DNA of 62,944 bases, counting the filler, from Sphacelaria rigidula (Eukaryota), in assembly GCA_964200075.2 (NCBI GenBank). It is 10 parts of 10 records of this genome, joined end to end, with 100 filler letters (N's around TTAATTAATTAA, not from the genome) between each part and the next. Parts side by side here need not be neighbours in the genome. Positions count along the whole stretch, not along the records: positions 37,829 to 44,032 come from CAXNAA020021524.1; 9 more parts are not named here. One strand, written 5' to 3'. Below, piece by piece: positions 1 to 62,944 of the stretch (its first letter is position 1; each line of letters begins with the position of its first letter). A model generated the notes under the pieces. It had not been told where the DNA came from, ran no database searches, and saw nothing but the letters and a program-made list of their open reading frames with translations. A program made the position numbers and the translations under genes.

Positions 1-129
1 CGTTCTAGCCAATGTCGCCAATATGAGGTGTTTCATGCAGCCTGAACCCGAACATCAGGCGCTGTATGGCCATTTGTTTCGCGACACTTTTAGCTGGTTT
101 TTTGGGGGGGGGGGGATCGTAGAAAGTGT
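1..129. mobile_element. Right end of MITE family B (poly-C/poly-G-containing TIRs)
   Basis: Similar to 19530-19651 and 38015-38133; ends G-run+ATCGTAGAAAGTGT. Confidence 0.6.
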
Positions 130-792
130 CACGGACACATATATCGTAGAGGTGTTGAAACAAGTATTGAACGACCCTAATCGGCCGACATTTGGCCAAA
201 CGTACATCTCAAATGCCCTGTGCCTCCAGTCCACGAGAAACAATGAATTTCACTGAAAGATTTCCAACCGAGTACTTAGAACAAAAAAAAAAGCGTTTTC
301 GAAGTCCATCATCCAGAACCACACGCGCGAAACCAAGTTGTTTGCGGCAACTCGACGTGTTTTATCGACCATTGATATCTCTCACGCACCTACCTTTGTC
401 TGTACCATCAGTTGAATGTTCAAGGCAAACTAACAACAGCTAGCTACAGGAATATTTCATTCCGCGTGCGTATGCATGTCAAAAGTCCTCTGCTCCCAAC
501 GGTTGGGCAGAACATGCACCATCTCCCGCATTGTGCTCATTGCCCGACTTGCATCGTGTGTAAATAGGCCTAATGCCCCTTGCACGATTGCGTTTTGCTG
601 TCCACTCATTCACAGAGAACCCGACCGACTGCGCCGCAATCGAAAGGTATACCCCTTTCCCTCCCACAGATATAGCGAGCAGCTATTTCCTCCGGGAACG
701 TATACGTGAGCCTCAATCAAATTCGCATGAAGTAAAACAGTTCTGGACGACCTTTCAAAAGAATACAACCGTGATTATATAACGTTTGGCCT

Positions 793-3700
793 CTAGAGAA
801 TCCTGCCGTAGCTGGTATCTTCAATGTCCTCTACGTATATCGTGTCCACCTTCACTTCCTTCCCGTCCGAGTCGCGCTTGCACGTAATTCCTAGCTCTGT
901 ACCGCCAAATGAGAGTCGCATAGACATTCCACGACGAGCGAAAGGGGACGTCATGTCCACTGGTACATCAACCGTTACTAGAGTGTTCAACGTCGTGCTG
1001 GCGCTCCCGTCCTTCACGTACTGAACATCTGCAGCGCACTGTTTGGTTACAAGGATGTCGAAAGTTACATTCTCTTGGGCATCCGTCAGGGGTGAAAATG
1101 CATGTTCTTTGTCGGTTCCCACCGGAAGGTCTTGGCTCCTTTCGACGTACTTTTTAAACGTCTTGAGATACAGCTTACCACCGGTGAACGATATCTGACT
1201 CTTGCGTTGTCTGTGCTCTGGGTCGGCCGGGTCGTACGCAGACATAACTGCGGTTCCGTATGTCAACCGAGCTTTGCGAGAAATAATGGATCTCTTGTTT
1301 GCTCCGAATAGTGCCGCTCCCAGAACCTGACGTGCGGTTTCGGGGGGTTACGTGGGGGGCGGGTATATGACGAGGCAAGTGTAAATGGCCCTTTGACTTG
1401 GAACGTACGAGGGTGATCAGAGTCGTCAGCAGGTAATCGACAGATCACTCGATTCGTCACTCTTGGGTCTCAGGGCATCATCCAACGGTGAAACGAATGT
1501 GGAGAGAGAAAAAGGGGTGTGTGAGAGAGAGGGAGGGAGAGAGAGAGAGAGAGCGAGAGAGCGAGAGAGAGAGAGAGAGAAGAGGGAAGGGGAGAGAGAG
1601 AGAGGAGGGAGGGAGGGAGGGCGGGGGGAGCGTACTCATTTGTTGCTTGCCTTAGTCGTGTGACCATTGACCACGCATTCCTTTCGAGACGGAGCAGGGA
1701 GGGAAGGAGGGATCGAGAGCAATCTCACTTATCCTGCTCACGAAGCGATTTCCCCATGACGTGCTACTTGTCCCACAAACATCAATCTCGTGAAAGCGAC
1801 GACAAAATGCGCAAGAAGAGATACGATACTAGATGAGAAAATATCGACATGTGTTGATACTTTTCACGGAGTTGCACAACGATGCACGCCACCACTTACT
1901 TTATTTAAGGTGTGCATTCATGACATGATAGTAGCACTCGAAGTAGCAAAAGTAAGGAGTCGAGCTGGGGCATGATACGGTATCGGGATCATTACACCAG
2001 GACGATCGCAGACATGAATATGGGAGGCGCAATGATACATGAGAAAACGGAGAGTGACAACGAACGCGAGAAAATACGCGGCAGCTGTTATGTGGTGGTT
2101 TTCGTGTTATACCTAGTATTTTTGTACACATGGCTGTTCCTCTAGAAGTACAAGAATAATAGAACCCTGCGGTTCTTATCGCTATTGCTGTTGACCTTGG
2201 TCCTTGAACTTGGCTCCCTTCCTATTTGGATTCGCGTGTTGAGTGGACCAATGGGCCGTGCCTCGAGTAGCCCGAATGGTCGCAGACGGCATCGGAACTT
2301 AGCTAGCAGTTGTTATTTTTTTTTTCTTTTGTTTGGTAATTTATTTTGTTTGTATAGGGTCTGTGTGGGTATTTATGGGTCCGAATCTATTTTATTATGT
2401 TTTATATATTTTTGGGGGTAGTCAACCTTCGGCCACGGAAGACGTCGGCATACGATTACTAGTACAGAGTAATGCGCAAATATCGGGACGGTCTTTAATG
2501 TGAAAGCAGTAACAACAACAACAAGTTGTATGAGATGAAGATGAAGAGCCCGGAAAGGTTCACATTGAACTGGGGAGAAGGGGAATGAGCGATCGTAGAT
2601 CAGTGTACACCTCTTGGCGTAGAGATCTGAAAAGGGTATTGATGAGATACATATATAGAACGCACTAAGGAAGACACCGGTAAAATAGGAAAAATGGACG
2701 TGATCCTCAGAGAATCGCAGGTGGACATTACGATCAAGATATGAACTTTGATTAATGTGATTGTCCCGAAATTAAAATATGAGGAAGTATCGGGAGACAC
2801 AACGAAGATGGTGAAGCAGCTGGAAACTGCAGATAATAGCAGCCAAAAACACTTTGGAACTCTTAAGAACGACGTGTGACATAACATGAATAGCGGAAAT
2901 GGTACCCACTTCAAGCAATTAGAGATACGAGAACATTGAAAGGGCAATATAACGTGAGGGACATGCTAAATAAGAAATTTCCAGCCATAAATGATGAGCA
3001 GTATGTAAAACAGTTACAGAAGGGCAGGCTAGAGTACGGTGAAATAGCGCAGTCGAGAAAGTATGGAAGGACCTAAGGCGAAACCAAGACGAGGTCATGT
3101 CCACAGGTGAATGTGGGGTGTAGATAATGTGGCGATATGATATACATATGGGGAAACAGGCGCCGAGACAAAAGGTAGATGAGAAAGAGCACCTCACGAT
3201 ATACGTGGAGTTGAGAAAACATATGAGAATGGCAACATATCCAAAGCTCATCGTACGTTCGAGTGGGGACCATGGACCTGTCAGAACAGAGAAGTACGGG
3301 TGACCGCTGATACACGTTATCCACATTACTAAGCATCCCCGGGTGATGGGGAAGTGGAATAATGTTGCATTTCCGGATACAACCGTTTCAAATACATACT
3401 CAACTTTAGCGGAAGAAGCAGCCACGGATCAGCATTCCGTAACAAAGATCATAGCAGTAACCGACGAGATGGAACATTCATCGAAGGATACTGCATGGCT
3501 CCTCTACCGTATAGTTCGTGTACAGGAGTGAGTATATTGTCAGAAATAGTCGAGGTTGATATTTTGTCCAAGGTATCAAGAGTTTGGATGAACGGTTTCA
3601 TTGCATTCAAGAGTTTTGTCGAGAGATTGGCATAGCCCTACGCTATTACTCTTCAAACTTACCCACCTCAAGTACGCCCAGCACCTTGTCGTTAGTTTCC

Positions 3701-4746
3701 TGAAGAATGGTAAAGACAGATTGTGTTTGGTTTCGAGTTCGGCCAAGTGAAGCGCCAGGTGAAAAACATATTAATTCCTTTACTGCGCGAAGCAAGTGTT
3801 CAACCAACAGTGTGCAACCTCCACGAGCTGTCTTGTTAGAGCTGGATTCACGAGTTGATTGTCCTTGTCAAGTTTGACAGGTGAAGGCTATGCTGCTAGA
3901 CGTGTGTGAGCAGCCAAGCCACAGCCACCCTTCCAATAAACAGCATGCGTAACTCGTGAAACAAACTGCAAAACGGATGTTCAAGGATATCGGCGGGCTC
4001 ACAACAGTTACACGAAACGACGACGCGTGCGGACATCCGCCGATTCACCCTGCACGCACGTCTTCCGACCAATCGATAGCGTCTCAGAACGTAGGGACGT
4101 GCTCAAGTATGGATAACATGTACGAGCAGTCATCCGGGAAGAGGTAAAGTAGTAGTCGGGTCAAGGAGAAACTAGGTGCATATTGCCCATGTGGCAACGT
4201 GATTGAGGGTAGAACACGTATAGCGGCAGAATGTCAGCCCTACAAGGATGGGCGGGACGTGTGAGATAGAAGGGGGAACGTGGGAACTAAACGATGATGG
4301 TATAACCTCGTTTGGTATATTCGATCGTAGCGATAGGTTCATCGCTATACTAGGAGATATAGATGGTGGACACAGACGGCCAAAAGAGTAGGAGATAGTA
4401 TATACAAAATGGTTTGTGTGTGATGTACGAAATAAACGTAATGACCCCCTCAACTCCACCCCTGCAAACAAACTCACACATTTGTTGTACTTACGATCGC
4501 AAGACCAGGCTTGGGTGGAGCGACAACCCTTACAGCTCTGTGGCTGTCTTTCAGCCCGCTGGTGACCGCGTTCTGCAGGAGGAGACTGGAAGAAAATCCT
4601 CCAACCATGTATACCACTGATATCCCTGAGCGTTTGTCAAGTACTTCCCGACTTGCGCGTAAGATCTCCTTGAAAGCATCCTGGAAGAAGCTTGACACCA
4701 ATACAGGCTCCATCTTGAGCGTACGTCCCGTCACCTTGACTCCAGT
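793..4746 (-). CDS. HSPA12-like atypical Hsp70 family protein, last two exons (4746-4495 and 1326-793); 5' partial
   Basis: Exon 4746-4495 (CAG acceptor, GTAAGT donor) encodes ...VYMVGGFSSSLLLQ...VVAPPKPGLAI. It splices in phase 0 to 1326-793 (CAG acceptor), which encodes VLGAALFGANKRSIISRKARLTYG...MRLSFGGTEL...stop. The GGF-x-x-S, P-x-LAIV-x-GA-x-LFG, TYG and FGGTE motifs are typical of HSPA12-type proteins. Confidence 0.8.
1502..1621. repeat. GA-rich microsatellite
   Basis: (GA)n/(GGGA)n tract directly adjoining a LINE tail. Confidence 0.9.
1622..1696 (-). mobile_element. Short 3'-end copy of poly(C)-tailed LINE family 1
   Basis: Near-identical to 9548-9619, 19355-19424, 42421-42500 and 51101-51178. 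Flanked by AGGGAGGGA(G/A)GGAGGG at 1606-1621 and 1696-1711. Confidence 0.8.
2490..3300 (+). mobile_element. Degenerate non-LTR retrotransposon ORF2 (RT C-terminal/thumb region) in the HSPA12-like intron
   Basis: Broken frames read IVDQCTPLGVEI, GKMDVIL, NVIVPKLKY, VEKVWKDL and RVGTMDLSE, with many stops and frameshifts. Confidence 0.6.
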
Positions 4747-4932
4747 CTGCCGTGGACAACAAAGCATTTGAATAGAGATGTGCGGCCGTTAGAACTCTGA
4801 AGTTTTATCAGGCATGTTTGCTCTTCACTTCAGAGCATTTAGTACATGGGCGCAACGCGAATCAATTTTGTATCTAAACTCATGAAGAACGACGGACATG
4901 TCCCAATCTGAGGGACAGAGTTCTGAAGGTTA

Positions 4933-5136
4933 TGTAATGCGTGGGAGGACAGCGTGCATTTTGGACCGAAATGGAATTTGAACACCGCAGGATCAACGTT
5001 TTAAAAGACCGCTCGGGTGAGCCCCTGCAGGGACCGCGCCCTTGACCCTAACTCTAACACTAACCCAAACCGACACTTTGGGGGTGTTCGAACTTACATG
5101 CAGTCCAACAATCACGCGGTCCTCCCACGCGTTACA
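4933..5136. mobile_element. 204-bp TGT..ACA TIR element with internal telomere-like (CCCTAA) repeats, copy 1
   Basis: Termini TGTAATGCGTGGGAGGAC...GTCCTCCCACGCGTTACA; 5-bp TSD GGTTA at 4928-4932 and 5137-5141. Confidence 0.8.
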
Positions 5137-5172
5137 GGTTACACCATCTGAGAGGTGATGCCCGGTATCAAC

Positions 5173-5377
5173 TGCAATGTGTGAGAAGACCGCGTGCTTA
5201 GAGGACCGCATCGGAATTTGAACACGTCTATGGTTAGGTTTAGTGTTAGGGTTAGGGTTAGGGTCAGGGGCGTGGTACCTGCAGGGACTGACCCGATTGG
5301 TTTTGGAAAATGTCGATCCTGACGTATTTTGAACTACGGCGTGGTCCTCTAAGCACGCGGTCCTCTCACGCATTACA
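5173..5377. mobile_element. Same element, copy 2, opposite orientation
   Basis: Termini TGCAATGTGTGAGAAGACCGCGTG...CACGCGGTCCTCTCACGCATTACA; 5-bp TSD TCAAC at 5168-5172 and 5378-5382; internal TTAGGGTTAGGGTTAGGG. Confidence 0.8.
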
Positions 5378-6135
5378 TCAACTATTTACGTGGCCCCTAG
5401 TTCATATGGTCCATTTGCAACATGTTAGAAACTTCGTGTGGTGTGGTACTGTCAAGAGACAGACCTCCTACCTCAGTGGTTGGCATTGGAGAGGATGCAC
5501 AGAAGTCATGATGCCCACTACTTGTTTCTGCAGCGAAATAAGTGAAAACTTTGTTCGGGGGCGCTCATTTGGCCAAGACAGAAAAAAAAAAAGTCCCGAA
5601 AGTAGATAGCTGTGAGAAAGTGAAGGGCGAGGGTGGGGTGATAACCGTCATTCCCAACCAAGCGGCGATTGTTCGTGAGACACAAACCAATTCTGGGTCA
5701 TTTGACGTACGTCAACTCAGATTGTATAATCGAATTCAACCCATGGTTGACGCTCTTGTCGTGTCAGCATCTACAGCGGATCCGCGTCAGGCTACAAACA
5801 TATCCTAGTGGCTTGACTGCAGTATCCTATTGTAAATGTGTCGGCGCATGATCTAGTGTCCGGAGGTTGTGAAGCGGGCAACAACAAAGCACGCCGTTAG
5901 CTGGGCAGATATACCAATCCAGCAGTGTTTACTCGGTGTAGTGATCGTGCTCGCAACAAGCCAACACCCCGACATAGTTTCACACAACAGTAGGTTGATA
6001 TCCGCTTGATCTCAAAGACTCTTGTACACTCGTATTTGCTATCACGCTGCTCAATGCTCTTTCATGTAGCTCACCAGACTGCAGTAATTTCTGCGCTGGG
6101 CTCGGCGTAAGTGCCTTGAAAGCTGGGTGCTTGTT

Positions 6136-6205
6136 TGTAATGCGTGAGAGGACCGCGTGCTTAGAGGACCGCATCTGAATTTGAACATCCCTATGGCTAG
6201 GGTTA
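6136..6205. mobile_element. Same element, copy 3, cut by the contig end
   Basis: Starts TGTAATGCGTGAGAGGACCGCGTGCTTAGAGGACCGC and stops at the start of the TAGGGT tract. Confidence 0.75.
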
Positions 6206-6305
6206 NNNNNNNNNNNNNNNNNNNNNNNNNNNNNNNNNNNNNNNNNNNNTTAATTAATTAANNNNNNNNNNNNNNNNNNNNNNNNNNNNNNNNNNNNNNN
6301 NNNNN
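6206..6305. other. Artificial contig spacer (also 12511-12610, 18816-18915, 25121-25220, 31425-31524, 37729-37828, 44033-44132, 50337-50436, 56641-56740)
   Basis: Identical N44-TTAATTAATTAA-N44 linker with stops in all six frames; the flanked segments are all 6204-6205 bp. Confidence 0.98.
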
Positions 6306-6424
6306 CATCACGCAATTGTCTACGCATGATTTGACTTAACTAGATGCTTGTTCGCTCTAGGATATCAGCTCGCACAGTAGAGATACGCATGTGGACGACC
6401 ACTATGAACAACACTATTCTGTTT
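6306..6424 (+). repeat. 119-bp identical direct repeat (partner 11121-11239)
   Basis: CATCACGCAATTGTC...CACTATTCTGTTT is present twice, 4815 bp apart. Confidence 0.95.
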
Positions 6425-8868
6425 ATATCATGGTGCTTCCAACTGGGACTATTTTGTCGTATCATATCATCTGCGCTAGTCACACCTTCGGGTCGGTACC
6501 ACGATGCAAGACGATGTTCGTAACAGCGGCTGAGAGATTCGATCCTTCATATGAAATAAGAAAAACACAGTGCAATCTAGTTTCATCACTGTGCCAGATT
6601 GTTTTAGCAAGAACATAACTTCAACTTTAAGATGTAACAGCTCAGGTAGTCATACTTCATACCGTACAGTCAACACGAACATTCATTTAGTCTGTAAATT
6701 TTATTGCATAACTGCGGGTCATTGAACCGGCCGCGCTGATTATATCGCTGACTTCATGCATGAGATGTCGACGAATCTGGCGATGTGGTCAGCCAACCTT
6801 ACGTTTTGTCATGACAAGCTACAACCAAGTGAAGGAAAGATAATGAAGAGTTCATGCTGATGACATCGTGCTACCCGCTTGGATTGATTTCACGGCTTAC
6901 TGGATACCGTGTGGATAACGCTTGATTTGGAGCTTGCTGTGCCCTGTCAAAAATCGGAGATACCCTACACCATGCTGCCCGAATCAAACTTTTCATGCAC
7001 GGTACTGTCTGTTGCTGTTGATTTGATATGAAAGCGGGCCATCTGCTCTGTGTGCGTCCCGTCACTAAACATGAGTTTTGCTCAACGCTTGCACAGTGCA
7101 CGACCCAGGCTAATACCCCATCTTCCTATAACCTGATGCGGCGCACTGTTGTCATTTGAATACTACCAGCTATCCCTCATCATTATCCTGCATCAATCGT
7201 GCCTTACTGTTCGACGAGGTATTGCCTCATGTCGCTAAAACCCGACCCACTTGAGCCAAATTTTCGGTCACCATGCATTGATTACACCTTATACACATTG
7301 CCATATAAATGCGGCGGGTTTTTAGATGTGATACATGATCTCCCTTACGCCTTGAAATGAAAACTTGCCCTCACGGGTGAGTGCACAGGATCGAAATGTG
7401 AAAGCCGATCGTGCAAGGAGCTGTATGATGGGACAGCTTGATGCTTGCTTTATACACCACATCACGGTTGACGCCAAGATGAAATGATTCTCTCCACCGC
7501 TTTGCTGTATTCTTGGATGTCATAGCTACTGTATGCCCGAGTTCTGCTGTGTGACGCAGCTGCTCAGTTTTTTCTGTAGGCTATAATTTCGCCGTCTGAT
7601 GAGACAACGCCATGCTATGCTTGCTTTATAGCCGTGACAGGTCAAATCTTGTCGTGCAGACCTGATTGAGTAGAGTCACGGTGGATACTAGGATTGCATG
7701 ACTCTCCACACTGCTTTGCTAAATAATCCCATGCAACAGCTGCTGTGTGCTTTCTGCTGTGTGATGCAGCTGAAAGGAGCAACACAACACGATTTTGCGG
7801 TTTGATACAGCTGAAATGGAACCACGCTATCCTGCTCCACATATACTCAAACTCGACAAGACCCACTGGATGAAGAAGGAATCGTTTGCGTCTCCGCACA
7901 TTGGGTTGGATGTCACCCTTCTGTTTTACCACATGCTACCGTTTTATTTATTGTGATGCTTTTACACTATGGCTATACGGGATGACGGTACTGATCGTTT
8001 ACTGCCTACACCATCTCCTCGATGAAATCGTTGACTTTGTACTCAGTCTAACAGTGCATGAGTAGTGTGCTTTCGCTGTAGGAGCACAACTGTTCCGAAT
8101 CCCCATCGAATATCAAATATCGGACTATGCATGCGGACGAACCTCTGCCGCGTACTGTTTATTCGAGTCTATATACTGTGGGGAAACATGAGGTAGTGAT
8201 GGCCATGTCGCCTGAGTGAAACTACTGAACGCGATATCAACCAGCAGATGGGAGTTAACGAACTGCCTGTGGAAGAAACACACAGGAGCTATCGAGATGT
8301 TGTCGGTTACAACTAGTATCGAGTACAGCATATATATGCTTTTAGGAGCGCGAACCACATACTAGAGTATTTCATGCATGATCACGGATGCAACGGTGAA
8401 AGAATGTCATTGTTACTCTATACTTCACAAATTCACAAAAAACTGCTTGTGTGACCGTAATATCAAACTGGTTGCGCATACATGCTACTAGGCACGGTAC
8501 TGTGTAAGCCGATTAGCCGTGAACGGAAATGGCGAGGCTTGAATGAACGAAACGTGGAGTATTGACCATACCCCCTGGCGAGGGGGGGCAAACCGCTAAT
8601 GCTCGAAATGCTTTATTTGTCATGGAAAATGGATGTAACCTCTACGTGGTTCCCCCTGTTGGATCGTTTGCACCCTTGGTAAATATCTTCAAAAAGTGCA
8701 TGCGAGCTGTGCATGCGTAAAACAAGTGGAGAGTTATGTGAAGTTGTATGAACCACATATATATATATATATATATGCTTGCACCATACAGCGAACAAGC
8801 AGGATTTGATTGCATTGCATACAGGAAAATGCGCGAGGACGAAGGCTCAAGATGTCAAGACCATGCTT

Positions 8869-9260
8869 GTTCGAACAGGTTGACAGGAGAGTCAGGATTA
8901 CACATGTGTTTTCGAACAGGTTGACAGGGGGCCAAGAGTTTCCCATACGTGTTCGAAGAGGTTGCCACGGATCCAAGATTTCCCGTGTGTTTTCGAACAG
9001 GTTGACAGGGGGCCAAGAGTTTCCCATGCGCGTTCGAACAGATTGACAGGTGGCCAGGAGTTTCCCATGCGCATGCGAACAGGTTGACGGGAATCCAGGA
9101 CTTCCCCTGTGTTTTCGAACAGGTTGACAGGGAGCCAGGATTTCCCATGTGTTTCCGAACAGGTTGACAGGGAGCCAGGAGCTTCCCATGTGCGTGCGAA
9201 TAGGTTGATGGGGAGCCAGGAGTTTCTCCTGTGTGTTCGAACAGGTTGACATGGAGCCAT
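8869..9260. repeat. Minisatellite, ~10 copies of a ~40-bp unit
   Basis: Approximate consensus GTTCGAACAGGTTGACAGGGAGCCAGGAGTTTCCCATGTGT. Confidence 0.92.
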
Positions 9261-9547
9261 AATTCCCTTGGGCGTCCATGGATTCATACCTGGCTGTCCC
9301 CGACACGTGATACCCTGTCCAAATGCACACGCGTGAACCTGTTTTGTCCGGTTATATTGCTGCTCCCTCCGTTCTCCTTCCCCTTTATTTTGTTTTGTTC
9401 GCTATCGTTATACTGGTGAAGCGCGAACGCCATTTTAGCCGAAGCGAGTAGGAACGATGCACAGCAGCTGTGGGTACAAGCTGAACTTCGGCACCACAGC
9501 AAGAGTGGCGACCGCTAACCAGTAACGATGTTACTGGGCACCGAGGC

Positions 9548-9619
9548 GGGGGGCGTACTCATTTGTTGCTTGCCTTAGTCGTTTGACCATTGACCACGCA
9601 TCCCTTTCGAGACGGAGCA
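9548..9619 (-). mobile_element. Short 3'-end copy of poly(C)-tailed LINE family 1
   Basis: G-run+CGTACTCATTTGTTGC...GAGACGGAGCA. Confidence 0.8.
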
Positions 9620-10246
9620 GAAGCAGACGAGACAGGGGGGGGGGAGCTATGCATCGAAACAGTCGTGAAGGTTGTTGGTAACGTGGGGTAATATAGCAGC
9701 TTATTACAACGGCAGGGAGCAGGAATTTTGAGGTCCACTAACCCTAGTAACAGTAAGATACCTCAGATGAAAGTTCCAGGGTCAGCGGTGATTACTATTC
9801 TTTTCCGCACAAACGATAAGTTAATAAAGGTATGGGTCCGGGTGGTCCATGGATTATCATATGGATTTATTCCGACAGCGAGTTTCTGCAGGAAAAACAA
9901 GAGCACGTTATCTTTCGAAGGACAATCGAGATTTTGGCCTTCGCCGGAGGCGCCGTGAGTCCGGTTCGTGTCTAACAGTACCTCAAACCTCGGAGCTGTT
10001 GACACCGACCACCTCACTAGCCAAGGAGATTCGGCAACTTTGAACCTGATCCGTGCTGTCAAGCCAAGCGCGCTTGGTGACGACTTGACAGCAAGGTTGT
10101 CTGGCCAGAGCGAACTGGCAGCATCGAATGAAGTATGGGAAAGCCTTGGAGTGGCATGCGAGGACGATGCTACGCTTCAGTGGCTGCTGCATCCAACGGA
10201 AGACAGCGGTCAATAAGATCAAGGACTTCGCCGGACTGGATGGGAT

Positions 10247-10996
10247 CGTTTCTGTACGGTGTTTGAATTCCCTACGTGGTCTAATCCGGCAGAGAGATCT
10301 ATCAGAGCTGGAGTTGCCGAGACTGTTCGAGATTGTTCTGCACGGTGTTGAAATTCCCCACGTGGTCTAACCCGGCAGAGCGGTCTACAAAACAGCGGAC
10401 CCCCCCCCCCCGGGCGGGATAGAATCGTTCCTGCGCGGTGTTGAAGTGCCCTCCGCGGTCTAACCCAGCAGAACGGTTATCAAGATCGACGGCTACACCA
10501 AGACGCCGAGTACTCGGGAAGAGGGACATGGTAACGCGGCGATCCATCGTGTGAACCACGTTCAGTCCCAGGGTTTTTCAATCCTAGGACTGAGGGGGGG
10601 TGTTACGGATCGCGGCGTGGCGTGGTAGATGGAGATAGTACGATGATGGGCCGTCGGTTTCAAAACGACACTACGCCCGAAGGGCTGATTGCGGGAACTG
10701 GCTAGTACCGTGATCAGAGGTGAAGTCGGTGTAATCCGTCACAAGACGGCATACACAAACATGCCTCTTTACATCTGGTTGGATCCGGTTCTGTACAAGA
10801 ATCGATCCAGCTGACACCCTGGGATTCACTCTCTTTTGAGTGCTGAGGTAAATCCCACCAAGAAAGGAAAAGAAATCGAATCGACCTGACGAGGTGATCA
10901 AGATATCGTGACGTTCGTCGTGTATCGTTCTGCATTGGACTTACCCACGTGCTGTGAGCTTACGCTTGTTTCAGACATAACGGTGAGACTGTAACG
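10247..10996 (+). mobile_element. Probable 3' end of an LTR retrotransposon: tandem repeats, PPT and LTR (10601-10996)
   Basis: Three ~50-bp repeats (near 10247, 10335, 10426). Purine tract GAGGGGGGG sits immediately before TGTTAC at 10601, with a complementary GTAAC(G) end at 10991-10996. Confidence 0.5.
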
Positions 10997-11256
10997 AGGT
11001 TGATTTAGATAACGAGCAGATGCATGAAGGTCGGCATAGTAGTTAGAAATGAACTAGTACACAATCAGGATGGTATATTTTCCTGCGTATTCAACATGAT
11101 ATATATATATATATATTAATCATCACGCAATTGTCTACGCATGATTTGACTTAACTAGATGCTTGTTCGCTCTAGGATATCAGCTCGCACAGTAGAGATA
11201 CGCATGTGGACGACCACTATGAACAACACTATTCTGTTTGTATCACACACCCCCTC

Positions 11257-12510
11257 AGAAGGTCGAGAATAAAGAAATGAAAGTGTGGGTTCAGGAATAT
11301 TTGTTTTGTGCCCAACTTTTTTTTCGTGAGTTAAGGGCATTTTACTGATACCTGAAAATTGATTATGGCCCTTAACTCATGAAAAAAAAAGCTTGTGCAC
11401 ACTGATATTTTTATTTATTATGCCCTATTCATTGTCCATACCAAATTTCAGGGTCCAACTCTGAATATTGGCCGTACAATGGGCCGTTTAGTGACGGGGC
11501 CAAAAATAAATTCGGAACGGTATTTCGCAGGCCACTTACCAGCCCATGTTTGGTGTCTGCGTATTGATACTTTGTGTGAGCCGTGAATAGGGCATAATTG
11601 ACGAAACAAAGTGGGTCAGGTTGATTTTTTTTCTCCCCACTGGTTTAGGGCGCTTTAGTATGGAAACGACCATTTTTTTACGAGAACGCCCGAACCTCTC
11701 ACAAAAACAAATGAGCGAACCTCTTTCACAAAAAAAAAAATGAGGGCCCATTTTCTTTTTTATTCGGCATCCTCTGTGGTTCTCTATCCTGAGTCTCAAA
11801 TCATAATTCCAAAAATTGAGCTGAGAAATTGAGATAAGGCCCAAGAGCAGTGTTCATTTCATCTCAAAACTTCCCCAAAATCCCGAAAAAATATGAAAAA
11901 AAAACGAAAAAATATGAAAAGCTGTTTTGAAGCTTTATTATCCACTAAACAACGTTTTCGTAAAATTGAGAGTAGAGCGCTGATTGAGAGTGACCCCGGT
12001 AATTCTCTTCAACCTAGCCAATTTTTCGTTACGTTTGTCCTTTTATTTGCCTTCATCACTAGCGTGTGCTCACAGCTACACGTCCATAATATCCTACTCA
12101 GGGCTATGAAGGGCCTCAGTGGCAAGCTGCTACAGAAAGCATGTCAGGCCTCGTGGAAGGGCATTTCGGAACTGAAACGACTCATCCACTAATTGACCGC
12201 TTTTCACTCTCAATCGTATCCTCTACTCTCAATCCCACGAAAACGTTGGTCATAGCGGTTCTCCATACGAAATTTCACAGCATAAACCTCAAAAACTGAG
12301 ACGCGATATATATTCAGGTTTGGTTCATCTAGTGCCTCTGCTCGTAATATACTGATTTTAGTATAAAAACTTATGTGCGTCATATCTCGAGAAAGATGAC
12401 GAATTAGGTAAAGGTGAGGATATCTATCGTCTCCCAACAAACAGCCGATTTTCGAAAATGGGGTTGAAAAAAAAATGAGGTTCAACTCAAAAGCCGTGCT
12501 TTCCCTGACC
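11257..12510. mobile_element. AT-rich non-coding interspersed repeat (family D), probably non-autonomous DNA transposon sequence
   Basis: 11300-11800 matches 44133-44716 in reverse; 12441-12507 recurs at 25036-25100 and 62877-62944. Confidence 0.6.
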
Positions 12511-12610
12511 NNNNNNNNNNNNNNNNNNNNNNNNNNNNNNNNNNNNNNNNNNNNTTAATTAATTAANNNNNNNNNNNNNNNNNNNNNNNNNNNNNNNNNN
12601 NNNNNNNNNN

Positions 12611-12698
12611 AAGGCAAGCAACAAATGAGTACGCCCCCCCCCGCCCGATTGTAGGAACAATTGTCTTATGACTACGGCGTGCGAGATCATGAGTACAC
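12611..12698 (+). mobile_element. Adjacent 3' termini of LINE family 1 (12611-12642) and family 2 (~12670-12698)
   Basis: ...CAAATGAGTACG+C-run, then GACTACGGCGTGCGAGATCATGAGTACACC. Confidence 0.65.
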
Positions 12699-13342
12699 CT
12701 TCGTCGTAGGATCACCAATTTTTCTGTTCTAAATCCAGTTTTTGGAGCTCTGTTCATGTTACTCGAAACATGTATATGCATTCGCGTCGCTGTCGAGCTC
12801 CGCACGGCAGTCACAAGCAGTCGTGGTACACCCCCGCCACCTGCCGGCAGGATATGTTGCGAACGAGAAGGTGTTCGTGCATCACCTCGCAGCCAGATGA
12901 TTTTTCTCCAGGAATGATGCCTGTGCAGTAGCGCGTGCTGTAATGATGTGATCCACAGCAAGCACCGTCGACAGCACATGACAACACCGTGTTAGCTACA
13001 GTGCCCATCGGTACGTATCAGTCGCACTTTCATGTGTGCTGGCCACACAGACGAGTGGCCTGGGTGTGTAGCCAAGCTCGCTTCTCATCGATGGGCATGT
13101 ATACCCGCTACCGGATCCACCGCTTGCTTGCATTTGCAGAGTACGCCCACGGGCAGAGACACGCAGTGCAACTACAGGGCTGTACAGTACTGCTTTGCGG
13201 CCCGTGCATGTGAACATACTGAGTGTCAGGTCGAAGCTATGGCGTGCTGGTAGTTTGCCTTGATGTTGCCTGTATAGTACCTATCGACTAACCCCCAACA
13301 GGCTTTTTGGTCGTTTGTAGACTACGATTGACAAAGCGTCAA

Positions 13343-13443
13343 ACCTTTGACAGCGAGGGTAGGCCATTTGGCCATGCACTCATTTTTCAAGTGAATGTGA
13401 TACTGATTCAACGGATGACTTCTGCTTGCGGTCAAAGGGTTAA
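13343..13443. mobile_element. ~100-bp piggyBac-like MITE
   Basis: AACCTTTGACAGCG...CGGTCAAAGGG-TTAA; similar to 48428-48530 and 49362-49459. Confidence 0.55.
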
Positions 13444-13750
13444 CATATTACGGAAAAAAACACACGAAGCGAGAAAATGACACAAAAAAATAAACACCAA
13501 CTGCTGCTGAGGAAAACCTCCGAAATTTGGAGTTTCATAACTGTCTCTCTTCTGTTTTCTTGACGTCTCTTTTTCATTGTTTACATTTGGTGTTATTTTT
13601 TTTTTTAGAATTTCAGAAGGAACAATGAAAACTCTATCTCTTGTAAGTTATAGCAGGGACGGTATTGAGAAGATGAGCCTACGTCTGTGACCGCGGCTTC
13701 GAGAGATCGGGCTACTGTGCGGAAATAATGATAAAATAATCACGATACCG

Positions 13751-13793
<43 letters not shown>
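13751..13793. repeat. (CTA)n microsatellite
   Basis: Direct reading. Confidence 0.95.
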
Positions 13794-13795
<2 letters not shown>

Positions 13796-15972
13796 ATCCA
13801 GACTCTTGTTTACATAGCTCACGATACCGTCGGAGGGATTATCTCCAGCGACCGAAGCTTTCCCGTGGATATCCTCTCGACGAACGTCTCATCGTCGCTG
13901 ACCCTTCTGGAACCTTTCCTCCGATACACCGATCAGATGCCTCATTATTAATAGTTAGCGACGCCCATTCTTGCTGAAGATGAAGAGAACATTGACGAGT
14001 ATACCCAACTGAGAGGCGCATACAAAAACGAGCATTGCGCTATGGTCGGGTCTAACAACTTGTCCGATATTAGTGCGCTCCGGGTTGCAGTACGCCTGAC
14101 TGTAATAATGTAGAATCATCAGCTGCAGAACGAAAAATTACTTCTTTTTTTTTTCCTTGACGGAATGAGGAAACACAACCCAACACTTACCCCGCAGGCA
14201 AGTTTCGCAAGCGAGTTCGTGTGCCGATTACCCGAAGGCTCGGCTAGACCACCTATAGGCAGTCATGTGGGGAAAGCGCCTCGACCGGTGGCTCAAGGCA
14301 GTGTGGGGGATGCTCCCCCCAATACCCTCTATCAACTTGGTGCAGTGCACGCGGCGCCCTGCTCTTAGGAGCTTCGACCCTAGTCCAATGGTCAAATCGT
14401 CACTTGCAACGGTGCCAGTTCGAGACTGCTCATTGAGGGTACAATACTGGCTGGTTCGCACTTGCAGGTGTCTGTCTATATCGGTGTACATAGTAATGCA
14501 TTGCACGAGAGACAACCAAGTGATCAACCATGCGTGCCATTCCTGAACGTTCCGCGAGTACGCCGGCCTGACTACCCCACCGCTTTTTTGGCGAAAAATC
14601 TGGACAAGCATCCCTTATCTGCATAAAAAAAAGATGGCGAGTTCGAGAATGTTGAAAAATCAGAGGGATCCAGTTTTGAAAGGGTCGACGGGTTACCCAA
14701 TATTTCACGGTAAAGCCAAGTTCAAACTTGGTCGGGGCGAGTTGACGATCACTCGGAAACCTTGACACCCAGAAGACAAAGTTTCCGCCTGAAACCATCA
14801 CTTGAGGAAACCCAATGAGTTATCCCGGACAGATTCCCCTTGTGCAATATCGATGACCTCCACTTCTTGTCCAGCGCTTGTGCATGATGATATTTGATTA
14901 TATGCTTGCTTGGGCATGAATCTAAGCAACGTTTTTTCGCCCGACTCGAACAAGTCACTGACTGCGAAGAGTTATGCGGCTGGTGTTCCGCAATCGATGT
15001 TCTCGAATGATCCTGCACTCCCAGGCGACTTCCTCCCCATCGCGAATCCCCACAGAGATAATTCCATATGCATGACTTTCGATGGAGTCGTTGCCCCAGT
15101 GTTCAATACAAACGAAATTGATCAACTTTCCAAGGCGCGGAGGGGGCACGGCAAATATTGCCCCGCCACCTGAATGAGTATAGTTGCAGCTGAAGCTCAC
15201 GGGAATCGAACAGTTGCCTTTGTATTTTGGAGTTCGGGGACATGTCCGACAGTGGTTTTAGCCGCGAAACAGGCTGCATCGCTGCCATATGACCTAGGTC
15301 ACTGTGTATTACCCCGCTGAGGGGTCTGGCACACTTATTCGATTCTGTAGAGTTCTAGGTCATGAGAGGTTCCCACACGCTTTGACGAAGCTTTTTGCGA
15401 GCGGTTTTGACCCGAGATGGAGGAAAAACATGTACGAACTGGGCTACGCAAATGGCGCCTTACCAGGGATGCAGCTTGACATGAGAAAAATTGGGGTCAA
15501 ATGGGAGTTTTGCGCAATGTCCACTTCGTCTTTGCGTTTTCAACGGCCGATCAGGTTTTTAGCGAATGACCGCTCGGAAAAAGCTACACACCCCATCAAA
15601 CTTGGAAGGTGGCCTGGGTCCCCTCACAAGGAGATGATGCATAGTGTCCGAAACATGTGGCGGTGATGTTCCCTTTTTTGGGTACCGAAAGTATTATCCG
15701 TCGTCCCAAAACCTGAAACATTCAACGCAAATTATATCGCTTCCCTCACGAGGTGGTGTACGTAAGAAATACATATCGACTGTGCCAAGCTGGACCAACA
15801 ACACATGCTACACTTTCCGTGACGCCCCCCTCCCCTGCCCCCCCCTCCCCCGCATCTCCCCATTGTTCACCACCACACATGTATTGCTGGTGAAAACCAA
15901 CACACGCCACATTCCATCCGAGCAGCAGCAGCAGCAGCAGTAGCAGCAACACCACCGCCGTCGTCATCATCA

Positions 15973-17925
15973 ATGACTGGAGCTCTCAATGGCCCTGGCC
16001 CCACCAGCATTGCACCCTTCGCGACTACAGCCCCAAGCGCCGCGGCGGGGGCGGCGGGATGGCGCACGTGGCGAGGGGGCGCCACCCTTGCCGCGGCGAC
16101 TGCGGCAACCTTCATGTGCGTTGCGGCTGGGCTGAATAACGACGGTGCGAACGGCAATGGTAACGTGGTGTTAGCATCAGCTATGGCAGAAGATGTCGAG
16201 GACGTCGGCGGCGGCGAGGTGGCGGCGAAGATGTCGGCCGTATTGCCGCTACTGAGAGCCGCTGTGGGGGATGACAATGTCTCCGTGGATGAGTCAGAGT
16301 AAGCTCCTCCCTATTGCGTGACTGTGTAGCATTGCGGACGGGGGCAAGGGGTGGAAAGGAAAGGGCACGAGGGCTTTTGTCCAGAAATCATGGTATCCAG
16401 GAGCGCTAGTGACATCGAGAGTTGTTGAATCTTTGCAGAAATATGGTGTCCAAGGCACTCTCGCGCGTCATAATTTTAACTGCGTGTGTCTGTATAGGAG
16501 TACGTCTGCGTGTTTATGTGTCTGTGTGTGTCTGTGTCAGTCGGTGCGTCTGTGTGTACGTCTGTGCTCTACTTCAGCGTGCATGTTGCCGTACGGCTGA
16601 ACCCCAGCGGTGGTTTTGATCCATTGAGCCGTCGAAGATATAAATCAAGGCTGGTGCTTCTGTGCTTTTTCCTCGTTGTAAGACTAATATTCCGCCTGCG
16701 CTTTGTTGAGCGCTCGGATATGGTTTGAGGTGTGCAGGCGCGGCTAGCTCACTGCAGCGCGGTAGTACTGATTCAGTGCATGGGCTCTCAGGTGAGCCCC
16801 CCCCCGAAGCACAGTACCCACGCCGTTGAACGTCGTTTGTGTGTGTAGTACCGGACATATTTTGGTTCTGCGAACCTGAATGTCCTGCTTCACATACCCA
16901 AGGTTCAATGGGGTCTTCAAACATACGCTGTCGATGGCGCTACCCCATGTCCTACGGCCGGGGACAACGGAGGGAGAAGATAACTGGCACTATATATGTC
17001 GACATCCTCGTCCTGGTTATGCGCTGAAAGAGTGATGTCCCACGGTTGTGACTGATCTGATTCCGAGTTACGTCCCGCGTCTTTCGAAAAATGACTCAAC
17101 AGGTGTAGCTCTCACGGCAAACCCGCGTATTCGTACCACGAAAGCGCGCGCAGTCCCGACGTGATCGTTTGTCCGGCATCAACGGAAGAGGTGTGTTTCA
17201 CGTCCCGTTCAGGATACCCCGCCCCGTGTGAATCAGCGCGAGGAACTTACGAGAACGACAAGCGCACGTACTGGATAAAAGTTACGTGATTGCATGATGA
17301 ACCCACCATACGATGTGGAAATCAACGCCAGGAATGACGATGAGGAATCGCACGCGTTCATTTGTTGTGAATTTGAGCAGAGAACCGTACCGCGTCTTGT
17401 CAGAATCGGCGCAATGAATGCTGGATAATACACGTGTTCCAACCCTCGCGTCGTGTGATTTCCCGGGGCGTTCATTCTGCCGTGTTGTTCGGGTGTTTGC
17501 TTTGGGCGACGTTTTTTCAGATCTTTCAGCGCAACAATTCTTGGAACGGGAAATGTCAAGCATTCTTCCAGCTCAATAAAAATCGTGTTGTGAACGATAA
17601 ATGTCTCTACCATCCTGGGCATCTGAAAATCCTTGGAAGAGAACACATCTATGTTGAAAATGTTGTTTTTTTCCCGGTCAGATCCAGCGCATACATGTGT
17701 TTCGATGTTGATGACACCTCCGCATATATGAAGACAAACAGTTATGCTGCTTTGCGGCACAAACTATCCGGCTTTCTTCGAGCGTCTTCATCTTCAGAAA
17801 ATATTATTCTGATGCACGCTTTTGTCATATTTTGGAACGGATCGGTACAGGTCGTGTCGATCGTGAAGGCGTGCGCCAAGTACAACATCCCGATGATTCC
17901 CTACGGCGGGGCCACTTCGGTTGAG
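15973..17925 (+). CDS. LDHD: D-lactate dehydrogenase (cytochrome), FAD-linked oxidase family; exons 15973-16298, 17103-17190, 17851-17925; 3' partial, start uncertain
   Basis: GT-AG junctions with consistent phases give ...AVGDDNVSVDESECSSHGKPAYSYHESARSPDVIVCPASTEEVVSIVKACAKYNIPMIPYGGATSVE. This is the N-terminus of the PCMH-type FAD-binding domain, and PYGGATSxEG is characteristic of D-LDH. The Ala-rich leader may be a targeting peptide. Confidence 0.85.
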
Positions 17926-17956
17926 GTAAACGACACCCCCCCCCCCCGCGCGCGCG

Positions 17957-18372
17957 CAGTAGTCGAGTGGAGGAAGTAGATGCACAGAATTGTGCCTGTG
18001 GCAGAGCAGTAGAGAGTGGAACTCATATAGTGGCTGACTGTGAACTTTGCAATGAGAAACGGGACGTGCTAGAGGGGGAAATGCGGGATGTGAACGAAGG
18101 TGGCATGAAATCGTTTGATGCATTCAGGAGACAGTAGGGAGAAAATGACGGCTATACTAGGACAATAGATGATGGCGACAGACGGCGAAACCGGAGAGGG
18201 TAAGATATGTAAAAGGTTTCTGTGTACTGTACGGAAGAAACGTAATGAGCGCCGAAATGTTGGAGGTGTCACTATTCGGAGTAGGGACGGTGCTGCGTCT
18301 CGAAAGGGATGCGTAGTCAATGGTTGAACGACTAAGGCAAGCAGCAAATGAGTACGCCCCCCCCCTCCCCCC
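17957..18372 (+). mobile_element. Longer 5'-truncated copy of LINE family 1 (ORF2 C-terminus with Cys/His knuckle) in a D-LDH intron
   Basis: Reads EVDAQNCACGRAVESGTHIVADCELCNEKRDVLEGEM...RKKRNERRNVGGVTIRSRDGAASRKGCVVNG and ends GAGTACG+C-run. Confidence 0.8.
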
Positions 18373-18971
18373 TCCGCTCCCCGGAAAGTCTGGTCCCGCA
18401 AAACCCGGCGTGCTCCGTCCCGGCTTTGTAGGGACGGACCACCTATGGGGTTGGCGTCGGTTGTCAATCACGCTGTAAACACGCCACTCACTGCGTAAGC
18501 TAGGCGGCCAGGTAACCGGTTTTTTGCGCACTTTCAAAACTATGCTGTCCTTCTTTCAAACCTAGCGGGCGGACGGGGAAGCCGCAATCCCTCGGGTAAG
18601 GAGAGTCATTTCAACCATGTCGATGTACTTTGAAAAAACGAACTCTTTCGTTTTCAAAGGTGTTCCGAATTCGGGTACATAATAACATGTGATATCAATA
18701 CCGAGTGTGACCTCTATAGGCAGACGTCTGCAGACGGGAGGTAGAGTAGATCAACGAAAGCTCCAGATCGCAGCCGACGCCCCCCTCTGCACGATGCTAG
18801 CAACAGTTAGGTCACNNNNNNNNNNNNNNNNNNNNNNNNNNNNNNNNNNNNNNNNNNNNTTAATTAATTAANNNNNNNNNNNNNNNNNNNNNNNNNNNNN
18901 NNNNNNNNNNNNNNNGTGGCACGGGGGGGGCGAGGGGGGGGCGGGGGGTTGGGGGTGTTGTGGACTGGGGC

Positions 18972-19003
<32 letters not shown>

Positions 19004-19331
19004 TTTGATTGCACGAAAAATGAGACTCAAAAGTGTGTCAGACAACCTGCTACACTCGCGGTGCGCTGGTATTTGGTTCAAAACGGTGTCAATCGTTATG
19101 AATGAGCGGTATCTATCTATAACAAGCTCGTTCGAGCAACCGTTGCTGCTTTCAACGACGACTTGACTTGGAATTTCGTGCAAGAATTGGCCCAAAATAC
19201 CCCCCCCCCCATATCGTAGGATAACTCTAAATGTCTCGTCCAGGAAGCGGGGCGGAGCCGTTGTCGTATCCTGCGGCATGCTCATTGCAGTACTCGGATG
19301 TGTTAATAAAACCAATGTAGATAGAGTTCGG

Positions 19332-19651
19332 ACACTTTCTACGGTAGCCCCCCCCGTCTCGAAAGGGATGCGTGGTCAATGGTCAAACGACCAAGGCAAG
19401 CAACAAATGAGTACCCCCCCCCCCAAAATGTGGCTGGTTTGGGGAGGCAAAATTTGCACGTAAATCGAAATGAAAAAGTTCGAGCACAACGAGCACCTGG
19501 TAATTCCCGCGCTTTGATTCGTTTTTGCCGATGTCGCCCTTACGAGGCGCTTCATGCAGCCTGAAACCAAACATCAGGCGCTGTATGACCATTTTTTCGT
19601 GACAGTTTCGGGCTGTTTTTTCTGGGGGGGGGGGGGGCTATTGTTAAAAGT
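19332..19651. mobile_element. MITE family B with a LINE family 1 3' end (19355-19424) inserted in its poly-C tract
   Basis: TIR ACACTTTCTACGGTAG(C)n ... (G)nCTATTGTTAAAAGT; a copy without the insert lies at 37868-38133. Confidence 0.7.
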
Positions 19652-19659
19652 TTCTTCGT

Positions 19660-21607
19660 TGGATTCATGACTGCCGGAACGTTTGCGCTGGTGACTGAAA
19701 TTCCTGAGGGGTGCAACCTTGTGGACGCTAAGTGGTTGCATAAGTTGAAGGGAGATTCACATGATATGGTTGACCGGGCGAAATCCCATGTGGTAGTCAT
19801 GGGATAGAGTCAGGTAGAAGGAGTAGGCTACTTTGAGACGTTTGCCCCAACGCATCTGCTATACTTTAAGCAGGTTGGTGGCGGCATGACATGAAACCTA
19901 GGCTGGGATTTGAAGCTTTTTGAAGTGGAAGAGGTTTTCATTCCGGCGGAGTTGGACACCGATATCTACATGCGCCTTCCCCCCGGTTTTGCATCAGTTT
20001 CTCATAAGGTGGTACGACTCAATAAGGCCTTGTATGGATTGAAGCAGAGTGGTCGTGCGTGCTGTCACCTGTTGTCATCCACCCTGATGGAATGTTGTTT
20101 CGAGCAACGCTTGGTAGATCCCGGTGTGTTCCGACTGAGGGTTGCTGGTGACGTTGTGGCGATGGTGGTCTTTCATTTGGACGATAGCATAGTACCAGCT
20201 ACTGAGGAAGTGACTAAAGTGATAGTCGGTGCGCTCCATCAGAGATTTTCCGCTAAACATCTCGGTGAGGTAGAGTGATACGCGGGGAGTGGGGACAAAA
20301 GAGACGCAGAGAACGCAACTTTGGAGAGTTTACAAACCCAGTTCATTCGGAATGTGTTAAACCGTTCTGACGTCTCGACGACCAGCCCCAGTCCCGCTAC
20401 CCCTTCCTTAGACCTCAAGCACGCAAGCAAGGAGGAGACCGTGGTGGATGTGCCTTTCCGTGAGATCGTGGGGAGCCTGGTGTGGATAGCAAACCAGACG
20501 AGGCCCGATATCGCGAATGCGATTCGGGCAATCGGGCGGTTTTCACATGACCCCAAGCTGATTTAATGGAAGTCATCATAAAAGATACTCCGATACTTGT
20601 ACACTACGTTGAACTCAGGTCTACTTTTCAAGAAGAGCAGCGACTTGGGATGTTCTCAGTTGTAGAGTGACTTGAATACTTACATTGACGCAGACTACGC
20701 CCATAAAGCGGAGGACCGACGTTACGTTTCTAGTTTAAGTAATTGCTGCGGAGGTACGCTAGTATCTGGCTCTCTGGAACGCAGAAGGGCGTCACCCTAT
20801 CTACCACTGAGGTAGAGTATGCAGCAATGCCAGACGATGTTAGGGGGGGCGTTCATGTGAGGAGGGCTCTGACGTTCCTAATGCCCGATTTGGGGGCGAA
20901 AAGCGTCGGCGTTTTCGAGGACAACAGGGGGGCGAAAGACTTCGCTAAAAGTCCCTTGAGCTCATCCAACAGCAAGTACATTGGCGTACGGTACCAGTTT
21001 CTCAGGGAACTGGCTGTTAGGGGCGATATCTCTGTAAAGTATCTTCAATCAGAAGATCAGCATGCAGATGTTCTCACGAAAGCTATTGGTGAACAGAGTT
21101 TCAGAAAACACCACCATTGACCTCTTGGGCAGGGTGTACATTTTTTTGCGATTATTTTGTTTTGTAGCGGACCCTACAATTTGTGATAAGGGATGATAGT
21201 AGGAACTTCGATCTAATGTAGTTTATTCGATAATAACCAGGCCATGCTTAGGCTTGCTAGTCGATACAGCTAGGGAGGGTGTTCAGTATAGCTGGTCTAG
21301 GAATATAAGCCAGCATGTATGCGGGGGACAATCGCGGGGGATTCAAGTGTTGTAAAAAATGTTCTTCACAAGGTTCCCCATGATTGAGGAACGGAAAATT
21401 GTCCCGAGTTCTCATGCTCTGGGACTGTTTCAAGGGTCGGACGAATTACTGATTCTTCTGAATATTACTTGATTTTAGTGCAGTTGATGCGAACCGCACG
21501 AATCAATCCTTGGGCTTTGTTATCAGCGTTGCGACCCAGGGACGCGCACCCCAGGCACGTGGAATGGCGCAAAAATTGAGTAGAGACTTTTTCGACCAGC
21601 GGTCAAC
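19660..21607 (+). mobile_element. Degenerate Ty1/copia retrotransposon: RT, RNase H, PPT and probable 3' LTR from 21280
   Basis: AKW, YFETFAPT, LNKALYGLKQSGR, FHLDD, PFREIVGSLVWIANQTRPDIA, DADYA, LSTTEVEY, FEDNRGA and QHADVLTKA motifs with stops and frameshifts. AGGGAGGG precedes TGTT at 21280. The LTR end is approximate. Confidence 0.92.
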
Positions 21608-22560
21608 TTTTTTCTCTCTCTCGAGCAATCAGGCCTAAAACAATGTGGATTTGATGGTTCGCACCGACGATGATTCGTCCAAACCTTGAACTGTTTGTGT
21701 AGGCTCTATCTAAGTTGCGGCTCTTGCATCGACAGGAGGTTTTGGATTGTGGGCAGTCGAGACTTGGCGGTGCTTCACGCCCTCCTCTCCCACCCGTTTC
21801 CCCCACCTCTCTTCACCCCGTTTCCTACGTCCATACATGCTGGCTTATGTCCCCAGATCAGCTATACTGAACAACTTGTACCGCAACGCTGCTGCCCAAC
21901 GCCCCAGGGAGGGTTATTTCCGCGTGTGGGGATGCAGAGGGGTCGGCACTACATAAAAATGCATGAATCTTCGTGAGAGCAGGTTTTGATCGATCGGAAC
22001 TACACGACAAGGCCCATACCCATGACCTCGGACCCTACTGTACTATTGAAGTCCCAGTTTGAAGTCCCAGTTCAGTGCGGTGGTTCTCTAGTCGGGGATG
22101 ACCGTAGTGTGATGGGACCCCCACTCTTTTGTACACGCCCACCTCTCACTGGAGAGCAATGTCACGGTAGCGTTGCACATTTTTTCTGAGGCTCTTTGGT
22201 GTAAGAGCCTCTCGATGACGAATATCTGGGCGTTGGTGTGCAGCCTCAGACAAGTTTTGACCCAAAAAGTGAACCCCTGCCGTGGCATCACTCTGGATCA
22301 TAACTCTAATGCTCAGCAGTAGCATAAAATAGCCGCGAATATCACCCCCCCTCTGCCCCCGGGGTTGGCGTCGATTCGCAACGACGCTGAAAAACAGGCC
22401 ACTCACTGCGTAAGCTAGGCAACCAGGTTACCGTTTTTTTCTCGCGCTCTTTTTCTTGCGGTAACCATAATGGTGGTCGAGCTGGATCATATTGTGCGGG
22501 GTGGGAGAACCCGAACTCCACTTACAGGGCATGATGATACTGCGTAGTGTTTAAATGGTG

Positions 22561-22840
22561 ACATACCCATGAGGCAGTGTGGAACCCGTGGCTGTGTCTG
22601 GGAGTGGCGATACTATAATAGAATATGAAGCGACTCATTGGAGGCTGCCATCTGTGTGTAAGACAATCAGTACGCTTCGGGCCGAAGAATCTTATCAGGA
22701 TGCAGGTCACCCTTCATGCGACTCGCCGAACACATCACGGCGCTTCGTGCTTGGCGATTGATTACGAGCGTGGCCCGGCGAAAACCCGGCGAGCGAGGTG
22801 TCAATGGCCACAGAGCCCCTGCCCTCCCCGCCCCCTCCCG
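22561..22840 (+). mobile_element. LINE family 2-related 3' fragment (also 56530-56640)
   Basis: Shares CCCATGAGGCAGTG...CTCATTGGAGGCTG with 56536-56640 and GGCCCGGCGAAAACCCGGCG with family 2; ends in a C-rich tract. Confidence 0.5.
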
Positions 22841-22844
22841 GAGG

Positions 22845-23335
22845 ACATTTTTTCGAAAAATGCCGTGACTTTTTTTTGTTGATTTTGTTGCCGGAAATTG
22901 ACCAATAAACACTGATAAAAACCGAAAAAAAAGTATGGTGGGCTTTGCGGGAGTTCCATATTTGCTTCTGCTTCTTGCCCGCTCTATCGCGATGACCTGG
23001 AATGCCGGCCACGCTCACTCACGTCTATGTACACGAGCGCACGGTAGCAGTAGCCTGTGGCCAAAGTAGCAACATCATTGTCTCACGCCTCGCCAAACTT
23101 GCCCGGACTACTGGTAGGTACTCGAGGCACACAACACGGAACATGATCTCATGAATGTAATCATGGTGATGAGTGATGGGCGTGGGGGGAGAGCGGCGTG
23201 GCCACCATCTTAACGGTCTAGATGCCAAGAATCTCTGTACACGGCAGCTGCCCGCGTCCGCCAATGTCTCGGCTATAAACTAGGGGACAGAAGGCTGGGT
23301 GCCCCCCCCTCTTCCCCCCGTCAAAATCTCAATTT
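22845..23335 (+). repeat. ~500-bp interspersed repeat family C (second copy 58495-59010)
   Basis: Colinear similarity, e.g. ACACGAGCGCACGGTAGC, TCTCACGCCTCGCCAAA and TAAACTAGGGGACA. Confidence 0.8.
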
Positions 23336-24544
23336 TTCGATCGTGGGGCCTCCTTGCTAGTTAAAATGCGGGCATCCCTGATTTGAAACGTACTTCCTGG
23401 GGTACGCGGCTATGTTACTTACTGCAAAAATGGGTTATGGTAGTTGCAACGTGGTAGCTTACAAACGCATCGAATTTGCACACAGAACACGCCTCTCAAA
23501 AGTACGCAGGTATGGCCTAGACCAGGTCTACCATATCATCACACAGGGTATGTTATACCCTTACCCTTGGCATGCCTCAGTCGTCAGTCGGCACAGACAG
23601 GTGATTTACTCCGTGATGGTACAGGGTAGACGCGACGCCGACGCTAACGAGTATTGATGGTGCATGGTACATGTTTCAATTACTGGCAAAACTAAAGTGC
23701 AAGGGGGGGTGACGCCATCTTCTGCCAAGTTGCCTGCGATGGACTACCGCAAGCCACTCCTTGCTTGCAGAAGTAGAGCTCGCACTGCCAAGCAGTCGTC
23801 TTTTCGTACGATCAAGCTTGTGTAACGAGACATTTGTGGCAGACCAATCCCGCCGTGTTACCTCTCCCTCCTCTGTGTTTGTGGACTTTTCTTGCGCCTG
23901 TGTACATGAGCGACGAGTGCATTTTCTGCTACTGATGAATAGCCTCTAGCGTAGACCAGGAGCAGATGTATCAAACTCACAAAAGATGAGACACCCCACG
24001 CACTCCGATGCACGCTTCACGCTTCACACCGCACACAACACTCAGATTGGGTGTCTATTGGAAACCCGAAAACTGATCGACCGAACTTACATCGTCTGGG
24101 AGCAGCACAGATTCCTGCTTCCGTCGTTTGGATCCGGCCGCCACGAGTTTGGATTCACTGGCCCCCATGTACTATACGCGCATCCACGCGATGTCAACTT
24201 CCAATTGTGGGTTGCTCGGCGGCTTGCTCGGCTCACAGCGACGATACACACACATCAATCGGCCCATCAATCTGCAGGATATGGATGTGACATGATTTCT
24301 TGTTTTTGGTATGTTCTTAACATTATGCGGGTGCCACGTCCCGTTAGTGATAAGTGATGCCGCGATAGCGCCCCCCACAAACCAGCCCACAAACTGCCAC
24401 GAGGAACATGGCCATACAGCACATGATAGCTGGTTTCAGACAGGATGAAGCGCCTCATATGGGCGGTACAGACGAAAACGATCGCAAGCGTGGGAATTCC
24501 CCGCTACTCGGTATGCTCAGCTGTTGTCATTTTGACTTCCATGT

Positions 24545-24919
24545 GCGCGTGTGCGCTGTCGTCCCATCTTTTAGTATTCTGGACGCCGGTCTACACCTTT
24601 CGGTATATGTGGGCGCATCAACCGGGGTCACACAGGAGGGAAGTCAACACAGAAGATTTCAACAACTTGTTTTGTTTTTAGTTCTTCACCTTCTTTCTGC
24701 GGTGCTTGGCTATGTTTTTGATCGCGAGAGGGGTCCAGCAGCCCCTTTCCCTCGTCGACCGTTAGGTCGACTTTTGTGTACCCACTACACAGCAGTCGCT
24801 CTCCACTGTTGGGCATGGTGTGAGAAAAAATCCCAGGTCACTCTGAAATTTGAACCCACGACCCAACCATCGGAAGGTTTCGAGGCTACCAACTGAGCCA
24901 CCGGGGCGACCGGCTCTGC
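24545..24919 (-). mobile_element. Full-length tRNA-derived SINE inserted into an old MITE B copy (~24360-24990)
   Basis: A box TGGCTCAGTTGG, B box GGTTCAAAT, degenerate CA tail, and TSD TCCATGT at 24538-24544 and 24920-24926. Confidence 0.85.
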
Positions 24920-25399
24920 TCCATGTAGGTTTTATTATTGCATCCTGAAACCAGCCAATTTTGTAGGGGGGAGGGGGGAGGGGGAGGGGAGGGAGGGTGC
25001 TACAGTGTCCTCAGTCGCGCATAACTATCAAAGGACAGGCGATTTTCGAAAATGGGGTTGAAAAAAAATGAGGTTCAACTCAAAAGTCGTGCTTTCCCTG
25101 GCCTAAATTCATGACAAATGNNNNNNNNNNNNNNNNNNNNNNNNNNNNNNNNNNNNNNNNNNNNTTAATTAATTAANNNNNNNNNNNNNNNNNNNNNNNN
25201 NNNNNNNNNNNNNNNNNNNNCAGCGTCTAAATAAATGCTGTTGAGGGACTCCCCAGCTCTTCTGGCCTCAAGGTCTCAGTTGTCAGCCTTTACAACACCT
25301 TATCATTATCTTGGAGTGAAAACTCCGCAGCCCTGTACCATCTGGCCTGGGCTACACATCAAGAGAGGATGCCCTTGTCCCCTGGTCATCATCCAGGAT

Positions 25400-28300
25400 C
25401 CACTATATACTCAATCGTGTCGGCGTGATTTCGCCACACGTCAGAAGCTTGAATAGTCCTGTCCAGTTGAGGGATAGCTTAGTCTTCAAGACTGTCTCGT
25501 TGGCAGCTCTGTCAGCGCCTTGACGAATGGTTGACAAACTGTTGTAAACCTAGACCCAATCGCCAACCTTCCAAGTAGGTCGTTTGTGCATCAGATTGTA
25601 GAGAGCATTATTTGATCTTTCAAGGCGCGAGGCGTTTATGGCGTTTTGTTCACGCACGAAAGTGAAAGCTTTGCGCTGGCGTGCACGCGCCAGGTCATGG
25701 TAGGATATCTGATCCTGATCCAAGCCTTGGTGGCCATCGAAGGTGTGTGTCTCAAACACGGTGATAGGCAAACGCGGGTAGCGGCCGAGATGTAACTGGT
25801 TTGAAGAAAGACCGGTAGCAGCGTCGGCGGAGTTGTTATAAGACAATATGACATGTGAGAGATGGAGATCCCAATCGTTTTGCCGATCGTTGACTACCAT
25901 AGACAGCATCTGGGCCATGGTGTGGTTAACTCTTTCAGTACCACCGCTACCACTAGGGTGGTGAGCGCTCGTGGATATCTTTCGAATGCCCAGGAGCGTA
26001 TACAGTTCGTCCGAGAGATCGGAGCAAAATTGCTGACCATTGTCGGAGGGAAGCCGTCTCGGGCAACCATAGTGCTTGATATAGTCATGAACTAGGATAT
26101 TAGCTGTGCCCGCTGCTGTGAAGTCTCCAGCGGTGACTGCGTACATGGCTGCGTGACGGCTAAAGCGGTCGGTAAAGCGTAAGATGTAGGCGTTGCCACG
26201 GTCAGTGGGCGGTAAAGGACCAAAATAGTCGAAAGACCCGAGGTGACCAGGAGCGTTGGGAAGTGCCATCGAAATAACTGGCCAACGTATAGTCTGTCGT
26301 GAGGTTTTGCGTGCTTGACACTTGAAGCAACGCTGAATCCAGAAGCGGGTGGACACTTCCATACCTATCCACCAGTCGAAACGTTCGAGTAACGCTAATG
26401 TGCGCGTGATACGAAGGTGGCAAGACAGGTCAATGTGGCAGCCTTTCATTCCCCACGGTCGCATCAAAAATGGGCCATATATCCGAGTGGGTTCATTGTC
26501 GAGTAGGCGTGCATGGCGCCCAGTGGGCGCGGGTGAAGTTACACCCTGCTGGGGCGTAGGACGGCGGACAAGTAATTCGATTCCGCCATCAGTTGTGAAG
26601 ATAGTAGCTTTACGTGCGAGTTCGTACACCTCAGCGGCGTATGTGGTGGCAGTGTGCCAATCGGGGCCGGGATAGGAGCAGGGTACCCAGCACGGAAGTA
26701 CCGCATGGTTGCGCGGCATAATGGTTATGCTTGTTGTTCACGAGCCCAATTACGATGGGAGTAACTGGCGAGAAATTTGCGCAGTTGGCCTTCCGCCGGA
26801 GAGCCGGTCAGACATGGTGGCTCATAAAGCGGTGGAACAGGCGACGGGGGGGAATACCAACGTCGATGTGAACATTGGGAGCATCAGAAGGGGTGGGCAC
26901 TGACGGGACCGCGGCGAGCGCCGATGTCGCAGTAGTGCGCACCGGAGATTGCCCTCGGCACTTGTTGTGAGAACTGCGCGTGGCGGGGGTTGTCAAGGCT
27001 CGTGGTGTGGTGTTGCGGGGAGCCGGCGCTACGCTGCTCGTAGGGGCAGTAGGTGTTGTCGGTGACGGCGGAGCGCGGGGAGGGTTAGCGCGGGCGGCAG
27101 ACCGAGAGCGCGTGTTGTCGGAAATGAGATGGACAACTGGAGGGGGCGAAACTGCTATTTTGGCGCGAGGACCGATAGTACGGAAATCGGCGAAATCGGC
27201 GTCGGTGGGTTGTAGCCCATTCAAGACTGCATCATATGGTAGAGGGCGGGGGCCGCCCATGTGCATACCCGTCTCTAGGCAATGAAGGTCAAGGGTGTAA
27301 ATGGGCGTTGAGAAACGTCGGATAAGATACACGTCGGTTTCATCAGATTCAGTTGGTTGACAAGCGGGGCTGAAATCCACAGCCGTTGGAGGAAGGGGCA
27401 CGCGGGAGAGAAGGTCAGCATTCCCGTTGGTTTTGCCAGCGCGGTGTTTGACAGTAGATTGATAAGCTGTCAGGAACTCCAACCAGCGTTGCACACGCGG
27501 GTTATGTTCGCCAACTTTGGCTAGTTGTTCAAGTGCTCCGTGATCCGTGTAGATTTGGAAAGGCACATGGAACAAATATTCTCGAATGCCCTTTATGGCC
27601 CAAGTGATGACTCCGCCTTCCAGCTCCAGTGGACTCCAGCTGGCCTCGTTTGGAAGGGTGGCGCGACTGATGTAGAGGATGGGTCGAATAGAGCCATCGA
27701 GTTGAGGCTGATTCAGGACCGTGCCGAGCCCTTCTGTGCTCGCGTCTGTATGTAGTTGAAAGAGGCGAGAGCCGCCTTGTACGGCATCCCAGTCCGGGAA
27801 ACAAAGGACCGGTTTTTCGGTGAGCGTTTTCAGCAAGTCGCGCACGATAGCTTCCATACCTTTGGCGAAGACAAATGCCGCGCCTTTTTTTTGCAAGTCC
27901 GTAATGGGGCGAATCCGTTTGGACAGGTTAGGCAAAAAATTGCGATAGTAGGACAGTCCACCTAATAATGAGCGGAGCTGGGTAATGTTTGTGGGCATTG
28001 GCAAATCAGTCATTGCCCTGACTTTGTTGGTTTCGGGGTGTAGACCCGCCGGTGAAATTGAGTGTCCCAGAAAATCCAGTTCAGTCGCGCCAAGGCGAGC
28101 TTTGGATGGAGACAGTTTCAAATCATGTTTCCGCCGTCGAGAAAGAAACTCTCGTAAGGTGTGCATATGCGAAAGGGGGGAAACATCGAATGCGATAGCG
28201 TTGTCCAAGTACATGATGACGTGTTCGAGATTCTCGGTAACGCGTTGCATTAAGCGTTGAAAACAACCTGGTGCAGTGGCGGCACCTTATGGCATACGGA

Positions 28301-28600
28301 GCCATTCGTAGAGTCCAGAAGATGTACAGAACGCTGTCAGCGGGACTGTGTCAGGGTAGATGGCATTCTGGAAAAATCCAGAAGCGAGGTCGAAGGTACT
28401 GAATATTTTGCCTTCGCCTAGAGAGTTGAATACTTCATCTATGCGGGGAATGGGAATTTTTTCACTACAGGAACGCGATTTAGCCGTTGATAATTCACGG
28501 TGATGCGTATGTTTCCATCCTTTTTGGGGACTACCACTAGCAGTGAAGCCCACGGAGAAGAGGAGTGTGGATTAATCCGGCACCTAAGTACGTATCTACC
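25400..28600 (-). mobile_element. Degenerate Ty3/gypsy pol (RT, RNase H, integrase)
   Basis: SPWAS..VPKKDGNIRITVNY, PIPRIDE, FDLASGFFQ, YEWLRMP, YLDN (catalytic DD altered), LHTDAS, IYTDH, H..H..C..C zinc finger, FDYFGP, SDNG and GTERVN. Contains stops and frameshifts. Confidence 0.95.
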
Positions 28601-30059
28601 CTACCGTCGACGCCAATTGTCATAAAGAGAGAGTAGCTAATACACTGGCTGGCGTCTCTCAGTATGAGTGCCAGGAAATACCATGGTGCCAACCCACCAA
28701 GCTCCCACGTGGTCAACTTCATACAAACCTAGCTATCCATCCTTGACTACCACAGAGTAGGTTCATCCATGTTCAGACTCTTGATGAGGAACTCACGTGT
28801 TTGCTTAGCATCATGTTTTATCTACAAGCCTCTCTTACTCAGCATAGCCGGGGCGCAGCCATAGGAGCGGAGCGTAGTGATGGCTCAGGGCAGAGACCAA
28901 GGCAAGCCGGTAACTGATGAGATGGGGTAACGCGGCCTGCCGCCGCGGCTGAACAACCCTAACTAATGACAGTATCAAGCGCAGTAACAACGCGTCAAGG
29001 AATCCAGTGTCTACGAGCAAATCCGCACAGCGTATATCTTGCAACGTCTCTGAGCTTCATCACAAACTGCAAATATTTCCCATGTCGTTGACAGATCCTG
29101 ACACGAGTGTCATATATAATATGAGAGAGCAATTGAATAGTAGCATGGCCAGACAAATGTGCTCTTTGTGGCGCCGACAACAGCCGGGTGTTATTACTTC
29201 GACGGTTTTCGGTGTAGACAATCATGGCTGACAAGTTCGACAAGTTTAGTGCATTGCTGTGGGCAATGTGCATGCACAGGCAAAGGGACAATACACATGA
29301 GTAACAGTCATGTAACTCGTATGTATTGAAGGGTATGGTTTGACTAATACTGATTGGTTGTCAAGACTCAACCTCGTCCCAACATACCCGGCAATACTAT
29401 ACGACTCCTGTGCTCTCAGGGAGAAAAGATACATAACTCTTGGGAACAAATCTCACCTGGTGATAATCGTTTGACTATCAACCCCCCTTGCACCTCTCGG
29501 TGAATCAGTATATCCTTCTTGTAGATGGTGCCAGTACCTTGCGTATCTAAGTGATACGGTTTGCTGAGTGGTAGAGTTCGGTGGAACAGGACATTTTACC
29601 ACCCCTCATTCACTTTGAGGTGACTCAACATCTATCTTGTGGGCATTGCTAGTGCCCTGCGTATGTACAGTATACGAGATGTTGAATCTGGCGGCACCTT
29701 GGGCTATAATCCTCTGAAAATTTTAACGTTACACGTGCTGTCGATGTTAACGAATATCGTGACATGTACATCGTCCAGAAAACTTTTACTGGCGACAGCT
29801 CAGCGCGTGCGCGGTACTTCGCACTACAAAAGCCATGTGGGTTTGATTACCGAGACAGTATATATACATATATATGTGACAAATTATTGTGGTACATTTA
29901 GTTTTGGGCTGGCATCAGTGGTTGCTGAACTGATGCAGACAGACAGTGCATGCAATATTTTGCAAATACCGGTGTGCGCGGACAGTCCCTCGACTAAGCT
30001 ATTTGACAACGGCAGAATCTTCACGAGAGTTTCACCGTGGGGGATCAAACGCTGTCGGA

Positions 30060-31325
30060 TCCTTCGACGAAAATGCAGTGCGGTAGGGTTTTATCATCTC
30101 ATGACATTGGGGAATGGTACGGTAGTGACGCAATATTCTCCGTTGAGGAGGTCAATCCTTGACTTTGGGGTGGCACTGGAACTTATCCGGTGAACCGGCT
30201 CCTACCTCCAGTTTATGACCATCGATATACTCCACGACACAGGGTCCCACCAAAACCTTGTGCCCTAAACCATCAAGGTCTGGGACGGGAAAAGTCGTTC
30301 CTAGGAACAGAAAATCTAGCGCTTCAAGGTTGGGGGCAGGTGATGACGTTGGGACGTTGTATTTTTTTATGCGACCTAGATGGACATTGATTTCTGCCGG
30401 ATCACCTGCTTTACTGACTCGGTAGGTGACCGGTGATAATTGCGCTCGAACAGAATACAGACCATGACATGGGCTGTACAGCTTGGGGTTGGGCCCATCA
30501 GTTTCATGCTACGGACGATGGATCAACACTTGATCACCTGCTTTGCAACTGGGGAACGACAGTTTCTCAGTCTCAACCGCTTGCTTATCTCCTCGCTCTT
30601 CAAAATTGCGAGCTAACTCTCAGGCGGATTGCAAAGCATGGACTGTTTGACGGGAGTAATCAAGACGGGATTGTGGTGCGATTATGGCTGGGACTCCGAG
30701 AATAAGATCGACAGGAAGTACGGCTGCGCGGCCAAACATCAAATAGTGAGGTGTTTCCTCAAGCGTTGACGAATACGATGTATTATGCGCTAATTGGACA
30801 AAAGGTAGAAACTCGGCCCAGTTATCACATGCAAGATTGTTGCATATGGCCAACATGTTGTGGACAGTGATGTGGACACGCTCTGAGACAGAATTTCCTT
30901 GCGGGTGGTACGCAGCGGTACGTGTTTTCTTCTGCCCAAAGACTGACTGGAATTCCCTCACTAACGGGTTTGCAAACTCAGTTCCTTGGTTAGAGTGCAG
31001 TGTCTCAGGTGGTCCGGATACTGAAAAGACACGTTCCCGACAAGTTCCCGGACGACACTTGTATAGCTTATTTGTTCTTGATGGCTATCAAGACAACAAA
31101 TCTAGTGAGGTGATCAATCACAGACAGGACGAAGCGGTTACCTTCGGACATAGTTTTATACTCCACTAGATCTACTGTTACGCATAGGAATGAGCGTTCG
31201 ATAGGACGGTGCCCGACAGGGAAAGTGGGCGGGTGATAAGAGGTTTTCCGATGCTGACAGGATACATAGCTATTGACATGATGTTGCACATCGGTATGCA
31301 TTGTGGGCCACCAGTGAGTCATGCT
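30060..31325 (-). mobile_element. Second degenerate Ty3/gypsy element: integrase, GPY/F region and probable chromodomain
   Basis: WWPTM, VDLVEY, VIDHLTRF, SNQGTEF, AYHPQGNSVSER and TPHYLMFGR. Near 30245-30080 it reads VVEYIDGHK...FQCHPKVKD*...IPQCHEMIKPY. Confidence 0.88.
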
Positions 31326-31330
31326 ACGAT

Positions 31331-31424
31331 GGGGGGGGGGGGGGGGGGTACCCATGATCCTGCATGCCATTGTTCTCAGACCATTAACCTCGCATCCCTA
31401 AAAAGCCGGGACGGGCCACGCCGG
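31331..31424 (-). mobile_element. 3' end of poly(C)-tailed LINE family 2
   Basis: Minus strand ...GGATCATGGGTAC followed by a long C-run; similar to 32558-32660. Confidence 0.7.
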
Positions 31425-31562
31425 NNNNNNNNNNNNNNNNNNNNNNNNNNNNNNNNNNNNNNNNNNNNTTAATTAATTAANNNNNNNNNNNNNNNNNNNN
31501 NNNNNNNNNNNNNNNNNNNNNNNNCGCTCTCGAGGCTGCGGCGTGATGCGCTTGGGTGCGTG

Positions 31563-31845
31563 TGGGGGGGGGGGGGGGTGGGGGGCTTACTTATTTGTTG
31601 CTTGCCTTAGTCGTTTGACCATTGACCATGCATTCCTTCAGAGACGGAGCCCCGTTCCTACTCCCAATAGACACATCTCCAGTATTTGGGCACTGATTAC
31701 ATTTCTTCCATACATTACACAAACACATTTTACATATCTTATCCCCGTCCTGTTTCGCCGTCTTTGGTCGCCATTTATCTTGTAGCATAGCCATCGCTTT
31801 CTCCATACTATCTAATGCATCAAACGATTCCATGCCACCCTCGTT
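31563..31845 (-). mobile_element. 5'-truncated LINE family 1 copy
   Basis: ORF 31591-31833 MESFDALDS...VWKKCNQCPNTGDVSIGSRNGAPSLKECMVNGQTTKASNK*, followed by C-runs. Confidence 0.8.
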
Positions 31846-31861
31846 TATTTAGTTAACACAG

Positions 31862-34800
31862 GCGGGGGGGGGGAGGGGGGATCTTTTTAGGGCGCTGGCT
31901 ATGAATCGAGCGGTGACTTCGTTGGATCTCGCGGCGAATGAGCTCGACGAGTACGCCGGGCACGAGTTGGCCTATGCTTTACTCAAAAGCAAGACGTGAG
32001 TTCTTAGCGAGATGATGTGCTGTGCTGAGCGAAAAATGGGGGACCGAAAATCCTCGGGTGATTCGGGCCCTAGGCTAAATCGGTTTGGGTACTGGGTGTA
32101 TTGTGCACTACTATGAGGTACGTCGCGTTATAGTAGACGAGTGTTCAAACACTTTACCGAAGCGGGTGCGGAAACGTCAACACGATGTGTTGGCGCCCGA
32201 CAGGCACGGAGATACTGGTGTGTTGTACAGTCTATGCGGTCTTCCGCAACCGGTAGCGCGTCTGGTACCACCTGTGGTCGGTCGTGTGTTGTGTCTTCCT
32301 CACTCTAGGAGGTTTCGTAGATTTGGCGGGTAAATGACTATACGAAACCCACAGTATACGGGTTGACCGTTGTGATGGACGCTGGAGCGACTGTGCGATG
32401 TTACCCACATCTTGCTCGCCCCAGTTTTCTCTAGCTCCCAAGGATGGTTGGCACATCCTTGAAATAACCCTAACTCTAACCCTAGCCCTAACCCTAACCC
32501 TGACCCTGACCCCAACTCAAGGCATACCGAGAACCCTCGGGCGAGGGGGGGCTGCGCGGGGGGGGTGTACTCATGATCTTGAATGCCGTAGTCATATAGC
32601 CATCGACCTCGCCTCCCTACCAAGCCGGGACGGACCACGACGGATTTTCGCCGGACCAGGGGAGCGAGGGCGTGTGGAAAGGGTGCCCCGGTTAAAGTGT
32701 GCGTTGGGAGACCTCAAATCGGCGCCCCGGGGCGCCGATTTGAACAAAAACGTGCTCTGTGCACGCTAGGAGCACTTGGGACTGTCAGTCCTACTAAAGA
32801 TCCGAATATTGATTTCACACTTGAATACTACTTTGCGGCTGGACCGGGGTAATCTCCACTGTATCTTCTCGGCCGATCCCTCTAGAAAATAAAGTGCTGA
32901 TTCTTGCTTTTGTGAATCTTTGTGAATCGGCATCATTTTGACTCGAAAATGACTGAAAATGCGATTCACAAAAACAAAAAATCAGCACTCCCTGAGGCTC
33001 TAGTCCCCAAAAAGGTTAATACTTATACGAACAGGTTTTGGTGCTTCGATGCATTTATGTATCAACATTCTTATACTCGATTGCTGCAATCCGGATCGCA
33101 TCACTTGCGCTTGTTTTTCGGGCGGCAGAATTTTGGCTATTGATCTCACCGGCAACGTCATACCGGAGCAGTGGCTTCGCGAGCACCATCGAGTGAGGAA
33201 ACGGCGACACTGAAAAATGCAACGCATAAGAGTATCCTTGTTTATGTAGTGTAGGGGGGTTTGCGCTCAGTGTAGTATCTTGCGTACTGGCGCACGAGGA
33301 AAATTATCCTGCAATGTCGCCTAAAATTACGTCGTTCGGGGACGCTAACTGGGCAAAATATCATGTCATGGTATTTAGAGGCAACGATTTGGGTGAGGCA
33401 TCGTATATAACTGTTCCTCATGAGTAGTTTCATCGGACGGGTACTACATGTACAGAGGCGGGTTTTGGATATTGCTTGTGGTTAATTCAGTTTGCTTATA
33501 GGGTACCAGTTCCGTGTGAGAGTTGGATAGCAAAGCTTCTGAGTTATGCATGCTCGACAGGTGATGGTACGGTTTCACGGAGGTGCTCGGTGGACTATAG
33601 GCCAATCTACCGGCCAGGGGTTACACCAGACTTTCAAAGATTTTCCTGTTTTGGGAATATTATCGTTCATGTTTTAGTTCCATTTTCGGGTTCTAGGTGT
33701 TGTAGATGACAACATGTGTGATGCGTGTATTTCTAAGATGGGTTGAGGCACACGCTCTCACTCATCACCACTCTGGTTTTGGACCTAAGCATCGACCTTT
33801 GGACAAATTTTCTTGCTCCCATGGGTTAGCCGAGTCCGTACTGGTGAGACTTGGGTGTGAATGAAGTCTTGCTCGTTTGCATTGTATAATGTAAATGACT
33901 TATACCATTGCCTGAGATAAAAAATTTAGGCTCTGTATGCGTGCATTGTGAGGCTCGTTTTGGAGAACGAACAACACGACGCAAGCCGCTGCTTTTGTGT
34001 GTGAAGAGGACTTGAATATCGAGGGACTCGTGAGCCTCATCTTGTGGGCAAAACCTCTTCTTTCCATCACAATCACCGTTTTCTCTTTTCACCACCTTCA
34101 TTCGGAAAAATCCATCGACTTATGTGTTTCTAAAGGTAGTGCAAAGAGCTGCGGGGAAATTAATTGATTGATTGATCACCACACATTAAAGTAAGCCCTC
34201 TAGGGGGTACAACCGACTTCACAAGATAGACGCTAAACAGGCGTGATAGCTGTGATCGCTGGTTGTACACGCTGCAAAAAGGCAAACATTAGTCTACAAG
34301 AGGTTTGGGCAACCTACCTGTATGTGCATCGAACCCCCCTTCTCCTCCCCCTCTGCTTTTCCCTCCGGCGGCGTGCTTGCCTCTTCTGCCCAGATCTGCA
34401 GCGAGGTGTACGGAGTTCTACCGTCTCTCGCAGAGAGCCTCAGGCTAAACCGCGACTGGAAATCCTGCGCCTCGTTCATGTCGCCTCGCTCGGTCAGGCG
34501 AGAAAAGACAAAGGTCAGGGAACAACGGGCACTCGAGCGGCGAGCACGGCTGCGGCGGCGCCGAGGCCAAGGCCTTGTGATTCGCAAAACAGCAACCGCG
34601 AGCGGAGGGGGGCGTGACGGGATACGGCGCGGTCATCACGCGGAGAAATCGGGCGAGGCACGTGGAGAAATGAAAGAAAATGCTGACGGTGGTGACCCGG
34701 GAAATGGCGGTGAAAAAGTGTCGGTGGGTCTAGGGGAGAATATTGTGGGAGCGGTGGCCGGAGAGCCGGTGAAGAGTAATCGACACGGTGGAGTTGAAGA

Positions 34801-35563
34801 TAGAGGCGATAACTTCGTCGGGCTTGCAACTGTCAAGAATGATAGCACGGTTGTGGTTGCCTTCTCAGACGAGAGTCGAGGGGATGAGAGAGAGGGTGCG
34901 GTAAAGGGAGTGCCAGACAGAAGGAGGAGGCACCACAAGAAGCTCGCGGATGGTGCGGGTGGGGGTGGCGTCAGTGGTAATGGTGGTGGTGGTCCAAGTG
35001 ATGGTCATTTGTCGGTTGTGCTCCCAGCTTCGGACCCGGCTGAAAGTCTTCCCCCGTCTGTTGTCGGTGGCGGCGCCGATGCTGTTAAGAACCAACGAGC
35101 GATGGAGATGCCTGACGTTACACACCAGCGGCGGCCACTTACGTGTGTGAATAGCGGGGGCAAGCCAAACAAGGCTACGAGGAAAAGGCGAGGGGAAGAT
35201 ACCGCACACGAGTCGTCGCAGTCCAAGGAGCCAAGTGTGAAACAAGCGATCAACAAGAAGAGTAAACCGGTGAGACACCGACACAATGGTCAGCGCAGAA
35301 CTTGAACCGCGGGAGGATTGAACGCTGGTCTACCTACAGTGGTTATTTACTATTATTCCTCATCAATCAGTCCACCTCACGAATTGTCCGAGATACTTCG
35401 AGAGACCCGCACCTTGTCGTCTCTGAGAACCGTTCGGTGGTCTCCGATCTGTCGTCGTGTAGCACGTTCACGCCGAAAGAGTGCGCAGGTTTTGTGTCCA
35501 GAGTATCTCAATGACAGCACACACATAAACACAAACACAAACACGAACATGCGCATACACACA

Positions 35564-35629
<66 letters not shown>

Positions 35630-37134
35630 TTCCCATTCTGCAGAATTCTCACGACGACGCATCTCAATGTTCCTCTGTGTTGAGCCGCTCATCCATCGCG
35701 GCATCGGTTGGCGGACTTGCCCGCCTTCCGGGGGTTTGGACACGAAGAGGCGTTTGGGTGGCAGAATCTGTCTTGAGTGACGCCGCCGTGCGTCGTGCGA
35801 GGGAGGAAAGGAAAAGGATCGGTGATCGCCAAAGGCAGCGGCAGGAAAACGAGGTACGCGGGGAGGGGTTATTTGAACCGAAAAACACTGTATAAAGAAC
35901 CGTTCACGTTGCGCACTGGTTAAGCTAAGCTATGACCCCTCTTGGCTAGCGAAAAAACGTTACGCTGTCCCTGCGCGCCGTGTCTACTGTTTTATCCTGA
36001 AAGGAATACACCCTCTCGGAACATTGTTTCCGAGAGAGTAAGGCACAACGGCCGGATCACATCGTTTGTACCCATGGCGAAATATCCGTACTTTCAGAGA
36101 GAGAGACAACAACGGAAATGTACACTTGATGCCCCGGGTTAACGTCCACGATAACCGTCTGTAATGTGCGAGGGACTATCGTAAGACTTCAAGGCTCTCC
36201 GCTTCCGACTGCTTGCAGCATAGTACGGCCTACGCTTTGTGGGTGATTCATACACCGATTCGCTTTAACCCGTATCTCCCTACTGTTCACGGCGGACTCC
36301 CGGTGTTCTAACTTCTCCAACCACCTGCCACCAGGCAGTGGAGCGCGCCGGCCTTGCAAAGCGCGAGGCACTGACGGAGTTTTTACAGACGCCTGAGGGG
36401 AAAACCTTGGCCTATAAGGTGTCGAAGCTCTTGTTGCATGCTCGAAGAGAGGAGGTAAGGGTCGCGGTTCGGGGTGCTGGAAAAAACGCGCTTCTCGACG
36501 ATACAAAATAATCTAGATGCTTCTGAAGAGACCGCACGACCTCCCCCAGTCCAGGCACGCCTGTTTTCAGAGCGACTGGCTTCTTTTGTCTGCTAGCATC
36601 GTTCGTTGTACATTCTCTGTAGAGCCAACGCCTTTCCACACGCAAACTCGACAAGAAGGTAAACTTTCGTATCGTAAAGATTGACACCCGGTCGTTTGCC
36701 TGGGACACCTCCCGCGCCGAGCTGCTTTATATGTTTCATGCTGCATCCCATTTGGCGGTGTGCGACTCGTAGGAGCTTCCGACACATTTGTACCGCACCA
36801 CCGTTACATTTTTGCCATCGACTTATTGTCTTCCGACACGCCCGCGTTACACTCCCTGTCAAGATGACATTGCATGCGCACCGCACTGTACACCAATTGC
36901 CGCAGAAAAGAGAGCAGCAGATGGCTGAGCGTGCACTACGCGCGGAGCTCCAGCCCCCCCTGAAGCAAAAGCTCCGTCTCTTGAAATCCCATGGCTTGAT
37001 GACCGCCGACGTCAACGCTGACAGCAATCTAAAACCTGCGGGAGGCAAGGGCTCGCGCGGGGCAGCCAGCCTGTGGGCATTGTTCACGACGCGGGGAGAA
37101 AAAGCGAGACCAGATACGAACACCAAGAGCGCCG
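31862..37134 (+). CDS. Leucine-rich-repeat (RI-like) protein with long low-complexity region; internal exons 31862-31995, 33129-33192, 34394-35269, 35644-35853, 36906-37134; partial
   Basis: All exons have AG/GT borders with compatible phases. The first two encode [50 protein letters not shown] (LxLxxNxL repeats). Later exons are disordered or coiled-coil-like. Confidence 0.7.
32465..32810. repeat. Interspersed repeat starting with telomere-like CCCTAA array (homologue 52408-52605), interrupted by a LINE family 2 end at 32558-32660
   Basis: Shared CATACCG.GAACCCTCGGGC, AAGTGTGCGTTGG, GCACGCTAGGA and AAGATCCG. The insert is flanked by GCGAGGG at 32541-32547 and 32664-32670. Confidence 0.7.
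35567..35626. repeat. (CA)n microsatellite, intronic
   Basis: Direct reading; it lies just upstream of the acceptor at 35643. Confidence 0.95.
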
Positions 37135-37867
37135 GTATGCTAGAAGCAGGTTTATTGGGGAAGTCTTCGGCTGATGGGGAGTGTAGGAGTTAACCCCCCC
37201 GAAGTATTACTCGTTTGGTGTTATCGTTGTACGACATATCACGTTTCGGAATCAAGTTGTGCATACCCGCAACTCCGACCGTTGATCGCTTGTCAGCGGT
37301 TTTAATGTTGAGGCGACGCCTTTGAGTGAAGTCGTCCACTCTATAGCCTGGCGCCGTGTGGTGGATTTGCAGTAGCTCGTCGTTTTTCACGCAATGAACT
37401 CGGTTTCTTGCACAGAAGGCGTACTTAACACCCTGGATAACGATGTAGACAGTAAAGTGTCGGTTCACCGGAAAGTCTGGTGATGGTGTCCGACCTTTTA
37501 CCGAGAACAACCCAGTGCATTGAATACCAAAACGTTTTATTTTTCGTTGCTGACCACGACTGGGTGATTTGACCCAACAACAGAAGAAGGTGAAGAGCGG
37601 ATGTATTTCTTCGTTCGAAACAACTTAGTTAAGGTCAAGGATAACCACGTCCCTGCTCGCAACGCGTTCTGTGACGGTTTAAGAGACTACCAACTAGACT
37701 AATGACAAGTCAGCGCTGACTTGTCACTNNNNNNNNNNNNNNNNNNNNNNNNNNNNNNNNNNNNNNNNNNNNTTAATTAATTAANNNNNNNNNNNNNNNN
37801 NNNNNNNNNNNNNNNNNNNNNNNNNNNNTACGGGTGACGGGGTTTTCGGCGGGTGCTTTTCCGATTA

Positions 37868-38133
37868 ACCCTTTCCACGACACCCCCCCCCCCCCCCCCC
37901 CCCCAAGAAAAAAAATGCCTGGTTTGGGGAGGCAAAATCTTCACCTCAATCGAATTGGATAAAGCCGAGCACCACGGGCAGCTGGGAATTTCCACGATTG
38001 GGCTCCTTCTCGCTAATGTCGCCCATATGAGGCGCTTCATGCAGCGTGAACCCAAACATCAGGCGCTGTATGGCCATTTTTCTTGGGACACTTTCGGGCT
38101 GGTTTTGAGGGGGGGGACTATCGTAAAAAGTGT
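37868..38133. mobile_element. MITE family B, complete copy
   Basis: CTTTCCACGACA(C)n ... (G)nACTATCGTAAAAAGTGT; no coding capacity. Confidence 0.7.
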
Positions 38134-40398
38134 AGAGCCCTCGTTCTCTCCACCCTTATGGCGACAGTCGGACCATTTTAATTTACACCACCGGGACGGG
38201 CCGGCTTGGGTATGTCTACATTGTGACCACGGCCGGATTCCCCAGGGCATCAGTGTCCGTGCGACAGCCAATAAATCAATCAATACATCAATTTTGACCC
38301 TGCCTTCCTCGGCATGAGGAGTGGCGTCTTGGGGTATTAACTTGTAATCTCCTCGGCACATATACCTGCCTTGCATATCTGTACCGAGCATTGGATCATG
38401 GCAATCAGTATCGGCACCCCCGCAGCCCGTCGACTTTCACTGAAAAAAAAACGTTGTAACTCACGTTCTCACGATTTTTCCGGGAACGGAGGCGGTCGAA
38501 ATGAAAGGATTACTGTCAGGAATTTCGGAACCCACTCTGCCTCTCTCAACCAAGGTGGCGGATGATGGGATCCGTTTGTTCACCGGGGTACGACGGTATG
38601 CGAATGAGGGAGTCTTTCTCCAGTAATTGTCATGCTTGCCACTCGATGCCAAGGTTTGTGACTTCACTTTAGTGTTGTGATTGCCCCCGCCGTAGTAGTC
38701 GAAGATTCCAGAAGCTTGGGAGCCCTGAGAGGGGTATTAATCACCTTCAGCAGAAGAAGGTAGTGTTCTTGAACGAATAGAGTATATGGTGAAAGAGGCG
38801 AGACCAAAAAAAAAGGGAGTCGCGCATTATACCACACTTCATTGACTATTCTCCTTTTTCCTGGGCGACAAGTGAAACGCAACCTCGTTTTTTTATTCTG
38901 TCGAGGTCCCGCACTGCCACAAGATAGCCCCTGTTAACGGAAGATCTCGATGAGATATCCATTGCGAAGATGATTTTTGGCGGCGTGGCCGCCGAGCTTT
39001 CGCCTACCGTACAGGTCGAGTTTGAGTGCCTCATCGCTCCGGGCGATCTTCTTTGCGGCTTACGATATACAAATGCTCAACGTGGTGTCGTATTCGTTGG
39101 CAAAACGTCATGTGAAACATGTATGAAGGCAGTGTGAGAGAGATTGTGTGTCATGTAGTGTGCTGTCAAGAAAGGGTAAAAAATAATGATGCATATCGTT
39201 TCAATAATCGCTTCGATAACTGTAAATGATCGAATTTTGGCCAAGTGGGAATGTGAGAGCAGCCGAGTCCCCCCTCGTTCCCCTCGGCTGACGAAGCGGG
39301 GAAGCTGCGGGCGCCGTCAGGGGCAAGAAAGAGAATGGACCATTTGGCTTCGCTTCTCGTCAAAATTGGACCTAATGTGGCTTGTGGCTTAACCAAGGCC
39401 TCCCAGCCCAGGATAAAACCCGTCGGGTTTGAAACGTGAACAATGATCACACAGCACCATCATAGCACCTCACACACAATCATTCTATATCCCGCATGCC
39501 TCACGCCACAGCAGCAGCAGCAGCAGCAACAACACATACTGACCGACAGCAAGAGCAGACAGTAGCAGCAAAGCAGGTGGGCCCGGGCAGGAGAGAAGTA
39601 GTACCATCAGACACGTTGCTCTCGTTGGAAAAGTTGCATAGGGCAGTACGAACGTATATCCTGTACGGATCCTCTAGGGAAACAATTGGATCAAAATTGA
39701 CGTATCAGCGCCATCACAGTGATCACTCCCTTCGGTTTGGGTTTCTATACTGGCTTACAATTTTACTACGGAAAGTTCCAGACACACACATGGTTGGCTT
39801 CGTAAGCTTCTCGGTTGAGCTGGGAACAGGCACCTGCCCTGTCAAAAACCACTGCCCCGCTCGCTGTCCCTGGACGGTTAGTTTGTTGAAACTGTTCCGA
39901 GGCGAAGCCCGTGGTCTAAGGCTGAAAGACGTCCGAATTTCCAAGGATACGAAGAGACACACCGCAGATGACGTGGCCGCGCCATACTCCACTTCACCCA
40001 CCAAGACAAGGCTAGTAGGAAGAGCAGTAGCGGTAGTGAAGTCGCTACTAAACCAGCGCCACAATCCAGAACCACATATTACTGCAACTCAGGAAGAAAA
40101 AACAACTCCCGTCGGAGGGCCTGCTGCGAGATCCCGCTTCGCCAGGCCACCCCGTACGAACCGTTTTGAGGGAAACAAGCGCATTGGTTGTATTATCCCC
40201 GAGACGGTTGCCTTTTTTAGTGACAATGTTGCCGGCCGTTGAGGAAGAAGATATGCGCTCAGACCTAGACCTTGACAGAGGAATGACCGGGTACTTGACT
40301 CGCCGGCCTCACCAGAGATGGGAACGCCAACTATTCTATTGTCGGCACCACCACCTCAGCTCATCCTCTCTCCGGCGCAAGTGGGTGTTGACGTCATT

Positions 40399-41700
40399 CT
40401 AGTCTGCCTCGCCGTCTTTGTCGTCGTGAAACCCCTCTTGATATTCAAAGCGCTGAAGCTTCGAAGAGAACTTCGAAGGGGGAGGAGTATCGCATGCTGC
40501 GCTAGGGTGGTGTCGAGCAGCGTCTAACCCCTCCCTTCGACCCATGGCCTTCGCAGTAGCCACAGCTCTTGAAAGAAAACCCCTCTTATGTGCTTCGTCA
40601 GAGCCGGGGCTGCGCCCGAGCCACCACCGCTGAAGCCACAACCTGAACCCGCCGACGCCCCGTGGCCCCGTCTTTGCCCCCAGCTGCGCTTGCTCGGTCC
40701 TGATGTCCTTGGTAAAGATAAGCTGGAGAGGATGCTTGAGCTGCTCGCATGACGCGGATAAGGTCATGAGAGGATGGGACAACTCCCTTGCCCTGGCTCT
40801 GTGCCTCATGGTCGTTTGCAAGGCCGGCATCAAGGCAGAGACCACAGCGTTCGAAGAAGGCCCGTCCACCGCAGCAGGCGACATGATGACCCTCGACCAC
40901 ACCGACTACTGGAACGAACTCTCGGGCGTGGGCGAAGATGGTGTCTGCACTCAGCCCACTCACCAACGGGCTGGAATAGGCAGAGACGATGCGGAAAGCG
41001 AGGAGTGGCATGCGCTTCTTCTGGCCGACCTCGTGCTTATCTTCGCCAAGGACATCAGGGCCGAGCAAGCACAGCTGGAGGCAAATATGGGGGCAGGGGT
41101 GCAACTGTTTGTCTGTCTCCCGCTGTGCTTGCTCGGCCTTGAGGCCCTTGGCGAAGATAAGCTTGAGGTCGGCCAGAAGAAGCGCATGCCACTCCTCGCT
41201 TTCCGCATCGTCTCTGCCTATTCCAGCCCGTTGGTGAGTGGGCTGAGTGCAGACACCATCTTCGCCCACACCCGGCATTTCGTTCCAGTAGTCGGTGCGG
41301 TCGAGGGGCATCGTGTCGCCTTCCGCGGCGAACGGGCCTTCTTCGAACGCTGTGGTCTCTGCCTTGATGCCGACCTTGAAGACGACCATGATGCACAGAG
41401 CCAGGGCAAGGGAGTTGTCCTGTCCTCTCATGACCTTGTCCGCATCATTCGAGCAGCTCAAGGATACTCTCCTTCGTGGTCGCGTTCCCTCAGTCCTCCT
41501 CCGTGATGGCCACGGCCACCCCAGGGCGATCGTTGGCGATCTCCAGGATTGTCACGGTGTTGTTCTTGTGCTGCAGGACGGCAGACAGCATGCTGAACCA
41601 CAACGACCAGGCCGTGATGCGGCTCGTCGGGATCGTCATCATTTTCTTCTTGGGGAAACTCCTCTGTGGTAAAGGGCATATTTTCGGGTGATGGCGGGAA
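40399..41700 (-). pseudogene. Probable disrupted gene of unknown function rearranged by the inverted duplication
   Basis: GC-rich, codon-like sequence. The LIFAK.(I/L).AEQAQ motif occurs three times, and the minus-strand frame resumes at ~40725. Confidence 0.4.
40726..41471. repeat. Long inverted duplication (arms ~40726-41081 and ~41116-41471, ~34-nt loop) of protein-coding-like sequence
   Basis: Arms are reverse complements; 40928-41032 and 41165-41269 match perfectly over 105 bp. Confidence 0.95.
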
Positions 41701-42420
41701 AAGAAGGGGGTACAGGGGCGGCAGCGCCGCAAGGAAATTGATGCATGTCGAACGAATAATATGATGGTGTTGAATTAAGGCAACAAGAAAGTTGTCAAGG
41801 TAGATGCTTACGCCTCATCTGCTGCGTCGCCACGTAATAACCCGGAAGCAACACAACACATGCCTCCTGCCCCTGCCTACTCCTGCACAACAAGCAGCTT
41901 GTCACGCGTTGATAACATGTGTTGACCAACTCGGGGTGCGCAACGGTTCATAGCTCCTCCCCCTCCACCTGCCCTCATTTTTTATCTCCCCATTTCTCCT
42001 TCACCAAAGGATTCGGTTGTTGTCTGTCACTCCGTCGTCCAAGCATCCCTGCCCTCCACCGCCACCCCACCCCCGATATCTCCATATCTCTTGCGATTGA
42101 CTCCTCTTCTTCCCTGTTTTTGCTCTCTCGCCTGTTTCATTCCCCCCCCTACTCCTCTGTGTCCAATGACGGATCACTCAGCACAAGGAGAACAAAAAGG
42201 AAGACCCGCTGACGCTCATGACCATGTGCTTTAAAGAAGTCGGGCTGGTTTCTAGCGCCAGGAGCATTTTGGACAGTCTGGTGGTTGGCATGGACAAGGT
42301 GGGGGTGTCACTGAAGCGAAGTAGAAAATTACACAGGTTACACCGCGTTTACTCCTCCGCCCCCCTCGAGTGGTGAGTTTTGCCTGTCCCGAAACTTCTT
42401 CACCCGAACGTATTGGAGAC

Positions 42421-42500
42421 GGGGGGGGGGGGGCGTACTCATTTGTTGCTTGCCTTAGTCATTTGACCATTGACCACGCATCCCTTTCGAGACGGAGCAC
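42421..42500 (-). mobile_element. Short 3'-end copy of LINE family 1
   Basis: G13 run+CGTACTC...GGAGCAC; ACGGGGGG on both sides (42419-42426 and 42499-42506). Confidence 0.82.
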
Positions 42501-42988
42501 GGGGGGTGATGGACAACGTTTGGGTAGATATTCGGCGTCACCCGGCGTAGCAGCCATGCTAAAGTGCTCGAGTGGAATATGTGCGGCACGTGCACCGAGG
42601 AAGATGACCGATATAAATGCTGATCGGGGCTTCCCGAGACAGCTGTCCAACATCTCTAAACCAGTCAACCGCCGGTTACTGGTTAATTGGCTGGCTTGGC
42701 AGTCGAGGTGACGACTCGTTGAAACGACCGATTAACATCAGTCATCATCCATTATGCGATTTTCGAGAATAGCTGAAGCAGTTTTGTTGTCGTTTTTCCC
42801 CTGCAAAGAGCCCGCCAGCCGTGATGAGTCACCGCGTTTATCTCGAGTTCCACCTGACAAACGGGCGCGTATCAGTACCAATGTTCTCGATGCATGTTAC
42901 CGTATCGTATCGTATCGAGGATGTAAATGGCATCGATATGTATCGCTAGTTTGTCATTGCTGACTATAAAGTAATATATATGGATATA

Positions 42989-43522
42989 CTTCCTCTGTCC
43001 CCTAAGTAAAGGTACCTCAATTTGTACGGGCCCCTAACGATGTCCGATCGTTTTTTTTTCTTGAATGCACTCTACGGTGTTTCTTGGTTGAAGAAAATGT
43101 GTTGAAAATGTGCAGCTTGTGCTTGAACCATGCCGCCGAACGGCTGCAAAAAAAGCAGTCGGCCCAAAAATGACCGTTTTTTGCCCCTTTCGGAGGGGAA
43201 AAAAAGTGTCGTTTTTTTATTTTATTTTTAATCGCAACCGCCTTCACTGCGGCTTGCTGCCAGGAAGTCCCACCCAATTGAAAAAATTACAGAAAAATGA
43301 TGGACACTTTTTTCCCCGCGGAAAGGGGCACAAAATGGCCATTTTTGGGCCGACTACTTTTTCTTGCAGCCGTTCGGCAGCATGGTTCAAGCACGAGCTG
43401 CAAATTTTCAACACATTTTCTTGACCCGAAAAACACCGTAGAGTTCATTAAAGAGAACAAAAAACAGACATCGTTCAGGGCCCGTACAAATTTAGGTACC
43501 TTTACTTATGGGACAGAGGAAG
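42989..43522. mobile_element. Stowaway-like (Tc1/mariner) MITE with ~220-bp TIRs
   Basis: TA-CTTCCTCTGTCCC...GGGACAGAGGAAG-TA; termini resemble plant Stowaway CTCCCTCCGT; TA duplication. Confidence 0.9.
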
Positions 43523-44132
43523 TAGTTCATTGTCCACCGATGAAAAAAACGTGAATACGATCGGGGACTTCAATCTCGCCAGTTACCGATACTGCTTTGA
43601 TGAGTATCGTCGAGTTTGACCGATACTCCACCCTCAACTTTGACATACGTACAGTAGCCAATGATTCGAACTCTTGGTGCTCCCGAGTATGCTAGTATGC
43701 TAGTATGCTAGTATGGCGTTTAGGAAAGATATTACAAGTGTGGCGTAAACATTTAGAATTGCGATGTTCGGTACTACACCGCGGAAGCTCGGTTCACACA
43801 CACATTTATACACACACACATTTTTTTCTCACCCCGTTGTATTATATTATTATTGCATATGAAAAATCGTTACGCCACCCAAACTGTTGTCATTTGATGG
43901 TTGACTTCGCATTCCTACAAAGCTGGGTCGAAGCATGCCGGTTTTTCGCCGGACCAGACTCACGATCACATATCGGGGCGGTGGGGGGAGGAGGGGGGGG
44001 GGGTTGTTCTTTGGTGCCTTGCTTTCTCAGTTNNNNNNNNNNNNNNNNNNNNNNNNNNNNNNNNNNNNNNNNNNNNTTAATTAATTAANNNNNNNNNNNN
44101 NNNNNNNNNNNNNNNNNNNNNNNNNNNNNNNN

Positions 44133-44716
44133 ATGAAACTCCCAGTCTATGCTTTTAGCGGATGGCAACGAATTTTGGTGTGGAGAACCACAAAAGAGTG
44201 CCGAATAAAAAAATGGGCCTTTTTTTTATAGAGGTTAGGGCATTCTCGTGAAGAAATTATCTTAACCATAGTAGAACGCCCTAAACCAGTGAAAAAAATT
44301 GAAGAAAATCAACCTGACCCACTTTGTCTTGTTAGTTATGCCTTAGAGAGCGCGCACACAAAATTTCAATACAAGAAAACCAAACATGGGCCGGTGAGTG
44401 GCCTGCGAAATACTGTTCCGAATTTCTACCGACGCGGCTTTTAAAAGGCCATTGCTCCCACCAATATTTAGAGTTGGACCCTGAAATTTGGTATGTACAA
44501 TGCATAGGGCATAGAAAAATAACTACGTCGGCACCAAAAGTTTTTTATCATTTTTTTCATGAGGTGAGGGCAATAATCAGTTTTCAGGTATCAGTAAAAT
44601 GCCCTTAACTCATGGAAAAAAAAACTTTTGGTGCCGACGTGATAGTTTTTTTCATGCCCTATTCATTGTCCATACCAAATTTCGGGGTCCAACTCTAAAT
44701 ATTGGCGGGAGCATGG
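44133..44716. mobile_element. Repeat family D including a ~270-bp inverted repeat (44449-44716)
   Basis: CCAATATTTAGAGTTGGACC...GGTCCAACTCTAAATATTGG; homologous to 11300-11800. Confidence 0.7.
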
Positions 44717-45226
44717 GTCTGCAAACTTCAAATTCGCCTCTAGGCTGGCCCAGCTCGTACTAACGAGAAGTAATTTCGAAGTACCTCATGAGCTGTCTGA
44801 CGTGTCGACCTGACGCGGTGCATGGTATGCAGCAGAATCGACCACTGCGAGCCGCAGCTGCACCCCGTCGTGTGATTTGTAAATCTAGATTGCTCTGTTT
44901 TCCAGGGGGGCTGCGTGTGTGTCTTTTCATGCGAATACCTGTGCACTGCGTCGGCCACTCCATACTTACCGTGCAACTGGCACCCTGTATGCTGTGTTAC
45001 ACCCCGAGCCAGCAACGGTTTTTCATGAGTTTATCAGCCTTGGAACGAGAAGCACAGGTCATTGCCTTTCACGGTGCCTGTGCCTCCCTCGCCGTCTCTC
45101 CCTCGTCTTCCCTGCAGTGCCTCGACGGCGTGGGACAGACCGAACGCTGCGTGTTGCCCTGGACAACATCATGACCGGTGCTGTACGTGCCGCTTTCGCC
45201 GTCTTTGCGCAATCATCAACTGACAG

Positions 45227-45433
45227 ATATACCCATGCAGCGTGGTTCCGTGGACGGTGATCGACAAGTGGCACCGCGAGGGATCTTACGTACCTTACCC
45301 GGAAGACGAGCTGTTCGAGCTAATCCTAACGGTGAAGACGAAGGTGCACCCATGGATCAGACTGAACCGTGTCATCCGCGACATCCCGAACCAGTACATC
45401 ACCGGTGGCTGCTCTGTCACCAACATGCGGCAG
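45227..45433 (+). CDS. ELP3: Internal exon of an ELP3-family radical SAM/acetyltransferase
   Basis: CAG/GT-bounded 207-bp exon: IYPCSVVPWTVIDKWHREGSYVPYPEDELFELILTVKTKVHPWIRLNRVIRDIPNQYITGGCSVTNMRQ, with the IYP, G.Y.PY, PW.R..R..RDIP and N.RQ motifs. Confidence 0.88.
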
Positions 45434-45748
45434 GTCTGTGCTGACGTGTCATGATTCATGTTATTATTTTTTCGCGTGGGCGAGGGAGGGGTGTTCTGTT
45501 TTTGTGATACAAGAAGCTGGGTCGGTCGAGAAAACTACATCGTATCATATGGTTATATCTTCTCGCACCCTGGACAGTGATTTGATTGATTGATTGATTG
45601 TCGCACTTTAACTGACCCCCCAGGGGTTCAGCCGTGCTCACATCAAAGATTACAATATGTAACTTATATATTGCCCGCTGAATATGTTGACGCATCGGGT
45701 GGTCAATATATATTGGGCGAGCAATATGATGACACGAGAGACAGGTGG

Positions 45749-45787
<39 letters not shown>

Positions 45788-46914
45788 CGAGGCACTCAGG
45801 ACCGTCGCGCTCACGCTTTTTTTCCAGAGGCGCTCGAAGTGTGCACATAACACAAGTAAAGAAAAAAAAACAGAGACACATACTGTGTTCCCTTTTCCCC
45901 AAAAATAGTAATCCAACCCCAACTCAACCCTTGATTAATGTAGGAAGTACTCACTTACTATTTATTATTGCCAAGCCCTCATGAGGGTACAAACATTTCA
46001 CCATGTGCCCACTCATGGAAAACGGATGCGGAAGGTTACATCATCGGAAGTGTTTTATCCCAGACGAATGTCGAGTAGGTAGGAGATCTGGTAACATAAA
46101 GGATGAAGTGATGAGAAAGAAGTGTATTAAATATATATATATGTATTATATGACAAGTGGAAAAACAAAAGAGGTACAAATGGTTCAGTAACGCACTGCA
46201 GGTTGAGGCGTTACATGCGAGAGAAAATCCGCAACACTACGGACGTTGTAGAAAAAAGGAAGAAACATCGACGAAACCTTGAGTGTGCTCAAACTTCCAA
46301 GAATAAGGGGGAAACGCGGAAAAACCAAATTCAGACAAGAAAAGTGTATTCAAATGTTTGATTTTCGATGAAAATCAGAAGAACAAACTATGTACAAAAG
46401 GAATACTAACGCACTACGGTGAAGCGATTTAATGCGCAAGTAAAATGCCAATGCAAAAGTAGTAGAAAACCGCACGCGAACGCTAATGTGTACCCAAACG
46501 TGAAAGTTCCAGGGAAAGAAGAGGGAAAACCTACAGCAGAAAATCATAGTCTGAACCTATAACAGGGAAGAGCATATATCCCAAAAAATGTTTGTTTTTA
46601 CATAAATATGAGTATGCGAAAAAGGCGCACTATCGCACTGCAGAAATAAAATGTTTTTTTTCAATGAAAATGAAGGCGTGATTCCTACGAACGTCAGTTC
46701 GTCGGTTCAATGCGTTTCCGAGCATTCTTTGTCCCCTACGGTTTAGGGCGAATGTACATATGGAGGCTTTCTCTTTGTGCATGCTATGGTACGTTTCATT
46801 CACGTGCTTACACGCACCCACTCACATTACGATACATTTGTTGCTGAAACCTGCGTACAAGATGCTTGTGATACATCTACAACGCTTTTATGGCGATGTG
46901 TGCGTCATGTGTAT

Positions 46915-47577
46915 ATGTGTGTTGTCGTCCCATTTATTCTGGACGCCAGTCTGCACCTTTCGGTGTATGTGGGCGCACCAGCCGGGGTCACACAGGAGGA
47001 GGGTCAACACAGGAGTTTTTTTATCTTTTGTTTGTCTCTAGTACTCCACCTTCCTTCTTCGGTGCTTGCCTTTCTTTCTTATCGCGAGAACGATTCAGCA
47101 GTCCCTTCCCCTCGTCGACCGTTAAGTCGAATTTTGTGAACCCACGACATAGTCGCTCTCTCCGTTGTTGAGCATGGTGTGAGAAAAAATCCCGGATCGC
47201 TCCGAGGTTTGAACCCACGACCCTCGGTCGCCCCGGTGGCTCAGTTGGTAACCTCAAAACCTTCTGACGGTTGGGTCGTCGGTTCAAATCTCGGAGCGAT
47301 CTGAGATTTTTTCCCAGACCATGCCCAACAGTGGAGAGCGACTATGTCGTGGGTTCACAAAATTCGACTTCACGGTCGACGATTGGAAGGGACTGCCGAA
47401 CCCCTCTATCGGTAAAAAAAAAAAAGAAGGCAAGCACACCGCAGAAGGGAGGTGGAGTACTCAAAACAAACAAAAAAGAAGAACACCCCTGTGTTGACCT
47501 TCCTTCTGTGTGACCCCGGCTGATGCGCCCACATATACCGAAAGGTGTAGACCGGCGTCCAGAATAGATGAGGCAAC

Positions 47578-47647
<70 letters not shown>

Positions 47648-47690
47648 CGTCAGAAGGTTTCAAGGACACCAACTGAGCCACCGGGGCGGG
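46915..47690 (-). mobile_element. tRNA-derived SINE (minus strand) split by a second copy
   Basis: Body 47225-46915 and tRNA head 47688-47648 match the SINE at 24545-24919. Confidence 0.8.
47226..47644 (+). mobile_element. Full-length tRNA-derived SINE with long (AC)n tail
   Basis: GGTCGCCCCGGTGGCTCAGTTGG (A box)...GGTTCAAATC (B box); pure AC tail 47579-47644. Confidence 0.88.
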
Positions 47691-48019
47691 GCGGCCTGTG
47701 CATTAAATAAAATCATAATTTATGCTCATTCAACGTTCTGGACGTTCATAGTGCTGCATAGACTGAGTTCGTCGGTGTAACCCTTGTCGAGCATTTTTTG
47801 CCCCCTTTTTCAATGCACTCGTCGGTATGTTACGTCGCTGAGTATCCTTCCCCCTGTCTTTTGTCGAGAGAAGTTCCGGTGAGTGATGAAAGCTAAAGGG
47901 TCAACGTTTCCGGACGTTCTCAGCACTGCAGAGACTTGGTTCGTCGGTACATTGCCTTGCCAAGCCTTCTTTTTTCCTACGGTTTCGGGCGAATGAACGG
48001 ACTACGGAACTTGCATTCA

Positions 48020-48532
48020 CGTGAACCGCTGTACGGCGAGAGTAGGTCACTAAATCGGCATCAGTTTCATTCGAAAAAAGTATGCATGATCCAGAGGTTA
48101 ACCCTTGGACCGCGATGCGGGTAGTTCATTTGGATTACACGGACTTTCTTCAAGTGAAAATGATGCCGATTCAGCAGGTGACCTATACCCTTGTGGTAAA
48201 ACGGTCGACACACGTTTCGACAGCTGCACACACGCATTTCGTCGGCACATTGCCTTGCCGAGCACTCTTTGCGCCCTGTTACTATCAGTGAAGGTCGGAC
48301 AAAACCGATAACGGAACGTTGTATGTATATGGTGGGTAGGCTCGGTCGCTGCGCATTCTTTACCCCATCGCTTGATATATTCGTCGGTACGTTACGTCGC
48401 CGAGCATTCGCTCTCATGTCTTTTATGAACCCTTAGATCGCGAGGGTAGTCCACCTGGATCATGTATACTTTTCCCGCGTGAAGTTGATGCGGATTCAAC
48501 AGGTGACCTACTCTCGCCGTCAAAGGGTCAAG
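48020..48532. mobile_element. Cluster of ~100-bp piggyBac-like MITE copies
   Basis: TTAA-CCCTTGGACCGCG at ~48097; AACCCTTAGATCGCG...CGCCGTCAAAGGGTCAA at 48428-48531; reversed partial copy at 48025-48100. Confidence 0.55.
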
Positions 48533-49015
48533 AGAAGTTCAGGCGAATTTCGAGAAGGAGGCGTGGGCAGTGTGGTGCGCTCTTGTGCGCCATTAAAATT
48601 TTTTATACGTGTTATTGAGTCATTAATATGTCAAGGCTCGCGGCATGCAATATATATCGACCGAACAACATATCACGACACGCGCCACCTCAAAATATAT
48701 GGGCCGAGTAATATGCTGGTGCGGTGAGGTACCAATATATACTCCCGCCGTTCCGTAATTTTTTAGGTGGATATGGACCAAATGCAGTCTAGCTCCTGTC
48801 TGTCACTCTTTTTTCCAACAGTTTTTTTCTTCGGTTTCGTTTCTTTCACGCGGTACGGCTGTAAGCAGTTTTTTTTTTGCACTTCCCTCTGAAACAAATT
48901 CTCCCACCCCAGCAGAAGAAGCTCGAAATCGCCACCCTCACTTGGCATGCACCTCCGGTCAAAAGCCTTCCCATGGTATGGTTAGGCATATCAGCTGTTG
49001 GGAGTGCCTCCCAGG

Positions 49016-49345
49016 TGCAAAAACGCAAGAATTTCAACGATAAGGAAAAGGGAGGAGGTGATTCGGTACCTCCTCGCCGACAGCAAAGATGGGGTTCTTG
49101 AGCGAGGTGCGTACCAGGCAGCCGCGGAGAAATTCGGCTGCTACTGGTACACGTTTGAGATATTGTGAATGAAGTACGATCAGCAGCGCAAAGCAGGGGT
49201 CTCCAGCCCACAGCTGGCCATCGGTCGCAGAGGAGAATGCGGCCGCAAGGGTATTCCCCTAGCAGAACTACGTGCGCGCCTCCGCGAAATCCCGCTGAAC
49301 GACCGCACTACACAGCGCCGCTTGGATGCGGCGCTCGCCCCCCCC
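49016..49345 (+). pseudogene. N-terminal relic of a plant-type (Stowaway-associated) mariner transposase
   Basis: QKRKNFNDKEK/EVIRYLLADSKDGVLERGAYQAAAEKFGC...RRGECGRK...LREIPLNDRTTQRRLDAAL, with a frameshift and a stop. Matches the recalled N-terminal pattern of plant mariner-like transposases. Confidence 0.65.
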
Positions 49346-49361
49346 CGGTCTGAGATATTAA

Positions 49362-49459
49362 GCCTTAGACCGTGAGATTAGTCTTTCTGGATCATGCATA
49401 CATTTTTTCATTTGAATTTGATGCCAATTCAACAGAAGACTAACCTCGCGGTCTAAGGG
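49362..49459. mobile_element. 98-bp piggyBac-like MITE
   Basis: TTAA on both sides (49358-49361, 49460-49463); TIR GCCTTAGACCGTGAGATTAGTC / GACTAACCTCGCGGTCTAAGGG. Confidence 0.75.
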
Positions 49460-50436
49460 TTAAGTTGTTAAATTAGACTGAACGAGAGATTCGTTGGACG
49501 GCGTGACTTTTAGGACGCGGCAGAGAACAGTAGTATGTTGAGTAATAAGGTTCGGTGGAACACATACTCGACATCGGTGCGCCCACGCAGTGTATACTGG
49601 GTGGGTCGATATGTTGCAACGCACGCTACCCAGATAAAAATAACTATTTGTATTGATACCCTGACCGACCAATAAATCGGCACCTACGCGACCCCAATAT
49701 AATTTGGCCGATCAAGATGTCCTCATCATTGCTACCCTAATGTATATTGATCGTGCAAAATGTCTTCGCCCACACCCAATATATATTGATGGAACAAAAT
49801 GTGTGTAATCCCACCGTACCAATATATGTATTGGACTGGCAATATGTTTGCAGTGCCGCGACACCAATATTTATATATATATATATATATATATTTGGGC
49901 GCAATACGTGTGCGATCCAAGGGTGCAAATATATATAACGCCGGCAATATACCGCAATATTCCAACATGATCTACTCATATATATTTATACTTCCTTTGT
50001 CCCATAAGTCTGGGGAGTAATGGGCGTGTAATTGTTCGCGCACTTATACTTTTCCGCTCATCCTATAATTAGGTTCGTTGGAAAGATGAAGTCTCAACGA
50101 AGGTGATGCACAAAAAAAAAAAGCCGGTTGTCCATACCAAAATGAAGTCAAAATATGCCCATTTTGGCCCATTTTTCGAGATTTTTTCGAGATTTTTTTG
50201 AGAATCCGTATTTACCACTCCTAGACCTAGCCCACAGACAACACAATACCATGGACTTGCCCCCAAGTATCCCCCCCCCCGTGGAGAGTGACAGCGAATG
50301 TCAACAAATGCGCGGTACTCGTCTGTAACGAAGATANNNNNNNNNNNNNNNNNNNNNNNNNNNNNNNNNNNNNNNNNNNNTTAATTAATTAANNNNNNNN
50401 NNNNNNNNNNNNNNNNNNNNNNNNNNNNNNNNNNNN

Positions 50437-50579
50437 CCTAATAAAGACACCTCCAACATTCTGGCGCTCATTACGTTCCTTCCGTAGCTCATGGGGGGGG
50501 CGGGGGGCGGGGGGCGTACTTGTGATGTTGCTCGCCTTAGTCCTTTGACCACTGACCACGCATTCGCTTCGAGAAGGAG
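50437..50579 (-). mobile_element. Degenerate LINE family 1 fragments
   Basis: 50437-50483 matches the WKKRNERPNVGGV region; 50492-50579 is a G-run plus the terminal ~70 nt. Confidence 0.65.
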
Positions 50580-51100
50580 GGGAAGCTCACACCATCAAAT
50601 TCCGTTACAGTGGGAAGCACGTCCCAAATCTTGTGCCTCCCGTGGATCCTTACTGCAAGCATGATATCGGCTATATCTCAATTCGGCTCATGGTAAAATC
50701 CTAAATCTTACCAAGCAACGATTCTATCCGTCATTAAATGTCTTTCGTTCCCCCTACATCCAGGTACATGTCGCATGCACATGCACTTTGTCTCATGAGT
50801 GTGAGTATATTCGATTACACGGAACGGCAAGTACTAACTTGCCTTGCATTTACAACGGGACAGAAAAGTCTCAACATAATATCCAGAGGGTGGACGAACG
50901 CACGGGAAGGGTCCATCCTTCGGGGACCCTTACTATGTTCTTCTGCATTTTTCCACGTTCTTGTTTTGACAACATGAATCGTTTCAATCATGATGAAGAG
51001 GGAATACGAAGCCATCTGTGGACCCATACACACATCCATTATTAATTTCTCGTACTACAACGAGTAATGCCGCGCTAGACCGCCCCCCCTCCCCCAAATC

Positions 51101-51178
51101 GCTCCGTCTCGAAAGGTATGCGTGGTCAAAGGTCGAACGACCAAGGCAAGCAACAAATGAGTGCACCCTCCCTCCCCC
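51101..51178 (+). mobile_element. Short 3'-end copy of LINE family 1
   Basis: GCTCCGTCTCGAAAGG...AATGAGTGCA, flanked by CCCTCCCCC on both sides. Confidence 0.78.
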
Positions 51179-51459
51179 GAACCAGCCCCAGAACTACCGT
51201 TGAGCGCATGATCACCAACTTCAGATCGTGCGAAGTGCCTAACATGGGCAGTGGTGGCGTAACGGTGTGCTCGGCTTCTTTATCTTGATTTAGATATATA
51301 CTTTTGCCTCTTCAAATCAAATGCTTTTTTCTTTTCTCTTTTTTTGGGGGTGAGCTATCGCAGGGTCCCCAAATATCTACCCCTTTGACGGCAAAGTGGT
51401 ACTATCTGCAGACGTCTCCGTACATCGAAACTGTGCACATGTTGGACATATCAACTCCC

Positions 51460-51735
51460 TGTAGCTCTAGCTACCTCTTTTTTAGCGTAGCTCCCTAGCA
51501 AGCTATGAGAGCTACATGAGCTACACATGTTTGCCCTATGTGAGCTACCAACCCGTAGCTCATGAGCTCATTTTCGTCCTGGGTGAGCTATGAGAGCTGC
51601 ATGAGTCACGCATGTTTGCTCTGGATGAGCTACCAACCCGTAGCTCATCAACTCATATTCGTCCTGGGTGAGCTATGAGAGCCGCATGAGCTACGCATGT
51701 TTGCTCTGGGTGGGCCATCAGACGTAGCTCACATG
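51460..51735. repeat. ~85-bp tandem repeat rich in GAGCT/AGCTC
   Basis: CATGTTTGC...GAGCTACCAACCCGTAGCTCAT...TCGTCCTGGGTGAGCTATGAGAGC, about 2.5 copies. Confidence 0.8.
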
Positions 51736-53493
51736 TGCATGTTTGACTACGAGTGAGATGCGGCCCGCAGATGAGCTGGCTCATGGGCTGTCCGACGCGT
51801 GGAAGTATGTAAGAACGTTCGCAATGGCACACACTGGTGCCTCCACTATTGAGGTCGTCTTTCGAAAGGTGGGGCACCGCGTCACGACAGCAGAATTGGC
51901 TTGCAGGACTACTCCTTCGCTGGGTGATGCTCAACGCACTTCAAGCGTCGAGTTGCACGTATAGGCCATCAATTACTGCTCAAAACTGCAAGCGCACCGC
52001 ATAGAAGTGAGACCCTTGTTGTACATGGATGGGAACAAAGGGTATCTCCGGCAGATCTCCCGTATCATAATCGTACTGTGCTACCGTGATTTAGCGAATT
52101 ATTTACCCAACGAAGACCGTACAGGGAGCAGCGAAACGCTGCAATTATGCCGAGGTAACTGGGGTAGACGGAGCTAGGTTGGGCGCCAGGAGAGTCTCAT
52201 TTTCTTGAGTTTTTCTGCAACATCCAACTTTCACGGACACGAAAACACTTCGTGTGTCTTGGTGTCTTGGTGTGTTTGTGTGTGTGTGTGTGTGTTTCCT
52301 TATCTTCATCTTCGTGCAAAAGTGCTCATAAACGAGGTGGGTCAACCCTTAGTTTCCTCCCAACTTGTCCATGCTTGACTCATTCTTGAAGTATTCAATA
52401 AACGCTGACCATAACCCTACGATAACCCGGACCCAAGACATACCGTGAACCCTCGGGCAATGGGAGTGCAATAGGATGCCTTAGGAAAAGTGTGCGTTGG
52501 CAGACTTTAATTCCGCGCCTGCGGCACCGATTTGGAGAGTACTGTGTTCTGCGCACGCTAGGAAGCACGAAGGGCGGTCAGCCCCACTGAAGATCCGCAT
52601 ATTTATGATTATACCCAAACCAAGCACATCAGGGCGTGTCTTAGCATATTAATTTTCGATTGGAAGTGTGCGGTGGAGAACAAAAACCGCGGTCTGCGGT
52701 GGAAACATTTGGGCACGAAATGCTCAAAAAGCGTGATCACGTCATGTCCAAGAAACCGATGAAAGGTGACAAACTACGTAAAACTCACGAAAAAAAGACT
52801 TCACGTACTGTGGGAAACCTTGCTGAATAGTTTCACCCAGCTGCATCCCCCTCCCCCACCGGTAGGACATCAATAACACGGCGGAACGTGCTCAGTCTTC
52901 CATTTTTTTTTTCAAGAGACGATGGGCAGTTTTTCCACGAACTGCGTTCCAGCCAGATGCTCCACGTTCGTTCATTGTATTTCGCCCTGTAGACGATCGT
53001 TTTTTGCCACGATTGTGTTCTGTGGGGTATAGCGGCTGAAATTCAGGTATTAACCTTAGTATAATCAGGTGTTTTCTCGACAGAACACCCTTGCTGACTG
53101 TACCGGAGTGTTCGAAACATGGCTCGATACACTGTCGAACCCTACGGGGATGTTCAACTTACGCTCCGGTTTGGTAATACTTCCTAGCCAAAAATTGCCC
53201 ACTCTCGGATGAACCCCATCAATACAGAACACAACCTCGATTCCTTCGACATGCCATGGCGTCGGTTCTATGAGCACTTTCGCCAGCTGCTGGTGAGTTT
53301 TTTTTCTTCAGCAACACATCATGCTTCCGATACTTGGGCATCTCGTCGCCAAGTTGTATTGGCGAATCGTGGGCAACGCAATGCTCAAAATCCCAAGTGA
53401 TGAGGCGGGTATACTCCAGCTTGGCGCCATGAAACAACGGTTGAAACATACTTGCATTGTTGTCGAACCGTAACGCCAAGGCTGAATCTGAGG

Positions 53494-53832
53494 CCGTGTC
53501 TCAGCACATGACTTTTCGATCAAAAACGTGCGGTAAAAAACAGAACTCCCGATCTGATACGTCGTGATCACAACCATCTTCAAAATAAAGGACGATGGTT
53601 GAAATCACGACGCATCAGATCGCAGTTCCCCTTTTTTCACCGCACATTTTCGATCGAAATAAAAAGTGCTGAGACACGTCCTTACCGATACTTTTCGGTG
53701 TCTAAAACGTGCGGTGGAATCGAATTTGCTCGTACCTTATACGTCCACGGCATTGATTTCCTCACATGGTCGACAACATAAATGCCGCGGGCGTATCACG
53801 TACTGTGAGCGAATTCGATTCCACCGCACGTT
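53494..53832. repeat. Two adjacent imperfect fold-back structures
   Basis: CGTGTCTCAGCAC...GTGCTGAGACACG and AAACGTGCGGTGGAATCGAATT...AATTCGATTCCACCGCACGTTT. Confidence 0.8.
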
Positions 53833-54818
53833 TGGGATACCAATTATTGTTTGGTGTGAGACCCGGCCTAATCCTGAATAACCGACCACACCCACAACCC
53901 ATGGAAGAAAGACAAGTCTCGGGCAAGGGCAACAGGGATGCACACTGTTCCCGACGCAATGGAAAAAAAATAATATAATATAATATAAGGGTGAGGATTA
54001 GTTTTTTTTTGGAAAAAGGAGTACAATGCAATACCATACACACACAGATGCACACAGGACGTCTAACCTAATGGGTTGGGGTTGGGTTAGTTTTTTTAGA
54101 AAAAGTGTAGACAATATGGAGTTTGTTTCGGCTCAAGGCGTTCGAGACGCTACACTTATGTTAATCCCAAAGTTCCTGCTGAGGGAACCACCACATAAAG
54201 GGGACAAATTCCCACAGGTGTCTGTCAACGGATCACATCCTCGCATTGGCGACACCATGAGCGAGTTCGTACGCTTCACGAACATAAGCTTCCGGGTTCG
54301 AATCCCAAATATCACCAAAATTGTGGGTACCATAAAAAAATGGTCGATACCCTCCAAAGCAGAGTTTAGAAATCAAGGAAAATGTCTTCCGATGATTGTC
54401 GGTTGGGTAACCCAACACACGTAACAGATATGTGGATCAAAATGGAAGTTTCCAACCGCTAGCTGCCGTGAACGCTTACTCCTACAAAAACTCCAAGAGG
54501 TTCATGGAAGGGGGGCGTGATGGGGGGAACCACAACGTAAAGGGAACAACTCCCACAAGTGTCAAGGTACCATCTTTTCAAACTCCGTCCCATAAGTAAG
54601 GGTCACCTATGGGAGTGCAAACGTCCTCGGGAATCAACGAACCTTTCGATTTCGGAGAATGACGAAGATGATAAAAACGAACTTGGTGACAAAGAAGAAC
54701 GGAAAAATTCCTCCCAAATACTCACACAGCTACGTCGAACGAGTAAAACACAGAGAAAAACGGAAACACAACAAGGGATGGAAAATATATATATATTTAC
54801 ATATAGTGCAGTTTTCAC

Positions 54819-55728
54819 CTTCGAGGGGGTCCAATTCAGCGGTGGATGATCCCATTTCAGCTTCGAAATCTCCTTCCCTTCCTCCTTCAGCTCCTCCTCC
54901 ATAACCCCCGTCATTCTCCATCTCCATCATCATGGCGTTATCTCCCGGCCCCCCACTGTCAACACCGTGATACGGAGACCACCTCTTGCTACTAATACCT
55001 CCCCCCTCGTTTCCCCTCCGTCGATGATGAGAGCATCGGCGCTTCCTCCTCCCTCCGACATCCACCTTTGACACAGCCGAAACACGCCCGCCAGACTCCC
55101 CTCCATCTCTCAATTCTCCCCGCCGCCACTCATCACCATTCCCCTCCTGTTCATCAGAGCTGTCCCCCAAAAAAGTCTTCCCGCCCCTGACCCGGCTGCC
55201 GCCGCCAACCATTTGCTGTCGTTTCCCATCGTCGGCGCGGACATCAACATCACCACTCAAAACCCACGTCCAAAATCTGGAAGACCCTGGAAAACCGTCC
55301 ACTCCCGATGCTGCGGCTGCGGCCTCCGGTGGCGATGATAGTACATCCCCGTCTTCGTTCTCGCTTTTCTCTTCCCGGAGCTCTTCCCCGATAACATGCA
55401 ATCCCCCGTTTGCCTTGTTGCCGACTCCAACTTTTACCCCTACTGTACGACTATCAGTTACACCAATATCCTCCTCCGCCCCTTCATCTCTTTCTCCGCG
55501 TGCCCATCCACTTTCTTTTCCCCCGGATCCAACCCCATGCCCAGATTTGTCCGTATAACTCTCCATATCCTCTTCGTAGAATCGGTCACCAACACCATCA
55601 CAATCATCGTCACTGCCCCGCAAATACGGCCCCAATCTCTCCACCTGTTCAACATCAATATCAGATAACTCTTCGGGTTCGCTCCAAGCGAGTAAGCGAC
55701 GACGACCGTCCGTGTTCCGTATTTGCAC
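54819..55728 (-). CDS. Large internal exon of an unknown acidic, Gly-rich low-complexity protein
   Basis: Inside the 361-aa ORF; CAG acceptor at 55731-55729 and GT donor at 54818. Composition is distinct from the flanks. Confidence 0.65.
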
Positions 55729-56740
55729 CTGGACGATCACGGGTACGTGAAAACAAGAATGAGTTTGTTTTTTTCTACTCTCTTCATTTTTTCTTCGTCT
55801 GTTCTCTCCTTCCATGCTCTACCTTTCTGATTCTTCCATCTCGGGTGCGTCTATTATGTGATTACGTCTGGATCCCCGGGGGGTCAGTTGAAGGAAGGAC
55901 GACAACCAATCAACCAATCAATTATACAGTCATCATTCATCATCCCGGATGCGCAATAACTTTTTCGGGCAGAAAAAATTCATACCCTGGATGATGACCA
56001 ATAGATCACGTCATCAAAAAGTGAACTGCGTACAGCGTCGACTATTTGCGTGCATTGCGTGAGACAAATGATTTGATGCTGCCTGCACGCATCACACTTT
56101 CTGACGATGTAATATTTGAAAATGATAATATAATTACTGAGTGAGCTTGACGAAAACGGACAACAACACCGCCACGGACATCTCATTATGGGGGAACACT
56201 GTTAGCACGAGTGGATACAGAAGCGGACGTAACTCGAGCGTTCATGGGTCGATTTCAACAAAGGATGAACCGCAAGGTCCCCGCGGTCAGCAGCCAGCGA
56301 CGAAAAGATACGCACACACACGAAATCAAGGCCCATTTCATCCTTTTGGCGTCCCTCCAATCCTGTAGATCAATTTTGTTGGAGCCCGGAAATGGTTTGT
56401 CCAACAATCAACTGGTTGAATGGTTATGCGTAGCGCACTCACCAACCACTTAAATCGTGCATACTGGTTTGGTCATGGAGGGGCGCAGCCGCGATCTGAA
56501 AAGCCTCCCACGGCAGACGGCAGACTGGTGACGCACCCATGAGGCAGTGCATAAGCCGTGGCTGCCTCTGGAAGTAGCGATACCAGAAAAAAAAGCAACT
56601 CATTGGAGGCTGTCATCGAAATGCAAGATCATCAGTAGGCNNNNNNNNNNNNNNNNNNNNNNNNNNNNNNNNNNNNNNNNNNNNTTAATTAATTAANNNN
56701 NNNNNNNNNNNNNNNNNNNNNNNNNNNNNNNNNNNNNNNN

Positions 56741-57450
56741 AAAAAAAAAAAAAAACGAAAAAAACAAAAAAAGAAAAGAAAAAAAGAACGGGGAGGCGGT
56801 GGAAAAAAAAGGGCGAAAAGGGGGGGGGGGGACTAAGGGATTCATGGCAGCAGAGTAGATACAGACACAAACCAGTGGGCAGCGCGGAGCCACCGACTAA
56901 GGACATAATCAACAACCGATATGAAAGGACAGGATATTCCAATTGGCAGCCCTCGACGTAGCAGCCTCTCGCTTGTGACGTCGGTCTGATTCTCGCGTGT
57001 CCGCGCGTCGCCACGTGTCCTCAAACTCTTCCGCTCCCTTTTCGACTCCAATATGGCATTTGCCCAGGTCCTTCGCCGCAGTGACCCAATCGTATGCATC
57101 GTTGACCTCTACACCGTAGACGAACCACTTCTGTCGGGCTCCTCTGTGCGGGACTACCCCTAGCGCACATAAGTTCTCCTTTAGGGTATCCTCCCATTGC
57201 TTGGAGGGGCGGCCGATCTCCTTGGGTCCTCGTGTGGAGAGCCGACCGTTCATGACACGCTTGGGAAGGCGAGTGTCCTTTTGCCGGACAAGGGTTCCCG
57301 CGAAGCAGAGTTGACGTTCGCGGATAGTCGTCTCGATACGTTCGCAGTTGGTCATCTCGACCACCGCTCTGTACGAAAGAATCTTGTAGCCATTTCGATC
57401 TTTCCTGCGGAATCCAACCACTCGCAGTAAGAGCTTGTGATGGGTGTTGG
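56741..57450 (-). mobile_element. RTE-clade LINE 3' fragment (ORF2 C-terminus and 3' UTR)
   Basis: HHKLLLRVVG...IETTIRERQLCFAGTLVRQKDTRLPKRVMNG...GRPSKQWEDTL, a typical RTE C-terminal pattern. Confidence 0.85.
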
Positions 57451-58494
57451 ATCTAGTAATGCTCGATTGGATTGGATGTCCCGTCAATGCCGAACGCAGC
57501 TCCAAGTAATCTCGAAGCTATTGACAAGGAATTCCGAGTATTTGTAGTGCTAGAGCCCCTTTTGACATATCCGCAAAGAAAACTTCAACAAGAATCTCCG
57601 GAGATTTACGCTATGTACTTGACAGATGTTAATCAGCCGACAAGCACAGGATAGCACCTACCGATCTCAGGGTGTGAATGATCGCAAGAGTTTTTCAAAA
57701 GAGTTCTTGGGTCCCGTAGGAAAAGGCCCTTGGGACTTGTTCTTTAATCAAACAGGATGCGAGGTAAAGGACAAGCTGCAAAGGGTACGCAGCTCACACG
57801 AGGCATGCGCCCCAGACGAAGGTTCCACTGGATAGCTGTGTTCGGGGCGGAACCGTGGATGCTAAATTGTCGCTCCAAAAAATGGCACTTTCTCGCGTTC
57901 GGTGGTATTGATGCTGATGCTGTGTGTTGGTACCTTACGACCCCAATGGTACTCCGATTGTAGCGGGCACGCTGTATGATCAGTCTCACACGATGCGCAC
58001 GGGGTAGCACATGGTGTACAGTGTACCCAAGAAAAATAATCGTCTCAATTGCTGCCCGTCGCAATATAAAGGACATGGTTATCTGCAAGCATACATAGTG
58101 GGACAGTTGGACTGTTCAAAATTTGAAAAACTGCACCCCTGTCCTCATAAATTACAACATAAAAAACTGTGATGCACGGCTGGTCATTGCCTGTACAATA
58201 TGGTACCGTTCAGTATTTTACACTACAGCAGTAACCTATGATGTATCTTACGCATGTCCAGAACTGCCGTTGTCGGTGGTTTTACAACAACTTTGACGGT
58301 TCAAATCTCCCTCCACCCCGTAAGTACGAGCAGACATCAAATTTGGCAAACTGGTTCGACATAACACAAACAGCAAGTGTGCCAAACGGCGCCACGTACC
58401 GAGGCAGTCGTGGAAAGATAACCGTGATTCCAACGGTCTATCGAGAGAAAAAAATTGGAGACGGAGCCCCCCGCCCGCTTCCGCCTCCGGGGGG

Positions 58495-59010
58495 GTAATT
58501 TTTCGAAAATCATGATTTTTTTTTTGTCATTTTTTGGGATTTTCTTTACTTTCTTGTTGATATTTTTTAAACAAATTGATCAACAAGCACCGACAAAAAC
58601 CAAAATGTCTGGTGGGCTTTGCGAGGTTCGTATATTTGCTTCTGCTCCTTGCCCGCCCTGTCCCGATTACCTCGGATGCCGGCGACGCTTACTCACATAT
58701 ATGTGCAATACACGAGCGCACGGTAGCGACAGCCTGTAGCCAAGGTAGCAGCATTATCTCACGCCTCGCCAAATTTTCCCGGACTACTAGTGGTAGGTAG
58801 TCGAGGCACACGACATGGAACATGATCCCATAAATGTAATCATGGTAGGTGATGAGCTTGGAGGAGCGGTGTGTACGTCATCTCAGCGGTCTCCATGCCA
58901 AGGATCGAGGATCTCTGTACACGGCAGCTCACCGTATCCGCCAACGCCTGGATAATAAACTAGGGGACATCAGGCTGACCGCCCCACCCCTCAAAAACTC
59001 GATTTTTTTT
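58495..59010 (+). repeat. Interspersed repeat family C, copy 2
   Basis: Colinear with 22845-23335. Confidence 0.8.
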
Positions 59011-60067
59011 TAATCTTGGGGCCCACGTGTCCCGAAATATTTTTTTGACAGGCCCTGGGTGATTCCCAAATTTCTGGCAAAACGATCGAAAGGCCGTCAA
59101 ACACCGAGCTTCGCCGACGAAACCTCGTTCACCCGCAGTTAGATGCCATGTAGACACGGTGCTGCAAGACATTCCGCATCATGTGCACCAGGGCGACTCT
59201 TGCGCTGTCGAACAATATCGTTCTGTGCTAGGGTACTCTCTGGATGACGACTTCATACAGAAATCTCCATCGGTGTATGGCCTGTACAAGTACTGCTTCG
59301 ACTCGGACCACCGAACGCGGGCTGCCGGAGCTGCGCGGCACTGAAACTTTGCACGCTTGTCCTCTGAGGCTCACTCAACAACCTCATGCCCATAGATCTC
59401 GAGTTACGTGCTGCAGCATCGCGCAACCAGGCGAAAACAGGCCATACTGTGTTCCGAGAAACGTTTTGTTTTGTTTTTCTATAGGCGCAACACTGAGGGC
59501 CTGTCTGAGCACGTTTTTTTAAATCGAAAAAATGCGGCGGTGGGATCGATCTCAGCGAAATTTTCTCGTTTTGATGCAGTTGGGTGCAGATGGATTTTTA
59601 AGCTTTCGATCCAAGGAATACAGTAGGGGTCCCGGTTTAGCGGTTCAAGGTTCGGCTGGCACCGTTTAACCCTGGTTGAGCGGTTGTATGACCGCTAAAC
59701 CGGACAGTTGCCGGCTTAACGGTTATTCAGGGCGGTTTCAGCCAGAATAGCGGTTGTGTGCCCCACAGTGCAGCGGCAGTGCAGCAGTAGTTGCGGAGCC
59801 CCTGCTGGTGTAAACGCGTGACACACACAGCTGCGGCAAACAAACGACACACACAGCTAGCTACACACAGCACTGCGAGCGGCAGCTACCCGTTGAAAAA
59901 TTGCCGTGCGCGGCATTAGAGTTCTGCGAATTTCAACACATGACCCCAACTGCGCCCGACGGGCATCCGTGTCGTGGTGGATATGGAGGCCGCCTTCACG
60001 GCTGTTGCGGCGAGGTGGAGGATCCTGAGGGAAACGAGATGAATGGCATCTGCCAGTCTTGCTCTGG

Positions 60068-60093
60068 AGGGTTAGGGTTAGGGTTAACCCTAA
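60068..60093. repeat. Short interstitial telomere-like inverted junction
   Basis: AGGGTTAGGGTTAGGGTTAACCCTAA. Confidence 0.8.
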
Positions 60094-60969
60094 GCTAAAC
60101 TCCGAGGACGCTGCGGGAGAAAAGTTGTCGATGGCGCCACGCCGTACTAGGATATCTCATAGCTTTTTGGGCAGCTGGAGCAGTACGCAGAGTCGTGTGA
60201 TATCGGAGAGGCAGAGTTCCATCTTCCCAAGGCAAAGATGTCCTTTCTCACAGCGTAAGCCTCTAGACCAGCAGGCAGACAGGCACCATGGCCATGTTTT
60301 CGAAGTCGTAGTCGATACTTCTTTTCACCCAATACACAAGAGATGATTGAAAATATGTCCATGTCTTGTTTTGCTCAAGTGTAACTCCATGCTTCAAGTC
60401 GCACGCTGCGCTCTTGTGTGCCCCGTGTGCAGCGGTACACACGCTGTACTAGACACGTTGGCAAGAAGACATGTCATAGCGCACAGTAGAAAGGGGTCTC
60501 TGGCAGTTCTGGTGTACACGTATCAGGATGGTTAAATGGTGTGAGCTGGGGGAGGGGCTACAGTTATCTTCATGTTTTTTTATACTTCGAAGTAGAGTAT
60601 GCGTTTTGGTCTACATTCGCTTTCTCCTGCGCACTATCGCAGCTGTAGTCGTACAAATAGTTCTACTTATAAGACACAGTCGGACAGTGAGTGTGACTTA
60701 TTCCACCCGGACGGTGTGTGTGCGTAGGTTGTAGCTTCCCACTCGGTGAGAGGGTACGGAGTGTGCGGAGCCGCGACGTGGACTTCAACAGGACAGGCCT
60801 TGCAACTCGGTTTGGGTTGAGGTACAGAATGACGTGGGTGCCTCCCAAGACGGGAGAATGACGATCCCAGACTGGGGATTGGATGATGTCAGCCCCAGGG
60901 TGACAGACCCGGGAAGACGGTCCGGGTTGACTAGCGGTCATAGAGAGGTCATAATAACATACTGCTGTA

Positions 60970-61910
60970 CAGTGGGGGTTCCGATTTAAGAGCATCCGGA
61001 ATAAGAGAATCCCCGATTTAAGAGCGGTTGAAATGGCTTGGCACACATCGCTCTTAAATCGGACCCCATCCGCACCCGCCGCACCCGCCTGTAGAACTCG
61101 TTGGAAAACTCGTCCTACAACTTGTACATAAGTAAGTACAGCAGTACAGTACGGTACTGGTGCACAGCAGTCCCTCGCCTACACCACACATAGGCAGCTG
61201 GATAAGGAGGGTCAATACTGCTGTACAGCAGTACAGCAGCAGTAGTCTCTACTGCTGTACAGCACTGTCACAGATTGAAGTGCGATGCCTTGTGCGGCGG
61301 GATCGCTCTGCAAATTTCCGCTGCTGACGCCGGACTCCCGGCATCCCACTGTGTTACCTTGAAGTATACATATTATTTTTTACTACTGCTGTGAATTAAA
61401 GCAACACCGCAGTTCACTCCCTTGAAAAAAAAGGGAATCAATCGTGTCATCCTCTTTCTTTTTTTACTTCACTGCTCGTATTGCTTCAAGTCCCTTGGCC
61501 GAAGAAAAAACATGTTCGTTGAAGCAACGACCCAGTCAGGGTTGCTCGTGCTGCTGTCTGCCGATCTTTGTCTTGACCTGACGAAACAGCAGACGTAACG
61601 ACACGGTGAAACCATTTCGACACATCTGCTCTCCCAAAGGATGCGAAGAAACACATTTCGACGCTTAGAATGCTCCTACCGAGCTCTACGGGGAAACGTG
61701 CCGCAAAAGAGGAGCTGTTACTTCACTCGATAGCCTCGCAGAAGCCCATGCAGTACTGTAAAACACATCTGTTCGATACAAGGGCACTTTCTCTTAAATC
61801 GGTCGCTCGATTTAAGAGAAAGCGCTCTTATATCGGAACAAGAGCAGTTCCGATATAAGAGCGCTTTTAGCGATTTGGCACAGACTGCTCTTAAATCGGA
61901 ACCCCCACTG
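60970..61910. mobile_element. 941-bp non-autonomous Tc1/pogo-like DNA transposon
   Basis: TA-CAGTGGGGGTTCCGATTTAAGAGCA...TGCTCTTAAATCGGAACCCCCACTG-TA (perfect 25-bp TIR); several subterminal CGAT(T/A)TAAGAG motifs in both orientations. Confidence 0.9.
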
Positions 61911-62876
61911 TAATCTATTCTGAGGCCGTTGGACAGGGGTGGTGACGTTTTCGCATGTCGTGAAAACCGGTGAGGGTTGGAGGTGCTGGTTTGCGCCCGT
62001 AGCCCAAACGGTTGCCCCAATTACTCATCGTCAAGGCCATCGATTGGGATGCGATTTTTGCATCATCTGAGCCAAAACGACAACTAGAAACTCGGTCATC
62101 GATTTTTTTTCTCGTCGGGGTTCGAGTTTTATGACAAATTAAGTGGGAAAGACATGTTTTTTTTGCGATTTTCTCGATCACCACAACTCCTCTGGTTCCA
62201 CAATCTTTCCAGATTGTAGCTTGGACAAAGACACGTTGGTGAGTAGCCTAGGTACGCCGTGGTTCGTAGCCCGGGACAACAAAAATGGGAAATCGTCAAG
62301 TGGAAACCCCAGTCAAATCACAAGTACTTGGGGGGATTTTACGGCGTGTGCATAATCAGGGGATGAACGAGATCTTCGGTCTGTTCGTGCTTTTGGTCGG
62401 TGACACTTTTTTGGCTCATTTTGGGGGGTCAGGCGCGCCTACAACTGTCCATGTCGCCGTCCAGCGCACGAATGATTTGGCATCTCAAAACCTCGCCTCG
62501 AAACCAACGCGGCACAAAAAGGCAACGTACCAGTTTAAAAGAAAATTACATGTTTTTGTTTAAAAAATCGGGCCCAAAAAAGGGGTTCGTAGGGGGTTGG
62601 GGTTGGTCATTTCCAGCCCTGATGTACCCCTGGCTCAGTAGGTGGTATCTTAAGAACATTCTGCGACGGTTGGAAGCACACGATCTGAGATTCTTCCTCA
62701 CATCATCTTGTGCCTTTTCACTTCAAAATGTAACTCTCGCCCACAGGGTTTTCTCAAGAGTATATTTTCGGAGGGCTCCGACATGCATGGCTCTTTTGTG
62801 CGGGCACCCCTTGCGTCCGATTCTCATTCCGTTCGTCCGTGCATGGGGTGTCTGTCACGGGCAAACATAGCAAATA

Positions 62877-62944
62877 ACAGCCGATTTTCGAAAATGGGGT
62901 TGAAAAAAAAGATGAGGTTCAACTCAAAAGCCGTGCTTTCCCTG
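62877..62944 (+). repeat. High-copy repeat at contig end
   Basis: Nearly identical to 12441-12507 and 25036-25100. Confidence 0.9.

Follow-up and report, generated by a model that had tools for sequence, protein, structure and literature searches.

A nucleotide-constrained module at the 3' end of a poly-C-tailed brown-algal LINE and its abundant tail-only form

Introduction

What is the short, C-tailed sequence found at positions 42,421 to 42,500 of a 62,944-nucleotide stretch of Sphacelaria rigidula DNA (assembly GCA_964200075.2; the whole stretch is called the window below), and is it kept as RNA, as DNA or as the end of a protein? A preliminary description of the locus, made from the sequence by itself, read it as a conserved and co-varying three-way-junction RNA with helices P1, P2 and P3, placed at the 3' end of two divergent LINE families (families 1 and 2) and serving as a cis element for reverse transcriptase (RT) recognition or RNA processing. 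A precedent for such an element exists, since excerpts of PMC4176376 and PMC1636434 describe stringent LINEs in which the ORF2 protein binds a cognate 3' stem-loop, with a tail common to LINE and SINE. Here the copies of this module, the element that carries it, the constraint acting on it and its predicted fold are described, and the explanations for it are weighed.

Results

Copies of the module in the window

The window consists of ten pieces of ~6.2 kb joined by spacers of the form N44-TTAATTAATTAA-N44 (6206-6305, 12511-12610, then every ~6305 nt) and is thus a composite, so that features seeming to cross a spacer, such as the family 1 tail at 12611, are cut there. On the minus strand, the copy at 42434-42500 reads GUGCUC-CGUCUC-GAAA-GGGAUG-CG-UGGUC-(11 nt)-GACUA-(15 nt)-GAGUAC-G followed by 13 C. 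The strings quoted earlier for this and the other copies were all present as quoted, among them UAGUC at 18313, GACCA at 19374 and 51123, GUGGCC/GGGUAC in the copy in the 31-kb region, and a G-G mismatch in P1 of both complete family 2 copies. A 24-nt module motif occurred five times at up to 3 mismatches in the window and not at all in 100 shuffles. A covariance model built from 12 family 1 copies recovered all 12 at E<=2e-17, eight of these being window copies, and the same model detected the two complete family 2 copies (31347-31419 and 32566-32638) at E~1e-6.

When the 1.6 kb upstream of the 42434-42500 copy was compared by BLAST, only the last 75-86 nt were common to other copies. Two longer copies, at 18093-18375 and 31845-31567, match over ~285 nt at 80% identity. 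Each copy is followed by a C-run of 6-18 nt, and this variable run always lies on the 3' side. The copies are spread over seven of the ten pieces, or eight if family 2 is included, and the repeat density is about one per 6 kb (Table 1).

Table 1. Positions of tail modules and associated features in the window
Feature	Position	Strand	Remarks
Family 1 tail-only copy	42434-42500	-	66-nt module plus following G; covariance model, 99.8 bits
P1 strands of that copy	42495-42500 (5' strand), 42435-42440 (GAGUAC)	-	
Poly-C tail of that copy	42421-42433	-	13 C
C-run directly 5' of that module	42501-42506	-	6 C; BLAST similarity to other copies ends at or before 42506
Family 1 short copy	1631-1697	-	Both flanks C-rich; covariance model
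Family 1 short copy	9554-9620	-	C10 run plus 14 nt upstream; covariance model
Family 1 tail	12611-12633	+	5' part lost at spacer between pieces
Family 1 long LINE copy	18093-18356	+	5'-truncated, decayed; ORF2 3' homology maybe back to ~17960
Family 1 short copy	19349-19415	+	Starts at module position 8 right after 8 C; covariance model
Family 1 long copy	31586-31845	-	Decayed; stop UGA changed to UAA, several pairs broken
Family 1 short copy	50515-50582	-	Diverged; covariance model
5' part of another long copy	50437-50486		After poly-C of the 50515-50582 copy
Family 1 short copy	51099-51165	+	P1 pair 2 is CG instead of UA
Family 2 tail copy	31347-31419	-	Followed by 18 C; adjoins Gypsy integrase fragment; covariance model
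Family 2 tail copy	32566-32659	-	Includes ~20 nt extra upstream common to other family 2 copies
Family 2 partial copy	18390-18434	+	Lacks its 3' part; follows the poly-C of the 18093-18356 copy
Family 2 partial copy	43903-43957	-	Decayed, C-run before it; model (43885-43957) E=5.3, not significant
Family 2 3' fragment	12667-12699	+	Just after family 1 tail and poly-C at 12611-12646

An intact LINE that ends in the module

No non-LTR RT or endonuclease was detected by Pfam in the ten longest and 136 further open frames of the window, which matched only Gypsy and Copia; the LINE ORF itself is seen only in related contigs. Metagenome contigs scanned with a 20-nt tail motif gave seven stretches, of which three (contigs L001, L004 and L007) were true copies, the other four being rejected as unrelated sequence having the same 20-mer. 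L001 and L004 each have an RVT_1-bearing frame, longer than 671 aa, that reads straight through the module. A scan of prokaryote genome contigs located the same element as contamination in a bacterial metagenome-assembled genome (MAG), where contig L012 carries a single intact open frame of 1382 aa with an AP endonuclease, a reverse transcriptase and a CCHC motif near the end. The endonuclease domain (Exo_endo_phos) lies at 193-437 and RVT_1 at 763-1012, with Pfam scores of E=8e-11 for PF03372, E=1e-7 for PF14529 and E=7e-32 for PF00078.

The L012 frame ends in ...NGAPSRKGCVVNGQMTKASNK, its stop being the UGA inside AAAUGAGUAC, after which come G and C14, and the frames of L001 and L004 end in the same way. 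The module thus comprises the last 21 codons of the ORF, the stop and four more bases (GUAC), followed by G and the C-run, and the stop codon is made up of the U before GAGUAC and the first two bases of GAGUAC. The overlap of the fold region with the last ORF2 codons and the stop, as put forward in the preliminary description, is accordingly present in these contigs outside the window. In four independent contigs an intact ORF2 runs without a break into the unit. An AP-type endonuclease and an RT thus occur in one element, outside the window in L012, and among the short and long copies there is variable 5' truncation with a common 3' end and a simple 3' tail. Family 1 is, as had been proposed, the 3' end of a genuine LINE; the LINE is brown-algal and of the AP-endonuclease type.

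A HMMER search of 1.84 billion representatives with the ORF returned 2670 proteins at E<=0.001, indicating a large family. Named relatives of ORF2, like those of the Gypsy pol in the window, were all from Ectocarpus or Sphacelaria. A set of 49 matches reaching the C-terminal end of the query was examined, and among them are read-through fragments that continue beyond the tail peptide as ...RVRPPPP or CVPPPPP, the translation of GAGUACG and the C-run.

Two of the brown-algal LINE contigs, L012 (G001:C43) and L011 (G001:C51), lie in one bacterial MAG, and a 330-nt contig (L009) with 93% protein identity lies in a Hyphomonas oceanitis assembly; these look like host-DNA contamination. A further tail family was absent from the MAG carrying the LINE contig, whose second LINE contig (C51) lacks the 3' end. 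Residues ~1-190 of the L012 ORF (about 4100-4261, minus strand), which come before the endonuclease, had no Pfam match, and part of this region appears RRM-like (RNA-binding) by eye. Over the 1 kb that precedes the L012 ORF there was no sign of a separate ORF1. In viral contigs there were no matches to an exact 32-nt pattern and no relatives of the ORF2 protein; the terminal 15-nt pattern gave 37 stretches, which were regarded as chance because none scored better than E=0.14 against the model.

Constraint on the tail as nucleotide sequence

Synonymous change was scanned in windows of 22 codons between two intact subfamilies of 79% amino-acid identity, L001/L012 and L004. The last 22 codons contained no synonymous change in 15.3 sites, whereas pS was 0.28-0.90 in all 29 upstream windows and about 8 synonymous changes would be expected in the last window at the mean upstream rate. 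The tail is therefore constrained as nucleotide sequence rather than as protein. Two differences were present there, both non-synonymous: with G18>A the U11-G18 pair becomes U-A, so that pairing is kept, and U40>C is a loop position whichever model of the third arm is used. The conserved block starts ~30 nt upstream of P1, and identity of the core exceeded that of the upstream sequence in 8/8 sequence pairs. Contigs from four sequencing runs of the alga were also compared with a reference (L008:2101-2415); a single module position (position 40, T/C) varied at a frequency of at least 4%, compared with dozens of positions upstream.

Judged by these comparisons, conservation appears to go beyond what coding or neutrality explains, in keeping with the candidate cis element of the preliminary description. 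Recent exchange of 3' ends between subfamilies, rather than selection, could lie behind identical tails. Such exchange could mimic the pattern in one pair and fits less well with contigs from different samples and from the alga itself.

Predicted fold of the family 1 tail

In family 1, P1 and P2 were predicted by RNAfold with pair probabilities of ~0.8-1.0, apart from the closing pair of P2 (C7-G22, 0.41-0.44). In this model the isolated RNA most likely has P1 (GUGCUC/GAGUAC) as its closing helix and, within it, P2 as a hairpin capped by GAAA. The third helix did not hold up in the form first given, a stem with an 11-nt loop, as its pair probability was only 0.01-0.12 and it was disfavoured against another hairpin. 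A duplicated UGGUCAA word permits the tighter hairpin UGGUC-AAAY-GACUA, extended by GUC/GGC, which is the more likely third arm by prediction; the pair-preserving variants quoted for P3 are compatible with both versions. The 66-nt core gave z=-2.0, with 9 of 200 shuffles as good, and z=-0.9 when flanks were included. In the full-length RNA there is an alternative four-arm fold (z=-2.4) in which GUGCUCC finds its partner in a GGAGUA further upstream and the 3' end is paired with GGUGUCUC, and RNAalifold, applied to 14 sequences, preferred a different, rod-like consensus with GUCUCG paired with the 3' end. A three-way fold of the family 1 tail is plausible on the basis of these predictions.

Two more specific structures were tried and rejected. 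An interaction of the GAAA tetraloop with an 11-nt receptor (CUAAG...AUGG, in the third arm) fails in that the flanking pairs of the receptor motif do not form, and an HDV-like fold drawn by hand leaves no room for P2 and P3 between the candidate P1 strands.

Covariation

Compensatory change, central to the three-way junction as it had been described, did not exceed the shuffle and slid-partner controls. For family 1 (12 sequences, 10 distinct), 138-174 of 500 shuffles reached the observed covariation measures; after addition of the two family 2 copies the figure fell to 13-16 of 500. In this larger set three pairs show a double change, once per pair and each time in a single decayed copy; when the partners were shifted by +1, as many double changes appeared. 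Unpaired combinations made up 13% of 204 pair cells, and in the covariation tool's own trials values of this kind arise without structural constraint. Dead copies are unable to test the fold because they decay neutrally. The commonest variants of the 49 tail peptides within the 3' strand of P2, scored by eye, were Gly>Arg (6/49) and Cys>Arg (5/49); the single-base routes to both would keep the pairs, a hint in favour of the fold, and L004 has the Gly>Arg variant at the DNA level. These data fall short of establishing a conserved, co-varying three-way junction shared by two LINE families.

Family 2 tails

Family 2 is represented here by short tail copies; no ORF2 of its own was found, so that it is a putative LINE family. 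Compared with family 1 they have a P2 loop of nine nucleotides instead of four and one extra base further 3'. The proposal that they share the layout of family 1 stands for the sequence blocks, which are kept, and falls short for the junction, which is thermodynamically weak: it lies 7.4-7.5 kcal/mol above the minimum free energy, with a P1 probability of 0.02-0.22 and z values of -0.5 and +1.6. The frame open upstream in family 2 meets a UGA within the third arm, 24 nt short of the end. Should this frame be real, the two families would read their common blocks in different frames, which would favour conservation at the nucleotide level.

A discrete tail-only form

Most copies of the module are short. 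Of the eight window copies that could be assessed, two are longer and six have their 5' end within 8 nt of the base that opens P1; C-rich sequence lies just upstream of 6/6 short copies. Family 2 copies likewise come after C-runs or family 1 tails. In the four sequencing runs most of the depth belongs to a tail-only unit of ~66 nt with C-runs on both sides, often in tandem. Summed word depth over the module was 9-27 million in three runs and 3.6-4.8 million in the fourth, and dropped ~3-fold 20-30 nt upstream of the module, in sequence that is still conserved. At 200 nt upstream it was 10^3-10^4 times lower, a figure that is an upper bound, the ratio of tail to body being inflated because the bodies of the alga's copies are more than 20% diverged from the reference.

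Loose ends before reference position 2343 numbered 358-446 per run and had a poly-C consensus, and similar numbers per run, also poly-C, were found behind 2412-2414. Many joints lead back 66-77 from the C-run to module positions -3 to +6, mostly +2, and represent head-to-tail arrays of unit plus C-run. The preferred 5' boundaries coincide with, or adjoin, C residues of the module (-2, 4, 6/7), and the sharpness of the 5' boundary can be accounted for by microhomology joining to a C-run at the target together with a founder effect. The short copies share the conserved extreme 3' element with the LINE, and they showed no pol III-type head of the kind found in SINEs, as they start at the module directly after a C-run. 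We read the tail-only form, from its joints and boundaries, as a probable passenger of the LINE that inserts at C/G-runs.

Comparison with known elements

Across the whole window no Rfam family reached its gathering score, and at E<=10 the short copy, the long form and family 2 gave only chance-level matches to lncRNA, miRNA and sRNA families, in line with the earlier remark that the element was not recognized as one already described. Covariance models of ribozyme classes (hammerhead, HDV-like, twister, hatchet, pistol and others) gave no match, including at E<=10. ARAGORN predicted no tRNA gene in the window, and Rfam no tRNA or tRNA-like element. In the literature searched, no description of a poly-C-tailed LINE or of this repeat was found, nor anything specific on brown-algal LINEs or SINEs; the supplements to the Ectocarpus genome paper might contain this repeat.

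Self-cleaving ribozymes are a further type of structured RNA in retroelements, with HDV-like ribozymes at the 5' ends of LINEs and hammerheads in Penelope-like elements and retrozymes. The algal module resembles these in being a possible structured RNA that defines an end, with a sharp 5' boundary at the base of a helix; it differs in lying at the 3' end and in the Rfam result given above.

Stringent LINEs, namely eel UnaL2 and zebrafish ZfL2-1/2 as portrayed in the excerpts cited, offer the closer likeness: a short conserved element at the extreme 3' end is followed by a simple repeat, and it is common to the autonomous LINE and to short non-autonomous copies. The differences are several. The algal module lies inside the ORF rather than in a 3' UTR; its tail is a C homopolymer; its proposed fold would have several arms rather than one hairpin; its passenger is a bare tail without a pol III head; and its host is a brown alga. 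Binding of the algal module by ORF2 would be an analogy with the stringent elements.

SINEs with LINE-derived tails are abundant, short, non-autonomous elements that carry a LINE 3' end (excerpt of PMC5786205). The algal unit, probably non-autonomous too, shares these properties and differs in consisting of the tail only, with no tRNA-, 5S- or 7SL-like head or body by ARAGORN and Rfam. Within brown algae, Sower is the most abundant, unclassified Ectocarpus repeat, making up ~1.2% (~2.5 Mb) of the genome according to a review (PMC3145265). The tail-only unit is likewise an extremely abundant short brown-algal repeat and may be the same as Sower, an identity that is only a lead.

Discussion

The best explanation of these data, to which we give a probability of roughly two in three, is that the module is a 3' recognition module of the stringent type that lies within ORF2, that its poly-C tail serves for priming and that the tail-only form is a parasitic derivative. 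By analogy with stringent-type LINEs, the LINE's own protein would recognize the module on its RNA, and reverse transcription would begin within the C-run, with a G-run of the nicked target as its primer. Such priming would in turn account for the presence of copies in or beside C-runs and for the head-to-tail arrays. The version consisting of module and C-run, to which most copies belong, is probably non-autonomous and carried along by the LINE. Of the two functions suggested in the preliminary description, recognition by RT is, by this analogy, the better reading, and RNA processing becomes a minority one.

The alternatives differ in what is thought to be recognized. The module may act as primary sequence, or as target or junction DNA, with the three-way fold irrelevant and the apparent helices arising incidentally from three repeated GU(G)YCUC-like words and the words complementary to them. 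The near-invariance of the module fits a kept sequence as well as kept pairing, alternative pairings compete with the proposed one, covariation stays at the level of the controls, and family 2 retains sequence blocks with no stable junction. Against this, family 1 has high predicted probabilities for P1 and P2, the sole helix substitution between the two intact subfamilies keeps its pair, and the Gly>Arg and Cys>Arg variants, as scored by eye and read through the genetic code, would both do so; we consider this alternative unlikely. That the conserved entity is instead a functional C-terminal ORF2 peptide (...GAPSRKGCVVNGQMTKASNK) gains some credit from the persistence of the peptide in most of the 49 tail-bearing fragments and from a 44%-identical family that ends with a similar one. 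A selected peptide is hard to reconcile with frozen synonymous sites beside two changes that are both non-synonymous, with tail-only copies that keep the same sequence without an ORF, or with the family 2 open frame, which stops 24 nt earlier while the nucleotide blocks are still kept, and this reading is very improbable. The least probable of those considered makes the unit a minisatellite associated with C-runs, or else a DNA transposon's terminal inverted repeat captured by the LINE. Tandem joints do exist, as does one inverted pair with tails outward (50501-50579 and 51101-51179), yet the continuity of the unit with intact ORF2, the constant 3' position of the C-run and the dispersal of copies over most of the pieces are not what such an origin predicts.

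A different kind of alternative concerns the short form. The module could be an RNA-processing signal, either a new self-cleaving motif or a tRNA-like substrate of RNase P (closing helix, unpaired G, then CCC...), that cuts at the first base of P1 and releases an RNA of ~70 nt as the template of the abundant short copies. The sharp cluster of 5' ends at -3 to +6 of P1, seen in thousands of contigs as well as in six of the eight assessable window copies, would be expected from such cutting, and the arrays would fit an RT that jumps from the 5' end of the short RNA to the next C-tail. The absence of any ribozyme or tRNA-like match even at E<=10, of a tRNA by ARAGORN and of visible hammerhead core words speaks against it, and 5' ends at or next to C residues fit microhomology joining or a founder effect with no need of cleavage, so that we hold a processing signal to be improbable. 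An extended version, in which the module is a self-sufficient minimal retroposon whose RNA is cut from longer transcripts at the first P1 base and copied by the LINE's RT through end-to-end template jumping between C-tailed RNAs, is doubtful too; if true, it would account at once for the sharp 5' boundary, the C-runs on either flank, the arrays in tandem and the very high copy number. On present evidence the module is not a new class of RNA.

If the preferred reading, recognition of the tail by the LINE's own protein, is right, the element would be a concrete case of an RT-recognition signal written in the coding sequence of a LINE, with its synonymous sites frozen. The tail is unusual in being poly-C and not poly-A or a microsatellite. 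The module may also explain a very abundant short brown-algal repeat as a bare LINE tail that multiplies with no SINE head, and thus bears on the minimal size of LINE passengers, on priming at C/G-run targets and on repeat annotation in brown-algal assemblies.

Other repeats of the window

Both strands abound in C-runs of 7-29 nt, with 43 runs of at least 7 in 63 kb, and many have no recognizable element in front of them, for example at 18930-19000 (minus strand) and 37883-37904. The word CTACGAT(AG), or its complement ATCGTAG, often adjoins C-runs, including the downstream flank of LINE tails (window ~103-115, 19200-19225, 19335-19348, 31320-31330 and 38116-38132; L004 ~95-110), and may represent either a favoured target or the end of a different repeat. 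A Ty3/Gypsy pol with RT, RNase H and integrase is located at 25550-28286, Gypsy fragments at 30155-31397, among them the integrase fragment that adjoins the family 2 copy at 31347-31419, and a Copia RT fragment at 19895-20275. The sequence at 4151-4444 is 68% identical to 17958-18248 and represents a relative of the long family 1 copy without the terminal module; both have the same apparent 5' start, AGTAGTCG..., and the relative may be a 3'-deleted copy or belong to a subfamily of ~415 nt with a fixed 5' end. A short degenerate telomere-like array of TCAGGG/TTAGGG/CTAGGG, with ~8 units on the minus strand, is present at 32466-32512, away from the ends of its piece; a family 2 tail with its C-runs lies ~55 nt upstream of the array.
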